64,000 nucleotides of DNA from contig OX597819.1 of NCBI GenBank assembly GCA_951406725.2, positions 41,974,001-42,038,000 on the forward strand, given 5' to 3'. Below the pieces are notes generated by a model. It searched no databases. It worked only from the letters and a program-made list of their open reading frames with translations, and was not told the DNA's origin. A program made the translations under genes and the position numbers. This stretch comes from Octopus vulgaris. Its lineage: Eukaryota. Within the stretch, counting starts at the first letter, position 1. Each line of letters begins with the position of its first letter. Below are positions 1 to 64,000 of this stretch, piece by piece.

Positions 1-792
1 CACTGTCTTTGCTTCAAATAATTTTTTAAAAAACAATGATGAATTCAACTTTTTTTCAAGGTGATGTTTGGAACATAAATGAACATGAAATTTCAAAGAA
101 AGGTTTCTTTTTTTTTTTCTAAATTTAGATCACATTAAAATAGGAAGTTTGTAACCTAGAATCTTGTGCAGTCTCAAGCAGGTTGGTATTGAAAGGGTTA
201 AACTGATCCTGGAATAATTGAGTTAATGTGGGATACATTGCTGTTTGACTCAATTTCATTAACAGTACCTGATATAATATATCAAGGTTTGTGTAATTAG
301 AAGGCAGATAGGTGAATGAAAAACATATGCGACAATTAGCTTGAGAAGTTGATAGTTTATCTCTTATCCCTGCATCTTATGGTGGCCAAATGACAATTCT
401 CAGTTAGCCAAGACTAGTTAGTAGCAGTAAATAGGCACCATAAAGCAATGCCAATGCTGTAATGATGACCATTTTATTGATAAGTAGTACTGAGTTCAAT
501 TCTATGTTATAGACTGGCATATTAATTAAGAAGTGGAGAGTGGGTGTCTCATTCATTTTAATGTCTAGGAAACAGAGATACTCCTGCCCAGTAGACATCA
601 AAGATCTATGAAAAGAGTTTCAATACACATGCCTTGTCAAATGTTCACTCCTCATTTTTTCATAAAATTGCATGTTTAACGAAGATACAAGTTAGAGATA
701 TCTACGACACGTGTTGGTTTGTATTACATCATATTGCCAGGATACATATGTTTCCAACTGGAGGAAACCCTTTCTTTCAATTCCATGTAGAT

Positions 793-1111
793 CAGCGTTT
801 CTCAACCAGGGTTCTGCAAAAGTTTCTTAGGGGTCCCCCAGAAAGACAGAGATAAGCTAATGCTAATTTCAGAATCATAATATTACTATACATACACAAC
901 ATAGTTATATAGACATCCTATCTAACCAATTATGTTATCAATAACATAACAACTATCTATCTATATATGTGTGTATGTATGTATATATATATATATATAT
1001 ATATTTATTTACCACATGAACGATGATGAAAACAATATGAGAAAGATATTTTTTTGAGACATGTAATTTATTTTAAGGGTTATGCAAGGGTAAAAAGGTG
1101 GAGAAACACTG
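793..1111. mobile_element. hAT (Charlie-like) MITE
   Basis: TIRs CAGCGTTTCTCAACC ... GGTGGAGAAACACTG; degenerate 8-bp flanks ATGTAGAT/GTCTAGAC resembling the NTCTAGAN target. Confidence 0.6.
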
Positions 1112-1212
1112 GTCTAGACAGATGGTACTGGATAGTTGGTTTTTGTTTTGAGTACAATGCTGCTAACACCTGACCCTGCCTACCGCAGGGGCCAGAACCG
1201 TAACATGCCTAA

Positions 1213-4200
1213 ATGCTTGAATGTTGTCAGGTCAGAAGAGAGATCAGACGAAAATGCCTAAAAATCGATCACCGCCACCACAACAACCCTCTTCTTTTCA
1301 GGCGCCGAATTGCACCCCTCCCCCCCCACATCTCCTTCCCAGTTTTCAGAGTTGGCACTGTCAATGTTGGTACACTGAAAGGTAGGTCTAGTGAGATTGT
1401 AGAGATGCTTGAGAGAAGACGGGTTGATGTATGCTGCATACAAGAGGTAAGGTCGAGAGGTGCTTCAGCTAGGGTCCTCACAGGCAAGGCACATAGGTAT
1501 AAAGTCTTCTGGCAAGGTAACATGGATGGGGTAGGGGGTGTAGGCATTCTCCTTGCGGAGAAATGGGTGGATAAGGTCATAGAGGTTGTCAGGGTTTGCG
1601 ATAGAGTGCTTAAGCTCAGGTTAGTCCTACAGAGTGGCACAGCTACGATTATCTCCGCCTATGCCCCACAAGTGGGGCTACCAAATGATCAGAAGGACTA
1701 CTTTTATGATACCCTTCTACAGGCTACCTCAAAGACTAGTGGCAAGGACCTCATCTTTGTGGGTGGAGACTTTAATGGGCATGTTAGGCAGGAATCGGGT
1801 ATCTTAACTGGGGTTCACGGTGGCCATGGTATTGGCACCAGAAATGATGAGGGAACTAGACTACTGGAATTCTGTGATGCATGTAACCTTTTAATCTGCA
1901 ACACTAACTTCAGGAAGCCTGACTGCCACCTTATAACTTATCAGTCAGGGGACTCCGCGAGCCAAATAGACTTCATCCTCACCAGACAGTGGGATGCAGG
2001 GTCGCTCTTAAATACAAAGACCCTCCCAGGTGAAGAGTGTATCCCTCAGCATAGGCTAATAATTAGTGACTTTAGGCTTGAGGCCAGAAGGACTCCAAGA
2101 AACAGACCAATCCAGAAAAGAAGGATTTGGAAGCTAAAGAACCCTTCACATGGTCAGAGACTTAGGGACATCCTCATCAAGAAATTTGATGAGAGGGAGG
2201 AGGAGCTACAGACGTCGGACATAGAAGGTAGCTGGAAATTCCTACGGGACAACTTGCTGAGTGCCACAGACCAAGTCTGTGGATGGTGCAAAGTTCCTTC
2301 CAGACCTAGAGTTACGTGGTGGTGGAATAGTGCAGTAGACAAAGCCATTAGTTCAAAGAAACAGGCCTGGAGAGCCTGGAAGGATGGAGGTAGCAGGGAA
2401 CCGTACCAAGTAGCCAAAAGGGAGACCGGGCGGCAGGTATACATAGCCAAAGATATAGCAGAAAAGAAGAAGTTTGCCAATGTCCAGCGACGTGAGGACC
2501 AAAGAACTGAGGTATTTCGTATTGCTAGACAGTGTGTGAGAGAAAATAGGATGTTACAGGAGAGAAATGTGTCCGCATGGATGATGGGGCACTTGCTTTT
2601 AATGTTGGTGAAAAGAAAGAGGCTTGGAGAAGCCATTATGAAAGACTGCTGAATGTGGAGAATGAATGGGAGGAGGAGAGCCTGCCAAATGTTGACCCAG
2701 TAGAGGGACCAGCTATCCAAATAGACAGCTCCCTTGTAGTTAAGGCAATTAAGGATATGAAACCAGGTAAAGCCCCCGGCCCATCAGGTATCACTGCTGA
2801 GATGCTTAAAACAGCTGGTTATGTGGGCTATGGCCTAGTCACCCGTATTGTTAACCAGGTAGTTCATAGTGGAGTCATACCCAATGACTGGCGTAGCAGC
2901 ACCATAGTCAACTGCTACAAGGGTAAGGGTGATGCTCTAGATAGAAATAACTACAGGGGTATTAAACTGTTGGATCAGGTGATGAAGGTCACAGAGAGGG
3001 TCATAACCCATCTCATTAGGGAGAGAATTTGCTTAGATGAGATGCAGTTCGGTTTTGTGCCGGGTAGAAGCACCACTGATGCTATATTCCTGGTCCGACA
3101 ACTGCAGGAGAAGTACCTAGCTAAAGATAAACCCCTCTACATAGCTTTTGTGGACTTGGAGAAAGCCTTTGACAGGGTTCCCCGATCCCTTATCTGGTGG
3201 TCGATGCGGAAACTGGAGATTGACGAATGGCTAATAAGGGCTGTACAGGCTCTATACAGAGAGGCTGTCAGCAAGGTTAGGATTGGCAACGAATATAGTG
3301 AAGAATTCCAGGTAGAAGTAGGTGTACACCAGGGCTCAGCCCTCAGTCCCCTTTTATTCATCATATTCAGGCAATAACAGAGGAATTCAAAACAGGTTGC
3401 CCCTGGGAGCTCCTCTATGCTGATGACCTGGCCCTCATAGCAGAATCACTACCGGAACTAAAAAAGAAATTTCGGGTGTGGAAACAAGGGTTAGAATCAA
3501 AGGGCCTTAGAGTAAATGTAGCGAAGACCAAAGTTATATTATGCAGAAAGGCAAACTCAGCACACACCCCATCGGGCAGGTGGCCCTGCTCGAGCTGTAG
3601 GAAAGGTGTAGGTAGAAACTCCATAAGATGCACCCAGTGTAAGCTATGGACGCATAAGAGGTGCAGCAACATCAAAGGGAAATTAACTGATAAGATAGCT
3701 TTCATGTGCGGCAGATGCACAGGGACAATAGACACCACAAATACTCAGAAAACAGATTCCATCACACTCCAGGGGGAGAAACTAGAAGTAGTTGATAGTT
3801 TCCGCTACCTGGGTGACCAAGTTAGTAGTGGGGGCGGATGCTCAGAAAGTGTCACCACTAGAATACGAATAGCCTGGGCAAAGTTTAGAAAGCTCCTACC
3901 CCTACTGGCGACAAAGGATCTCTCACTCAAAGTGAAAGGTAGATTGTATGATGCATGTGTGCGAACCGCCATGCTTCACGGCAGTGAAACATGGGCCGTG
4001 ACTGCAGAGGACATGCGTAGACTTGAAAGAAATGAAGCTAGCATGATCCGCTGGATGTGTAATGTCAGTGTGAATGCACGACAGAGTGTAAGCACCCTGA
4101 GAGAAATGCTAGGCATAAGAAGCATCAGATGCGGTGTGCAAGAGCGACGCTTGCGATGGTATGGTCATGTACTGCGGATGGATGAGGAGAGATGTGTGAA

Positions 4201-4387
4201 GAAGTGCCACTCCTGAACAGTTGAAGGAATCAGGGGGAGAGGTAGACCCAGGAAGACATGGGATGAGGTAGTCAAGCATGACCTCAGAGCGTTGGGCCTC
4301 ACTGAGGCAATGGCGAAGGACCGAGATCTCTGGAGATGTGCTGTGACTACTAAGACCCGGGATGCTTCCGGCACCAGTTCCGCATAG
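1213..4387 (+). pseudogene. Disrupted RTE ORF (endonuclease - reverse transcriptase - PHD finger)
   Basis: ORF-track pieces 1213-2652, 2577-3377 and 3476-4216 join via frameshifts near 2550 and 3368; in-frame TGA at 4214-4216 is followed by TVEGIRGRGRPRKTWDEVV... to TAG at 4385-4387. Confidence 0.9.
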
Positions 4388-4510
4388 CCCCTGCCCATTC
4401 AAAGTACCTTGGATCCTGGAACATCTCACTGTGCTTGAGGAGACCTGTTGAGTCAAGTGCATGTACATGAACATCGAACCAAATATCAATGGAAACAGTA
4501 GTTGTGATAC

Positions 4511-4800
4511 CTGTGCCGGTGGCACATAAAAAGCACCATCCGAACGTGGCCGTTGCCAGTGCCGCCTCGACTGGCTTCTGTGCAGTGGCACATAAAAAGC
4601 ACCATCCGAACGTGACCGATGCCAACCCCGCCTGGAATGGCTTCTGTGCCGGTGGCACATAAAAAGCACCATCCGAACGTGGCCGATGCCAGCACCGCCT
4701 CGACTGGCTTCTGTGCCGGTGGCATATAAAAAGCACCAACCGATAGTGGCCGATGCCAGACCCCTCTGGCACCTGTGCAGGTGGCACGTAAAAAGCACCC
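4511..4800 (+). repeat. ~67-bp tandem array in the RTE 3' UTR (about 4.5 units)
   Basis: Units start at 4511, 4578, 4644, 4711, 4773; core CTGTGCCGGTGGCACATAAAAAGCACC. Confidence 0.9.
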
Positions 4801-5496
4801 ACTACACTCGCGGAGTGGTTGGCGTTAGGAAGGGCATCCAGCTGTAGAAACACTGCCAGATCAGACTGGAGCCTGGAGCAGCCCCTGGCTCCCCAGACCC
4901 CAGTCGAACCGTCCAACCCGTGCTAGCACGGAAAAAGGACGTTAAGCGATGATGATGATGAATTTACTTGCCTTACTCATGGGTGCTTTTGAGAGACATC
5001 TAAACAGTGTCTGATTAAAAATGCAGAGACCTGGAGTACATACTATAAGGCATCCAGTCGGACATCCTTATAGTTCTATCAATTCATGCTCCTGGTTTGG
5101 AGTTTTTTTTTCATCAACACCAAAAGGATAAAACACAAAATTGCTCTTGCACCAGATGCTTTTTATGTGGCACTGGTACTTTTTACATGGAACCAGCACC
5201 ATGAATAAAAAGAAAACTATCTAAAATGAAATTTTAGTCCAAAAAATAAAAAACTGTAGACACAGCTAATCCACAAGTTGTAAAATGATGACGATCATCA
5301 TCATTTAATGTTTGCGTTCCATGCTGGCATAACAAACTTCATTCTTGATTTCAAAGTGGATATTTTATGGTGATTCCTTGTTTGTCAACAGTCAATGAAT
5401 TCACAAGATTAATATTTATGCTAATGTGAAGATAGAGTGTAAATATGCCTTGTGAAAATAACTAGGTAGTGTTAATATGTCTTGACATTTTTATTT

Positions 5497-5660
5497 AGCC
5501 ACACCTGGTTGTATAGTTAAGAAGTTTATTTCATAACTACATGGTAGTGTATTCAGTCCCATTCCATAGTACCTTGAGCAATTGTTTTCTGCTATAGCTC
5601 CAGGTCAACTAATGCTTTGTAACTGAATTTGGTAGACAGAAACTGGAGGAAACTCATTAC
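5497..5660 (+). mobile_element. tRNA-derived SINE family A, 5' fragment
   Basis: Matches the ...TTCAGTCCCA...CCTTGAGCAA...GAATTTGGTAGACAGAAACTG head shared by many copies in the window. Confidence 0.55.
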
Positions 5661-6161
5661 ATAATTGCCTTAAATTGTGTTACAAAAGTCCTGGAACAGA
5701 TATGGAGAGCTACAATTTGCAGTGGTATTAGAGATTTTAAGCTTGATAGAGAAATAAAAAGAAAATTTAATAAAAATGAGATTAATATCTATAGCATTGC
5801 GAGAGTTTCTCATCCCTTCTTTAAATGTTCTTTATGCACAAAAGTATGTATATCTCATGCTGGTATGAGATCACATCAGCATGCTTATGTGGATAAGGCA
5901 TACATCGACTATTGGAATCTCATTCTGGATGACCTGTTTCTATGCCAATTCTGTCAAAAAAACAGGTCACATAGAAGATTGAAGTGACACTTGAACATTC
6001 ATAATAGATGAGCACAAAATGGAACCAATGCTGCAGTGTATGTGATCAGCTCTTCAAACACCTTTCAAGGCTCAAAAGCCATGCAAGACCTCAAGCTAGG
6101 AAAGAGCAATTATAAGTACAAGAAGTCAAGCGCTGCATGGAGCAGATAGCCACTCTGTGTG

Positions 6162-6164
<3 letters not shown>

Positions 6165-6229
<65 letters not shown>
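6165..6229. repeat. (GA)n microsatellite
   Basis: Perfect GA run of ~65 bp. Confidence 0.98.
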
Positions 6230-6230
<1 letters not shown>

Positions 6231-6261
6231 ACAGAAGTGTTTAAATCTCTTTTTCTTATTT

Positions 6262-6617
6262 TTTACTTGTTTCAGTCATCACACTGTAGTATGCTGGAGT
6301 TCTGCTCTGAAGAATTTTAGTTGAATGAATTGGCCTCATTACATTTCTTTTTAAAGTCTGGTATTTACTCTATTGGTCTCTCTTGCTGAACTACTAATTA
6401 TGGGGATGTAAACAAACCAATACCAGATGTCAAGTGGTGGTGGGACAAAAGCAGACAAAGGCACACACACAGGCTTTTCATAGTTTCCATCTACCAAATT
6501 CACTCACAACGCTTTGGTTGGCCCGAGGCTATAGAAGACATTTGCCCAAGGTGCCATGCAGTAGGACTGAACCCAGAACCATGTGGTTGGGAAGCAAACT
6601 TCTTGCCATGCCTGCAC
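6262..6617 (-). mobile_element. tRNA-derived SINE family A
   Basis: Alignable by eye with copies at 24670-25040 and 38825-39245. Confidence 0.8.
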
Positions 6618-8147
6618 CTGACTGTTGACATTTCACAGATTCATTTGAGTGAAATGTTAAAATATGCTAACATTCTTTCATGACTTTGTGACCATACACT
6701 TTCAAAGACCTGTGAATAAAAAAAAATCTCTTGCATGAAAAACAGATAAAGGTTGGCAACAGGAAGAGCATCTGGTTGTAAAATCTTACTCCAATCATGT
6801 CACTTTCCATCCCATGCTAGTCAGGAGAAAAAGCATGTTGAACAGTGGAATAAACAATCCAACTTAGAGAGCAGTAAATTAATGCAGGTAAGTTTTCTCA
6901 CAGAACAACCAAATGCAATCTTTAGTAATGAATGAGCCCCAAAACTCACATTTACATTATTCAGTTACCACATATTACCACATATTTAAAGGAGCAAGGA
7001 AAAAAAAGTCATTTCAATGAACAACAATAATAAAATCAACATATTTATTAACTATTATTCTCAGAAAAGTCTTTAATTGGTCAACTGCTCTTGTTACAAG
7101 GTTCATATAAACTTTCGAAAGAGACCAGAGAGTGGGGGAAAAAACTTATCTGATGTGAGGGAATTCACTTCTGCTGTCATATTCTTCTGAATGTCAACAA
7201 TTGTGTCAAATCAGCGACCTCCTAACTCTATTGATATTTTAATTTTTTTTATTTTTTTGTTATTCCAGCCGTATCCATATTGGTGAGTGTAATGTTTTTA
7301 TTATTTATTTATTTGTAAAACAAAGTTAACATAAAATTTCATGCCAACATATCTCCAATTTCAGGACTAGAGGTTATGAAATAATTTACAGAAAAAAACA
7401 AAGCACAATTATTATTTTTTTTTTTTTTCATACAATACATTACTGTTAATTAATAGGCAATCAAGAGGCACAATTACTGTAGGGGTTAAAGTACTGCACT
7501 ATTGACTATATGGTGATGAATTCAAACCATACTACAGTCAATGAGTTACACCCCTGGGCAAAGCATATGACACTGCTTGCCTCAGACTGCCTGGCTGACA
7601 ACTAGTTCCTCTCCTACTTCATAGTGGAGTGCTTAGTTAAAACAGCTGCTCTAATAAAAAAAATAAATAAATAAATAAATAAAAAAATCATCTTATTCAT
7701 GCTAGCATGGAAACAATGGCTAGAAAAGATAATCTAAAAATGATACTATCAACTCACCTGGTCAGAGTTAACAAAGATACCAATACCATCTACAATGTGC
7801 AGTAACAATTGTACTGCTATAAAACTATGCTTAAAAGTGGTTCTAGTTTACTTAAGAATCACAGATATCTTGCAGCCACATGAGTTAGGGAGGAAAAGGA
7901 ATGTGCAGAACATATACGTTAGTACCTTTAAATCTGTATATATAAATATATATATATAGCAATAGGTGTACATAGTACTACCATGAAAAACAGTGTATGT
8001 AGATTGGCTAATTATTGCTGTTAATGAAACAGTTAACAAAATCATAGATTGCCTGAAAATTCATAATGCTAGATATAAGAATTTCTGAATAAGATAATGC
8101 AATGACACATGAATGTGTGTGCATGAGTGTGGTGTATATATGTATTT

Positions 8148-8345
8148 CATCATCATTTAACGTCCATGTTCCATGCTGGCATGGGTTGGACGGTTTAACA
8201 GGATCCGATGAGCACAAGGACTGCATTGTGCTCCAGTGTCTGCCTTGGCATGGTTTCTATAGTTGGACACCCTTCCTAATGCCAACAACTTTATAGCGTG
8301 CATGGAGTGCTTTTTTTGTGCTTCCAGCACTAGTGAGGCCATCAT
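8148..8345 (-). mobile_element. RTE 3'-end fragment / RTE-tailed SINE
   Basis: (CAT)n TTTAACGTCC...CCATGCTGGCATGGGTTGGACGG is the reverse complement of the RTE 3' end at 4900-4960. Confidence 0.75.
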
Positions 8346-8626
8346 ACAATTTGTAAGATTACAAACCTCAAGAGGGCAACTTTATGCCAACAGATGAGAG
8401 TGAAAAGATGAATTAAAGTGTTTGAAAGGGGACCACACACACACACGCACAATGAATTTACATTCCCTGTCAATAAACCATCCTCAAGCTCTGCACTTTT
8501 GTAGAATAAAAATTTCCTCTTATTTGATAAGCAAATAAGGGTTACTGACAGGAAGGGCATCTGGCTATAAAACAATGCCTCAATAATATGCATTCATCCA
8601 TCCCATGCCAGCACGGAAAAATGGAC

Positions 8627-8665
<39 letters not shown>

Positions 8666-10623
8666 AGGTATCAATCAAAAACTAAGTTAAAAAAAATACC
8701 TGGGCTACATTTATATATGTATATAAGTTATGTAATAAAGGCTTCTGTTTCATGCATTTAAAAAATTTTTTAACAACTTACTGATAGAGAGGTATGTAAA
8801 ACCTTATTTCTTGTCAAGTTATCTTCTAGGGCAATTTATTTGCCAGTTTCTTAAGGCTGGCAGTCACTAGATTTACTGCAGTTGTTTCTGCTTCGGATAC
8901 TTAATCAAAACTTGTGATTTAAAGAAACATATTTAATTCATCAACTAACTTCATAAAGAGATTTTTGATTAATGTGCATAGAAACAATAGGGTACTTTTA
9001 TTATTATTATGGGAAATAAAAAGTAATACTCTAAATCAATAAATGAATTAGATATTATCACAGATTATGACAAAAAGAAAATTTCTGTTTCCTATAGCTA
9101 GCTAAAAGTTAATTAATGCTATTATTTTGATTATTTTAAACATTGAGACAGTTATACATATTTTCTGGAGAAAGAAAAATAACAGAATAAAAGGATGGAT
9201 AGAAAGAAACTAAAATGACCAAACTCCACTTTAATTATATACAAATTAAAATTAAAATAATGTTCTGCTTATACTTCAATTATTATTTGGTTTTATTACA
9301 ATATTCCAATATTGATAGAAATATAGAACAATGCTCCATGCAGATTAGTCCTATTTTAATGCTATATTCTTATAAAAGAAAAATTGCTATTTTTTTATTA
9401 TTATTTTTTACTAATTCTTATTTGATGTAGAACATGGGGGTGGATCAGGGGAAAGAAAACAGAAAAATGAATCTTTCCAGCATTTATTAATCATTTAAAA
9501 TTTTAAAAAAATTCTATGAAGTGTATGTACATAAATAAATTAAATTTAATAAATTAAAACAAGACAGGGGAGTATTGTTAAAAGAATTATAGAAATATTC
9601 CTGGATCACAACCTTATGTGTTGTGTAGATCATTTTTTTCCCCAAGCTGTTTGTTGAAGAGAGGAGTAATTGATAGGTGGGCGAAAACCTAACTTCATGG
9701 TATGAAGTAATTGTCAGCAAGAAAGCCAATCATTCACACAAAAAATAAAAAATTTTTTTTTAAAACTCAAAAAAAAAAAAAAAAAACTGCTGGTGTAGGT
9801 CTACATAGTAGACAGTACACAGTGACAGCAAGTGCAAAAATATCACCAACAAAGACTTGATCTTTGTGCAGCATCAGAAGGCTGTCTACCGAAAAATTGC
9901 TTGGCTTGGTATAAAAACTCAGATTGATGTCAGGAACACTTCAAAACTGACTATCTTGGCAAAAGAAAACAAAATTTACACATGGCTTCCCTTGATTAAT
10001 AATCTCAACTAATCAAAACAAAAAAGGTAAACCACACATTTTGCATAAAAGAGCCAAGCAAATTTTTAAAATTCATCTTAGATCAAATGCATTGTTAGAG
10101 TATATTTATATAAACAAACAAAACGATTAAAAACAAAACCCCAACTGTATAGCAATTAAAAAAAAAAAGTCCTAAAATTAAATTCTGAAAAAGATTTCAA
10201 TAAATTCCTTTCTCTAAAATACATATACTCAAGTGAAATTTTAGAGAAGTATATACACATTTAAAATTTATGACATAAAATTTGTAGTAGTAGTAGTAGT
10301 AGTAGAAGTAGTACTCACTGTAGAAGTAATAATAATTTTGATTGAAAAAATTTTAAATTGATTCATAAACATAAATGTTAGGAAACAATGACAATTTATT
10401 TTGGAAAAGAAAATATAATTTAGTCTACATTAAGACTTCCAACAAAATGTGATAATAGTAAACAATCAAATGTTATAGAAATCACTTGAAGAGCTGTAAA
10501 ACATGGACTTGAGGACTTTCACCTAAATGAAATGAGATTAACAGTATAGAGAATATAAATTTGGCATTCTTTAATATTATTTAAACACTCCCCCATAAAA
10601 AAAAACAGAAGAAAAAGGGAGAA

Positions 10624-10624
<1 letters not shown>

Positions 10625-10685
<61 letters not shown>
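10625..10685. repeat. (TA)n microsatellite in the presumptive 3' UTR
   Basis: Perfect TA run. Confidence 0.95.
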
Positions 10686-10688
<3 letters not shown>

Positions 10689-11345
10689 AGTTGAAGTAAA
10701 AGTAAATAATTTCCATTTTTACCTTTTCCTTTAATTTATACAATTTCAAGAACATTAAAAGATTAACAAAAAAAAAATGTGAAAAGAAAAAAAAAAGATG
10801 GAATATGTAATCTATTATGTCCTGATTCTTAAATCATCTTTGGTTATCGATAGAATGAAATAAGGGAGCAAATGAAATAAATAGAGAGAGAAAGAGAAAG
10901 CAGGAAAATGAGAGAGGGAGCCCAGCCAATGCTGGACATTAACATGCCTTACTTGCTTGTCTTCTCTGATGAAATGGTCTTAGCTTAATACTAACAATCA
11001 AAGTACATTTCCCAGAGCCATGAGCAGACTTCATAAAGAGCAAATTCAGAAATACAGCCTTCCTTCATTTACAGTGGACATTAGTTGCAAAAAGTGATTT
11101 TATGTCAAAACGGATTTGACATGAGTGTTTTTTTTTTTGAAATTTCTTTTAGGTTTGTTTTTGTTTATTTTTTTATTTATTTTTTTTTAAATAATAGCGT
11201 ATGTCTATACATAATTAATGTGGGATGTTTGTTGCCAGAGGTTCCAGTTTTGTACAACATTAACAAAAGTTATATAACTATCCTTCACACTGGCCAGATT
11301 AAAAAAAGTTAGTGGGTTAGGCCAAATAGGCACACTGCAGGAGTT

Positions 11346-11458
11346 TCAGCCTCCATACAAATTGTTTAGATGATTACATGAAGGAACTTCCATATTCATA
11401 GCTTTCTTATATAATTTTGAATCACCATAATTCTTTGCTCGCCAAATCAAAGTTTCTT
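11346..11458 (-). CDS. DNAJB12: DnaJ subfamily B member 12/14, last coding exon (KETLIWRAKNYGDSKLYKKAMNMEVPSCNHLNNLYGG*)
   Basis: Acceptor ccttttttgcag-type tract at 11459+, phase 1 matches the previous exon, DUF1977-type C-terminus, TGA at 11346-11348. Confidence 0.92.
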
Positions 11459-11759
11459 CTGCAAAAAGGAGAAAAAAATAAGAAAAATGTAAGAGATTTT
11501 TTAAAAGGATTGAAGAACTAAACAAAAAAAAATTATATTGTAGAATCTACTGAAAGAATTTACAATAGTTATAATCGATTCATATGATGACATGTTTAAA
11601 AATGAAATAAAGTAAAAACAACATTCTTTTAATTAAAACCCATAAAAATTCTATAAAATGAAATCAGAATGAATTCTGATATATACTAGGATCTTTATGA
11701 CCAAATAAAATTCTAGTGAAAGGTTTTATTCAATGATAAATTATAACTAATGATGATAA

Positions 11760-12100
11760 GGTATGGCTTTGCAACCACACGGTTTTGAATTCAGTCCCAC
11801 TGAACAGAATCTGGGGCAAGTGTCTTCAACGATTATAGCCTTGGGACGACCAATGCCTTGTGAGTGAATTTGGTAGATGGAAACCATGAGTGTCTGAGTA
11901 TTTGTCTGTTCCTCCTCCACTGCTTGACAACTGGTGTTAGTTTGCTTACATCCCATAACTTAGCAATTTAGTGCAAGAATAACTATCAAACTTTAGGAAA
12001 ATAAGTACTGGAGGGGGGGGGGTTGATCTGTTCAACTAAAACCCTTCAAAACAGTACCCCAGCATGCTTACAGTCTTATGACTGAATCAAGTAAAAGACA
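11760..12100 (+). mobile_element. tRNA-derived SINE family A
   Basis: Shared head and 3' body with other copies. Confidence 0.75.
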
Positions 12101-12298
12101 GATGATATAGGAGGGTTTAGATTTTGTCCACTCATGGCAACCTTAGAAGAAATAATTATTTAGATATGTAAAATGAACTTTAATAAAATAAAATATGAAC
12201 TTTAACAACCACCACCAAAAAATCCATTAAAAAAATCCCCCCAAAAACTAGCAAACAAACAAAATGTTCTCTTTCTAGTGAAAATGTCAAAAACTTAC

Positions 12299-12462
12299 TG
12301 TAACTTCTTTCTTTGAAACAACTGGTACGTAGATTTGAAACATATTCATCCTCTACTTGTCTCTCTATTCTCCGTAAATCATAATTGGAATCGATATGGA
12401 AATCGTCTTTCACAAAATATTGTACTTTAAGTTGATTTGTTTTCTTTTCATTTGAATATTTC
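12299..12462 (-). CDS. DNAJB12: DNAJB12/14 exon (KYSNEKKTNQLKVQYFVKDDF...IERQVEDEYVSNLRTSCFKERSY), luminal DUF1977 domain
   Basis: attctcag acceptor, GTAAGT donor, 164 bp phase 2 to 1; family-typical VEDEY-xx-NLR-xx-C-x-KE motif. Confidence 0.95.
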
Positions 12463-13439
12463 CTGAGAATAGAAAATACAACCAAGATAGCCATCATAAT
12501 TTACCACAAGATGTGACGCACATAAATCAATTTTTATTAAATATAATGTTTGTTCAAAGCCCAATATATCAGTTAACAAATAGCAGATATGCTCTTTAAC
12601 CAGCCCAAATTTACAGTCAATTTATATGATGAAATGCAGCATATGCACAAAGTCAGGCAATAACATAATACATTGCAAAAAAAAAAAAAGGTTCAAGGAT
12701 AGTTTACAGTTGAGATTCAAAACTGATTTTATAAAACATTCTCATTTTACATTCACTCTTCTATGCTGTCATGATTTAAATGGGTCACCAAAAACTAAAC
12801 CACTTCCCTTATTGAGGGTTACTGCCCTCCAAAACATTGACCAGATCTTACTCATATGTTTCATTTTTAGCACGTTGTTCTACAGCTGGATATCCTTCCT
12901 ATGACTAACTGCTTTACAGGGTGTACTGACACTAGGTCCAAGGAGGTTTGCTTGTCCCTGGCTTTAAAGAATCAATCCTCTCTACCCGATATTGTCTCTA
13001 TTCATTTGCCAACTACTTCCTACTTCTGATACGGTAGGAAGGAGGAAGGAAGTTATTCTAAAATTTGAGACCTTAGTCTAAATTCTTGCAGCAGAGAGGA
13101 CTCGGCTAATGTATTCAAGGACCAGTTTGTGGTATTAAATAGGGAAGGTCTACCAGGCAAGCAAGTAAGCCATGGCATGAGTAGAACTTAGAGCATAAAG
13201 AACTGGAAAAAATACCACAAGGCATCCTACACAATGGTCTAATGATTCCTCCATTCTAAAGTGGCACTTTATTTATCATACCCAGAAGGATGAAATGAAA
13301 AGCTGACTTCAACAGGATTTGAATTCAGAACACAAGAAGGTAGAATATACCACATATTCTAATTCTTCTGCTAATTCACCAACTTTACTCAACTGGCATT
13401 CTCCAGCTGTGACATTCTCCATGCCTGTGTCATCATAGC

Positions 13440-13632
13440 CCTTTAACATTACACATCTAGAATAATCTACTCAATTCTTTTTCCAACCATTGCAAATCCT
13501 CTGCATTCAAGGCCCATGTCCAGCTATTATGCAGCATCATACTCTGCACAGAAGTATCATACAATCTGCTCTTCATGATGAGAGAGAAACCTTTTGTTAC
13601 CAGCAGAGGTAATAATTGTTCCCTAGACTTAG
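13440..13632 (-). mobile_element. Degenerate RTE ORF fragment
   Basis: Reverse complement resembles 3880-4070 (LLPLL..KGRLYDACV..WA..). Confidence 0.6.
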
Positions 13633-13819
13633 TTTACCTTTTCATATAGTTCTTATAAAAAATATTTTAGAATATCAAGTAAGCATTTTTAATATTAATG
13701 TCAGCACTTCAGTAAATAGACCTCAAGTAAAATATATTACTTTTATGTAGATAGAAGCATTCACATTAATACAATAATATAATTAGAAATTTGTAGTTTA
13801 GTTATAGATTAACACTCAC

Positions 13820-13929
13820 TGTGATCGATGTAAACTGAAAGGTGCATCTGGTACAAGGAAACTTCCCATTAAGGATAAGAATATTAATATCAACACAGGA
13901 GCCAATTGTACAAGAAGATTGTAGCCACT
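13820..13929 (-). CDS. DNAJB12: DNAJB12/14 transmembrane exon (SGYNLLVQLAPVLILIFLSLMGSFLVPDAPFSLHRSQ)
   Basis: gtcttttacag acceptor, GTGAGT donor, 110 bp phase 0 to 2; QLxPxLIL TM motif. Confidence 0.95.
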
Positions 13930-15239
13930 CTGTAAAAGACAAAAAAGGAAATTTTGGAAATATTTCTTCTGATACATTACAGCAAATATCATAGCAGAAT
14001 AAATCAAACAGATTTTATGAAACATTTTTTTCATTAACATTTTAAATTTTTCCTACAAATTCATTTTACAAAATTAGTCTCAAAATAAATGTTTAACAGT
14101 AGAGAGTAGAAGCTAACACAAGCTGCAAACTAGAGAGAACTCAAATCAACACTTCAACAAAATATTTTCCTTTTTAAATCTGTTCTTCATTTACAAGTAG
14201 TGCAAATGGAAAGAGGAAAATGTTTGATATCAAGTAGGTTCAGATCAAAAGGGCTGTATGATAATCCTTTCTTATTTTGGCACAAGTCTCTTTTAATCCT
14301 TATTGTGGGCTGCTATGGTAATAATGATGTTGTTATGTAATCATAGCTCCTAACTACAATATACATGAACAACTTATTATGTAAAGTCCTATGCTAAAGC
14401 ACAACTGATAACAGTAAATTAAAACACTACCTAAATAGGAGGAATTAATTCATTGCTAATACATTAACACAATTGAAAATTCAAAACTTCAGTATACCAA
14501 AGTGTGTGTTGCTATCAGATCAAATCTGGAGGAATATCCAAAGTTACTGAAATCATTTCAGTTTCAAACCTTTAAATTTTCCTCAAAATTTATTTAATTC
14601 TGTTTACTGAGAAGAACTAATTTATAGCAACAAAGAAATAACTTAGCTCACAGAAGACATCACAGTAACCAGAGAATGTTCAATACACCACACTGTGCTG
14701 CCAATAACTTGGGGTTTACCAAAGAGTTTCATTCTACAACAATACTATAATATGGCATGTTTTAAGCATATATATGTAATTTATCATAACCAATCTTTCC
14801 CATCAATTTATGGTTCCTACACAATCAGATTTCTTAACTGTTGAAAGTAAACAGTGAGAGTAATTTTTCTCATTAGTTAATTTTTGGAAACCAAATTTCT
14901 TTTTTTTTCCATCAAGCCTGTTTCAGTTTAGTTAGCTAGGATAATTTATTTTCTTCCAACCAATTTCACCTACATCCCAATATATAGCTAACAAAAAAAA
15001 ATTTTTAATTAAAAAAAATAACTAAGGCTTAAAAATTAACACATATATAAAAGGATACAAAGTTATCAAACGATCACAGTAGCACTGAATTGTAAGAGAT
15101 AACAGACCCCCCCCCGAATAAAGTCAACACACAAATTTGTTTCCCATTGGAATATATAATCCCTTTCTTCTATTCATTTATTTGACCATATTTTCCTTGC
15201 TATTCTCCTTACTAAAAGTGGATAGTAAATTGTAAAGCC

Positions 15240-15592
15240 AAAGGTTTGGTTAAAATGTTCAGTTTGCAACCAAGTAGTTTGGGTTCAGTCCCATTGTGTA
15301 GCACACCTTGAGTAAGTATCTTCTTTCATAGCTCCTGGCTGACCCATGGTTTGAGAGTGAATTTTGTAGATAGAAATGGTGCAGAAGCCTGCACATATGT
15401 GTGTGTGTGTGTGTGCATTTTGTGTGTTTGTTTCTGATTACTTGACATCTGATGAGTCTATATCCCTGTAACATAGCAGTTCAGCAAAAATAAACTAATA
15501 GAATAAGCACTAGTCTTTAAAATAAGTACTTGGGGCAATTTGATTGACCAAACCTTTCAAGGCCACAGTCTAGTGACTGAAACAAGTAAAAT
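15240..15592 (+). mobile_element. tRNA-derived SINE family A
   Basis: Shared head and tail with other copies. Confidence 0.7.
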
Positions 15593-15635
15593 AAACAAAT
15601 AAAAGCATGTGTATGTGTGTGTGTGTGTAAACAGC

Positions 15636-15671
<36 letters not shown>

Positions 15672-15683
<12 letters not shown>

Positions 15684-15970
15684 CCACGAATGGAATTTAT
15701 AAATATTTTAATGCATTGCTATGCGTGTTTCCATGAATCACATGTTTCTTACGATCATAGGCTATATTCCCGGGATGATTACAGTATAGTCTGTGGTATC
15801 CATGGAAACGAATGCATGAATATGATCCACCCAATATCTAGGGATATTATGGACTGTATTGTAAATCATCCCAGGAATATGGACTATGATTGTAAGAAAC
15901 ATGTGATTTGTGGAAACATGCTTAGTGGTGCGTTAGCATATCTATAAATTCCATCCATGGATTATTATTA
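15672..15970. repeat. Long imperfect hairpin (~135-bp arms, ~30-nt loop), MITE-like or hairpin RNA
   Basis: 15681-15806 is the reverse complement of 15837-15963 with ~25 substitutions and 1 indel; preceded by (AAT)n. Confidence 0.9.
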
Positions 15971-16100
15971 CTATACTTATCCTGCATTATATCGGCACAG
16001 CTCAGTGCAACCCAAAAAAACTGCTATTACTGGTTGGTATCATTAGGCTGTAGCCGGCATAATATAATAGGAGCTTTTATATTCATATTCAAAAACTTAA

Positions 16101-16134
<34 letters not shown>

Positions 16135-16211
16135 TTAAATTTTATTTCTTAGGGAATAAAAATTCTGGCATAACAGAGGTTCAAATTATTCTCAATGAAG
16201 AAATATACATT

Positions 16212-16395
16212 TTAATTTAGAGATAGAGGACCCCTTCATCTCACCTTATAAAAAAGAATTTTTATTTTAAATACCTACTATTTTATAACTTGTACCTCAT
16301 GAAACACGTGTAGCCAAGTTATAAAACAGTAGGTATTTAAAATAAAAATTCTTTTTTATAAGGTGAGATGAAGGGGCCTACTATCTCTAAATTAA
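16212..16395. mobile_element. Inverted-repeat element (~80-bp arms) with the 3' half of a hammerhead motif; Penelope-like terminal remnant
   Basis: Arms 16212-16292 / 16316-16395; centre reads CAT GAAA CACGTG TA GCCAAG. Confidence 0.65.
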
Positions 16396-19300
16396 TATAT
16401 ATATATTTTTCATGTATGTGTGTATGTATGTATACATACATATAAAATACACACACACATAAAACAAATGTGCAACAAAAGAAGTAGAGCTCAATATCAT
16501 TTGGAATAGAGGACTAAATTTAATAAATGAAACAAGTATGGAATACTTCCATTCAGAATTCTGGAGTTTCTTGATGGCAATTTAATCACTATCATTCTCC
16601 AGCTATTGCAAAAGTATTATACCATTGATATAACCCAGGTTGTCACTAGATTTTTTGACAGTTTAAAGGAAAACAAAACCTTGATAACACATTCATTTGT
16701 TAGTTCATTCATTTTTACATCCATTTTTCTTGCTAGCACAGGTGAGACGAATATATTATAGAGACATTATTTCACAGACAGATGCCCTTCCTGTCACTAA
16801 CCCTTAACTGTTTTTTTCAAATAAGGGGTCTCTTATTTGAGAGCTTTGTCTCCACACATCTTTGAAGATGCAAAGCCAGTGGATGATTTGTTGACAAAGA
16901 AGTGACAACAAGCTTCACCAATTGTAGCTCATCGAATTTTGTCTCTATTTTATGGGATGAAAATACAAAACATTGAAAACAATTTTTATGTTGGAAGCAT
17001 GTCAAATCTTATACATATTAATTTAATCTGAGACAAATAAGGATTATATTCCCTGAATAGTGCAGGTTTACTCAGTTGTGCTTATCACACACAAATTAAC
17101 ATATACATGTGTGAGAGCCTGCTTTTCTAAACGTATTGATTTTATTTTGTTACAACCTAGACTTCCTAAACTTTGAAATACTTTCCAAGTGTCAGAACTT
17201 TTCTAAAAAATTTTCATATATCTTTACAGATGAGAAAGAAAAAGATAAGTAAAATTAAATTTTAGAATGTATTCAACAAATCATAAACTATGAAAGAGGT
17301 CACAAAGAAGGTGTGAGACATTACATCTTAACCAAGACTATAATTAGGCCAAATTCCCCAACAATTCCTTTGTTAAGAGGTCACTACCAACAGATGTCAG
17401 AATTTTCCTATCTTAGGGAGTATATTGTGCATATACAATAAAATCATGAATAAAGAATTAACCTATTTTTCAGTTTTCTTGAGGAATCCCTAGGCTATCT
17501 CTCAAGGAAAGCCTGGTAAGGAAATGCTGGTCTAGACTAACTCATATTGTTGTCCCTAGTCAACTCTCAAACAGTAATGCCTACCCTCCCCAGGTAACAA
17601 ATAATAATCATCTGCTAACCATTTAGAAATACTCCCAATTCTGTCATAATAATTTTCTAACCACCAGGTATCTAGTATAGAATCACCAAATATTTACTTT
17701 GGACATAGCAGTGCAATGCACTGTACATAGTCTATACTTTATTCACTAATGTTTTATGTAAATGCTTATAGTAATGTTTATTTTATGAAACTCAAATGGT
17801 TGAAAAGATTAAATGAACTGTAGAAGGCTGAAGTTCAGAATTGTGAGCTAGCAATTAATCATTTTACCAATTATATAAACTGGACTAGGATTCTATCCCT
17901 AAACCATTATTAGCATGTTTATTTTAGGAGTATGAGAGTATTGCCCAATAGACAAGGAATTAAATCAGTAGGGATTTGATTGAAGATTTCATTGCAGTGG
18001 ATAACTTAATCAAAGACCTTTTGTTGACTTGTTTAATAAAAAAGTTCACTGAGAAAGGTTTACATATGGTCATATGTTAGTTTGACAGCTTTCTCTTTGG
18101 ACAAATTGAAACATTTCATTATCACATATTGATGAAACTATCTTGTAATTTGAACCAAATGCACTATCTAGTGAGTCAAATATTTCAAATCAACTTTGAA
18201 AATTTTAAAAGATATATCAAAAAGTATAACTGACCAAAATAGATGTGTTATATTTTCTAAAGTTTCAAATATTTTAGCATGGCAGTTTTAAATAATCCAT
18301 AAAATTATTTAAAATTAAATTATATGAACTAAATAATCATGTTCATCAAAGTGTTTCATATGTAGTAGTAACAACCAAACTGGCTGCTTAATTAATTTTA
18401 ATTCATTACTAAGTCTAGTTACATTCTAAACAAGTTTTCAAAAATTTCCATGTGACCCAAAAGTAAATATATAATGACAATACAATGTCAATTTGAAATT
18501 AATTAAATCAAAGCATGCATACTAGAAATATGACAAGCAATATAGAGAAAGAATTGGTTAACGCAAACAGATTAGTAAATGAAAGATTTGGTGTATATAT
18601 AAAATGTTCCATGTTGATGACTGTAAATAATTTAAGATCGATCTATTAATCTAATTTTAGAAGCTAAATAGTTAATTCATGTACCAATAGTTAATATATT
18701 ACATGGATTCCCACCTCTCACCTCCTCAAAGAAATAAGGCTCTGTAAAATGAAAGACATAATTTACTTGATTGAGAAAATATTCAAAGACAGGAAAAAAT
18801 AGCATGATACCTAAGAGAAATTATTGGAAAATTCTCTGGGAATAAATGCCAGGTCTCTGAAGAAGTTACTACCCATAGACAGGCACCTAATACAAGGTTC
18901 TTTAACACTATAGAAAACTGAAGTACAAGACAAGTTGATTCCATGAGGTTCATGAAACAACTTTTGAACTTTACATATGCTAACTGAAAATCACCAGTAC
19001 AAACTAATTATTTATTGTTTGCTCAATCTTTATGTTTCGCCAATAAATAGTGGTAGAGTGATTTAAAAAAAAGTTAGGATGCATAAAAAAAAAAGTTCTG
19101 CTTCAATGCAGGTTAATGCATCAAACAAAATGATTTGTGAGTTTTGCTCTGAATCTCTAAGTTCAAATTCTGCAGAGCTCAACTTTGCCTTTTGTTTCTT
19201 TAGGGCCAATAAAAAAAGTCACAACCCAGAGTAGGGGATTGATAGAATGGCACTGCCCCGAGGAAACCTGACAATAATCAAAGCAAAAATACAATAAATA

Positions 19301-19881
19301 TCTCACAAGAACTCATGAACAAAAACTGGTTAAAATAAGAAAATATGGCAGCGATTTATAAGGTATAGAAAAACTTCTGAATTGACTAAAACCACTTATG
19401 CCAGTACTTCCAACATCTATATTTCTAATCAGTGAGGGAAACTACATATTCATTTAACCTGTAAGAAATAGCAGCCAAAACTTGTCAAATGACACCTTAC
19501 TGTATTAAAAAAAGAAAGATTGCATTAGATAATGTCCTAGATACTCCTAAAATGACAAGATAGTCACAGTTTCAATATCTTTGATTATAGATTAGCCTCA
19601 TTAGGGCTCACATAACCACCACTAAAATGAATCAATGACAGAGCATCTACAAGGTTATGCAACCTGATAGAAATAGCAACCTAATCTTCCTCTGTTTTAA
19701 AAAGGGAGAAAGACATAAGATAATGTAGTCTAAGTTACAGTAAAGCTTAAAAAAAATGGAATGATCATGACTTCAAAACTTTTGATAATAGATTTGTACT
19801 GAAATAGGGCTAAATAAAATGGCAGCATACATATCTAATAAAAGAAAGAGAGAAAATATTAGCAACATTAAAATTATACAG

Positions 19882-20045
19882 CACAGGCACAGCAGCAAGT
19901 TAGGAAGTTTGCTTTATAACCACATGATTCAGGTGTGGGTTTACTGCATGGTACCTTGAGCAAGTGTCCTCTACTATAGCCTTGGGGTGGCCAATGCCTT
20001 GTGAGTAAAATTGTTATATGGAAACTGTGTGGAAACCCATCAGAT
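19882..20045 (+). mobile_element. SINE family A 5' part
   Basis: Shared head sequence. Confidence 0.6.
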
Positions 20046-20057
20046 ATGTATGAGTGT

Positions 20058-20365
20058 GTGCTCAATGGATAGAGTGTCAGGCTCACAATCATGAGGTAGT
20101 TAGTTCCATTTCTTGACCCAGCTGTGCATTGTGCTCTTGAGCAAGATATTTTATTTCACGTTGCTCCAGTTCACTCATCTGTAGAAATGAGTTGTGACGT
20201 CACTGGTGCCAAGCTGTATCGGTCATTGCCTTTCCCTTGGATAACATTGATGGCATGGAGAGGGGAGGCTGGTATGCATCGGTGACTTCTGGTCTTTTAT
20301 AAACAACCTTGCCCAGACTTGCGCCTCAGAAGGTAACTTTCTAGGTGCAATCCATGGTCATTCAC
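20058..20365 (+). mobile_element. tRNA-derived SINE family B
   Basis: AGAGTGTCAGGCTCACAATCATGAGGTAG head; colinear with 37263-37600. Confidence 0.8.
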
Positions 20366-23300
20366 GTAAAGTGTTTGGCATTTGGAAGGGCATCCATCTG
20401 TAAAAACCATGTCAAAACTAATCTCACCTGTGCTAGTGCCATGTAAAATGCATTGAGTCCACTCTGTGTAGTGGTTGGTGTTAGGAAGGGCATTCAGCCG
20501 TAAAAACCCTGCCAAAACTGACACAATAGCATAGGGTAGTTTTTCTATCCTACCCATGCATGGAAGATGGACGTTAAACAATGATAATATGTCACTGTCA
20601 ATACTATTCTTGTTAAAGAATAATGCATTTGTACTCTACCAAATGTATTGTGTAGCCTTTCAGCTTAATGTAAAATTATTTTTATTATAGCATAAAAACA
20701 AACATTAATGTGTGTGTCTGTGTATCTATTTATGTGATCTGTCTCCCTTGATAGAGAGAGAGAGAGAGAAAGAAAGAGAGAAGTAAAATACTGTCCATTA
20801 TCTTCATCAGCAGCAGCAGCATCAACAGAGAATTCACTGATAATGAAACTAAATATTAACCAATAAACTGGCCAATAAATTAGCTCAGTCAGTAATAAAT
20901 GTCAAGAAAGTTAATGAGCTCCATCAAAATGTTATGTTGTTCACAGTGATAATCCAAATAATAACATTGCTCTACTAACCTGGTTTATATTAACTATTAT
21001 CAAAGATTTCACATCAGATTAAGAATCACTACTTCAAATCTCTATTCCCTCTCGCTTCCCCAAACTAATGAATACTTGATAACAGACTGAATGGAACTTG
21101 ATGGATTTATGTCATTGACCGATGATGTAAAAATTATGAATAAAGCCCAGTAAATTCACACTGTGAACGTGTGCACAGCTTGGCAGTTTGGCTCAGTCCA
21201 ACCAATGTCTGTATGGAAAGTGGATATAAAATAATGACGATGAAAGGTATTAACCCCCACACACACACCAAAAAAAAACATGACTATATAAAAAAAGAAG
21301 AGGATAAAACGTCCTCTGAAGTACCAACCACACAAATGTATCTAGTCCATGTACTAAATTGATTTGTGATAGATATACTCAGTTATAAAAACCATGCCAA
21401 AGAAAGACATACTCTTTGTTGTGAATAAATGACGATGGACAATGACAAGTAGTAAGATAGTGTAGTGGACACAGACCCATCCAACCCATTCTAATAATGG
21501 GCTTTATTAACAATGTTGTTTCACTTAGTTTTCAAAATAAAAGCTTGGGAGAAGAGTAGAAAAATAACCGTCCATTTTGTAAGTTTTCATTCCTTAATAT
21601 ATTAATTTGGATTTGGAATAGAATTTAGCAAAAAGATCTTACATAAAAATCATCATGGAAGCTACATTCTGGGTTAGTGTTTGTATATTTAAATTTTGAG
21701 ATTAAATTTAAATATAAATACTTTGATAATGGTGGTTTTAAGCAGGTTGATAGAGGGTCACAGGAAGTTGTAAATAGGTATTTAAAGGGTTAAACATGAC
21801 AGAGTTTAAAAAAGGTGGGGGTGGGGGGGACAAAGAAAGTATTTATTGGGAATATAATGTTTTCAAGTATAGTTAGAAAACAGTGCAAAAACAATAGTAA
21901 ACAAAGCAATTTAATTATTCCACTATTTTAAAATAAGTCAAAACTAAACAGTTATTAGTTGATTAGCAAAACAGAACAATATCTCAATAATTAAAATACA
22001 GAATACCAGCTAGGCAGAGAAAAATCTGCTGAAACCACATGATACATGCAACCACTCTTAACAAACAGAATATTTTAAATGTCCAAAGAATATGGAGTAT
22101 TGCAGTCAATTCTTGCTGTTTAGGATACAGACAATAAATTACTCTGCATAATGCATTCTTTTATTGATTTTGATGCATCAAATATATGCTGATCAACATT
22201 CATCAAATATATACTGATCAACAGCATCTATTTGATGAATTTGAACATTGGTGATTGAAAATTTCACTTGGGAAAAGATGCTTAACCATCAACATAATTG
22301 GTATGATACTGTATGACATGACTAGGTCATTGAATTATACTCTATTCAACAAGCTTCCATACAGTTATCTAACCAATTAATTCTCAAAGCAAGGATGACC
22401 TGAGTCTATGATAGAAACTTTTTGCCTCCAGTGCTGCACTATGGGATGAAACCCAGAACTATGAAATACAGAATGATCATCTTAAGCACAAGGATGTGCA
22501 CCTGTGTGTGTGAGTGAATGTCTTGTCATCTCAACTTCTGATGGAGTCACAGAAGCACCACCATAACATATGTCTTGGGCATCTTCAAACCTGGTGGAGT
22601 CCATCCCTCTCTTAGTCTGAATACAGCTAATTTCTATCAGAATGCAACACAGAAAGAAAAAGAACTAACCCAGTACTACAGTTCAGGTGCTTTATCTATT
22701 GACTCCAAAAGGATGGAAGGCAAAATCAACCCCAGCAGTATCTAACCTTGGGACATGGAGAGCCAGAACAATTACTGCAAAGAAATCTACTGGATGCTTC
22801 AAAAATTTAACCAATTTGCCTCATACACAATGAAAAGCCAATCAACAAAATTGCAAGGGAAAAAAAACCCCCATATTTCGTTATATATATATGTAAAATA
22901 AGTCAATAAAATGATGGTAATGAACCTAATACTTCACAATGACAGTAAGCGACAGTCTCAAATATTACAATATTTTACAAAAAATTGTGTTGGTTTGGTA
23001 GTGATCAATTCTCCACATTAGAAATTTTCTTTCAATATCTGAACTACAAGAGTTCTTAGATGTATCTCATCAAGAATGCTATGCCAATCATTATTCACAA
23101 CTCTATTGTAGTTTGCTAGCTCACAGTTGACGAAAGATATTTATAATGTTTTTTTACACCTACTTTTCTATGTCAATGAGAAAGTTTTATAGATTTAACA
23201 TCACAAGGTTCAGTCCTTGCTGAAGTGTGGTGGCTTGTGTGTCTCAATGACATTGAGAACTATGCTAGTGAAGTGCAAGCTCCTCATAAGGTGTCCCAAA

Positions 23301-24669
23301 ATGGACAGGTCAAAAGACAAAAGCCATATTTGTGAACTAATTCTTCCCAGAGGTAAGAATGGGTTTGCATAGGGCCAACAGCCCTACCTAGAAACAAGCA
23401 AAGTTACAGAAGCACTGATGTCAATCCAAAACCAAGACATGGGAGAAGTCACTACCACAGGGAAACATGGAAAATGCAGCAAAATTCGGAAGGAAGCAGC
23501 AAAAAAAATGGATCCAACTGGAGAGAAACAGAACAGTAAAGGCAACCCTGAGTTGGGAACAGTGGAGAAACACCATTGATGGCCTATGCTACATAGTTGG
23601 GCATAAGAGATAGATTAGTTTATGAATTGTTTGTAAGAAATTCACAAAGCTAGCATTAGTCAACGGAATGCTTTGCCTAATGCCACCTTTTTAAAGATTA
23701 ATGTGGCAATTATTCTCCAAAGTCTATGTCTTATTTAAGTGAATGAACTAATCCAGTAAAAACATTTGAATTTATGTATTAATTGTGTAACAGTTAACCA
23801 AACACTTAGCCATTTTATTAGACTTACATTTTTTTTCCAAAAGTACACTAGGACAAGAAGAATGTAAACTAATATTCCTAAAGATCTTTTTAACTTTTTA
23901 AACCAGATAAAATGACAAAAGAAATAAACAAAATCAATGTCAAGAAGAACAACTAATAGATTTTACAAGTGCATCAAATTAAACTATAACGAGTTAAGGC
24001 AAGTCAAAGCAAGAAACAAAAAAATCATGATTACAATAGCTACAAGTGATGTACCAATCTTACAAACTCATTAGAATCAGTTACAAGAAAAGGTTGATAT
24101 AATAGGATTTCACAATGGTCCTATCACCAAAATGTGGAATTAATATTTAATCACAAGAGTAGGTTGCATATCCTATATTAATGAAAGTTTAGTTTGTGAA
24201 GCATCAACAACACTAATTACTGTTATTTCATATAATAAGTAGACAAAAGTCATAATAAAATATTAAACATTCAAAAGAACTGTTAGAACTAAACATTTAT
24301 CTAAAATACCTTGCTACTTAATATTAACAAAACAATTGTATATATTTTTTTGTGATGTATGCACAAAGAGCATTATTAACAGGGCAATCGTAATGTGGCT
24401 TATATAAGCTTCACAATTTAAGCATACCTTTTGGGGTGGGGTGGGGTGAGGATGGGTTAAAAGCACTCCTTAAATCTTTAGCATTTATTTTACTGTCAAA
24501 TGTAATGCTTATTTATTCACATTGTTTTGAATTAATCACTTGATGCAATTGTCTATTTTTTTAATGATATTCTGGGATAGGTTCAAGAGAGTGGATCTGG
24601 CAGGTCTGAACATAAAACACAATATGGCCTGTTTAAACGTCAAAGGGTTTTTTTTTTTTTTCCTTTTTT

Positions 24670-25040
24670 TATTTGTTTCAGTCATTTGACTGCGGCCATG
24701 CTAGAGCACCACCTTTAGTCAAGCAAATTGATCCTAAGACTTATTCTTTGTAAGCCTAGTACTTATTCTATCGGTCTCTTTTGCCGAACCGCTAAGTGAC
24801 AGGGATGTAAACACACCAGCATCAGTTGTCAAGCGATGTTGGGGGGAGAAACACAATCACACAAACACACACACATTTATATATACAACAGGCTTCTTTC
24901 AGTTTTGGTCTACCAAATCCACTCACAAGGCTTTGCTTGGCCCGAGGCTATAGTAGAAGACACTTGCCTAAGGTGCCATCCAGTGGGACTGAACCCAGAA
25001 CCATGTGGTTGGTGAGCAAGTTACTTACCACACAGCCACT
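24670..25040 (-). mobile_element. tRNA-derived SINE family A, near full length
   Basis: Complete head (GTGGCTGTGTGGTAAG...GGGTTCAGTCCC on minus) and tail. Confidence 0.85.
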
Positions 25041-26080
25041 CATTAAAAATTATATACAGATAAATTAAGACAATATATTTTTCTATTTCTTACAAGTGTG
25101 AAACTTAACTTCCTTCAACAAAAAATTCAAGAAAGAATCGCTAATGCCTGATATGACTATGGGTCTGACGAAAAAAAGATGAATGCACTAAAGAGTAGAG
25201 TTTGATAGAGAAAGTAGCAGCAAGTGACAGAAGGTGAAGAGTAATCTCAAAAAGGTAGCATATTTTACAACTGGTGTAATTTTAGAAATAGAATGCTGCT
25301 TCAAATACCTCCCACCTCTCTCTTTCACATGCACCCAAGCTCATACAAGCCCTTGCTAATCTGAAAGTAGTGGAAATAAACTATTGTATTTGATACTGAC
25401 ACTAAATATCAAATATAGGTTACAGTCTTCCATGTATTTAATTCATATAAATGAGTGACACTTGAATAAACAAGGTCATGACTTTCAGTTGAACAGTATA
25501 ATAATGTCATTTTATGAAAGTAAGTAAATAACAAATATTTAATTTTCTATATACAGAAATTTATCATGAATATATAAATATAAACAAAAGAGTATTGAAT
25601 CTAAAGTTGAGCAGGGAAAAGTATACATGTTTGACAAAAGTTTTGTTCAAAAAGCTAAATTAGTCATAATTTTTACTATATAATCTTGTTAATGTAGATG
25701 TATAAATATAACCATTGAAAAAAATAATTTGAATAAAGTTATCTAAAACTTCAAGAAAAATGTTATATAATATGAGCACATAAATTGTTTTATATGTAAT
25801 CCGCAATAAAATTTGAAATGCCAATCATAGAAATCAAATGAATACGTTGGAATATGTTGAATTTTGCTAAATCCTTAAAAGAGTGTTTCAATTTCTTAGA
25901 ACTGTACAAAGATGTTACATATATATTTAAGCAAACAGCGATAACAACATGCAAAAAACAAGTGGCATTCCAGTTTGAATACTAGAAGAGAGAGAGAATC
26001 TTTATCAAATATCAAACCAAAAAAATAAAACATTTTTCTTTGATAGAAAAGTCCCCTCTTATCTAGTACAAAATGCTTAC

Positions 26081-26224
26081 CGCCCGTGTACGTAATACGA
26101 AGGCCCTACCAATACCAGCAGCAGCATTGTTAGAGGGAACTTGCTTGTTCTTTTCACTTCGAGTGGCAGAGGAGGACAAGTTAGATTTGTAAACGAAAAA
26201 CTGGCGTTGCCTTGTACGGAATTT
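26081..26224 (-). other. Candidate in-frame cassette exon (48 aa) of DNAJB12/14
   Basis: ctattttcaacag acceptor, GCG|GTAAGC donor, 144 nt, open in phase 0, same phase as the host intron. Confidence 0.5.
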
Positions 26225-28089
26225 CTGTTGAAAATAGTAGCAACAAATTGTCCAACCCATAGCCAAAAAAAAAATGTCATGGTATAAAGAATTTGTTATT
26301 TAGCCTAAGCTTTTCTCAGGTAAAAAAAAAAGTTAAGGCAAACATATTTTTAACAAATATTTCATATGGTTATAAAACTTAAGTACATTTTCTTCTCTTC
26401 AGGGAAAATAAACAGATTATTAAAAAAAGTTTAAAATAATATTTAATTTCATAGAAATAGAAATCAAAAGCTTGATATCAAATTAAAGTGTTTTAATAAA
26501 AAAGAACATAGTGTAAGATCTTGGTGTATAGAAAACCCTCCTGATTGAAACAGTGAAATTGACAAAAGTGTAACGCAAATATTGAATATAAGATCTGTTG
26601 ATGCATTTTCACCCTTCAAGCATGTCGATAAGGATCACTTGGTTCACAAATGAGTGAGATAAGCTAATAAATCTGATCATTAACTTAATTAATAAACAGA
26701 ACATTCTTCTGTCACAAATCAATAGAATCAAAATTTTAGAAAGTGTAAGATGGATGCATTCAATGATAGGCATAGAACTAAGGCTACAAAGCTAAAGCAA
26801 CGATTGCGAAAGGAAATGATGACATCATGATGTTTGCAGAACTCTATAACACAAACAAGAGTATAGGAAAATCTAAAAGGACAACTGATTATGTAGATAA
26901 GACAGGTTAGCATTCCTATTAGATAGGTCACTGTAAGTTACTGACTGATTTTATACCTGGAGCCAAGGTTTAGCCAGATATGCATGAATAGACAGATTAC
27001 TTATAAATATATTCTATATACAAACATATCTTGATTTTTTTTACATCCACTTTTTCTATTTGTTGTTTTTTTTGTGGGGGATGGGGTGGTTGAGACTTGT
27101 TGAGTTAGCATTCTATGGTCAGATACCTTTCCTGATGCTAACCCTTACTTGTTTGCATTAAGGTACAACATTCCACTAGCATAAACAACTTATTGAACTG
27201 CTGAGTTGCAGAATGTATTGTTCATTCAGGAAAAAACAAAAAAAATGTCACTGATGCCCAAATGATGCCAATGCAAAGATACAAATGTGCACACGCATGC
27301 ACACACACTGGATTTCTGTAGTTTCCATTTACCTAATTTCACAGACAAAGCTATAATAGAAGACACTTCGTCCATGATGCTATGCAATGTTACCAAACCC
27401 AAAACCTTATGGTTGCAAAGTGAACTTTTTAACTACATAGCCAACCCTATGCCTATATACAAACATAGAGAATTAAAATAAAGGAAATACTCAACACAAA
27501 CCACTGAATAACAAAATGCAGAGTGTGACCTTGAAGCAGGGGTAGGGGCTCCATCTGTCAAAGTTGCCTGTACATTTTCACATGTATATGCAGTTAAGAG
27601 CAGGATATGTTTTAAGGAAATTAGCAGTTAAGTATGCAATTAAGTCTTATATATATGCACTTATGTTACAAATGTTCATCCAAAGGAAAGGCTGCTGACT
27701 TGGGCTGATACAACTTGGTACCAGTGTTGGTTCAGGCATTGCTGTTAGACTGCAAAGAGCTGGAACAGATACTGCAAAGCATCTTACCCAATTGTCTAAC
27801 AGTTCTGCCAATCCATTGCCCTGGATTGGGACTGTTTTATTAACCCTAAAAGGATGAAAGACAAAGTTGACCTTGGCTAGATTTGGATTCAGAACACAAA
27901 TTGGAACAAATATCGCAAGCATTCTATCCAAAACTCTACTGATTCTGTCAATTCACTACGTATGAAACGGATACAAGATGGCACATTCAAGAGTGGTGGA
28001 CCTGTGAGTGTACCTAAATATTTGACCAGCTATTTCCATACCAAATAGAACTGTAAAAAAATTATTCACTAACAACAATTAAAACTTAC

Positions 28090-28127
28090 ACCCTGATACA
28101 TGCTCTTCATGGCAGAATCTGATGAAT
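28090..28127 (-). other. Candidate 38-nt micro-exon
   Basis: tttatttattcag acceptor and GTAAGT donor; open in phase 1 to 0 (DSSDSAMKSMYQG), stop-containing in phase 0. Confidence 0.3.
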
Positions 28128-29491
28128 CTGAATAAATAAATTCAAGATTTGGAATGGTGAATTTTCAAGGCAAACAGTACAGATCAGCAAAAGTTGCAAG
28201 AGCAACAGGAATCAGAGAAGCGGCTTTAATTGGTAAAAAAGGAATAGCCAAAAGCAAATAACACGAATAAAGGTGTAGTGAAATAAAACTTTAGACGTAA
28301 CAGAAGTAATGGGTTAAATATGTGCAGCTATGAATTTCTTTGATGGTTCATTGAAAGTAGCAGATAAATTTTACCTAAGCAGCATAATGTTGAATCAAGA
28401 GAGGATATATAAGCTAAAATTCAAGGTGTTTAAGAAATGAGTATTTCTATTGGTAACAACAAGTTTATCTTTTTACATGAAAGGAAGACTATATGAGGCA
28501 ATAAGAAGTGTGGTGCTGTATAGTAGGGAAACAAGAGTAGAACATGCTGAGGAACTACAGCAAATGGGAAGGAATGAGGTAACTTACAAAATAAAATCTA
28601 AGGTAGACACTGGTGTAGGCAAGAGAACTGTATGTGGATGTAAAACGAATAGATTGTGGAAGATAAATGAAAAGCATAACATGTTAATAATGGAAAATAC
28701 CATTGGTAAAGGTATAGCCAAAGAAATTCAGTAGCTAGATGAGTTCTGATCACTGGGGTCTTATAGATACAATACATGATCAATGCAAATGAAAATGCTG
28801 TAACACAAACTATTTAAAATAACAATATTGGTATGAAAGTAAAATACATTAAAGCTATGAAGATGGTGAAAATGATGATGAGCTTCTTTTGATTTTGGTA
28901 ATATAACTGGGGTAATTAATTTAACTGGCAAAATATGAAACCTTGCTGAATGTTAATTCATACCATACTGTGCAAAAATCCTAAAACTTTAAAATGAAGG
29001 CATTGCATATGACCCTCTAAAAATAGTGGAGAAAAGGGAAAAGTATGGCACAAATGCTTGCAGTTGAGTCAACTCCATTAAAGGTACCCAAGGTGCCAGA
29101 TGGGGCTGTTAAACCAGGTAACAGATTAAGCTAACCTCCCAAGCAGACCAGCCCTATGCTGGAACGAATATAAAGCATTCAGATGCAGGGACACTTTAGT
29201 AGCATTATAGACCCTCAGGCAAATCAATGCATTGAGCTAGACAGTATTTATTAACGAACACTATATATCAATTAGAATTAAGATAACGCTATCCAGAGGG
29301 ATATTCTTGTAGTTGTGTCAACCCTCCCCTAAGCTGTGTTTTTTTCATTATTGATTCCAATAGGATGAAAAACAAAGTTGACTGTGACAGAATCTGAACT
29401 CACAGCACAGTGAGTCAGAGCAAATAGTATGAAGTAGTCTATCTGATTCTTTAACAATTGAGCCAATTTGCTGCCTATAACAGAATTATGA

Positions 29492-29638
29492 CAGGAACGA
29501 GAACCCAGGTTCGAAATTTCCCCAAGACACCTGATGAAGGCTGGAGGGTATATCAGGTGAAATGTGATAACAACAAACAAGATATCCATCAAATGTAAAT
29601 AATGTACATAATTCCTCATCTTTTAAATAAAGAACTGT
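29492..29638 (+). mobile_element. Penelope-like terminal fragment with degenerate hammerhead core
   Basis: GACAC CTGATGA AGGCTG GAGGGTATAT CAG.. ; same family as 36930-37228 and 48400-48527. Confidence 0.65.
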
Positions 29639-30124
29639 ATTATCTAATCAGTATGGAGCCGACATTAAAATATAATATCATCCTTTTCTAAAATAAACTG
29701 CAGAGTTGTCATAATTGAAGGAACCAAACTGATTTTACAGAAATGGCACTTAGTAATGAAGTGATTGTCTTAAAAATAAAAACAAACGTTCTGAAGCGAA
29801 AAAAAAAAAAAGTTTGTTGATAATAAAATTCATAATGATTGTTTTCTGCAAGTTCAAACCTTATAACTATCATATTGTGCCTTAGGTAAGGTACATTAAT
29901 TCTGCTTGCTTCCATCTGTGACAAAAAGAAAACAATAATTCTCTACATTTGAATGGCATCAAGAAGGCAAGGTACTGAGAATTACAAACTTTCTCCCATT
30001 CATGATTGTGTGCAAAAACAGATGATGATAAAATAAAATAAAATATTTAAAAATTGGTTAACAGACAATATGTTTGAAGATCCGAAATAAACATAAGCAG
30101 ATTAAAGTTAAAATATCACTTGGG

Positions 30125-30210
30125 AAGTCACTTATTTTATCTGTAAGGTGCTTGAAAAAACAAAAAGTCACTTATTTTATCTGTAAGGTGCTTGAAAAAA
30201 CAAAAAGTCA
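30125..30210. repeat. Exact ~40-bp tandem duplication
   Basis: AAGTCACTTATTTTATCTGTAAGGTGCTTGAAAAAACAAA twice. Confidence 0.9.
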
Positions 30211-30914
30211 TGAACTGAAATACATTCATCCAATTGATAATACCACTATCCATTTTGCAATCAACCATACTTATAGTGTTAATACTGTTCATCTCATATA
30301 TGATGGACTCTTGCATCATATATGAGATGCGCATTTAATTGTTCAATCAACTGAATGATCTACACACTGAATAAGTGTGCAAGCAATTGAGTATTCCAGA
30401 CATGTACTTTTAATGTAATTCTTGAATAGAATCAGAATGGCATGGTACAGCCAATAGGCTTCTGTATAGTTTCCCCTCTACCTAATTCCACTCACAAATT
30501 TTGGTTCAATCTGAGGTGATGATAGAGACATTTACTCCAGATGATATGCAGAGGAGCCAAACTTAAGACCTCAAAATTGCAAAGCAATCTTCTTCACCAC
30601 TCAAGCCATACTTGTGCCCATGAATAAGTAAATTTATATATATATATATATATCAATAATAATAAAGGGTAAAATTAATTAATTAATTAGTAATTAATAA
30701 TTCTACCAAAGTTCACCCGGGTAAACTTTCGTTATTTTTCCCTCTAAGCCTACATGAATTGTTTTTGAGTATATATTGTCTGGGAGATTCTTCTTATAGT
30801 GGAAGAAATAGCTAAGTTCTTTGGCTGCTATTTCTAAAAGTTCGGTATGTGGTAAAGCAAATTTTTTTTGCTGAACCCTAATTATAATTATATAAAGTAA
30901 TATATATATATATA

Positions 30915-31148
30915 TCAAGCGAGGTCGTTGCCAGTACCGCCTGACTGGCCCCCGTGCCGGTGGCACGTAAAAGAACCCACTACACTCTCGGAGTGGTTGG
31001 TTTTAGGAAGGGCATTCAGCTGTAGAAACTCTGCCAGATCAAGACTGGAGCCTGGTGCAGCCATCTGGTTCGCCAGCCCAGTCAAACCGTCCAACCTGTG
31101 CTAGCATGGAAAGCGGACGTTAAACGATGATGATGATGATGATGATGA
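30915..31148 (+). mobile_element. RTE 3'-end fragment / RTE-tailed SINE with (GAT)n tail
   Basis: High similarity to 4770-4961. Confidence 0.85.
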
Positions 31149-31205
31149 TATATGTAGATAGATAGACAGGTGAACAGACAATTACACACATGCATACATA
31201 TATAA

Positions 31206-31432
31206 TAACCCTTTAGCTTTTGAACCAGCCATATCTGTCTCAAACATTTTATCTGTCAATATGTTCAAACCAGCCAGATTTGGCCTCTCACATCTACCCT
31301 ACAATGTCATTCTAAAAATATACCACAACATCATCAAAACCTCAAAGATACAAGATAAGCCCTGATTAATTCAAAACAATGTGAATAAGTAAGAATTGCA
31401 TTTGATAGAGTAATCTGAATGCTAAAGGTTTA
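31206..31432. mobile_element. piggyBac-like MITE
   Basis: TAACCCCTTTAGC ... GCTAAAGGTTTAA termini; related copies at ~24470-24648, 35890-36082, 47170-47401, 58660-58877. Confidence 0.6.
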
Positions 31433-31513
31433 AATAAAAACTTTTCAATTACATTAAATCTGATGGACAATATTTTGTTAAATGATATAAATCAGGAGTA
31501 GATTTCTTTCTTT

Positions 31514-31556
<43 letters not shown>

Positions 31557-31737
31557 GCATCCTTTTTGTCTCGGGAGACAATGGAGTTGCACATAAAGTA
31601 GTCTAGTCCGGCTTTTACATTTCATGTCCTGATACATTTCCTGCTGTGGCTGTGTAGTAAAAATGTATTATACTCATAATATATATATATATACTTTATT
31701 TAAAAGCAGCAGATCAAATTGTCATCTCAGTTTCATT

Positions 31738-31795
31738 TTAACAAAACTGTCTGACGAACGGGAACATGAAACTCCGAGTAACAGCTTTTGTTAAA
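31738..31795 (+). ncRNA. Minimal type I hammerhead ribozyme motif within a Penelope-like inverted element (31692-31890)
   Basis: CTGT-CTGACGA-ACG GGAA CAT-GAAA-CTC C GAG-TA-ACAG; stem I extends TTTAACAAAA/TTTTGTTAAA; GUA cleavage triplet; one C.A mismatch in stem II. Confidence 0.8.
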
Positions 31796-31886
31796 TTTCT
31801 GCTGCTTTTAAATAAAGCATATTACTCTACCTCTGGTATTTGAGTACTCTTTTTTCCACCTTGTTTCACATTTATGTGTTTACTCT

Positions 31887-31920
<34 letters not shown>

Positions 31921-34863
31921 GACAGAAGAGAAAAAGCAATGTCTGTGGCTTTACCCAGAGCTTTTGAGACTTTTGGAAAGAAAGGAAGAAGTTATCCTCC
32001 AGACAGACAACCTGACTTGAATACCTACAATAGAGTGAAGTTCTCTAAAAGGGCACCCAGGAAAGTGTTGGTGTTAAACATTGCAACAAATTACATCTAC
32101 CACTCAAGGATAGGAAGGGTTCCTTTCATGGCCTTCCACAGTTTTTGTCTACAAAATTTCACTCACAGGCTTTAGTTGAAGCATGGTTACAGTAGAAGAC
32201 AACTGTCCAGGTGCCATGCAGTGGAACTGAACCGGAAACTTGCGGAGTAAATTTCTTAACCACATAAGCACTCATTAACTTATCAAATCATTCAACTTAA
32301 ATTTTTAACAGTATCAATAAATTTTAAGGATTAATTTATCATTAATCCATCGTGTGATTTTATTATGCATAGCTGACTGTGTAATACAGCATCTCTCAAC
32401 ATATATCAATCTACTATCATCTCACTTGTGACGCCATGTTTTATTTGATCTAATCTAATTACTTCATCTCAAACTTTCATTTATTCAGTGGGAAATATCA
32501 CAAAATTAGCACAATACTCTTTCACCGACAAAGTATCAACCAATCCTGTGTATCATCCATTTAAGTCACTTAAGTCATCTCTCTCTCTTATAGATTGACA
32601 ATTTTAACACTAAAATTAATTTACTTCTGTTTTATTTTAGTTGTATGACACTGTGGGTCCACTTTTATCAAATTTGCTCTATTCAATTTTAATTTTGAAA
32701 TGTATTTTGAAAAACCACAACTATATGAAATGAGCAAGGGACACTGTTTCAACAATCCAATAACCAAAGACATTCGGATCTTTTCGGTTTGAACGGCAGT
32801 TTTTTAAAATAATTTCCACGTAACTAAACACTTTTAAACTCCGTATACTGGTAGAATGTGTTTATAAAACATCTTTTTTTCTTGGCTTTATTGAGAAAAT
32901 TCAATAGTTTGTAAGATATTTGTTGTTTTTCTTCAGAGAGAGAGACACACACACACACAGACAGACAACTTTTAGCTCATTCAGATAAGAATTTAATTTT
33001 TTATGTTGCAACGAGGGGTAAAAAGATCTGTTTCTGACACCTGTCCTTGTCTAGAGAGAGAGAGAGACTATGAAGGGTGCTTTTACCTAGGTTGCAAAAT
33101 GGAAATAATACCACTCATATTCTCTCTCCCCAAAGAAGCATAAGTGTTCTTGCTTAACATTCAATGAAGAGTAAAACAAAACTTTTTCTATATATCCTTA
33201 AAGAAAATAATTTGTTGAAAAGAAAGAAAAGAGATTAAAATTTAGTCAATATAATGAATTTCACACTTAATTACTATATACCTGTTGTTCATTAGCATTA
33301 CTATAGTTATTCAATATCTTAGAAAGTTTTGGAAAATGCTACAATGTCAGAATTTATCTAAACCTCTATACTTAATCAAAATACATAAAAATGCCAACTT
33401 TAGTTACCACTTCCAAAATACAACTTCCATTAGTTGCAATTTTTTGCACAGAAGTTACCTACAGCACTTTTCATCTTGTTGCCATTTACATACATTACAA
33501 AATCTAATAGATCCCATGGCTCTCTTCAAAACAAGGATCAGGATAAAGGGAAGAAGTTAGTATTGCTGTTACTTAATTTGAATTGATGACAATAGCAAGA
33601 AATTTTGAGTAAGGAATAAGTTGCAGGAAAATACAATTCTGAGGTAAGAAGAATTAGTGTTTAGTAGAGGGTCTAGCCCAATACAAAAGGAGGTGCAAGC
33701 AAATTGAATTGGTTTAACTGGCTGAGCATGAGTTAGCATTATAGAGGAGCACAGGTCATTACAGAAGCTGTAAGAGATACTTAAGAAAGAGCTTGATAAT
33801 ATATTCATTTCTTCAAGTGAGTTTCTCTTAAGCAAACATATCTTTATTAGATGCAGTCTGTGTGCATGTGCATGCATCTGTATGTATGTGCATGCATCTG
33901 TATGTATGTGCATGCTTTATTTCAGAGGAGAAATATTTTAGCAGGGTATATTTGTGCTTTATGAAAGATCACCAGCTGTTGGAGCATGTAAAAGTCTCCA
34001 AATAAGATTGCTGAAGACATATCTGGCATATGAAGAAAGCATGATTATTTCAATGCCATATTATTTATAAATGTGTGAATGTGGCTTTGATATAAATTCC
34101 GTTTTGTTTCTATAACAGACTTTTGCGGTTGTTAACTGCCATTACATTTTACTTAAAAATAAAATCTTTTCTCTCCTGCATCTCAAAAATTCTTGCAACA
34201 CTCTTTCACTTGTGGTTCTTAGATATTCTTTGGTCAAATCAATAAAAATTCCAAATTATATTGTGTAATTTAGATACTTCAATGTATTAAGTCCAAATCC
34301 TACCTAACCCAGCTGTTTCATCCTTTCAGACTTAATAAATATAATATACTTTTCATTATAATAACAAAAGGGTGTGATAGTGGCTTCCATCAACTGACCT
34401 ATCCCCAACAGATGGGTGAACTGAGACAATGTAGAATAAAGTGTACTATTAAAAAATATACATTACTGACAGAAGCAGTATTAATACCAAGAGATAATAT
34501 TTATCCTCACTTAAACATGGATGTTCTAGTAGAACAAACTATACTGCAGTAAATACCATGAGAGAAACTCTCATATGGGCTTTTGGTGCAAAATATGCTC
34601 TTGTTTATATCGCTAGCAGGGAAATAAATCTCCACCATCTCCAGTGCCAAAACCACCAGATCACATGATTTTAACCCTCCTTGGTTTTGTCAATGATGGA
34701 GATTTAACCGCTAGAGATAGCAGTAACTCATCTCCCTACCAGTAATATATAGAGAAAAACAGTGCCCGAATAAGCACTGGTGTCATGATTAGCCAGTGGG
34801 CTCCTTAAAAAATATATATTAGCAACAGAAGTAGTATTAATACTGAGTGGTAATAGTTATTCC

Positions 34864-35313
34864 ACTGGCTTCTGTGCCAGTGGCACGTAAAAAGTACCAC
34901 CCGAACGTAGCTGATGCCAGTGCCCCTTGACTGGCTCCTGTGCCAGTGGCACATAAAGAGCACTATCTGAACATGATTGAATGCCAGGGCTGTCTAACTG
35001 GCTCCCGTGCCGGTGGCACATAAAAAGCACCATCCAAACATGGCCAATGCCCCCTGACTGGCTCCCGTGCTGGTGGCATGTAAAAAGCATTATCCAGACA
35101 TGATCGATGCCAAGGCTGCCTGGCTAGCTCCTGTGCTGGTGACATGTAAAAAGCACCTACTACACTCTCGGAATGGTTGGCATTAGGAAGGGTATCTAGC
35201 TGTAGAAACATTGCCAGATCAGATTGGAGCCTGGTGCAGTTACTGGCTTTCAAAACCTCAGTCAAACTGTCCAACCCAAGCCAGCATAGAATTTTTCAAC
35301 GATGATGATGATG
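34864..35313 (+). mobile_element. RTE 3' fragment with ~60-67-bp tandem array and (GAT)n tail
   Basis: Homologous to 4511-4961. Confidence 0.85.
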
Positions 35314-36929
35314 AATGTTCTGTTAGAACAAACTATACTGATAGATTCCATGAGAGAAACACTTAGTGGCTTTTGGCATGCTGTGTTGAGACAATGAAAT
35401 ACTTGCACTGGATACAAACTCACAACCTCAGTGCAAGCATGGCTGAGTAGTTAAGAAGTTCACTCCCCAACCACATAACTACAGGTACTATCCCACCAAG
35501 CAGTTATTTGGGCAGGTATCTTCTACTATAGCTTTATGCCAATCAATAGCTTGTTTATAGAATTTGGTAGACAGACACCATGTGAAAGTTCATTTATGCG
35601 TGCATGCACACATATACACATACATCTTTTCATGAAAGATGTAAACAACATAGAAAAAAAAACTGATAAGCCAGCACTTTTGAATGAAGTGCCTAGCAAT
35701 ATTTGTTCCACCTGACTTGCCCAAACAATCCCTTGTCACTCTGGCCATCATAAATGTTGTGAACCAGTGATTGGCCCATTGGAAATCCATAACCAACAAT
35801 GCTATTGTTCATAAGCTGCAACATATAATGAATAAATAACCTATAAGCTGAGTTATTTTACTCATCCCACTTTTACTACATTTGGTACTAATCCTTTACT
35901 ACATATTTTATGTTCAAACCAGCAAGGTCCAGCCTTTCACATCTACTTTACGATGTCATTCTAAAAACAGACTGCCATATCATTAAAATCACAGAGCTAT
36001 GAGCTAATTCATGATTAATTCAAGTCAATGTGAAGAAAAAAGCATTACAATTGACAAAGTAATTTCAATGTTAAAGAGTTAAACATATCTTTAACCAAAC
36101 AAAATTGGTTTTGTGTTTGGTAAATGAAATCCATATTGTAATTAAAAAAAAAAACGATGAAAAAGATTAAGATGATCATTGAATCATATAGAATGCTTGA
36201 TTAGAAACTTTACTATATCTAATCTGTACCTCACTCGTCTGAGTATAAACCTATACTAGCATTCATATATATATATATATATATATCAATAATAAGTGGA
36301 AGATTTTGCTCACTACATTCTTTTCCTCAAAAAAAAAAAAAAAAAAAGGAAAAAAAAGAAAAGTGGCCTTGACTCTGGACAAAAAAATTATTTAAACAGA
36401 AAGATGATGATGATGATGATAATAATAATAAAAATCTTTTCTACTAAAGGCACAAGGCCTGAAATTTGTGGGGAGGAGACTAGTTGATTAATTTATCAAC
36501 CCTGAAAAGATGAAAGGCAAAGTTGACCTCGGCGGAATCTGAACTCAGGACACAGCGACAGACGAAATGCCACTAAGCATCTCACTCTTTCTCGCAGAAC
36601 CCTGGTTGAGAAATGTTGCTATATACACTTACGTTACCTACTAAAAATGGCAGCACATTCACTTTTAAAAACAAAGCACACATCAGATAATTTATTCTTA
36701 GATATAAAAATAGAATGGAATAAGCATGACTGGAATGTCTTTCATCAGAGTTTTTCTTTTTTTAAATTCATATCTTTTTCTAAATACTCAGGCATCATGA
36801 CAGAAAATATTCAGATAATCAGTTTCAATATTCATAAATCTAACTTTTCCACAAACTTATACCATATTACCATTAACTTTTAACCCAGTTATGACACTCA
36901 TTGAAAATAATTAATAAAACTAAATAAAG

Positions 36930-37228
36930 ATTATTTACATAATTTACATTTGATGGATATTGGTCATCTTGTTTGTTGTTAATGTTTCAGCTGATATACC
37001 CTCCAGCCTTCCTTCATCAGGTGTCTTGGGGAAATTTCGAACATGGGTTCTCATTCCTGCGGTGGTGGTGGTGGCTCTTCTTCTTCTTCTTCTTCAGATT
37101 CAGACACCTGATGAAGGTTGGAGGGTATATCAGCCGGAATGTTGTGTTAACAACAAACAAGATGGGCACAAATATCCGTTAAATGTATTTAATGTACATA
37201 ATTCCTCATCTCTTAAATATAGAACTGT
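36930..37228. mobile_element. Penelope-like inverted pair, each arm with a degenerate hammerhead motif
   Basis: 36932-37025 is the reverse complement of 37103-37200; CTGATGA AGG(C/T)TG..CAGC core in both; (GGT)n/(CTT)n spacer. Confidence 0.75.
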
Positions 37229-37262
37229 ATCAAAATAAAGATTGTTCTGACATGGTTAAGTG

Positions 37263-37605
37263 AAGGCACATAACTCAGTGGCTAGAGTGTCAGGCTCACA
37301 ATCATGAGGTAGTGAGTTCAATTCTCAGATCAGGCTGTGTTCTTGAGTTCTTGAGCAAGACACTTTATTTCATGTTGCTCCTGTTCACCCAATTGTAGAA
37401 ATGAGTTGCAAAGTTATTGATGCCAAACTGTTTTGACCGTTGTCTTTCCCTTGGATAACACTGACAGCTTGGAGAGAAGAGGCTGGTATGCAATGGCCAA
37501 CTGCTGGTCTTCTATAAACAACTTTACCTGGACATGTGCCTCAGAGAGGAACTTTCTAGGTGCAATCCCATGGTCATTCATGACTGAAGGGTGTTTTTTA
37601 CCCTT
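37263..37605 (+). mobile_element. tRNA-derived SINE family B
   Basis: A-box-like TAACTCAGTGG and B-box-like GAGTTCAATTC; colinear with 20058-20365. Confidence 0.8.
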
Positions 37606-38361
37606 TTATAGGGTTAATATAAATAAATATTGTTCTTAGATTAAATGAGATATTTTTTAATAGATTTTTCAAAGTGTATGGCTTTGACTGATATGCAACT
37701 CTCTACATATGTCTCAACAACAAGAATCTATTTTGGAAAGAATAAGTATTACACAAGCAAAATTTCACCCGAGATAGCAATACACTCCATGTCACAACAA
37801 CTACAACCAATACATTGTAGTTATGTGCTAGAAATATAGTAAGCTTGCTAGTAGTTTTAAGCATTTGTTTTTGTTAGGGCAACATATCATGGCATGTGTA
37901 TTTGTTCCATCATTTGCTCTATGAAACAATGGTATTCTTTAAGATATGTTTAACTTGATAACTTTAGTACAAAATTTTAAAATGAGCAAAAGTAGGACTT
38001 GGAAATAATTCAGGAACATTTCAGCTTTGGATTTTGATGTAAATATATCAGTATTTTGAATGCATGTGTGTGTGTGTGAGAACATTTTTACAGAATGAAA
38101 CCGAAGTTACTAATATTATAAGGATTTTTGTGAAATGATATTGATAAATTATGAATAAACTTTGATAAATCTTGAGTTAAATCCTGATATATTTCAACAA
38201 AACATATGCAAGAAAATAAAAATAGACAAATTAATAAACTTTTACCATTAATAAGAAATACAAAACTGCATAAATGTATACTGATAAAAATTGTTAAAAT
38301 GAAAATTTTTTTTTTGTACGTATAATAAATGACAAAATTTTAAATATGAAGGAATAATTAC

Positions 38362-38426
38362 TTCTGACTGAGCAGCCCTCTGATACTGTCCATTATGTTG
38401 GGTTCTCCGGTGAACATAAACATTAC
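38362..38426 (-). CDS. DNAJB12: DNAJB12/14 exon (GNVYVHRRTQHNGQYQRAAQSE)
   Basis: atttccttttccag acceptor, GTAATT donor, 65 bp phase 1 to 0 bridging the GGGFP exon and the TM exon; resembles vertebrate SNVHVY... Confidence 0.88.
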
Positions 38427-38824
38427 CTGGAAAAGGAAATGAGCAATTATAATTCCAGATTCAAAGTATGTTACAAAGGTAATAATATAAATTCAGATCC
38501 ATCTTGGCTTCACAATTATCACCAGAGCATCAATGCCTATTTTTCGATGATTGCATGGGTCAGATAAAATTTGTTCAGGCAGAGTCTTCTACAGCTGGAT
38601 GCTCTTCCTGTCACATCCAGCATATGTCTCCAAGCAGGATAATGTTTCTTTTTGTCTTTCCAACACAAAGCAGCTCAATGACCAAACATGTTTTATGGAA
38701 AGATTGCAAACAAAGACACTATTTTGTATGGATGGTGACTATTTATAAGAAGTGCGTTAATGTCAGTACAAGGAAGCATAAACACAAGCACATATTCATG
38801 TGCACCTACATATATATTCTTTTC

Positions 38825-39245
38825 CTTGTTTCAGTCATTTGACTGTGGCTGGGCTGGAGCACCACCTTGAAGGGATTTTTTTTAGTCAAACAAATTGACC
38901 CCAGTATTTATTTTTAAAGCCTAGTACTTATTCTATCAGTCTCTTATGCAAAACTGCTAAGTTACATCTTTTGCCGAACTGCTAAGTTACAGGGACATAA
39001 ACACACCAACACTAGTTGTCAAGCAGTGATGTGGGATAAACACTGATACAAAAACATACACACACACACATAAATATATACCCAATGGGCTTCTTTCAGT
39101 TTCCATCTACCAAATCCACTCACAAGGCTTTGCTTGGCCCAAAGGCTATAGTAGAAGACACTTGCTCTAAGTACCATACAGTGGGACTGAACCCGGAATC
39201 ATGTGAAGGGAAGCAAGCTTCTTAACACACAGCCATGCCCACACC
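38825..39245 (-). mobile_element. tRNA-derived SINE family A
   Basis: Colinear with 24670-25040. Confidence 0.85.
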
Positions 39246-39331
39246 TATGTGTATGTATGTATATATATGTATGCATGTAAATATGTATGTGTGTGTGTAT
39301 ATATATATATATATATTTATTATATAGAAGG

Positions 39332-39382
39332 AGCTTCTACAGGACTAGAACTGTTTCATTCAAGAGAAATCTTCAGGAAGCT
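39332..39382 (-). ncRNA. Type I hammerhead ribozyme motif (sense to DNAJB pre-mRNA)
   Basis: Exact reverse complement of 40687-40737. Confidence 0.7.
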
Positions 39383-39670
39383 AGTTAACAAGAATTGTAT
39401 TGGCATTTATACATTTAGGCAGGTTTAAAGGGGTGGTGGTGGGGGACTTTTTGGGGGTAGGCATAGCGCAAAAAAATCATACTTGGGGGAGTGGTCAAGG
39501 AGTCAGTGGTAAATTAGATAGAAGAATAAATAAAAGAATAAAAAATATATATAGAAGAATAGAGTTTTAGGTAAATAAGGAAATTCTCACTTATACCTAT
39601 ACACATATGTATACATATATACACACACACACACACACATATACATACACACATACATACACACACACCC

Positions 39671-39704
<34 letters not shown>

Positions 39705-39860
39705 ATATACATACATATATCTACATATATATATATACATACACTTATACATGCATATACATATACACACACACGACCACACATACACATACACACAAAA
39801 AAATATATACATACACACACATACACACATACACATACACACATACATACACACACACCC

Positions 39861-39892
<32 letters not shown>

Positions 39893-40081
39893 ATATACAT
39901 ACATATATCTACATATATATATAAAAGGGACTAGCTGTCGTAGCCAAGATGCTTGTGACCAGCGGTCAAAGATAACAAAAGTAATAAATGAAGATAATAA
40001 AATTAAAATTAGGGAATGGGTTTGTATTTGTATGTATATGTGTGTATGTGTAGGTATGAATAGGTACACATATGTATGTAC

Positions 40082-40115
<34 letters not shown>

Positions 40116-40350
40116 GTATGTGTATATGTATATATGAGTATATAGGGACTTGTGTGTTGTGTGTGCATGTGTGTATGTGGATTTGTGTGTGTATGTGTAT
40201 GTGTGTGTATGTATATATTTTTTTGTGTGTATGTGTATGTGTGGTCGTGTGTGTGTATATATACATGTGTGTGTGTATATGTATATGCATGTATAAGTGT
40301 ATGTATATGTATATATATATATATATATATGTAGATATATGTATGTATAT

Positions 40351-40386
<36 letters not shown>

Positions 40387-40686
40387 GGGTGTGTGTGTAT
40401 GTATGTGTGTATGTATATGTGTGTGTGTGTGTGTATATATGTATACATATGCGTATAGGTATAAGTGAGAATTTCCTTATTTACCTAAAACTCTATTCTT
40501 CTATATATATTTTTTTATTCTCTTTTTTTATTCTTTTATTTATTCTTCTATCTAATTTACCACTGACTCCTTGACCACTCCCCCAAGTATGATTTTTTTG
40601 CGCTATGCCTACCCCCAAAAAGTCCCCCACCACCACCCCTTTAAACCTGCCTAAATGTATAAATGCCAATACAATTCTTGTTAACT

Positions 40687-40737
40687 AGCTTCCTGAAGAT
40701 TTCTCTTGAATGAAACAGTTCTAGTCCTGTAGAAGCT
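40687..40737 (+). ncRNA. Type I hammerhead ribozyme motif
   Basis: AGCTTC-CTGAAGA-TTTC TCTT GAAT-GAAA-CAG TTCTAGTC CTG-TA-GAAGCT; 6-bp stem I, GUA site; first pair of stem II is U.U. Confidence 0.7.
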
Positions 40738-40820
40738 CCTTCTATATAATAAATTAATTTTACTCTGCTATGTATTGAGTACCTTATTTACTGTGGTTAA
40801 CCCCGAATCAACCCGGGACC

Positions 40821-40870
<50 letters not shown>

Positions 40871-40895
40871 TACATATACGTTCATGTACTACACA

Positions 40896-41122
40896 CATCA
40901 TCACCATCATTTGTTTAATGTCTGTTTTCCATGCTGGCATGGGTTGGATGGTTTGACTGAGGATTGGCAAGCCAGAAGGCTGTACTAGGCTCCAATCTGA
41001 TCTGGCAAGGTTTCTATTACTGGATGCCTTTCCTAATGCCAACCACTGCAAGAGTGTAGTGGGTGCTTTTTACATGCCACCGGCACGAGGGCCAGTCAGA
41101 CGGCACTGGCAACGACCACGCT
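40896..41122 (-). mobile_element. RTE 3'-end fragment / RTE-tailed SINE
   Basis: Reverse complement of 30915-31148-type sequence. Confidence 0.8.
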
Positions 41123-41382
41123 CAAAGCAACATGGAAAAGGGACATCAAATGATACAACTTTTATGCATTGGAAATGTCCCTGAATTCCAGGTCTTTGAT
41201 ATAATAAGGCATGTGTCATACATACAAATGTATTTCTTGATTCTAAACAACCAACTGAAAGTGAATTCAAAATTTATCACCCATGTAGAAGGCGTTTGAA
41301 TTCAACAGGCTAGTAGTAGCTCAGTACAAAAAATACATAACCGCACCTGTGTTGGGATATCAAGATAGTTAATGCCTTAAAT

Positions 41383-41999
41383 CAGTGGTTCTTAACCTTT
41401 TTCTTTTTTGTAGCGTGTCCCTCTCTCCTTTTTAAGTAGTTATGCCTAGCATTCACCTAAGTGGAAAATGAGGTATCACAACTAAACTAAACTTAACATG
41501 GATGATAATTAGTAAAATTTACTATAAAACTGGACTGTACAAGCTTATAACAGTGAAATGATAAAAATTTAATAAAGACAAAAGTTGTCAATTTACTTTA
41601 AACATAACAAGTTAATGACTTCCCTGTATCTGATGAGATCTCATCATCATCATTTAACATCCATTTTCCATGCTGGCATGGGTTGAACAGTTTGACTGAA
41701 AACTAGTAAGCCAGAGAGCTCTACCAGGTTCCAGGCTGATTTGACATGGTTTCTACAGCTGGATGCCTTTCCTAAGGCAAGTCACTCCAAAAGTGGGTGC
41801 TTTATACATGACACTGGCACAGGTGCCAGTTACAACCATTACTAGTTTTTCACGTATAGTATAGTTACTACTATAAGTAAGATTTAGTATGTTAATTATG
41901 TTACTTCACTGCCCTTCTCACCACCACCTAAAGTCTAATGCCCCTTTCAACAAGCCCAGCACCTCCTTGGGGCAGTACCATCCATGTTGAGAACCTCTA
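41383..41999. mobile_element. hAT MITE with nested RTE-tail insertion (41641-41835)
   Basis: TIRs CAGTGGTTCTTAACC / TGTTGAGAACCTCTA; perfect 8-bp TSD CCTTAAAT. Confidence 0.8.
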
Positions 42000-42193
42000 C
42001 CTTAAATCAAAATATGTTCTCCAATTTCCTACCAAATCTGTAACTGAATAGTTAAATTTTAGTTTAGTTAGAGGTTAATTTGAGTTTTACAGCATTCAAT
42101 AGATTAAGATAAAAATTACTAGATCATTAAAATATATTTAAAATGTATAGTAATTCAATGTTGGAAGAGAAATAGAAAAGAATAAATGCTTAC

Positions 42194-42250
42194 CAGTGGG
42201 AAACCCGCCACCAAAAAACATATTGAACAATTCTTCTGCAGATATATCAC
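42194..42250 (-). CDS. DNAJB12: DNAJB12/14 G/F-region exon (GDISAEELFNMFFGGGFPT)
   Basis: tctatttcag acceptor, GTAAGC donor, 57 bp phase 1 to 1; diagnostic DIS.EELFNMFFGGGFP. Confidence 0.96.
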
Positions 42251-43454
42251 CTGAAATAGAAAACAATTGACTCTGAATGAAATATATAGAGACAAAACCC
42301 ATAAAAAAATATGCAAAGAACATTAACCAGGGCCTCTGTTGGTCAAGGCTAATTATGTGTCTATACATGTAAGCACAGATCTAGGTAAGGTATTTTTGTG
42401 GAAGACTGACAGTTGTCCATACACGCAAGTCTCTCCTCTTTGTGATACTGATCTTGTCCAAAGGAAAATCCACCACCTTACGGCCAGTATAACTAGGCAT
42501 CAGTATCATCTCAGGCATTGTTATCGGAACAGAAAGAGCCAGAAGAGATACCACAAGGTATCTCATCTGATGATTTAAAAGGTTCACCAACCCAGTTCCC
42601 TAGATTAATACTGCTTTTCTTAACATTGAAAAGATGAAAGGCGAAGCTGACCACAGCAGGATAAGAACACAAAGCAAAAAAATTGGAAAAAATATCAACT
42701 CACTGCATTCTATCCAATGCTCCAACACTGAATATCAATGATTTTATTTTTAGCTTTTATTTTATTTTATTTACTAACAGTTGAACCTATTCAAATCACA
42801 CACTTCATAATGAATTATTATTCAAATTTTTCTAATATCACAATAAAATTTCAAAAATATTTACAATAGAAATAAAGTTTCCTTTTAATTTCATTCAGGC
42901 TACAGCCATCAATCTCAAGATTATTGAATTATATTTAAATAAAGAGTATCTGTCTGTTTTGTCTATATCACATTCCTCTCTTGTTTGCCCTTCATTTTCT
43001 AAGATGACCAAAATGCCACCTCTTAAAAAGTATCACCAAGAGTTAATATAGTAGTGCAGATAACTAGAAAATTATGACAGCTTGCACCTAGATTTTCCAT
43101 TTGTCCTCATGAATGAAGAAACAATAGGAACAGTGGTGTTTCAGTGTTGCACAGGCATGTGATATCTCTGACTGCTGCAACAAAAGATTCATTGTAGTTC
43201 CAAAAAGTTTGAGTCCTGACTTGCACAGGACTTGGACTAAATTGAGGGAGAGCTACACTAGACTTTCTATCACGTCAAAAAAGGGGATGGCCATGTGGTT
43301 AACAAGCATGCTTTGCAATCACATGGTTCCAGGTTCAGTCCCACTGTGCAGCAACTCGGGCAAGTGTTTTCTACAGTAGTCCTGAATCAACCAATGCTTT
43401 GTGAATTTGGTAGGAGTAAACTATGCAGAAACCTAGAAGAGTTGGTCTCTCAAA

Positions 43455-43895
43455 ATAGATGGAACACATGGAAGTGGAAGATGCAGGAAGACATGGGATG
43501 AAGTACTGAAAAATGACCTCAGGTTGTTGAACCTTTCAGGCAAGACGACAAAGGACTGAGATGCCCAGCACCTTGTACTAAAGAAGATCTGTACTTTGCA
43601 GCAGAAGTGTTAAGACTGGTCCCTCTGGTGATGTAAAGCACTCTTGGAAGTGCCACGTAAAAATGCCCATGTGACACCACATAAAAGCGCCCATGTGATG
43701 TCATGTGAAAGCACCCATTCAGTGCCACATAAAAACGCCCATACAACACCACATAAAAGCACTCGTGTGACACCATGTAAAAGTGCCAATGTGGTCATCA
43801 TGTAAAAGCACCCAGCACTCTGTAAGTGGTTGGCAGTAGGAAGGGCATCCAGCCATAGAAGCCATGCCAAATTAGGCTGAGTCCGATGCAGTTCC
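43455..43895 (+). mobile_element. Diverged RTE 3' fragment with 24-bp tandem array (43625-43815)
   Basis: AGGAAGACATGGGATGAAGTA (RKTWDEV) then ~7-8 units of ..CCACATAAAAGCACCCAT. Confidence 0.75.
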
Positions 43896-44289
43896 AATGT
43901 GTCATAAGATGAAATACAGAATAATGTTTCCACTAAAGGGCCTGCTAACACATTAGTCTCAATTTCATTACACTGCACACCAACACATGCTACACTTCAA
44001 GAATGGCAGAGATATCTCAAGTTACATATATAGCATTGTGATATAATTTATAAAGTTTCACCAATCTGAATATTGGGGAAGCTTTTTTGTGTAATCTAGA
44101 TATTTCTTTCAATCACAAAAGAAATATATAGGCATGGAGTGTCAGATAACTGTAGGAAGAAGACATTATGACAACCAGGCTTTCACAGATGGATCAGTGA
44201 CATAACTAAAGTTCTAATTAAAAAATTGAAACCGAATTATGAATTCATTTCACCAAGTATTTACTACCATACCACAACCATAAAAAGGT

Positions 44290-44790
44290 AAGATTTCATC
44301 ATTTGATTGTCATTGCAACAAAGACTATATCCTTTCATCTTTTCAGGGTCAATAAAGTAACAGTTGAGCACTGGGGTTGATGTAATTGATTTACTCCCTT
44401 CCCCAAAATTATTGGCCTAGTGCCAAAATCTGAAACTATTTTTATAAAATAATAATAATAATAATAATTATTGTTATTATTAAGGTGGTGAGCTGGCAGG
44501 AACCATTAACATACTGGACAAAATGCTTAGCAACATTTCGTCTGTCTTTACATTCTGCTAAGAACAACTTTGCCTTTCATCCTATTGTGGTCAATAAAAT
44601 AAATATCAGTTGAGCACTGGAGCTGATGTAATCGACTTACCCCCACTCTTTGAAACTGCCAGCCTTCTAACAAAATTCGAAACTATTATATTATTATTAA
44701 GGGGGTGAACTAGCAGAATCATTAGTATGTCAGACAAAATACTGAGGCAGCATTTTCATCAGTCTTTACAATCTAAGTTCAAATGCCATT
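44290..44790 (+). mobile_element. Tandem cluster of SINE family C pieces
   Basis: Repeated GGTGAGCTGGCAG..ATTA.. head and TTTCATC..GGTCAATAAA..GTTGAGCACTGG body; reverse copy at ~36430-36590. Confidence 0.6.
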
Positions 44791-44934
44791 GAGACAGTGA
44801 AACATCAACATTCACATATACACATTAGACATGTTTTAAAATCCACCATGAGATGTCTCAACAAGAGTATGTCCACATATATATAACCACCAAGCCATAT
44901 GTTCACACACACACACACAGACAAATGTATATAC

Positions 44935-45102
44935 ACACACAATAGGTGTCTTTCAGTTTCTGTTTAAGAATTCCACTCACAGGGCTTTGGTCAGCCTGAT
45001 GCTATAGAAGACACTTGCCCAAGGTATTGCGCAGTAGGACTGAACCCAGGACCATGTGGTTAGCAAGCAAGCTTCTTAACCGTACAGCCCCACCTGCACC
45101 TA
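44935..45102 (-). mobile_element. SINE family A 5' part
   Basis: Shared head sequence. Confidence 0.7.
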
Positions 45103-45340
45103 AACCTGTGCTTATATTTCATAATTGATGAAACTATGCCAATAAATAACTGATAACAAGTCTCTAGATATTTTTTTATCCATAGCTTGATTTGTAAGAT
45201 CAGCAATTTGAAATTCAAAATGCTGTGTACAGCAGGAATAAACCAGCACTTGATGTATATATGTATTTGTTAATTCAAATAACGAAAAAAATTAAATTTA
45301 CGACAATTTGGGAAATTAAATCCAGAAAGTTCCCTCTTAC

Positions 45341-45475
45341 CTTCGAAGCCCCGAGAATAGTCAAATTGCTCGTCCCTACTACAATTCCGAGAGTGATGGA
45401 CAATATCCTCTCCATAGAGATCATACTTTTTCCTTTTTTCGGCATCACTTAATACAGAAAATGCATTTCCAATAG
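45341..45475 (-). CDS. DNAJB12: DNAJB12/14 exon, end of J-domain (AIGNAFSVLSDAEKRKKYDLYGED...YSRGFE)
   Basis: gttgttttag acceptor, GTAAGA donor, 135 bp phase 1 to 1. Confidence 0.96.
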
Positions 45476-45689
45476 CTAAAACAACAGAAACAAATAAAAT
45501 TAACAAAACTAGGAGGAATAAAATTTAAAAGACTTAATAAAACATTTTAAGATGAAATAATAAATTTTAGAGACAAGTTAGAGTGAGAGGTTTCATGTTC
45601 ATGAGGTCTCAAAGTTCCACAGAGTTTGTGAATTGAAGCACTCAGAAGGAAATATTGAAGAACTCGAACTTTCAGCCTGATCGGACTTT

Positions 45690-46895
45690 TGGTGGAGTCA
45701 ATTTATTCAGAGATTTGGATGCTGGAAGATTTGCAGCTCAGTTACTGGATCTGGGAAATGGAAGCATTCAGCAAAACTGCTTTTGTTTATCAGCCACATG
45801 GAAAGGGTACCTTCCCTACTAACCTGCCTGTGATCCTTCTACAGCTCTTGTGCAACCATAGGTTACATTGGCTACTATATGGAATTCCTACTGACTCATT
45901 TTCTGCATATGGAAAATGGTCACTTCCCAAATAGCAGTATAGCCTTGTCTTCTTTCCTACTTACTAAAAGTCCCAATTTTTGATAGCTAGATTTCCAATG
46001 AAGCCTATCAATTCTAGATTTTCCTTCCAAATTTGAATTGCTTTCTTCTAAATCTTTGACAGGTTCAGTTATGGGAACTAGGTCACCAGTATATAGGAGG
46101 TCTTACAGGCAGGCAGTTATAAATTTGCAGCTCAGCTACTGGATCTGGGAAATGGAAGCATTCAGCAATAGAGACATCACTTTGTCCAGGTTGTCAATTG
46201 GAAACTTATGCAATCAATCAATACTGAGAAAAAAAATTATTTCTTAATTGATACTGTTGTGGACCCCAGTAAGGCAGTGAATTATCCTACTGAGTTTCTT
46301 AACTCTTTGGATCCTCCTGGAATACCTTCTCACAAACTGATATTGAAGAAAGAAGTTCCAACCATGCTTTTGAAAAATCTGGATCCTCCAAAGCTGTGCA
46401 ATGGAACCAGACTGATTGTCAGGCAAATGTATCCATATCTTTTGGAAGCGACAATCCTCACTGGAGAAGGAAAGAGAGAAAATGTGTTTATTCCAAGAGT
46501 TCCACTGATTCCAGCAGACATGCTCTTTGAATCCAAGTGATTCAATTTCCAGTAAGAGTTAGTTTTGCAATGTCTGTTAACAAGAGACAAGGACAATCAC
46601 AGAAAATTATTGGTCTTCACCTCATGCAGCAGTACTTTCCCCATGGTCAGCTCTATGTTGGTTGTTCCAAAGTTAGAAATGGCAACAGTCACTTCATACA
46701 CCAAATGGTAAAACCAAGAATATTGTTCATTCTGCTGCTTTACAGTGATCTCCAAATGTCACAGTGATACAAAATTCTCCCAATGTGATACTCTGTGATA
46801 TAAATCTGAGATGGTAGGGTACTAATAAATGCTTTATTATTATTGCTGTCTTTAGTTTTGGGCTACAGGCCCAATTAGCCTTCCATAGGAGCTAG
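45690..46895 (+). mobile_element. Helitron relic (Pif1-family helicase C-terminus), interrupted by a 350-bp insertion
   Basis: FAAQLLDLGNG, YPTEFLNSLDPPG.P.H.L.LK, LCNGTRL, QFPVRVSFAMSVNK.QGQS, F.HGQLYV; possible 3' hairpin GGGC..GCCC and CTAG at 46892-46895. Confidence 0.88.
45775..46122 (-). repeat. Inverted local copy of 48803-49156, flanked by 46-bp direct repeats
   Basis: Near-identical reverse complement; flanks 45729-45774 and 46123-46168 differ by 1 base. Confidence 0.92.
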
Positions 46896-46985
46896 TTCAA
46901 AAGTCCACATGAAGTGCAGTTTTTAAGTTAGTATTTTAGACCCCTGCATCTATCCTAAAGTGCATTCTAGTTAGATCATCTAAAG

Positions 46986-47593
46986 CAGAGGTTCTCAACT
47001 AGGGTCCTCTCTGTTAGAAGGCACAAGCACTTACACACACACGTTATATACAAGAACTTCTGCCTACCAAATTCAATTACAAGGCTTCAGAAGGCCCATG
47101 CAAGCAAAATAGATAATTGGAGATCTACAGCAATATTTTAAGGATCCATGAAAAGATTTTGCTAGGGTTTCTTTCTTTAATGTTTTACATACCTATCAGC
47201 ATTCAGATTGCTCTGTCAAATGTAATATTTATTCACAATGTTTTGAATTAATCATGCATTATCTCTTCAAAATTTCAATAATGCGACAGTATTTTTTAGA
47301 ATGACATCATAGAATAAGTGTCAGAGGTTGACTGGTGGGTTTGAACATAAAATAAGTAGAATATTTGGACTGGATATGGCTGGTTTAAATGCTAAAGGGT
47401 TGAGATGTTTCTAGCTTCTGAAACATATTCCAAACTTATACAAGTGAACACATGAAAAACAAAGTAGGAGTTTTGAAAGAAATATCTATAAAACTAGTTT
47501 TTAAATGTTGAATGATTGGGTTGGGATGACAGTCCACCAGAAAAAAATAGTAATCAAAGGAGTCCATAGGCAAAAAATGGTTGAGAATTACTA
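46986..47593. mobile_element. hAT MITE with nested insertions
   Basis: TIRs CAGAGGTTCTCAACT / GGTTGAGAATTACTA; perfect TSD ATCTAAAG. Confidence 0.8.
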
Positions 47594-47631
47594 ATCTAAA
47601 GAGTTAATAATTAAAAGATGGTTTAGCTTAC

Positions 47632-47779
47632 CTTTAAAGGCTTCAGTAGCCCCTGGAGCCTTATTTTTATCAGGATGCATTTTTAATGCTAATTTTCTGT
47701 ATGCTTTTTTCAAATCAACATCTGTTGCATCCTTTGAGACACCAAGGATTTCATAATAATCTTTACATTTTTTTTAATT
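47632..47779 (-). CDS. DNAJB12: DNAJB12/14 J-domain exon (..[45 protein letters not shown]); frame conflict in A8 run
   Basis: HPD motif, tttttgcag acceptor, GTAAGC donor; 148 bp does not fit phase 2 to 1 (needs 146 or 149). Confidence 0.95.
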
Positions 47780-47871
47780 CTGCAAAAAGGAAAAAAAAAA
47801 AAGGTTTCTTGAAAAAAGACACTAAAAAAAAAACTGTGCAAAAGGATAACAAATTTAAAACACCTTTTTCT

Positions 47872-48527
47872 TCAGTTCTATATTTAAGAGATGAGGAATT
47901 CATCATCATCATCATCATTTAACGTCCACTTTCCATGCTAGCATGGGTTGGACGATTTGACTGAGGACTAGCGAACCAGATGGCCGCACCAAGCTCCAAT
48001 CTGATCTGGCAGAGTTTCTACAGCTGGATGCCCTTCCTAACACCAACCACTCCAAGAGTGTAGTGGGTGCTTTTATGTGCCACCGGCACGCTGCTCTGGC
48101 AAGGATCACGTTCGGATGGTGCTCTTAGCGCTCCACTAACATGGATGCCAGTCATCGAATTTGATTTCGATTTCACTTGCCTCAACAGGTCTTCGTAAGC
48201 AGAGTTTAGTATCCAATGAAGGAAAGGTACGCATAAGTGGGTTGGTTACACCCCTGGCATAGGCCATGAGGTTATGGTCTCACTTGGCTTGCTGGGTCTT
48301 CTCAAGCACAGCATATTTCCAAAAGTCTCAGTCACTAGTCATTACATTATTTACAACTGACGAATATTTTTCCAATAATAATAATATCGAAAAATACCTT
48401 AGGAATGAGAACCCAGGTTCGAAATTTTCCTAAGACACCTGATGAAGGCTGGAGGGTATATCAGCCAAAACATTGTGTTAACAACAAACAAGATGAGGAC
48501 AAATATCCGTCAATTGTAAATAATGAA
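47872..48527. mobile_element. Penelope-like inverted element with degenerate hammerhead (48434-48479), split by an RTE 3' insertion (47901-48340, minus)
   Basis: CAGTTCTATATTTAAGAGATGAGGAATT and ACATTATTTACAACTGACG are reverse complements of this family's 3' end; the forward copy follows. Confidence 0.7.
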
Positions 48528-48589
48528 CTTTTTACTTGTTTTCATGAAATAAAAATTCTGGCAGTAAATAACTGCCTTTCAGAGTATGT

Positions 48590-49700
48590 AGTCAAACTTT
48601 GCTGACTTGGAAAAGGCCTTTTATAGAGTTCTATTAGTCACTAAAATAACTAAGGATGGATGAATGGCTTCTGAGAGTAAGAAGAAAGTTAGTAATCAGT
48701 CCAGTATTTTGTGTGTAGGGGCATTAAATAATAATGATAGTGTCAGTCAGGTTTGGTTCTCATCCCTTTCCATTTATTATATAATCTTCCAGGCCATAAC
48801 ATACAAATTCATAACTGACTGCCTGTAAGACCTCCTATATACTGATGACCTAGTTCTCATAACTGAACCTGTCAAAGATTTAGAAGAAAGTAATTCAAAT
48901 TTGGAAGGAAAATCTAGAATTGATAGGCTTCATTGGAAATCTAGCTTTCAAAAATTGGGACTTTTAGTAAGTAGGAAAGAAGACAAGGCTCTACTGAGAT
49001 TGGGGAAGTGACCATTTTCAATATGAAGAAAATGAGTCAGTAGGAATTCCATATAGTAGCCAATGTAACCTATGGTTGCACAAGAGTTGTAGAAGGATCA
49101 CAGGCAGGTTAATAGGGAAGGTACCCTTTCCATGTGGCTGATAAACAAAAGCAGTTGGCAATGAAATAAATTCCTTCAGGTGCTCAGAAGGATTTGTAGA
49201 AGTAGTTGATAGTATTTCCTGCTGGAGGTGGATGGCTGTTCTGAAAGGATAGTAGCAAGAGGAAGAATGATGAATGGGGGAAAAGTTCAGGGAACCGTAA
49301 GCACACCTCGAGTAACAGAGTAGATTGTATGATGCTTTTGTATGAAGTGTGATGTTGCATATTAATGAGATACGGGTTAGAAAGTGGAAGATGTTAAAGA
49401 CTGGAAAGAAATGAGGCAAGCATGCTTTGCTGGATGAGCAGTATGTATATAAACAATGAAGTACAAGTAAACTGAGGGAAAAATTGGATATAAGAGGAAC
49501 AGGAATGAAGTGGACAGGAGAGAAAACTGTGGCCACTATAACCATAAAATATTGAGGATGTCAGCTGTATAAAGAAGTGCAGAGCACTCCAAATGAACAG
49601 AATCTGCAGAAGAAGGAGACCAAGGATGACTTAGGAAGTGGTAAGCTGAGCTCTCAAGAGAACAAACCTCACAAAGGAGATGGTAAAAGAACTGGATGTA
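48590..49700 (+). mobile_element. Old degenerate RTE LINE fragment
   Basis: GACTTGGAAAAGGCCTTT (DLEKAF), CTCCTATATACTGATGACCTA (LLY.DDL), colinear with 3150-4300. Confidence 0.8.
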
Positions 49701-51029
49701 AAATGGTGGTGGAAGTTGGGATGTATGCTATCTACATTTCAGTCTTACCTTTCTATTATATTCATATTAAGGCTCTCTGCTTCCAAACAGCTTTGTCACA
49801 TTACTCCCATTACTTTCTCTTTTATTTGTCATTGAAATCCTCCACTCTCTCTCCCTTTCTTATCATTATCCATCTTTATTACTACACATTATCCTGTGCA
49901 GGCGACATGTGAAAGGCACCTGTGCCAGTGACATGTAAAAAGCACCCACTACATTCTTGGTGTTTGGCATTGGGAAGGGCGTCCAGCCATAGAAATGAAG
50001 CTAAACCAGACTGGAGCCTGGTTCCACTCTCTCTCTCACACTCATTTTCCTTTTCTCTCATGTCTCTTTCTTCTATCACTTTCTCATTTTGGCTCTCTTC
50101 TCACCCAGTAGTGTGGGAAAGAAAGGCCTAAATGAACAGAGACAGTGCAGGGAGGAGATGACTTTCCAAAGTCTTACCAGAGGTGAGACAATCTCTCTAG
50201 TGCTGGATGAACAAACGGATGAAAAGAGATAGTGTGGAGTAGAGATGACGAATTTTGCTGAGAACTTCTCTGGTAATATGATAAGATGCAACAAGTAGTC
50301 CATAAAGTGACTGGCAATTATAGAAACAATGCCAAAAACGGTAACTCCAAAACAGATTCTGACCTGGTCAGAAATGACCCATTCAACCTATGCCAAAACG
50401 GAAAAAGCAGATAGATGATGATGGCGATGAACCTTTAGAGTGAAATTACCAACTGATATATATGTACAACTATCTCTGAAGATACACTATATCTATCTCT
50501 AACGAACATGTTTTACCAGCTGAATTAAAAGAAGGCAGAACAAAAAAGTCATGTTAAGATTCTTTAGGAATTTTCTTTATGAAAGTCAGAAGACAAGGAG
50601 TTGTGCCCACAAAATCTACAGGAAAGGAGATTCCAGGTACAGTAAGAGCACTGGAAACAGCAGGGCTAGATGGAGAGGGTATACAACTAGCTAGTTTAGA
50701 GGAACAAGATGTAAGAGTATATATATAAGCTAGAGTAGTTGCAGTGTGTTGCTGGTTGGATGTTTGCCAATCAGTAGAATTGCCTTCTTTTGAATCTAGT
50801 TTAGATTGTCTTTCACTACTTCTTGACATTATTCTCTTCATTCCATTATCAATGACCCACTATGATACTAGAATTGGGTTAAACTTGTAAAGTATAGTGG
50901 TTTGCTAAAGATGGAAAATATATGAAGACAAAATAATTGAAGCCTGTAGTGTAATAACTAGAATTAGATTAAATATTAGAGAAAGAGATATCATTGTATA
51001 TAGAGATTATACGAAAAAAATAACTATGA

Positions 51030-51625
51030 TCATTTTTATGCCTGCTTTTCCATGTTTGCATGAATTGGATGGTCCTTCTCAAGCACAGCATCTTACCACT
51101 TGTCCCAGTCCAGGTATTTTCATGAAGTTCAGCCTTTTGAAATGAGCCTTCATCACTTCTTCCCATGTGTTCTTCTGTTGCAGATTCCTTCCACTTGGAT
51201 TGTCTTGACATTTCTTTTCACTCAACTGTCATCATCTATATATGAAGCATGTCTCTACTGGATGTCTTTCTTCTCTGCACATTACATCTGAGTCATCTTA
51301 TTCCCCATGTTCTTCTCTCTATTTGTATTGTTGCTCATGCACATTCATTTTTACACACTCAGCAGAGCATGCTTACTATATTTCTTGCCAGCCTTCAAAC
51401 ATCTTTCACATTCAGTACCCATGTTTTACCATAATGCAATGTCACCCTTTCTACATAAGCAGCATACAAGCTCTTTATACCAGGACAGGTAATAAATCCC
51501 TGAACATTCTCCACCCTGTTTTAACTCCAACTACTATGTTTTCAGAACATCTGCCTCCATGGCTAATTAGGTCATCTAGGTAAGGAAAGCTACTAACTTC
51601 TAGAGAGCTTCTCAAGCATTTGAAA
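51030..51625 (-). mobile_element. Degenerate RTE 3' fragment
   Basis: Reverse complement shows KxWEEV-like end and RTE tail. Confidence 0.55.
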
Positions 51626-53273
51626 GAATATATTTTGTAGCTGCTCGTATTCTATTATTCTACTATTTTATTCTATTATTCTGCCAGATGCTGTGGCCAT
51701 GCTAGGGCACCAGCATTAATAAAAGAAAGGTTCAGATGAAGAATAATCTGAATTTAGTTATGGAGTTGCTCTACATGTAGCCATAGACTACTTTCAACCA
51801 ACAAGCCAATACAGGGGTCATTCCAATCACAGTGTCTGATGAACCACTCCCCTATCACAGAGACATTTATCTAGGAAATTATCGACACAAACTTTGTCTT
51901 GGATCTTCTCAATAATGACTGAAGCAACTGAAGTACCTGGATGTTATCCCTTAAAATGAGTTCACACCTGTTAACTATTTGTATGTATCTGCTACTAAGA
52001 AGTCTTAGCAAGAAAGATAACAGAACTCTCTCAACTGGAGTTGGCCATACTTGCTCAATGTACAGAAAAAGAGTAGCTAGAAATTAGAAATTACATACAA
52101 TACATTCATTATGAACAATGAATGCACAAAATATATAGAGGGGCCACAGGTAAGCTGACAAAAGAGAAACACTTTATATATAGCAGATGCACAAGTGCAG
52201 CTAAGAGCATTCGTGATGAAAATTCTTTCAATCTTCAAGAAAGCTCCCTAGAAGTAGCTGACAGCATAAAGGCAAAGTGAAAAAAGTTCAAGGAGCTACT
52301 ACCTTTGATAGCAACAAAGGGATTCTCCCTCTCTCTCTCTCTCTGAGTAGGAATATCCTGTATGATGTTAGTGTATAAGGTGCAATGTCTCATGCTAGTT
52401 TAACATGAAACAATGCATATAAAATATACAGCAACCTTGTTCAACTGCCAGGTTGGTCCAGTTGGCTGGCAGTATGAACAGCAGGGTAGTAGAAAGGGGT
52501 TAAATGTGTTAAAATGGGCAAGAACTCCTGAAATATGACATATATGCCTATTACCATATTTTCATCTTCGATCTCATTGTTTGCTTACATCTGATGTCTT
52601 GGATACGAAATGTCATAACAAAAGCCAACGTTGGCTATAATTTCTATAGAATATCTATAGAGATAACCTTAACAAGTGATGTAAAGCACACTGCTAAAAC
52701 AGTAGAACACAGCATTAACTTGAACAGTGGGATTAAGGGCAGGGTTAATAAATGCAATATAAAGGTAAGGGGAGATTGTAAAGAAGAGGTAGAAGTAGCA
52801 GTGGGGTACAGAGTTAAGGAAACACAACTGACTACAAATATCCTTGGTAGTTAACTGACTTATATTAATGAATATTCTGACAATAGATCTAAGATGGGCA
52901 ATTAACAAAAAAATCAGGAGTTCAGAACTGTTCTAGCTATTACCTCTATTTTAAAGTATAGCACTCCACTTAGATGTGAATAGAAGTGGTTGGTAGTAAC
53001 CAAACAGCTATGAAACATATAATTTCTATAATGATCCTTTTGTAAGATATGGAAATTTTCAAGAGCACCCAATCATTCTCACAAATGAAAACAGTTATAG
53101 TCCGCAAGCTACATAGGCACTTTATAGCTTGAGATCATCCTTTTTTTGTTTTTATCATTTATATGAAAGATATATACAACCAGTATACAACAATTTTCCA
53201 TCAGTATCAAGTCATCACATGCTTGACCATATTATTAGTCCTACAAACAACTTTGATACATTTTATAATTTAA

Positions 53274-54357
53274 CCCTTTCGTTACCAAACCGCCCAAAAC
53301 CGCCCGAAAAAAATTTTGGTTTATGAGACCAAACCGCCCAAAGCCGCCCGTATTTACCTATTCATATTTAAATGAGAATATCAGAGCAAATCTCTTCAGT
53401 ACATTCGTGAAAACACGTATTATACTTCGTAAACAGTTCAACTACAGTTTTGTACAATAATCGAAGTGTAATTTTAATTCCGTGAATTTTGGGAGATTTT
53501 TTTCCGAAATTTGTTCCTATTGTGTTTTCAAAATTTGTAATTCTGACAAAAAATGGATACGAATTTCATTATATCAAGCAGCGAGTCAGAATTCGAAGGA
53601 TTTTCTACTGAAGACCTTCATAAATCTAACTCTATGACTGAAAAAAAAAAGCATGTGGTATTTGATAATGAATCTGATGTTTCATTTTCCGAAAGTGAAA
53701 ACAGTGAATCTGAGATCTCCGATAGCGATAAAGAAAACGAATTGGCACCTGAATGGAGTGAAAATTTAAAAACTGTTTCTTTCGGTGATTTTTCTGAAGA
53801 AACTGGACCAAGCCACAGACTTTCCCAGAAGGGTAAAGCCTTAGACTATTTCTTTTTACTTTTTCGAATGAGCCTATTTGAAATCATTACGGCAGAAACG
53901 AACCGTTACGCTAAACGTAAACAAAGCGAAAGAAACGATAGTTTGTGGTTTCCCACAACCTTAAATGAAATTAAGACTATTTTGCCATAAATATTATTAT
54001 GGGTATCAGAAAGTTACCCAGAATAACAAATTCTATCGTAAAATTTTGTTGTATACCCAATTGAATATTAAGCTAATAACCCATTTTCTATAGCGATGTT
54101 TGAACAAAATTTTAATTTTATATTTTGTTGAATTTACCTGTATCTACCTGCAATTAGAGTCACTTTGTGACAAAAATTATAGTATAGAATTGGTTGAGAA
54201 TATTTCATTAAATTATCTTCCAAAAATCAGATTAATATATTGATACATAAAAAAGTTATTGTTGTTTAATGAAACCAGACTAAATTTATGATTACGTTAG
54301 AAATTAATTGAAACACATAAGGGGTGTAATTTGGTCAGAAATATAGTAACGAAAGGG
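53274..54357 (+). mobile_element. Internally deleted piggyBac element
   Basis: TTAA|CCCTTTCGTTAC ... GTAACGAAAGGG|TTAA; duplicated subterminal ACCAAACCGCCCAAA motif; transposase N-terminal ORF inside. Confidence 0.93.
53553..53990 (+). pseudogene. Truncated piggyBac transposase N-terminus (145 aa)
   Basis: Acidic S/E/D-rich leader, DYFFLLF...IITAETNRYA...WFPTTLNEIK, frameshifted continuation MGIRKLP. Confidence 0.85.
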
Positions 54358-54580
54358 TTAAGGTGTTTTAATAGACAGTAAATGTAATCATTATCATTAT
54401 GTAACTAAATGTAAACAAGAGGGTAAAAAACCATATATATTTATTAAAATCTAATTATATTTTAAAATCTAATCCAATGGCAATTTATTGGGAAGGATTT
54501 CAGATGTTATTTTTTCCCCATCATCTAAATCATAATATACATATTAAAAAAAGATAATGAAGATTATTTTACAAGCAAAC

Positions 54581-54770
54581 CTTTTAACAGCTATCAACTG
54601 ATCCTCTGTGTAATCATCAGGTGACTTTCCAGAGTGGCCTGAGCCACCTTTCTCTGAGCGATTGTTATTCCTGGTAGCTTTATCTTTGTGTACATTGTTG
54701 TCTGCACCATCACCACTTTGTCTGCGACCAGCAGTGCTACCATTTAATTTGCTCAGCTTCTCCATAAGGT
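54581..54770 (-). CDS. DNAJB12: DNAJB12/14 exon 2 (LMEKLSKLNG...DYTEDQLIAVKR)
   Basis: ttttttatttattttgcag-type acceptor, AG|GTTTGC donor; YT.DQ..AVKR precedes the J-domain in this family. Confidence 0.9.
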
Positions 54771-57700
54771 CTGCAAAATAAATAAAAAGAACATTATAGA
54801 TATATGCAGGTCAAAGATGTTTGCCTCTAACTGATATCACAACCTGCTAGAGACAACATCTAAATCTTCCTCAATACACATCTTACCATCATGCATTAAG
54901 ACTTTAGATAATGTAGTCTAACATCCTTAAAAAAAACCCAGAATAGTCATGATTGGTATGCTGTTATCATGGGTCTACTTAATCTGAGTAAACCTGAAAT
55001 TAAACAGTAACAGCAAACTATTTCTCTCTCTGACACAAGTAGACTGTATAAAAGAAATGTGTAAGATGGGTACAAGATATAGAAGATCTACAGAAGCTGG
55101 AGAAAAATGAGGGAAACATGACCCATTATATATGTAATATAAGGTGAGTGCAAAATTAATTGCAAGGTTTTGCAATTTTAAATGTTGGTGCTCCTTTTCA
55201 AATCTATTTTAATGTTCATGTAATATACCATTTTTAAGTGCAGATTTTGGTCTTAACCCAAACTGTACGGCCAGATAAAACTAATTTTTAATAATCTTAA
55301 AAATATGAACGGTGCAAAACCAAACTTTTGTATTAAGAAACAACTTGATGTTTTTACAAGTTCTTTTTATCATACATAAACAAAGTTTATTAGCTGTAGA
55401 TTGATCAACCTGTTACTTATGTTCAGTCTTGGTATTCTTATTATAAACCTATCCAACTTTTCTAACACCTCTCTGGATTACACATGGCTATAGCAATAGA
55501 AAAGTTTACACGCTTATGCAAAGGCTCCAAATATCAACACAAAAGTTCATGAAAACTGTGCCACTGTTCATTTAAGTTCTGACTACAAGTACTTCAGTCA
55601 AGTAGATATGCAACTGTATAATGTAAATCTAAAAAGGGCCAAATACAATGCCAATTAAAAACAAATAGCGAAACCAAAGCTAACTCAAAAAGCCCATAGT
55701 GATGAATACAAGGCAAAGTGAAATTTACTGAATGAGATGAAGCAAATGAATGTTGCATGGTAAGAGAATCATTTGCAAATAAACCTCAACAGCTTAGCAG
55801 TAATGTATAAAAGTTTTGAACTACAAGCATTTACACTTCTTCAAACGTCCAGTGAATTTAAGGTAGCAGATTAAAAAAATTAAGAGACAGTGTTGAAGAC
55901 TTACTGACAGAAGTAAATCTGTTTTCAAAAATGGTTTACATAAAAAAAAATCATCTTTTAAGACTTATTTATATTTGTAGAGGTGTTAAGTAAGATGAAT
56001 TTCATAAGTGCTTTTCTGTGAATTGCATTAGCTTGTTAGAATCAATTCTACTATATTCCTAACTCTCCTTGGTCCATGTTTATGTTTTTAATTTTCAGTT
56101 TGTGCTTAACTGTACACAGAGCCACTGTTAGAGTTTTTCCATGAGGTGGAGTGTAGGGAATCCCTTGTTCAATTCTTCTTCCTTTTTGAAGTAAAGAGAG
56201 AAATGTTACAATTACTTGCTTGTAACATCACTTCACAATGTGTGTGTGCTTGGTGAGAGAGAGAGAGAGAAAAAGAAACCCCTTACCCTGCAAAGTTGAG
56301 CTCAATAAGATTTAAGCTGGAACAAATACCATTAGGCATTTTATCTGAGGATTTAACAACTCTGTCAAATCACTGCCCATTGTATATCATTGCTAACACA
56401 ACATTTGTCAGTTTATTAAACAGGTGTATAAAATCACTACACTATTTTAAATCTGAGCTTTTAAATCAAATCCACTGGTTTACTGCACTAAAACTGCAAA
56501 AAACTGTAATGGAAACAAACCTAGAAATTATAAAATGCATGCATGGTATTAAAATGGTGAACATAAAAAGATATCTAAAATGAATCTTTCAATATCACTT
56601 GGCACAGCTAGACCAATAAAGATCATAGTAATAAGTGATATTAGTCAGAAGTTATGAAAGAGTACTAAGAAAACCAATAAGGTTTAACACTGCTGCTACA
56701 GGTTGGGGTGGCAGATGATACACATAAGTGGTTTGCTAACTGGATATTCATTTCCATATGTAAAAGAAACAAGAAGTGAAAAATGCTTTTTTGTTTCAAG
56801 TGACATTCAAATAAACGTTAGATTTATACATTCAAATTTAATTTTAATATCTATTCTGTAACTACATGTAAGCAGTTTCTGCATGTTTGTACTTCATCAG
56901 TGTACAGAAGAATGCGTTCAACTTGTTGCTAATTTCTAGTGGTATATTCAGATCACTGCCTACATTTTAGTGAGAGAGAAAGAGGTAAAAAGGAAGAGAT
57001 AGAGTCATACACAATAGATAGATAAGAATAATGTTGAGAGGAATAACTTATTGCTCCAAGTTTCTAAATAACAGACAGCTGGGATGTATTTGATCATAGC
57101 CCTGTGCAATTAGGGTTGATCTGGAGTTGAACAACAATCAAAGAAATTATTACTTTACTTTATACAGGAAACAATCTATATAGCATCAGAAATGTGATAG
57201 TGCATAGTAGTGGCATATGAGATACTGTGAATGGATAGGAACAAGTATAAACCACTGGATTTTATGATTCATACAATGGTGTTGAGTTCAATTGGCACAG
57301 GCTAAATTCAAAGTCAAATCAAAGAAAACTGAAGGTCATATGGTTAAATCTGATCCAAAACAGTTAAACCTTGCAGAAAAATCTATAAATAATATAGAAG
57401 CCTATGGTAAGATAAGGCTGTTTTACATAGTTATTTATGCCAGATTGGAGAAGTGATGGTGACTATGCTGTTGCTGGTGAAAGTGAAATATTCATGAGGT
57501 CATTTAAAAAACAAACCAAAAAACAAAACAACAAACTTCAGTTTAATTTTGATAGAGTTGCACATTAATCAAAACAAAAAAAATATGAACCTGTAAATCT
57601 ATTTCATTACTACTCTAAAATACAAGATCAAACAATTCAAATTTTCATTAGAACTAACTGAATAAAGAATACCAAGATCATTTCAAAGTAAAAATGAGGA

Positions 57701-59424
57701 GCAAAAAAAACTGTTTCTATAAACATCACAACCATAACGATGAGCACAAAAAAAGATGCCATTTGGCTATTTGTGTATATATACAAAAAAAAAAAAAATA
57801 CAGGTGTTCTTAGAACTACCGCTATGAAAACCAATTATATAATGCAAAACTACGAGCTGAGGTCTTTTCCTCTGAGAATGAGTAGAAGAAGGAATTGGAT
57901 CATACAGTGATCGGTTTCAAGGAACATTATTTTTGAGGAATTAACAGTTAAAGAGTATTCTTTTATCTTGAAAATGCTCGAGTTAACAGCAATAAATATG
58001 TAACAAACAGTGAACAAAAACTTGGCTGCTTAACCAAACAAGGTCAAACCCTATCTTAGTAAAAATAAAAGCACATTACTGTCAGTCCCCCTTAGATGAT
58101 ACTGTATATCAGAGAGATACTATTACAATTCAACAGGGCAAACCAATTGATATTTACTGTCATGCCCAGTTAGTAGTCTTTCATAAGTCCATAGGCCTCC
58201 CAGTTCAGCTAACACAAGTGTGTGTGTGTATATATATATATACATGCATGCTTACGCACACTACTATTGAGAACCATCTATTATCATAATCTAGCAGGTT
58301 GAACAGATGATAACAATTACACAACAAAATATCTTTTTTAAATACACTTTCTTCAGACAGCCAAGTAAGCTTAAAACTTTATGAAAATACCAACAAAATT
58401 AGACTGGATCAACAACAGGAGTTAATATAGGATTTAGTTACCAAGGATAAAATGGTCAAACTTATAATAATAAAAAAAAAAAGGGGTTTTACAACATTGT
58501 ATCATAATCATCATCAATGTATATCACTCAACATATTTTTGGTTTTACAGTAGTGTCTATTTCATTGTGGATCATAATCAAGTTCATTCTCAGATTGATG
58601 AATAACATTCAGGCATGGAAATTAGAAATAAATATAAACTGCATTTGCCATAGTTTAAGCACTTTAGCATTCAGATTACTCTGTCAAATATAATGCTTTA
58701 TTCAGTTTTAAATAAACCATGCATTTCGTTGTAGTTTTCAAGATTTTGATGATGTGATTGTTTACTCTTAGAATGACAATGGAATATAGGTGTGAGAAGC
58801 CGGATCTAACCAGTTTGTACTTAAAGCTGGAGGAATATTTGGGCTGGATATGGCCGATTTAAATACTTAAAGGGTTAATCCATTGTACAATGACCATTGG
58901 CATTACATAAAATCAGAAATAAGCCAGTGTTGTGACAAGGTAAATAATACTACCTAAACACTATACTCCCACATTAGGATGGAGTAACATTATTCGTGAT
59001 GAAAGAACACTTATTGGTCTGTGTCCCTGAAACATGTGATTTAGTCTACAATACAAGGATGGAGAAGTGCATCAAAGAAATGGAATCTATGCATATTGTA
59101 AACTTCAAATCTATATTAAAAAAAACAAATTATATCAGTCTTCAAAATTGATACCCTTTGAAACTTGTCACTGATGCCATAATTCACAAACTCAATTAAG
59201 ACATTGGCCGCTTTAACTCAAAGTGTCATCATAGCAACCAAGTAAATAGATGCTGATAAATCAGCTAAACTATGATAGCTTGCTTAAATAGAGTTACTCT
59301 TAATACATATGTGTTTCTATTTTAAAAAAAAAACAGTTGAAAAAAAAAAAGATTTATAAGGCCTCTTTGAAGTTTTGTTGAATTCAACTTAATTCAGTAA
59401 ATAGTTAGCCCATATTACTCCATG

Positions 59425-59643
59425 AGAAGCATAGGGTCGGTTTCCCAGTTTCTCTGGTGTATTCTTCCCTAGATGGGATGCTGGTCCATTGCAGGATTAT
59501 TCATTTTTACCAGCTGAGTGGATTGGAGCAGTGTGTTTTGAAGGGTTTTGATCAAGAACACAATGCACTGCTCAGTCCAAGAATCATAACTACATTCTTA
59601 CAATCAGGAGCCCAACACCCTAGTCACTAAGCCATGTGCCTCT
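59425..59643 (-). mobile_element. tRNA-derived SINE (family B-related)
   Basis: Minus-strand head GGCACATGGCTTAGTGACTAGGGTGTTGGGCTC. Confidence 0.6.
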
Positions 59644-60744
59644 ACTAATTCAATAAAAAGTTTGTAGAAATTAATAATGGACTATATCCAGATAACAAAG
59701 TAGTAGTTAATAGAATAGGACAGAAGCTTATTTTATAAATTTGGAATACCATAAAGATCTGTAGAAATCTCCCCAGTTCCTTAAAAAGAGTTATGTGAAG
59801 TACCCCTGCTGACAAGAGATCAGTGTCCAAGGCAAAATTTTATATCAGCATCATCATTTTAACATTCACTTTTTCATGCTTGCATAGAGTTTCTGGAAGC
59901 AGATTTTCCACAGCCAGATGGCCTTCAGTAACCAACCCTTATCTGTTTTCAATATAGCAGTATTTTTTTCATGGCCAGACATGCTTTCACAGAATATTGG
60001 AAATGAATGATATGCATTTACAACAATCATGTGATGTTTAGACAAAGTGACAGAAACATGTGCAAACTTACACGCACATACATATAATATATACACACAC
60101 ATGAGAGGCTTCTTTCAGTTTCCATCTACTAAATCCACTTACAAAGATTTGCTTCGCCCAGGATTACAGTAGAAGATACTTGCTCAAGGTGACATGCAAT
60201 GGGACTGAACCCAAAACCATGTGATTGGGAAGAAAACTTCTTAATCCCACTGCTAAATCTGTGTGTATATGTAAAAACAAAATGGATCAATGGTAACTTT
60301 CAAATACTGGAACAGGAATGAGATTAGATGATATTTTACATAAAAAATTATGTTCCCTTTGAAAGGTGCTTTTGAAATTGGTGTGAATGTTTCTTCTAAG
60401 CAAGATTCTATCAAATAGGAATCAATAAACTAAGTGATAAACTTTGGGTGGAGGTGATACAAAACCAATTGAAGAGTAAAATTCATGGTAGTTGCAATAT
60501 CAAAAAGCAGAGTAGGTCAGAGGTTACAGAGTGTTGGTGAGCAGCTTCATGTCAATTAGGCAGATAGCTCATTTTCTTCTTTTTAGTGTAATATGGTGGG
60601 GTTTTGTTGTGGCATCAGCACCATCCTAGATTTGGGAGTAGTATTCCATTGTGGCTCTCTTGTGTATGTAAGAAATAGCAATTGTTGGAAGCTGAAGTAC
60701 GAAGTGATATTAAAAGATTCCTAGACTAGTTACGTTTAATAAAA

Positions 60745-61552
60745 AATAACATTTACCTAAGTTTTTAACATCATCTCCTTCAAAATAGTTACCATACACA
60801 GCAATACATCAGTCCCAGGGTTCCTGCCACTTTTGGAATCAGGCCTGGAAGTCATTTTCCATAAGCAAGTCAAGGACCTGTGATTTGCTCTTGAACTCAA
60901 CAATGTGTTAAAATAGTGACCTTTGAGCTACATTTTCATCTGGGGGAAGAGATAGAAGTCTGCAAGCACTAAATTTCACAACTACAGCGGGTGCAGAAGT
61001 GATACCATGCTGTTTTTGGTGAAAAACTCATGAGTGAGGAGACCTTGGAGATAAGGTGCATTGTTGTCACAAAGAATCCAATTTTTTATGCTTCACAGAT
61101 CCGGTGGCTTTCACCAAATGTCCAACCTCAAATGCTTCAAAATGTTGCAGTAGAACTCTTGATTGATGGTCTGGCCCTAGGGGATGAATTCTTGATGCAC
61201 AACACACATTTCTGGGGGTGACACTCATGGCAGGTCTTCCAGACATTCTTTTGCTTTTGAAGCACCTGTGCCACTTGAAATATTGCTTACGACCCATTGC
61301 CTCATTGCTGTAAGCTTGCTGAAGCATGCTCAATATCTCTGTAGCAGACTTCTCAAGTTTAACACAAGATTTCACATTGGCTCTTTGTTCCTGTCCATTA
61401 CAAAAATTGAAGACTACAGCACACAGATGAACACAAAAATACAAATTTCACCACTTGCAAAGTAAACACTGCAATGTCACTCAGCATATTGCCTCATGAA
61501 GGTCACTGCCAGCTCTCACAACAGAACTAGTCTGGGAACTTTTTGACATCAC
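60745..61552 (-). mobile_element. Mariner relic (internally deleted)
   Basis: EQRANVKSCVKLEKSATEILSMLQQAY..MGRKQYFKWHRCF mariner HTH; terminal sequence shared with 62752. Confidence 0.8.
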
Positions 61553-61599
61553 TAGATTACTCTCTGGCTTTAAAGAGGAAAACTGGTGATTAGAATTGA

Positions 61600-62460
61600 G
61601 TCTTTTGTTTTGGTATGTTATGAGTATGTGACCATCAGTGAATGTGAGACTGATTATTTATAGTAACCTTGAGCATTTTCATTGCATGTCATCTATATTT
61701 TAGGGATGAGGTACATGAGCGTTTCTCTCTTGTGTGTGTAGTGATTGTGCTTTTGTGTCACTGACAGAAAGGATAGATGTGATATTACTGGTGAATGTTT
61801 CTGATGTTTCTGTTTATGAAATCAAATGCAGGTTTGCTGAGAAGTATTTAGATTTACATGTGAATGATACTTGTGAGTAAAAGATTAAGAAAGAGATAAT
61901 GGTCGTACCATCAGCAAGTGGGTGCTGCAGGAGATAATGCCAAGTAGGTCATTGATATATAAGAACAAGTGTAAGTCAAGGACAAGAACTTGGGTGCACC
62001 AGAGCATTAGAAAGAGTTTCACCAGTACATGCTATTCTGTGATTTGACAGGAAGTTTATGATCTGAAAGATGGACAGAGCCCATATGCAGGTAGTTTAGT
62101 TACTTGTGCATGCCAGAAACAGCTGAATGTTTTTCTGCCACCATGTGTAACAATAGTGTTTATGCCAAATTTCTCAAGGTTAAGAATCCAGTGTTGAAAA
62201 AGCAAGTCTCCAGGTTTTATGGAATCCATTCTGGTTACCACTGAGATAGGAAGGAGATGGATTCAAGGTATCAGAGAAAGTGGTTGCTAATGGTTATTAC
62301 CATCACTTTTGAGATGGTTAAAGTGGGAGAGATATTGAGGAGGCTTATTTTTAATATTTTTAAACTGAAGAATGACTGTACTAAATACTTTAATGAGAAA
62401 ATCTTATTGAATATTTTGATACATCACTTGCTCATCTATCACAAAAAAGGTTTCTAAAAT
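61600..62460 (-). mobile_element. Degenerate CR1/L2-type RT relic
   Basis: Minus strand around 61900-62000 resembles GVPQGSVL.PTLFLIYINDL..ADDT. Confidence 0.45.
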
Positions 62461-62751
62461 ATCACCCAAACCAAACATGTGCCATTGAAATTAAAATGGC
62501 CTAATAAATATATGGATACAAAGAGAAATCAACAAGGAGATGAAAGATAAAGCATTAAAGGGGAACACTTCAGGATTGTCTATTTCCAGGCAAATTCCAA
62601 TTCAGTATTTCAGATGTAACATCTTTGAAGACCCAACAGTCTCACACAATAAGGAATTTATTGTACATTTAACACTGTTTTTCTACTTCTCATAAGTAAA
62701 AGTAACTCAAGTTTGTTAATGCCAATGGAAGAGAATACCAAGCCTAACATA

Positions 62752-63530
62752 CGAGGTGGTGTCAAAAGTTTTCTGGACTAGTTCTGTAGGGTGCCAACAG
62801 ATGGCAGCATATGGTTGCATGTGCAGTGAGAGCTAGCAGCGACCTTCATGAGGTAGTGTGCCAAGTGACATCACTGCATTTACTTCACAAGCTGAGAAAT
62901 TTGTGTTTCGTATTCACGTGTGTGGTAGTCTGCGATTTTGTCATAGACAAGAACAAAGAGCCAACGTGAAATTTTGCATTAAACTAGGGAAGTCTGCTAC
63001 AGAGCAGAGACACTGAGCATGCTTTGGTAAGCTTACAACAACGAGGCAATGGGTCACACACACAATGTTTCAAGTGACACAGAAGAACATCCCTGGAAGA
63101 CAATAAGTGATATGGGAAGAACTGTCACGAGTGTCACCCATGGAAATGTGGCATTGTGCATTGAGAATTTGTCCCCCAGGGCCAGACTGTCAATCGAGAG
63201 TTCTACTGCAACGTTTTGAAGCGTTTGAGGGAGGACATTTGGTGAAAACAACTGGATCTGTGGAGCATGAAGAATCCAATTCTTCATGACAACAATGCAC
63301 TCTGTCACTGAGCTTTCTTCACTTGTGAGTTTCTTGTCAAAAACAATATGGTATCACACCTGCTTGATTTGCCAGATTTACCACCTGCGGACCTTCAGCT
63401 CTTTCCCAATGTGAAAATGCAACTCAAAGGTTGCTGTTTTAACATCATTGTCAAGATCTGGCGTGAATTGCAGATGGTCCTTGACTTGCTTATGGAAAGC
63501 AACTTCCTGGCTGGATTCCAAAAGTGGTTG
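62752..63530 (+). mobile_element. Mariner relic, same family as 60745-61552
   Basis: TA|CGAGGTGGTGTCAAAAGTT TIR; PDLPPADLQLFPNVKMQLKG (YSPDLAPSD.LF motif). Confidence 0.8.
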
Positions 63531-64000
63531 TCAAACAGTGATAGAGGAGGGGGACAAACACAGACACAAAGACACACAAATAAATACATACATATATGAT
63601 GAGCTTCTTTCAGTTTCTACCTATCAAATCTACTCACATGGCTTTGGTTAGCCAGTGGTTATAGTAGAAGACACTTGCCTAAGGTGCCAAGCATTTAAAT
63701 TAATAGTGTCCATATGACCCTTGAAAGTCCATATAGAATTTTGTTGTTAAAATTTATGTGCAATAAATCGATTACTCTTCTACAATACACAAAATATAAA
63801 AAATTTTTTTATACATTTCCTAATAATGTTTAATTCTAAAAATTCAAGAGGATCTTATAAACATCGAATGACTGTGGAGATCCGCCTTGAGAAAGAAAAA
63901 TCAAAGGAGTCCAAAGGTAAAGAGTGGTTGAGAATCACAGGTTCAAATGATCGATGAAATTTTTTATTTTATATTTTGCTATGATTTTGTAGTGTAGCTG

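What the first reader, a model, noticed from the sequence alone, without database searches (positions are those of the whole stretch)
15672..15970. 300-nt hairpin with strongly one-sided wobble mismatches
Seen (hand count): of ~25 substitutions between the arms, 17 give G.U pairs on the + strand, 4 give G.U on the - strand and 4 are transversions. Neutral decay of a MITE should be roughly symmetric. Inference A: a + strand (antisense) hairpin RNA under selection to stay paired, like an endo-siRNA hairpin precursor. Inference B: in the minus-strand pre-mRNA those 17 positions are A.C mismatches, a context ADAR favours, ~1.7 kb before the TM exon in an animal group known for heavy editing. Inference C: strand-biased C-to-T deamination.
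Basis: partly seen in the sequence, partly recalled or inferred. Interest (0 to 1): 0.72.

Follow-up and report, generated by a model that had tools for sequence, protein, structure and literature searches.

The report
Old Penelope stump in octopus intron
The hairpin and its one-sided wobble pairs are real, but it is the folded-back end of an old Penelope-type jumping gene in an intron of an octopus chaperone gene, one of at least 47 such mirror-image copies, and its lopsidedness is likely the chance extreme among them rather than the mark of a working RNA.

Summary
The count holds: 17 G·U, 4-5 A·C and 4 transversions on the + strand. The hairpin is not a MITE. It is a head-to-head pair of 5'-truncated 3' ends of a decayed Penelope-like retrotransposon, with a one-sided tail. 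Long copies carry RT and GIY-YIG-type remnants with Hydra-clade motifs. It lies in an intron of octopus DNAJB12 (minus strand), 1.74 kb before the TM exon.

Across 47 palindromic copies, wobble direction is coin-like: no overdispersion (p=0.42), and 279:287 when oriented by the element. The family therefore has no built-in bias. This copy is the most lopsided of the 47. The chance that some copy is this extreme is 0.23 on transitions alone and 0.06-0.12 once its few transversions are counted.

Of 16 wobbles, 11 are + strand C>T (6 at CpG) and 5 are A>G. Repeats across the host gene lean mildly the same way (C>T/G>A 1.22, p=0.03). Best reading: neutral decay, chance plus weak regional skew (~0.75). 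Small RNAs, editing and conservation could not be tested. The scan noted similar octopus Penelope stumps before, on other DNA.

The parts
15608..15629 (.). (TG)n microsatellite at the left flank; likely part of the insertion site
   Evidence: sequence
15636..15683 (-). (AAT)n run = expanded (ATT)n at the 3' end of the inverted arm; this arm has no tail
   Evidence: sequence; 3' ends of family arms cluster at the ATT run
15658..15806 (-). Left arm: inverted, 5'-truncated copy of the element's 3' end (family columns 318-465, 87% to the family majority)
15805..15971 (+). Right arm: sense copy of the element's 3' end, 5'-truncated at family column 286; its extra 5' bases 15807-15836 form the unpaired centre of the hairpin
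15972..16101 (+). One-sided tail, about 130 nt here (about 16 nt short of the family's fixed end); in copy L083 the last 45 columns of the tail reference lie 80 nt upstream of the ORF start, as in a PLE partial tandem
16101..16128 (.). (CA)n microsatellite abutting the tail end; 46 of 51 family tail ends abut TA/CA repeats vs 426 of 2000 random places
13819..13932 (-). DNAJB12 transmembrane exon, 1.74 kb downstream of the hairpin in the pre-mRNA
26081..26227 (-). DNAJB12 cassette exon (in P0002, absent from P0003), the exon upstream of the hairpin's intron

Best explanation
The hairpin is a head-to-head pair of truncated 3' ends of a decayed Penelope-like retrotransposon in an intron of octopus DNAJB12, and its one-sided G·U pattern is likely a neutral chance extreme, helped slightly by a weak regional + strand C>T skew. 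Shown: the same sequence ends longer copies that carry reverse-transcriptase and GIY-YIG-type remnants; the palindrome with a one-sided tail recurs at 47 loci; wobble direction across these loci is coin-like. Inferred: the element's own insertion process laid down the inverted arm, so the arms started nearly identical. Each arm then drifted about 12% from the family majority, on the order of tens of millions of years by a published calibration, mostly by C>T/G>A transitions, many at CpG. Every transition gives G·T on one strand and A·C on the other, so each is a coin toss, and here 16 of 20 fell the same way. The minus-strand pre-mRNA would fold and is a likely passive ADAR substrate like any intronic inverted repeat (untested).
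For: Dispersed family: 40 of 1427 first-look candidates scored, giving 86 matches; 63 exact matches of one 20-mer. 191 de-duplicated arms, median 84% to the majority, with staggered 5' starts and fixed 3' ends. Long copies align to 700-800-aa proteins over RT, thumb and EN (tblastn E to 1e-31); L257 runs from the N-terminal RWK motif through RT to the hairpin sequence. Atlas look-alike with GIY-YIG on 11% of members (a lead). 47 head-to-head copies: overdispersion chi2 48.3, df 47, p=0.42; oriented by the tail-bearing arm 279:287 (35 copies), by the longer arm 371:359 (44 copies). P(at least one of 47 as extreme) = 0.23 on transitions. This copy is ordinary in folding energy per base (14th of 37), arm divergence (rank 32 of 47) and shared changes (rank 29 of 47). 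Polarised wobbles: 11 C>T (6 at CpG), 5 A>G. Gene-wide repeats: + strand C>T 241/1907 vs G>A 180/1742, ratio 1.22, p=0.033. A mariner inverted pair in intron 1 leans the same way, 25:10, p=0.017. Inverted truncated copies, one-sided tails and (TA)n targeting are described for PLEs (PMC8557442, PMC3846280, passages).
Against: This copy is the most lopsided of the 47 and has the highest wobble share of all mismatches (16 of 23, 0.70; next 0.59; median 0.39). With its few transversions counted, single-copy p=0.0014, and P(some copy of 47) = 0.06, or 0.12 with an assumed locus skew. Its unpaired share on the better strand ranks 3rd lowest of 47. The regional skew gives a G·U share of only 0.54, under which 16 of 20 still has p=0.015. 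The skew is uneven between 20-kb bins, and the bin holding the hairpin has a G·U share of 0.48. The 5 A>G changes lean the same way although the region shows no A>G skew (ratio 0.87). Three other inverted pairs in the window show no lean (3:3, 2:2, 1:2). Small RNA, editing and orthologue data were not available.
Confidence: 0.75

Rival explanations
1. A strong local strand-biased mutation or repair process (replication-linked deamination, or biased repair of an extruded DNA hairpin) made + strand C>T and A>G much commoner at this spot, so the asymmetry is real but mutational.
For: 11 of 16 wobbles are + strand C>T, and all 6 CpG transitions fall on +. Gene-wide ratio 1.22. Mariner pair 25:10, its right arm 11 C>T vs 2 G>A. 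CpG C>T:G>A on + changes from 45:74 left of the gene region to 94:65 in the gene and to its right (Fisher p=7e-4, regions chosen after seeing bins).
Against: No overdispersion among 47 siblings, so hairpin-driven bias is not general. The mariner left arm is even (4:4). The tail next to the hairpin shows 0 C>T vs 1 G>A. The direction is opposite to mammalian transcription-induced C>T on the coding strand.
Confidence: 0.12
2. The stump has been exapted as a + strand (antisense to DNAJB12) hairpin RNA, and selection removed changes that break + strand pairing while tolerating G·U.
For: Highest wobble share of 47 copies; only 7 non-pairing positions in 123; single-copy p=0.0014. The + strand folds 17-24 kcal/mol better than the - strand.
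Against: Both arms have drifted as far as the median copy (0.122 vs 0.125), with no excess of changes shared by both arms. No Rfam family over the hairpin at E<=1. Molluscs were reported to lack a dedicated siRNA pathway (PMC12479628, passages). The locus was singled out for being lopsided.
Confidence: 0.07
3. The minus-strand pre-mRNA hairpin is a functional ADAR platform whose A·C mismatches were favoured because they are editable, tuning splicing of the TM or cassette exon.
For: The pre-mRNA strand folds at -150 kcal/mol, and the wobble sites are A·C on it. Repeats are the main targets of metazoan editing (PMC9989829, passages). ADAR's preference for A opposite C is recalled, from no call. 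A cassette exon lies upstream in this gene.
Against: Editing cannot change the DNA. Selection for pairing of the pre-mRNA would tolerate G·U as well as editable A·C, so it predicts few transversions but not one-sidedness (inference). The hairpin is 1.74 kb and 10.1 kb from the flanking exons. Editability falls with repeat age.
Confidence: 0.05

Closest known systems
Hydra-clade C-terminal EN+ Penelope-like elements (Craig et al. 2021, PMC8557442), including Hydra-1_Obim of Octopus bimaculoides
   Same: RT followed by a C-terminal GIY-YIG-type EN; RWK/RWR N-terminal motif, DK(S/T) motif, CxCX5C linker, CxxC before the conserved E and CxH after the conserved N; no CCHH seen; insertion beside (TA)n.
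   Different: A different family: the N-terminus of L083 differs by eye from the supplement's Hydra-1_Obim protein, and none of 6 family motifs occurs in the supplement text held. All copies seen are decayed. The tail is about 140 nt rather than 30-40. No canonical hammerhead was found.
Inverted-pLTR insertion units of PLEs (Penelope of Drosophila; Adineta vaga Pen families, PMC3846280; anole PAc, PMC11167929)
   Same: Head-to-head inverted 5'-truncated copy, tail on one arm only, ends at ATT-rich DNA, tail sequence matching the region in front of the next ORF.
   Different: Here both arms are cut to about 150-170 nt, leaving a compact 300-nt palindrome that mimics a MITE; no target-site duplication was recognised between the flanking microsatellites.
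MITEs / foldback DNA transposons
   Same: Short non-coding palindrome, many dispersed copies.
   Different: The centre varies from copy to copy, most copies are single arms, and the arms continue into an RT ORF in long copies.
Intronic inverted repeats as passive A-to-I substrates (PMC9989829)
   Same: A long imperfect duplex is predicted in an intron of a pre-mRNA.
   Different: Editing at this locus is not shown; the repeat is old, which lowers expected editability.

Membership tests
EN+ Penelope-like element | ORF with PLE-type RT followed by GIY-YIG endonuclease (in long copies of the family) | tested here: met
   Long copies align in order to 713-806-aa proteins over RT (YRDD), thumb and EN. 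Direct Pfam support is weak: RVT_1 E=0.13 on one of 10 fragments, GIY-YIG E=0.012 on one of 8 relatives, Atlas GIY-YIG on 11% of one cluster; the call rests on motifs and the published clade description.
EN+ Penelope-like element | Frequent 5' truncation with a fixed 3' end | tested here: met
   191 arms: staggered starts, ends clustered at the ATT run or the tail end
EN+ Penelope-like element | Inverted 5'-truncated copy adjoining head to head | tested here: met
   47 distinct loci; 10 of 38 loci fetched by a single-arm 20-mer
EN+ Penelope-like element | Tail on one end only | tested here: met
   35 of 47 palindromes have a tail on exactly one arm within the DNA fetched; about 140 nt, longer than the published 30-40 bp
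EN+ Penelope-like element | Partial tandem (pLTR) linking the 3' region to the next ORF start | tested here: met
   One locus only (L083 = L067 = L256): tail columns 543-587 lie 80 nt before an ATG-started ORF with RWR
EN+ Penelope-like element | Canonical hammerhead ribozyme in the pLTR | tested here: inconclusive
   No Rfam hammerhead in 16 loci or L083. A loose descriptor finds CUGA(A/G)GA and GAAA..UH with a 6-7-bp stem I in the majority (3 of 500 shuffles hit) and in 4 family copies, but with about 105 nt between cores and no stem II. The focal copy is truncated inside the CUGA core.
Hydra clade of PLEs | RWK and DKT motifs in the N-terminal region | tested here: met
   RWR in L083, RWK and DKS in L257; few copies reach this region and exact DKT was not seen in the family
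Hydra clade of PLEs | CxCX5C linker; CxxC and CxH flanking the conserved E and N; CCHH absent | tested here: met
   CxCX5C in L074/L090, L110, L114; CNLCLEE-type in 19 and CxH-type in 23 locus rows, duplicates of overlapping loci included; no cysteine pair between the VY and YIG/YVG motifs in the fragments read
Hydra clade of PLEs | Insertion into (TA)n | tested here: met
   46 of 51 tail ends followed by TA/CA repeats vs 426 of 2000 random places
Hydra clade of PLEs | Placement in the Hydra clade on an RT tree | not tested
   No reference PLE proteins were available as tool sequences; assignment is by motifs
MITE | Fixed length and centre, terminal inverted repeats of a DNA transposon, TSD | tested here: not met
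   Centres and arm lengths vary (46-367 aligned columns); arms are 3' ends of an RT element
Endo-siRNA hairpin RNA | Transcribed on the better-pairing strand and diced into phased 21-nt RNAs | not testable with these tools
   No small-RNA or stranded raw reads were offered
Endo-siRNA hairpin RNA | Compensatory changes or reduced divergence | tested here: not met
   Shared changes 3 of 123 (median rate 0.029), divergence equal to the family median; within-genome test only

The most novel reading that the evidence does not exclude
A dead Penelope stump has been recruited as an antisense hairpin RNA inside octopus DNAJB12, and selection on + strand pairing has left a one-sided G·U signature, in an animal group reported to lack an endo-siRNA pathway.
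Probability: 0.07. Interest if true: 0.55.

Novelty: new member of a known kind. Interest (0 to 1): 0.12.

Why it matters
Little, on the best reading: one more PLE stump, from a Hydra-type octopus family that differs from the published Hydra-1_Obim. The useful by-product is a control. PLE palindromes put the same sequence on both strands at one locus, so they measure local strand bias of mutation free of sequence context, and 47 of them show that a 4:1 wobble split can arise without function. If the exaptation reading were true it would be a long functional hairpin RNA in a mollusc, recognisable from sequence alone.

Tried and rejected
MITE with an asymmetric consensus: rejected.

ADAR-edited element RNA as the template of insertion: rejected. 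Across 191 arms, sense-strand A>G (0.043) is lower than T>C (0.065), and only 5 of 16 focal wobbles are A>G. That family-level contrast is confounded by sequence context and majority errors at decayed CpG and is not read further.

Host-gene transcription-induced deamination as in mammals: it predicts the opposite strand.

Expression and editing: no RNA holder listed on record. Contigs of guessed-RNA runs were laid: X1 and X2; X1, X3, X4, X5; 5 of 22 guessed-RNA rows. Two X1 contigs (15692-15776, 15888-15970) had 0 differences and one X4 contig (15874-15990) had 1. Contigs drop rare variants and these runs may be DNA, so this is no evidence either way.

Orthologues: the genome search offers no relatives for this genome.

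Pfam gave no significant family on the 14 element fragments scanned. The search for homologous proteins 'longer' on L114 found none. Rfam gave nothing over the hairpin. Two gapped palindrome patterns returned only 2 and 5 loci. The mariner pair could not be polarised (no depth) and was redone. Literature searches for one-sided wobble decay in inverted repeats and for octopus endo-siRNA hairpins gave nothing on this element; the library is partial. The place and sequence look-ups of earlier findings were blank.

Full report
Observation. The window holds a 300-nt palindrome at 15672-15972. Both strands fold far better than shuffles: + -167 kcal/mol (z -20.3), - -150.4 (z -17.6). Short contigs of runs X19 and X20 reproduce both arms without substitutions, so the mismatches are unlikely to be assembly errors.

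Setting. The host gene is DNAJB12 on the minus strand; the nearest named proteins, 98% identical over one exon, are from Octopus species. Exons map at 54771-54550, 47773-47603, 45476-45339, 42251-42192, 38451-38362, 26227-26081 (cassette), 13932-13819 (TM), about 12460-12300 and 11459-11349; the first coding exon lies beyond the window, at window-equivalent 75046-74915. The hairpin is 1.74 kb before the TM exon.

What the element is. A search of the genome returned 86 matches from 40 scored of 1427 candidates. Walking upstream through longer copies led into a broken ORF. A 210-aa piece found 2154 relatives at E<=0.001. Three of the long ones align along eight long family copies over RT, thumb and endonuclease, and copy L257 runs from the N-terminus through RT to the hairpin sequence. 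Pfam itself gave only weak hits and the Atlas a GIY-YIG lead. The motifs match the Hydra clade as described in section 11 of PMC8557442 (read whole): RWK/RWR, DKS, CxCX5C, CxxC..E, CxH, no CCHH seen, and tail ends beside TA/CA repeats in 46 of 51 cases against 426 of 2000 random places. The family differs from Hydra-1_Obim (supplement passages). 191 de-duplicated arms are a median 84% identical to the per-column majority, with staggered 5' starts and fixed 3' ends. In the window, the left arm is an inverted copy of columns 318-465 and the right arm a sense copy of columns 286-581 including the tail. This is the inverted, one-tailed arrangement described for PLEs (PMC8557442, PMC3846280, PMC11167929; passages). 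A hammerhead-like pair of cores exists in the family, but without stem II, and the focal copy is cut inside it. Each arm is 12% from the majority; PMC13282606 (passages) equates JC 0.09 with 25 and 0.2 with 56 million years, so an age of tens of millions of years is inferred.

Is the asymmetry special? Of the 205 loci then held (overlapping duplicates removed), 47 are head-to-head palindromes with at least 60 shared columns (46-367 after trimming and gap removal). Most were found by similarity to palindromic queries, so they are not a random sample. Columns in the microsatellite and tail were left out. Their G·U versus A·C counts show no overdispersion (chi2 48.3, df 47, p=0.42). Oriented by the tail-bearing arm the totals are 279:287 (35 copies); by the arm with the longer 5' end, 371:359 (44 copies). 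So neither the consensus nor the insertion mechanism carries the bias. The focal copy, 16:4 here (p=0.012), is the most extreme; the expected number this extreme is 0.26 and P(at least one) is 0.23. It also has few transversions (3 of 23 mismatches, family 37%). Transversion share varies between copies beyond chance (p=1e-6). With a beta-binomial fitted to the other 46, the focal wobble share has single-copy p=0.0014 and family-wise p=0.06, or 0.12 with an assumed locus skew of 0.2 logit. This is the main result against the neutral reading. It is softened by selection: the locus was reported because it looked lopsided, and the genome holds more such copies than the 47 examined. In folding energy per base (14th of 37), arm divergence (32nd of 47) and changes shared by both arms (3 of 123; 29th of 47) it is ordinary.

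Which mutations made the wobbles? Against the family majority, 11 are + strand C>T (6 at CpG) and 5 are A>G, versus 1 G>A and 3 T>C. Repeats in the gene span, polarised by majority with the hairpin left out, show C>T 241/1907 vs G>A 180/1742 (ratio 1.22, p=0.033) and no A>G skew (0.87), a G·U share of 0.54; flanks give 0.90 and 1.12; 20-kb bins range 0.71-1.82 and the hairpin's own bin has a G·U share of 0.48. A pair of opposed mariner fragments in intron 1 gives 25:10 the same way (p=0.017), driven by one arm (11:2 vs 4:4); three other inverted pairs give 3:3, 2:2, 1:2. At 0.54, 16 of 20 still has p=0.015, so the skew helps little. Its direction is opposite to the coding-strand C>T reported for mammalian transcription, while the same paper links C>T asymmetry most to replication origins (PMC2839347, passages); a replication-linked cause here is a guess.

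A (antisense hairpin RNA): no compensatory excess, no Rfam match, and molluscs were reported to lack a dedicated siRNA pathway (PMC12479628, passages); probability about 0.07. B (ADAR): the pre-mRNA would fold and may well be edited, as repeats are the main editing targets (PMC9989829, passages), but that is a consequence; it does not predict one-sidedness; as a selected function about 0.05. C (strand-biased C>T): a weak form is part of the best explanation; a strong local form about 0.12. Expression, editing, small RNAs and orthology could not be tested.

Earlier notes. Three unreviewed notes of this scan describe Penelope stumps in octopus introns on other DNA. The Hydra assignment here was reached before reading them; one note pointed to Hydra-1_Obim, which was then checked.

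Verdict. Real hairpin, correct count, known kind of insertion, asymmetry most likely neutral. Interest 0.12. File S3-type sequence supplements of PMC8557442 were seen only as search passages, so a closer published relative there cannot be fully excluded; Repbase and Dfam were not available.

Noticed in passing
window 60993-61202 and 63154-63363: Two opposed mariner-like fragments (family label recalled from the translated motif, not from a call) in DNAJB12 intron 1; 25 G·U vs 10 A·C on +, same direction as the hairpin; 2228 first-look candidates in the genome.
   Followed up: yes
G000:C6:41874001-42138000 (window -100 kb to +164 kb): CpG C>T:G>A on the + strand is 45:74 left of window position -17 kb and 94:65 in the gene and to its right (Fisher p=7e-4, post hoc); possibly a replication-direction switch.
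   Followed up: partly
window 26081-26227 (-): Cassette exon present in P0002 and absent from P0003, just before the TM exon; P0001 uses an alternative last exon 17 kb left of the window.
   Followed up: partly
window 45775-46127 / 48804-49156, with 46172-46540: 353-nt inverted pair, 96% complementary, flanking the 47773-47603 exon; a Pif1 helicase 2B fragment (E 1e-15) lies between the arms.
   Followed up: partly
window 39315-39561 / 40508-40754: 247-nt inverted pair, 97% complementary, enclosing further inverted microsatellite-rich arms; about 1.4 kb palindrome-like insert, possibly a younger stump.
   Followed up: no
window 16145-16395: Second short hairpin right after the tail: 77 Watson-Crick pairs, 4 mismatches; a high-copy repeat by contig depth.
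   Followed up: partly
window 1213-4216 (+): Broken LINE with endonuclease and RT reading frames (RTE-like by recalled motifs).
   Followed up: no
window 4506-4933 and 34867-35291: Tandem 66-67-nt units of a dispersed repeat.
   Followed up: no
L083:1865-2440: Tail end followed by the element's ORF start, then a second tail followed by a CTGAAGAG hammerhead-type core without a clear second core.
   Followed up: partly
L040 (G000:C6:41140200-41141600): A fragment of a different PLE (thumb/linker-like peptide) lies next to a copy of this family.
   Followed up: no
L084, L086, L087 (C29): Three near-identical loci carrying the same decayed copy, likely segmental duplicates.
   Followed up: no
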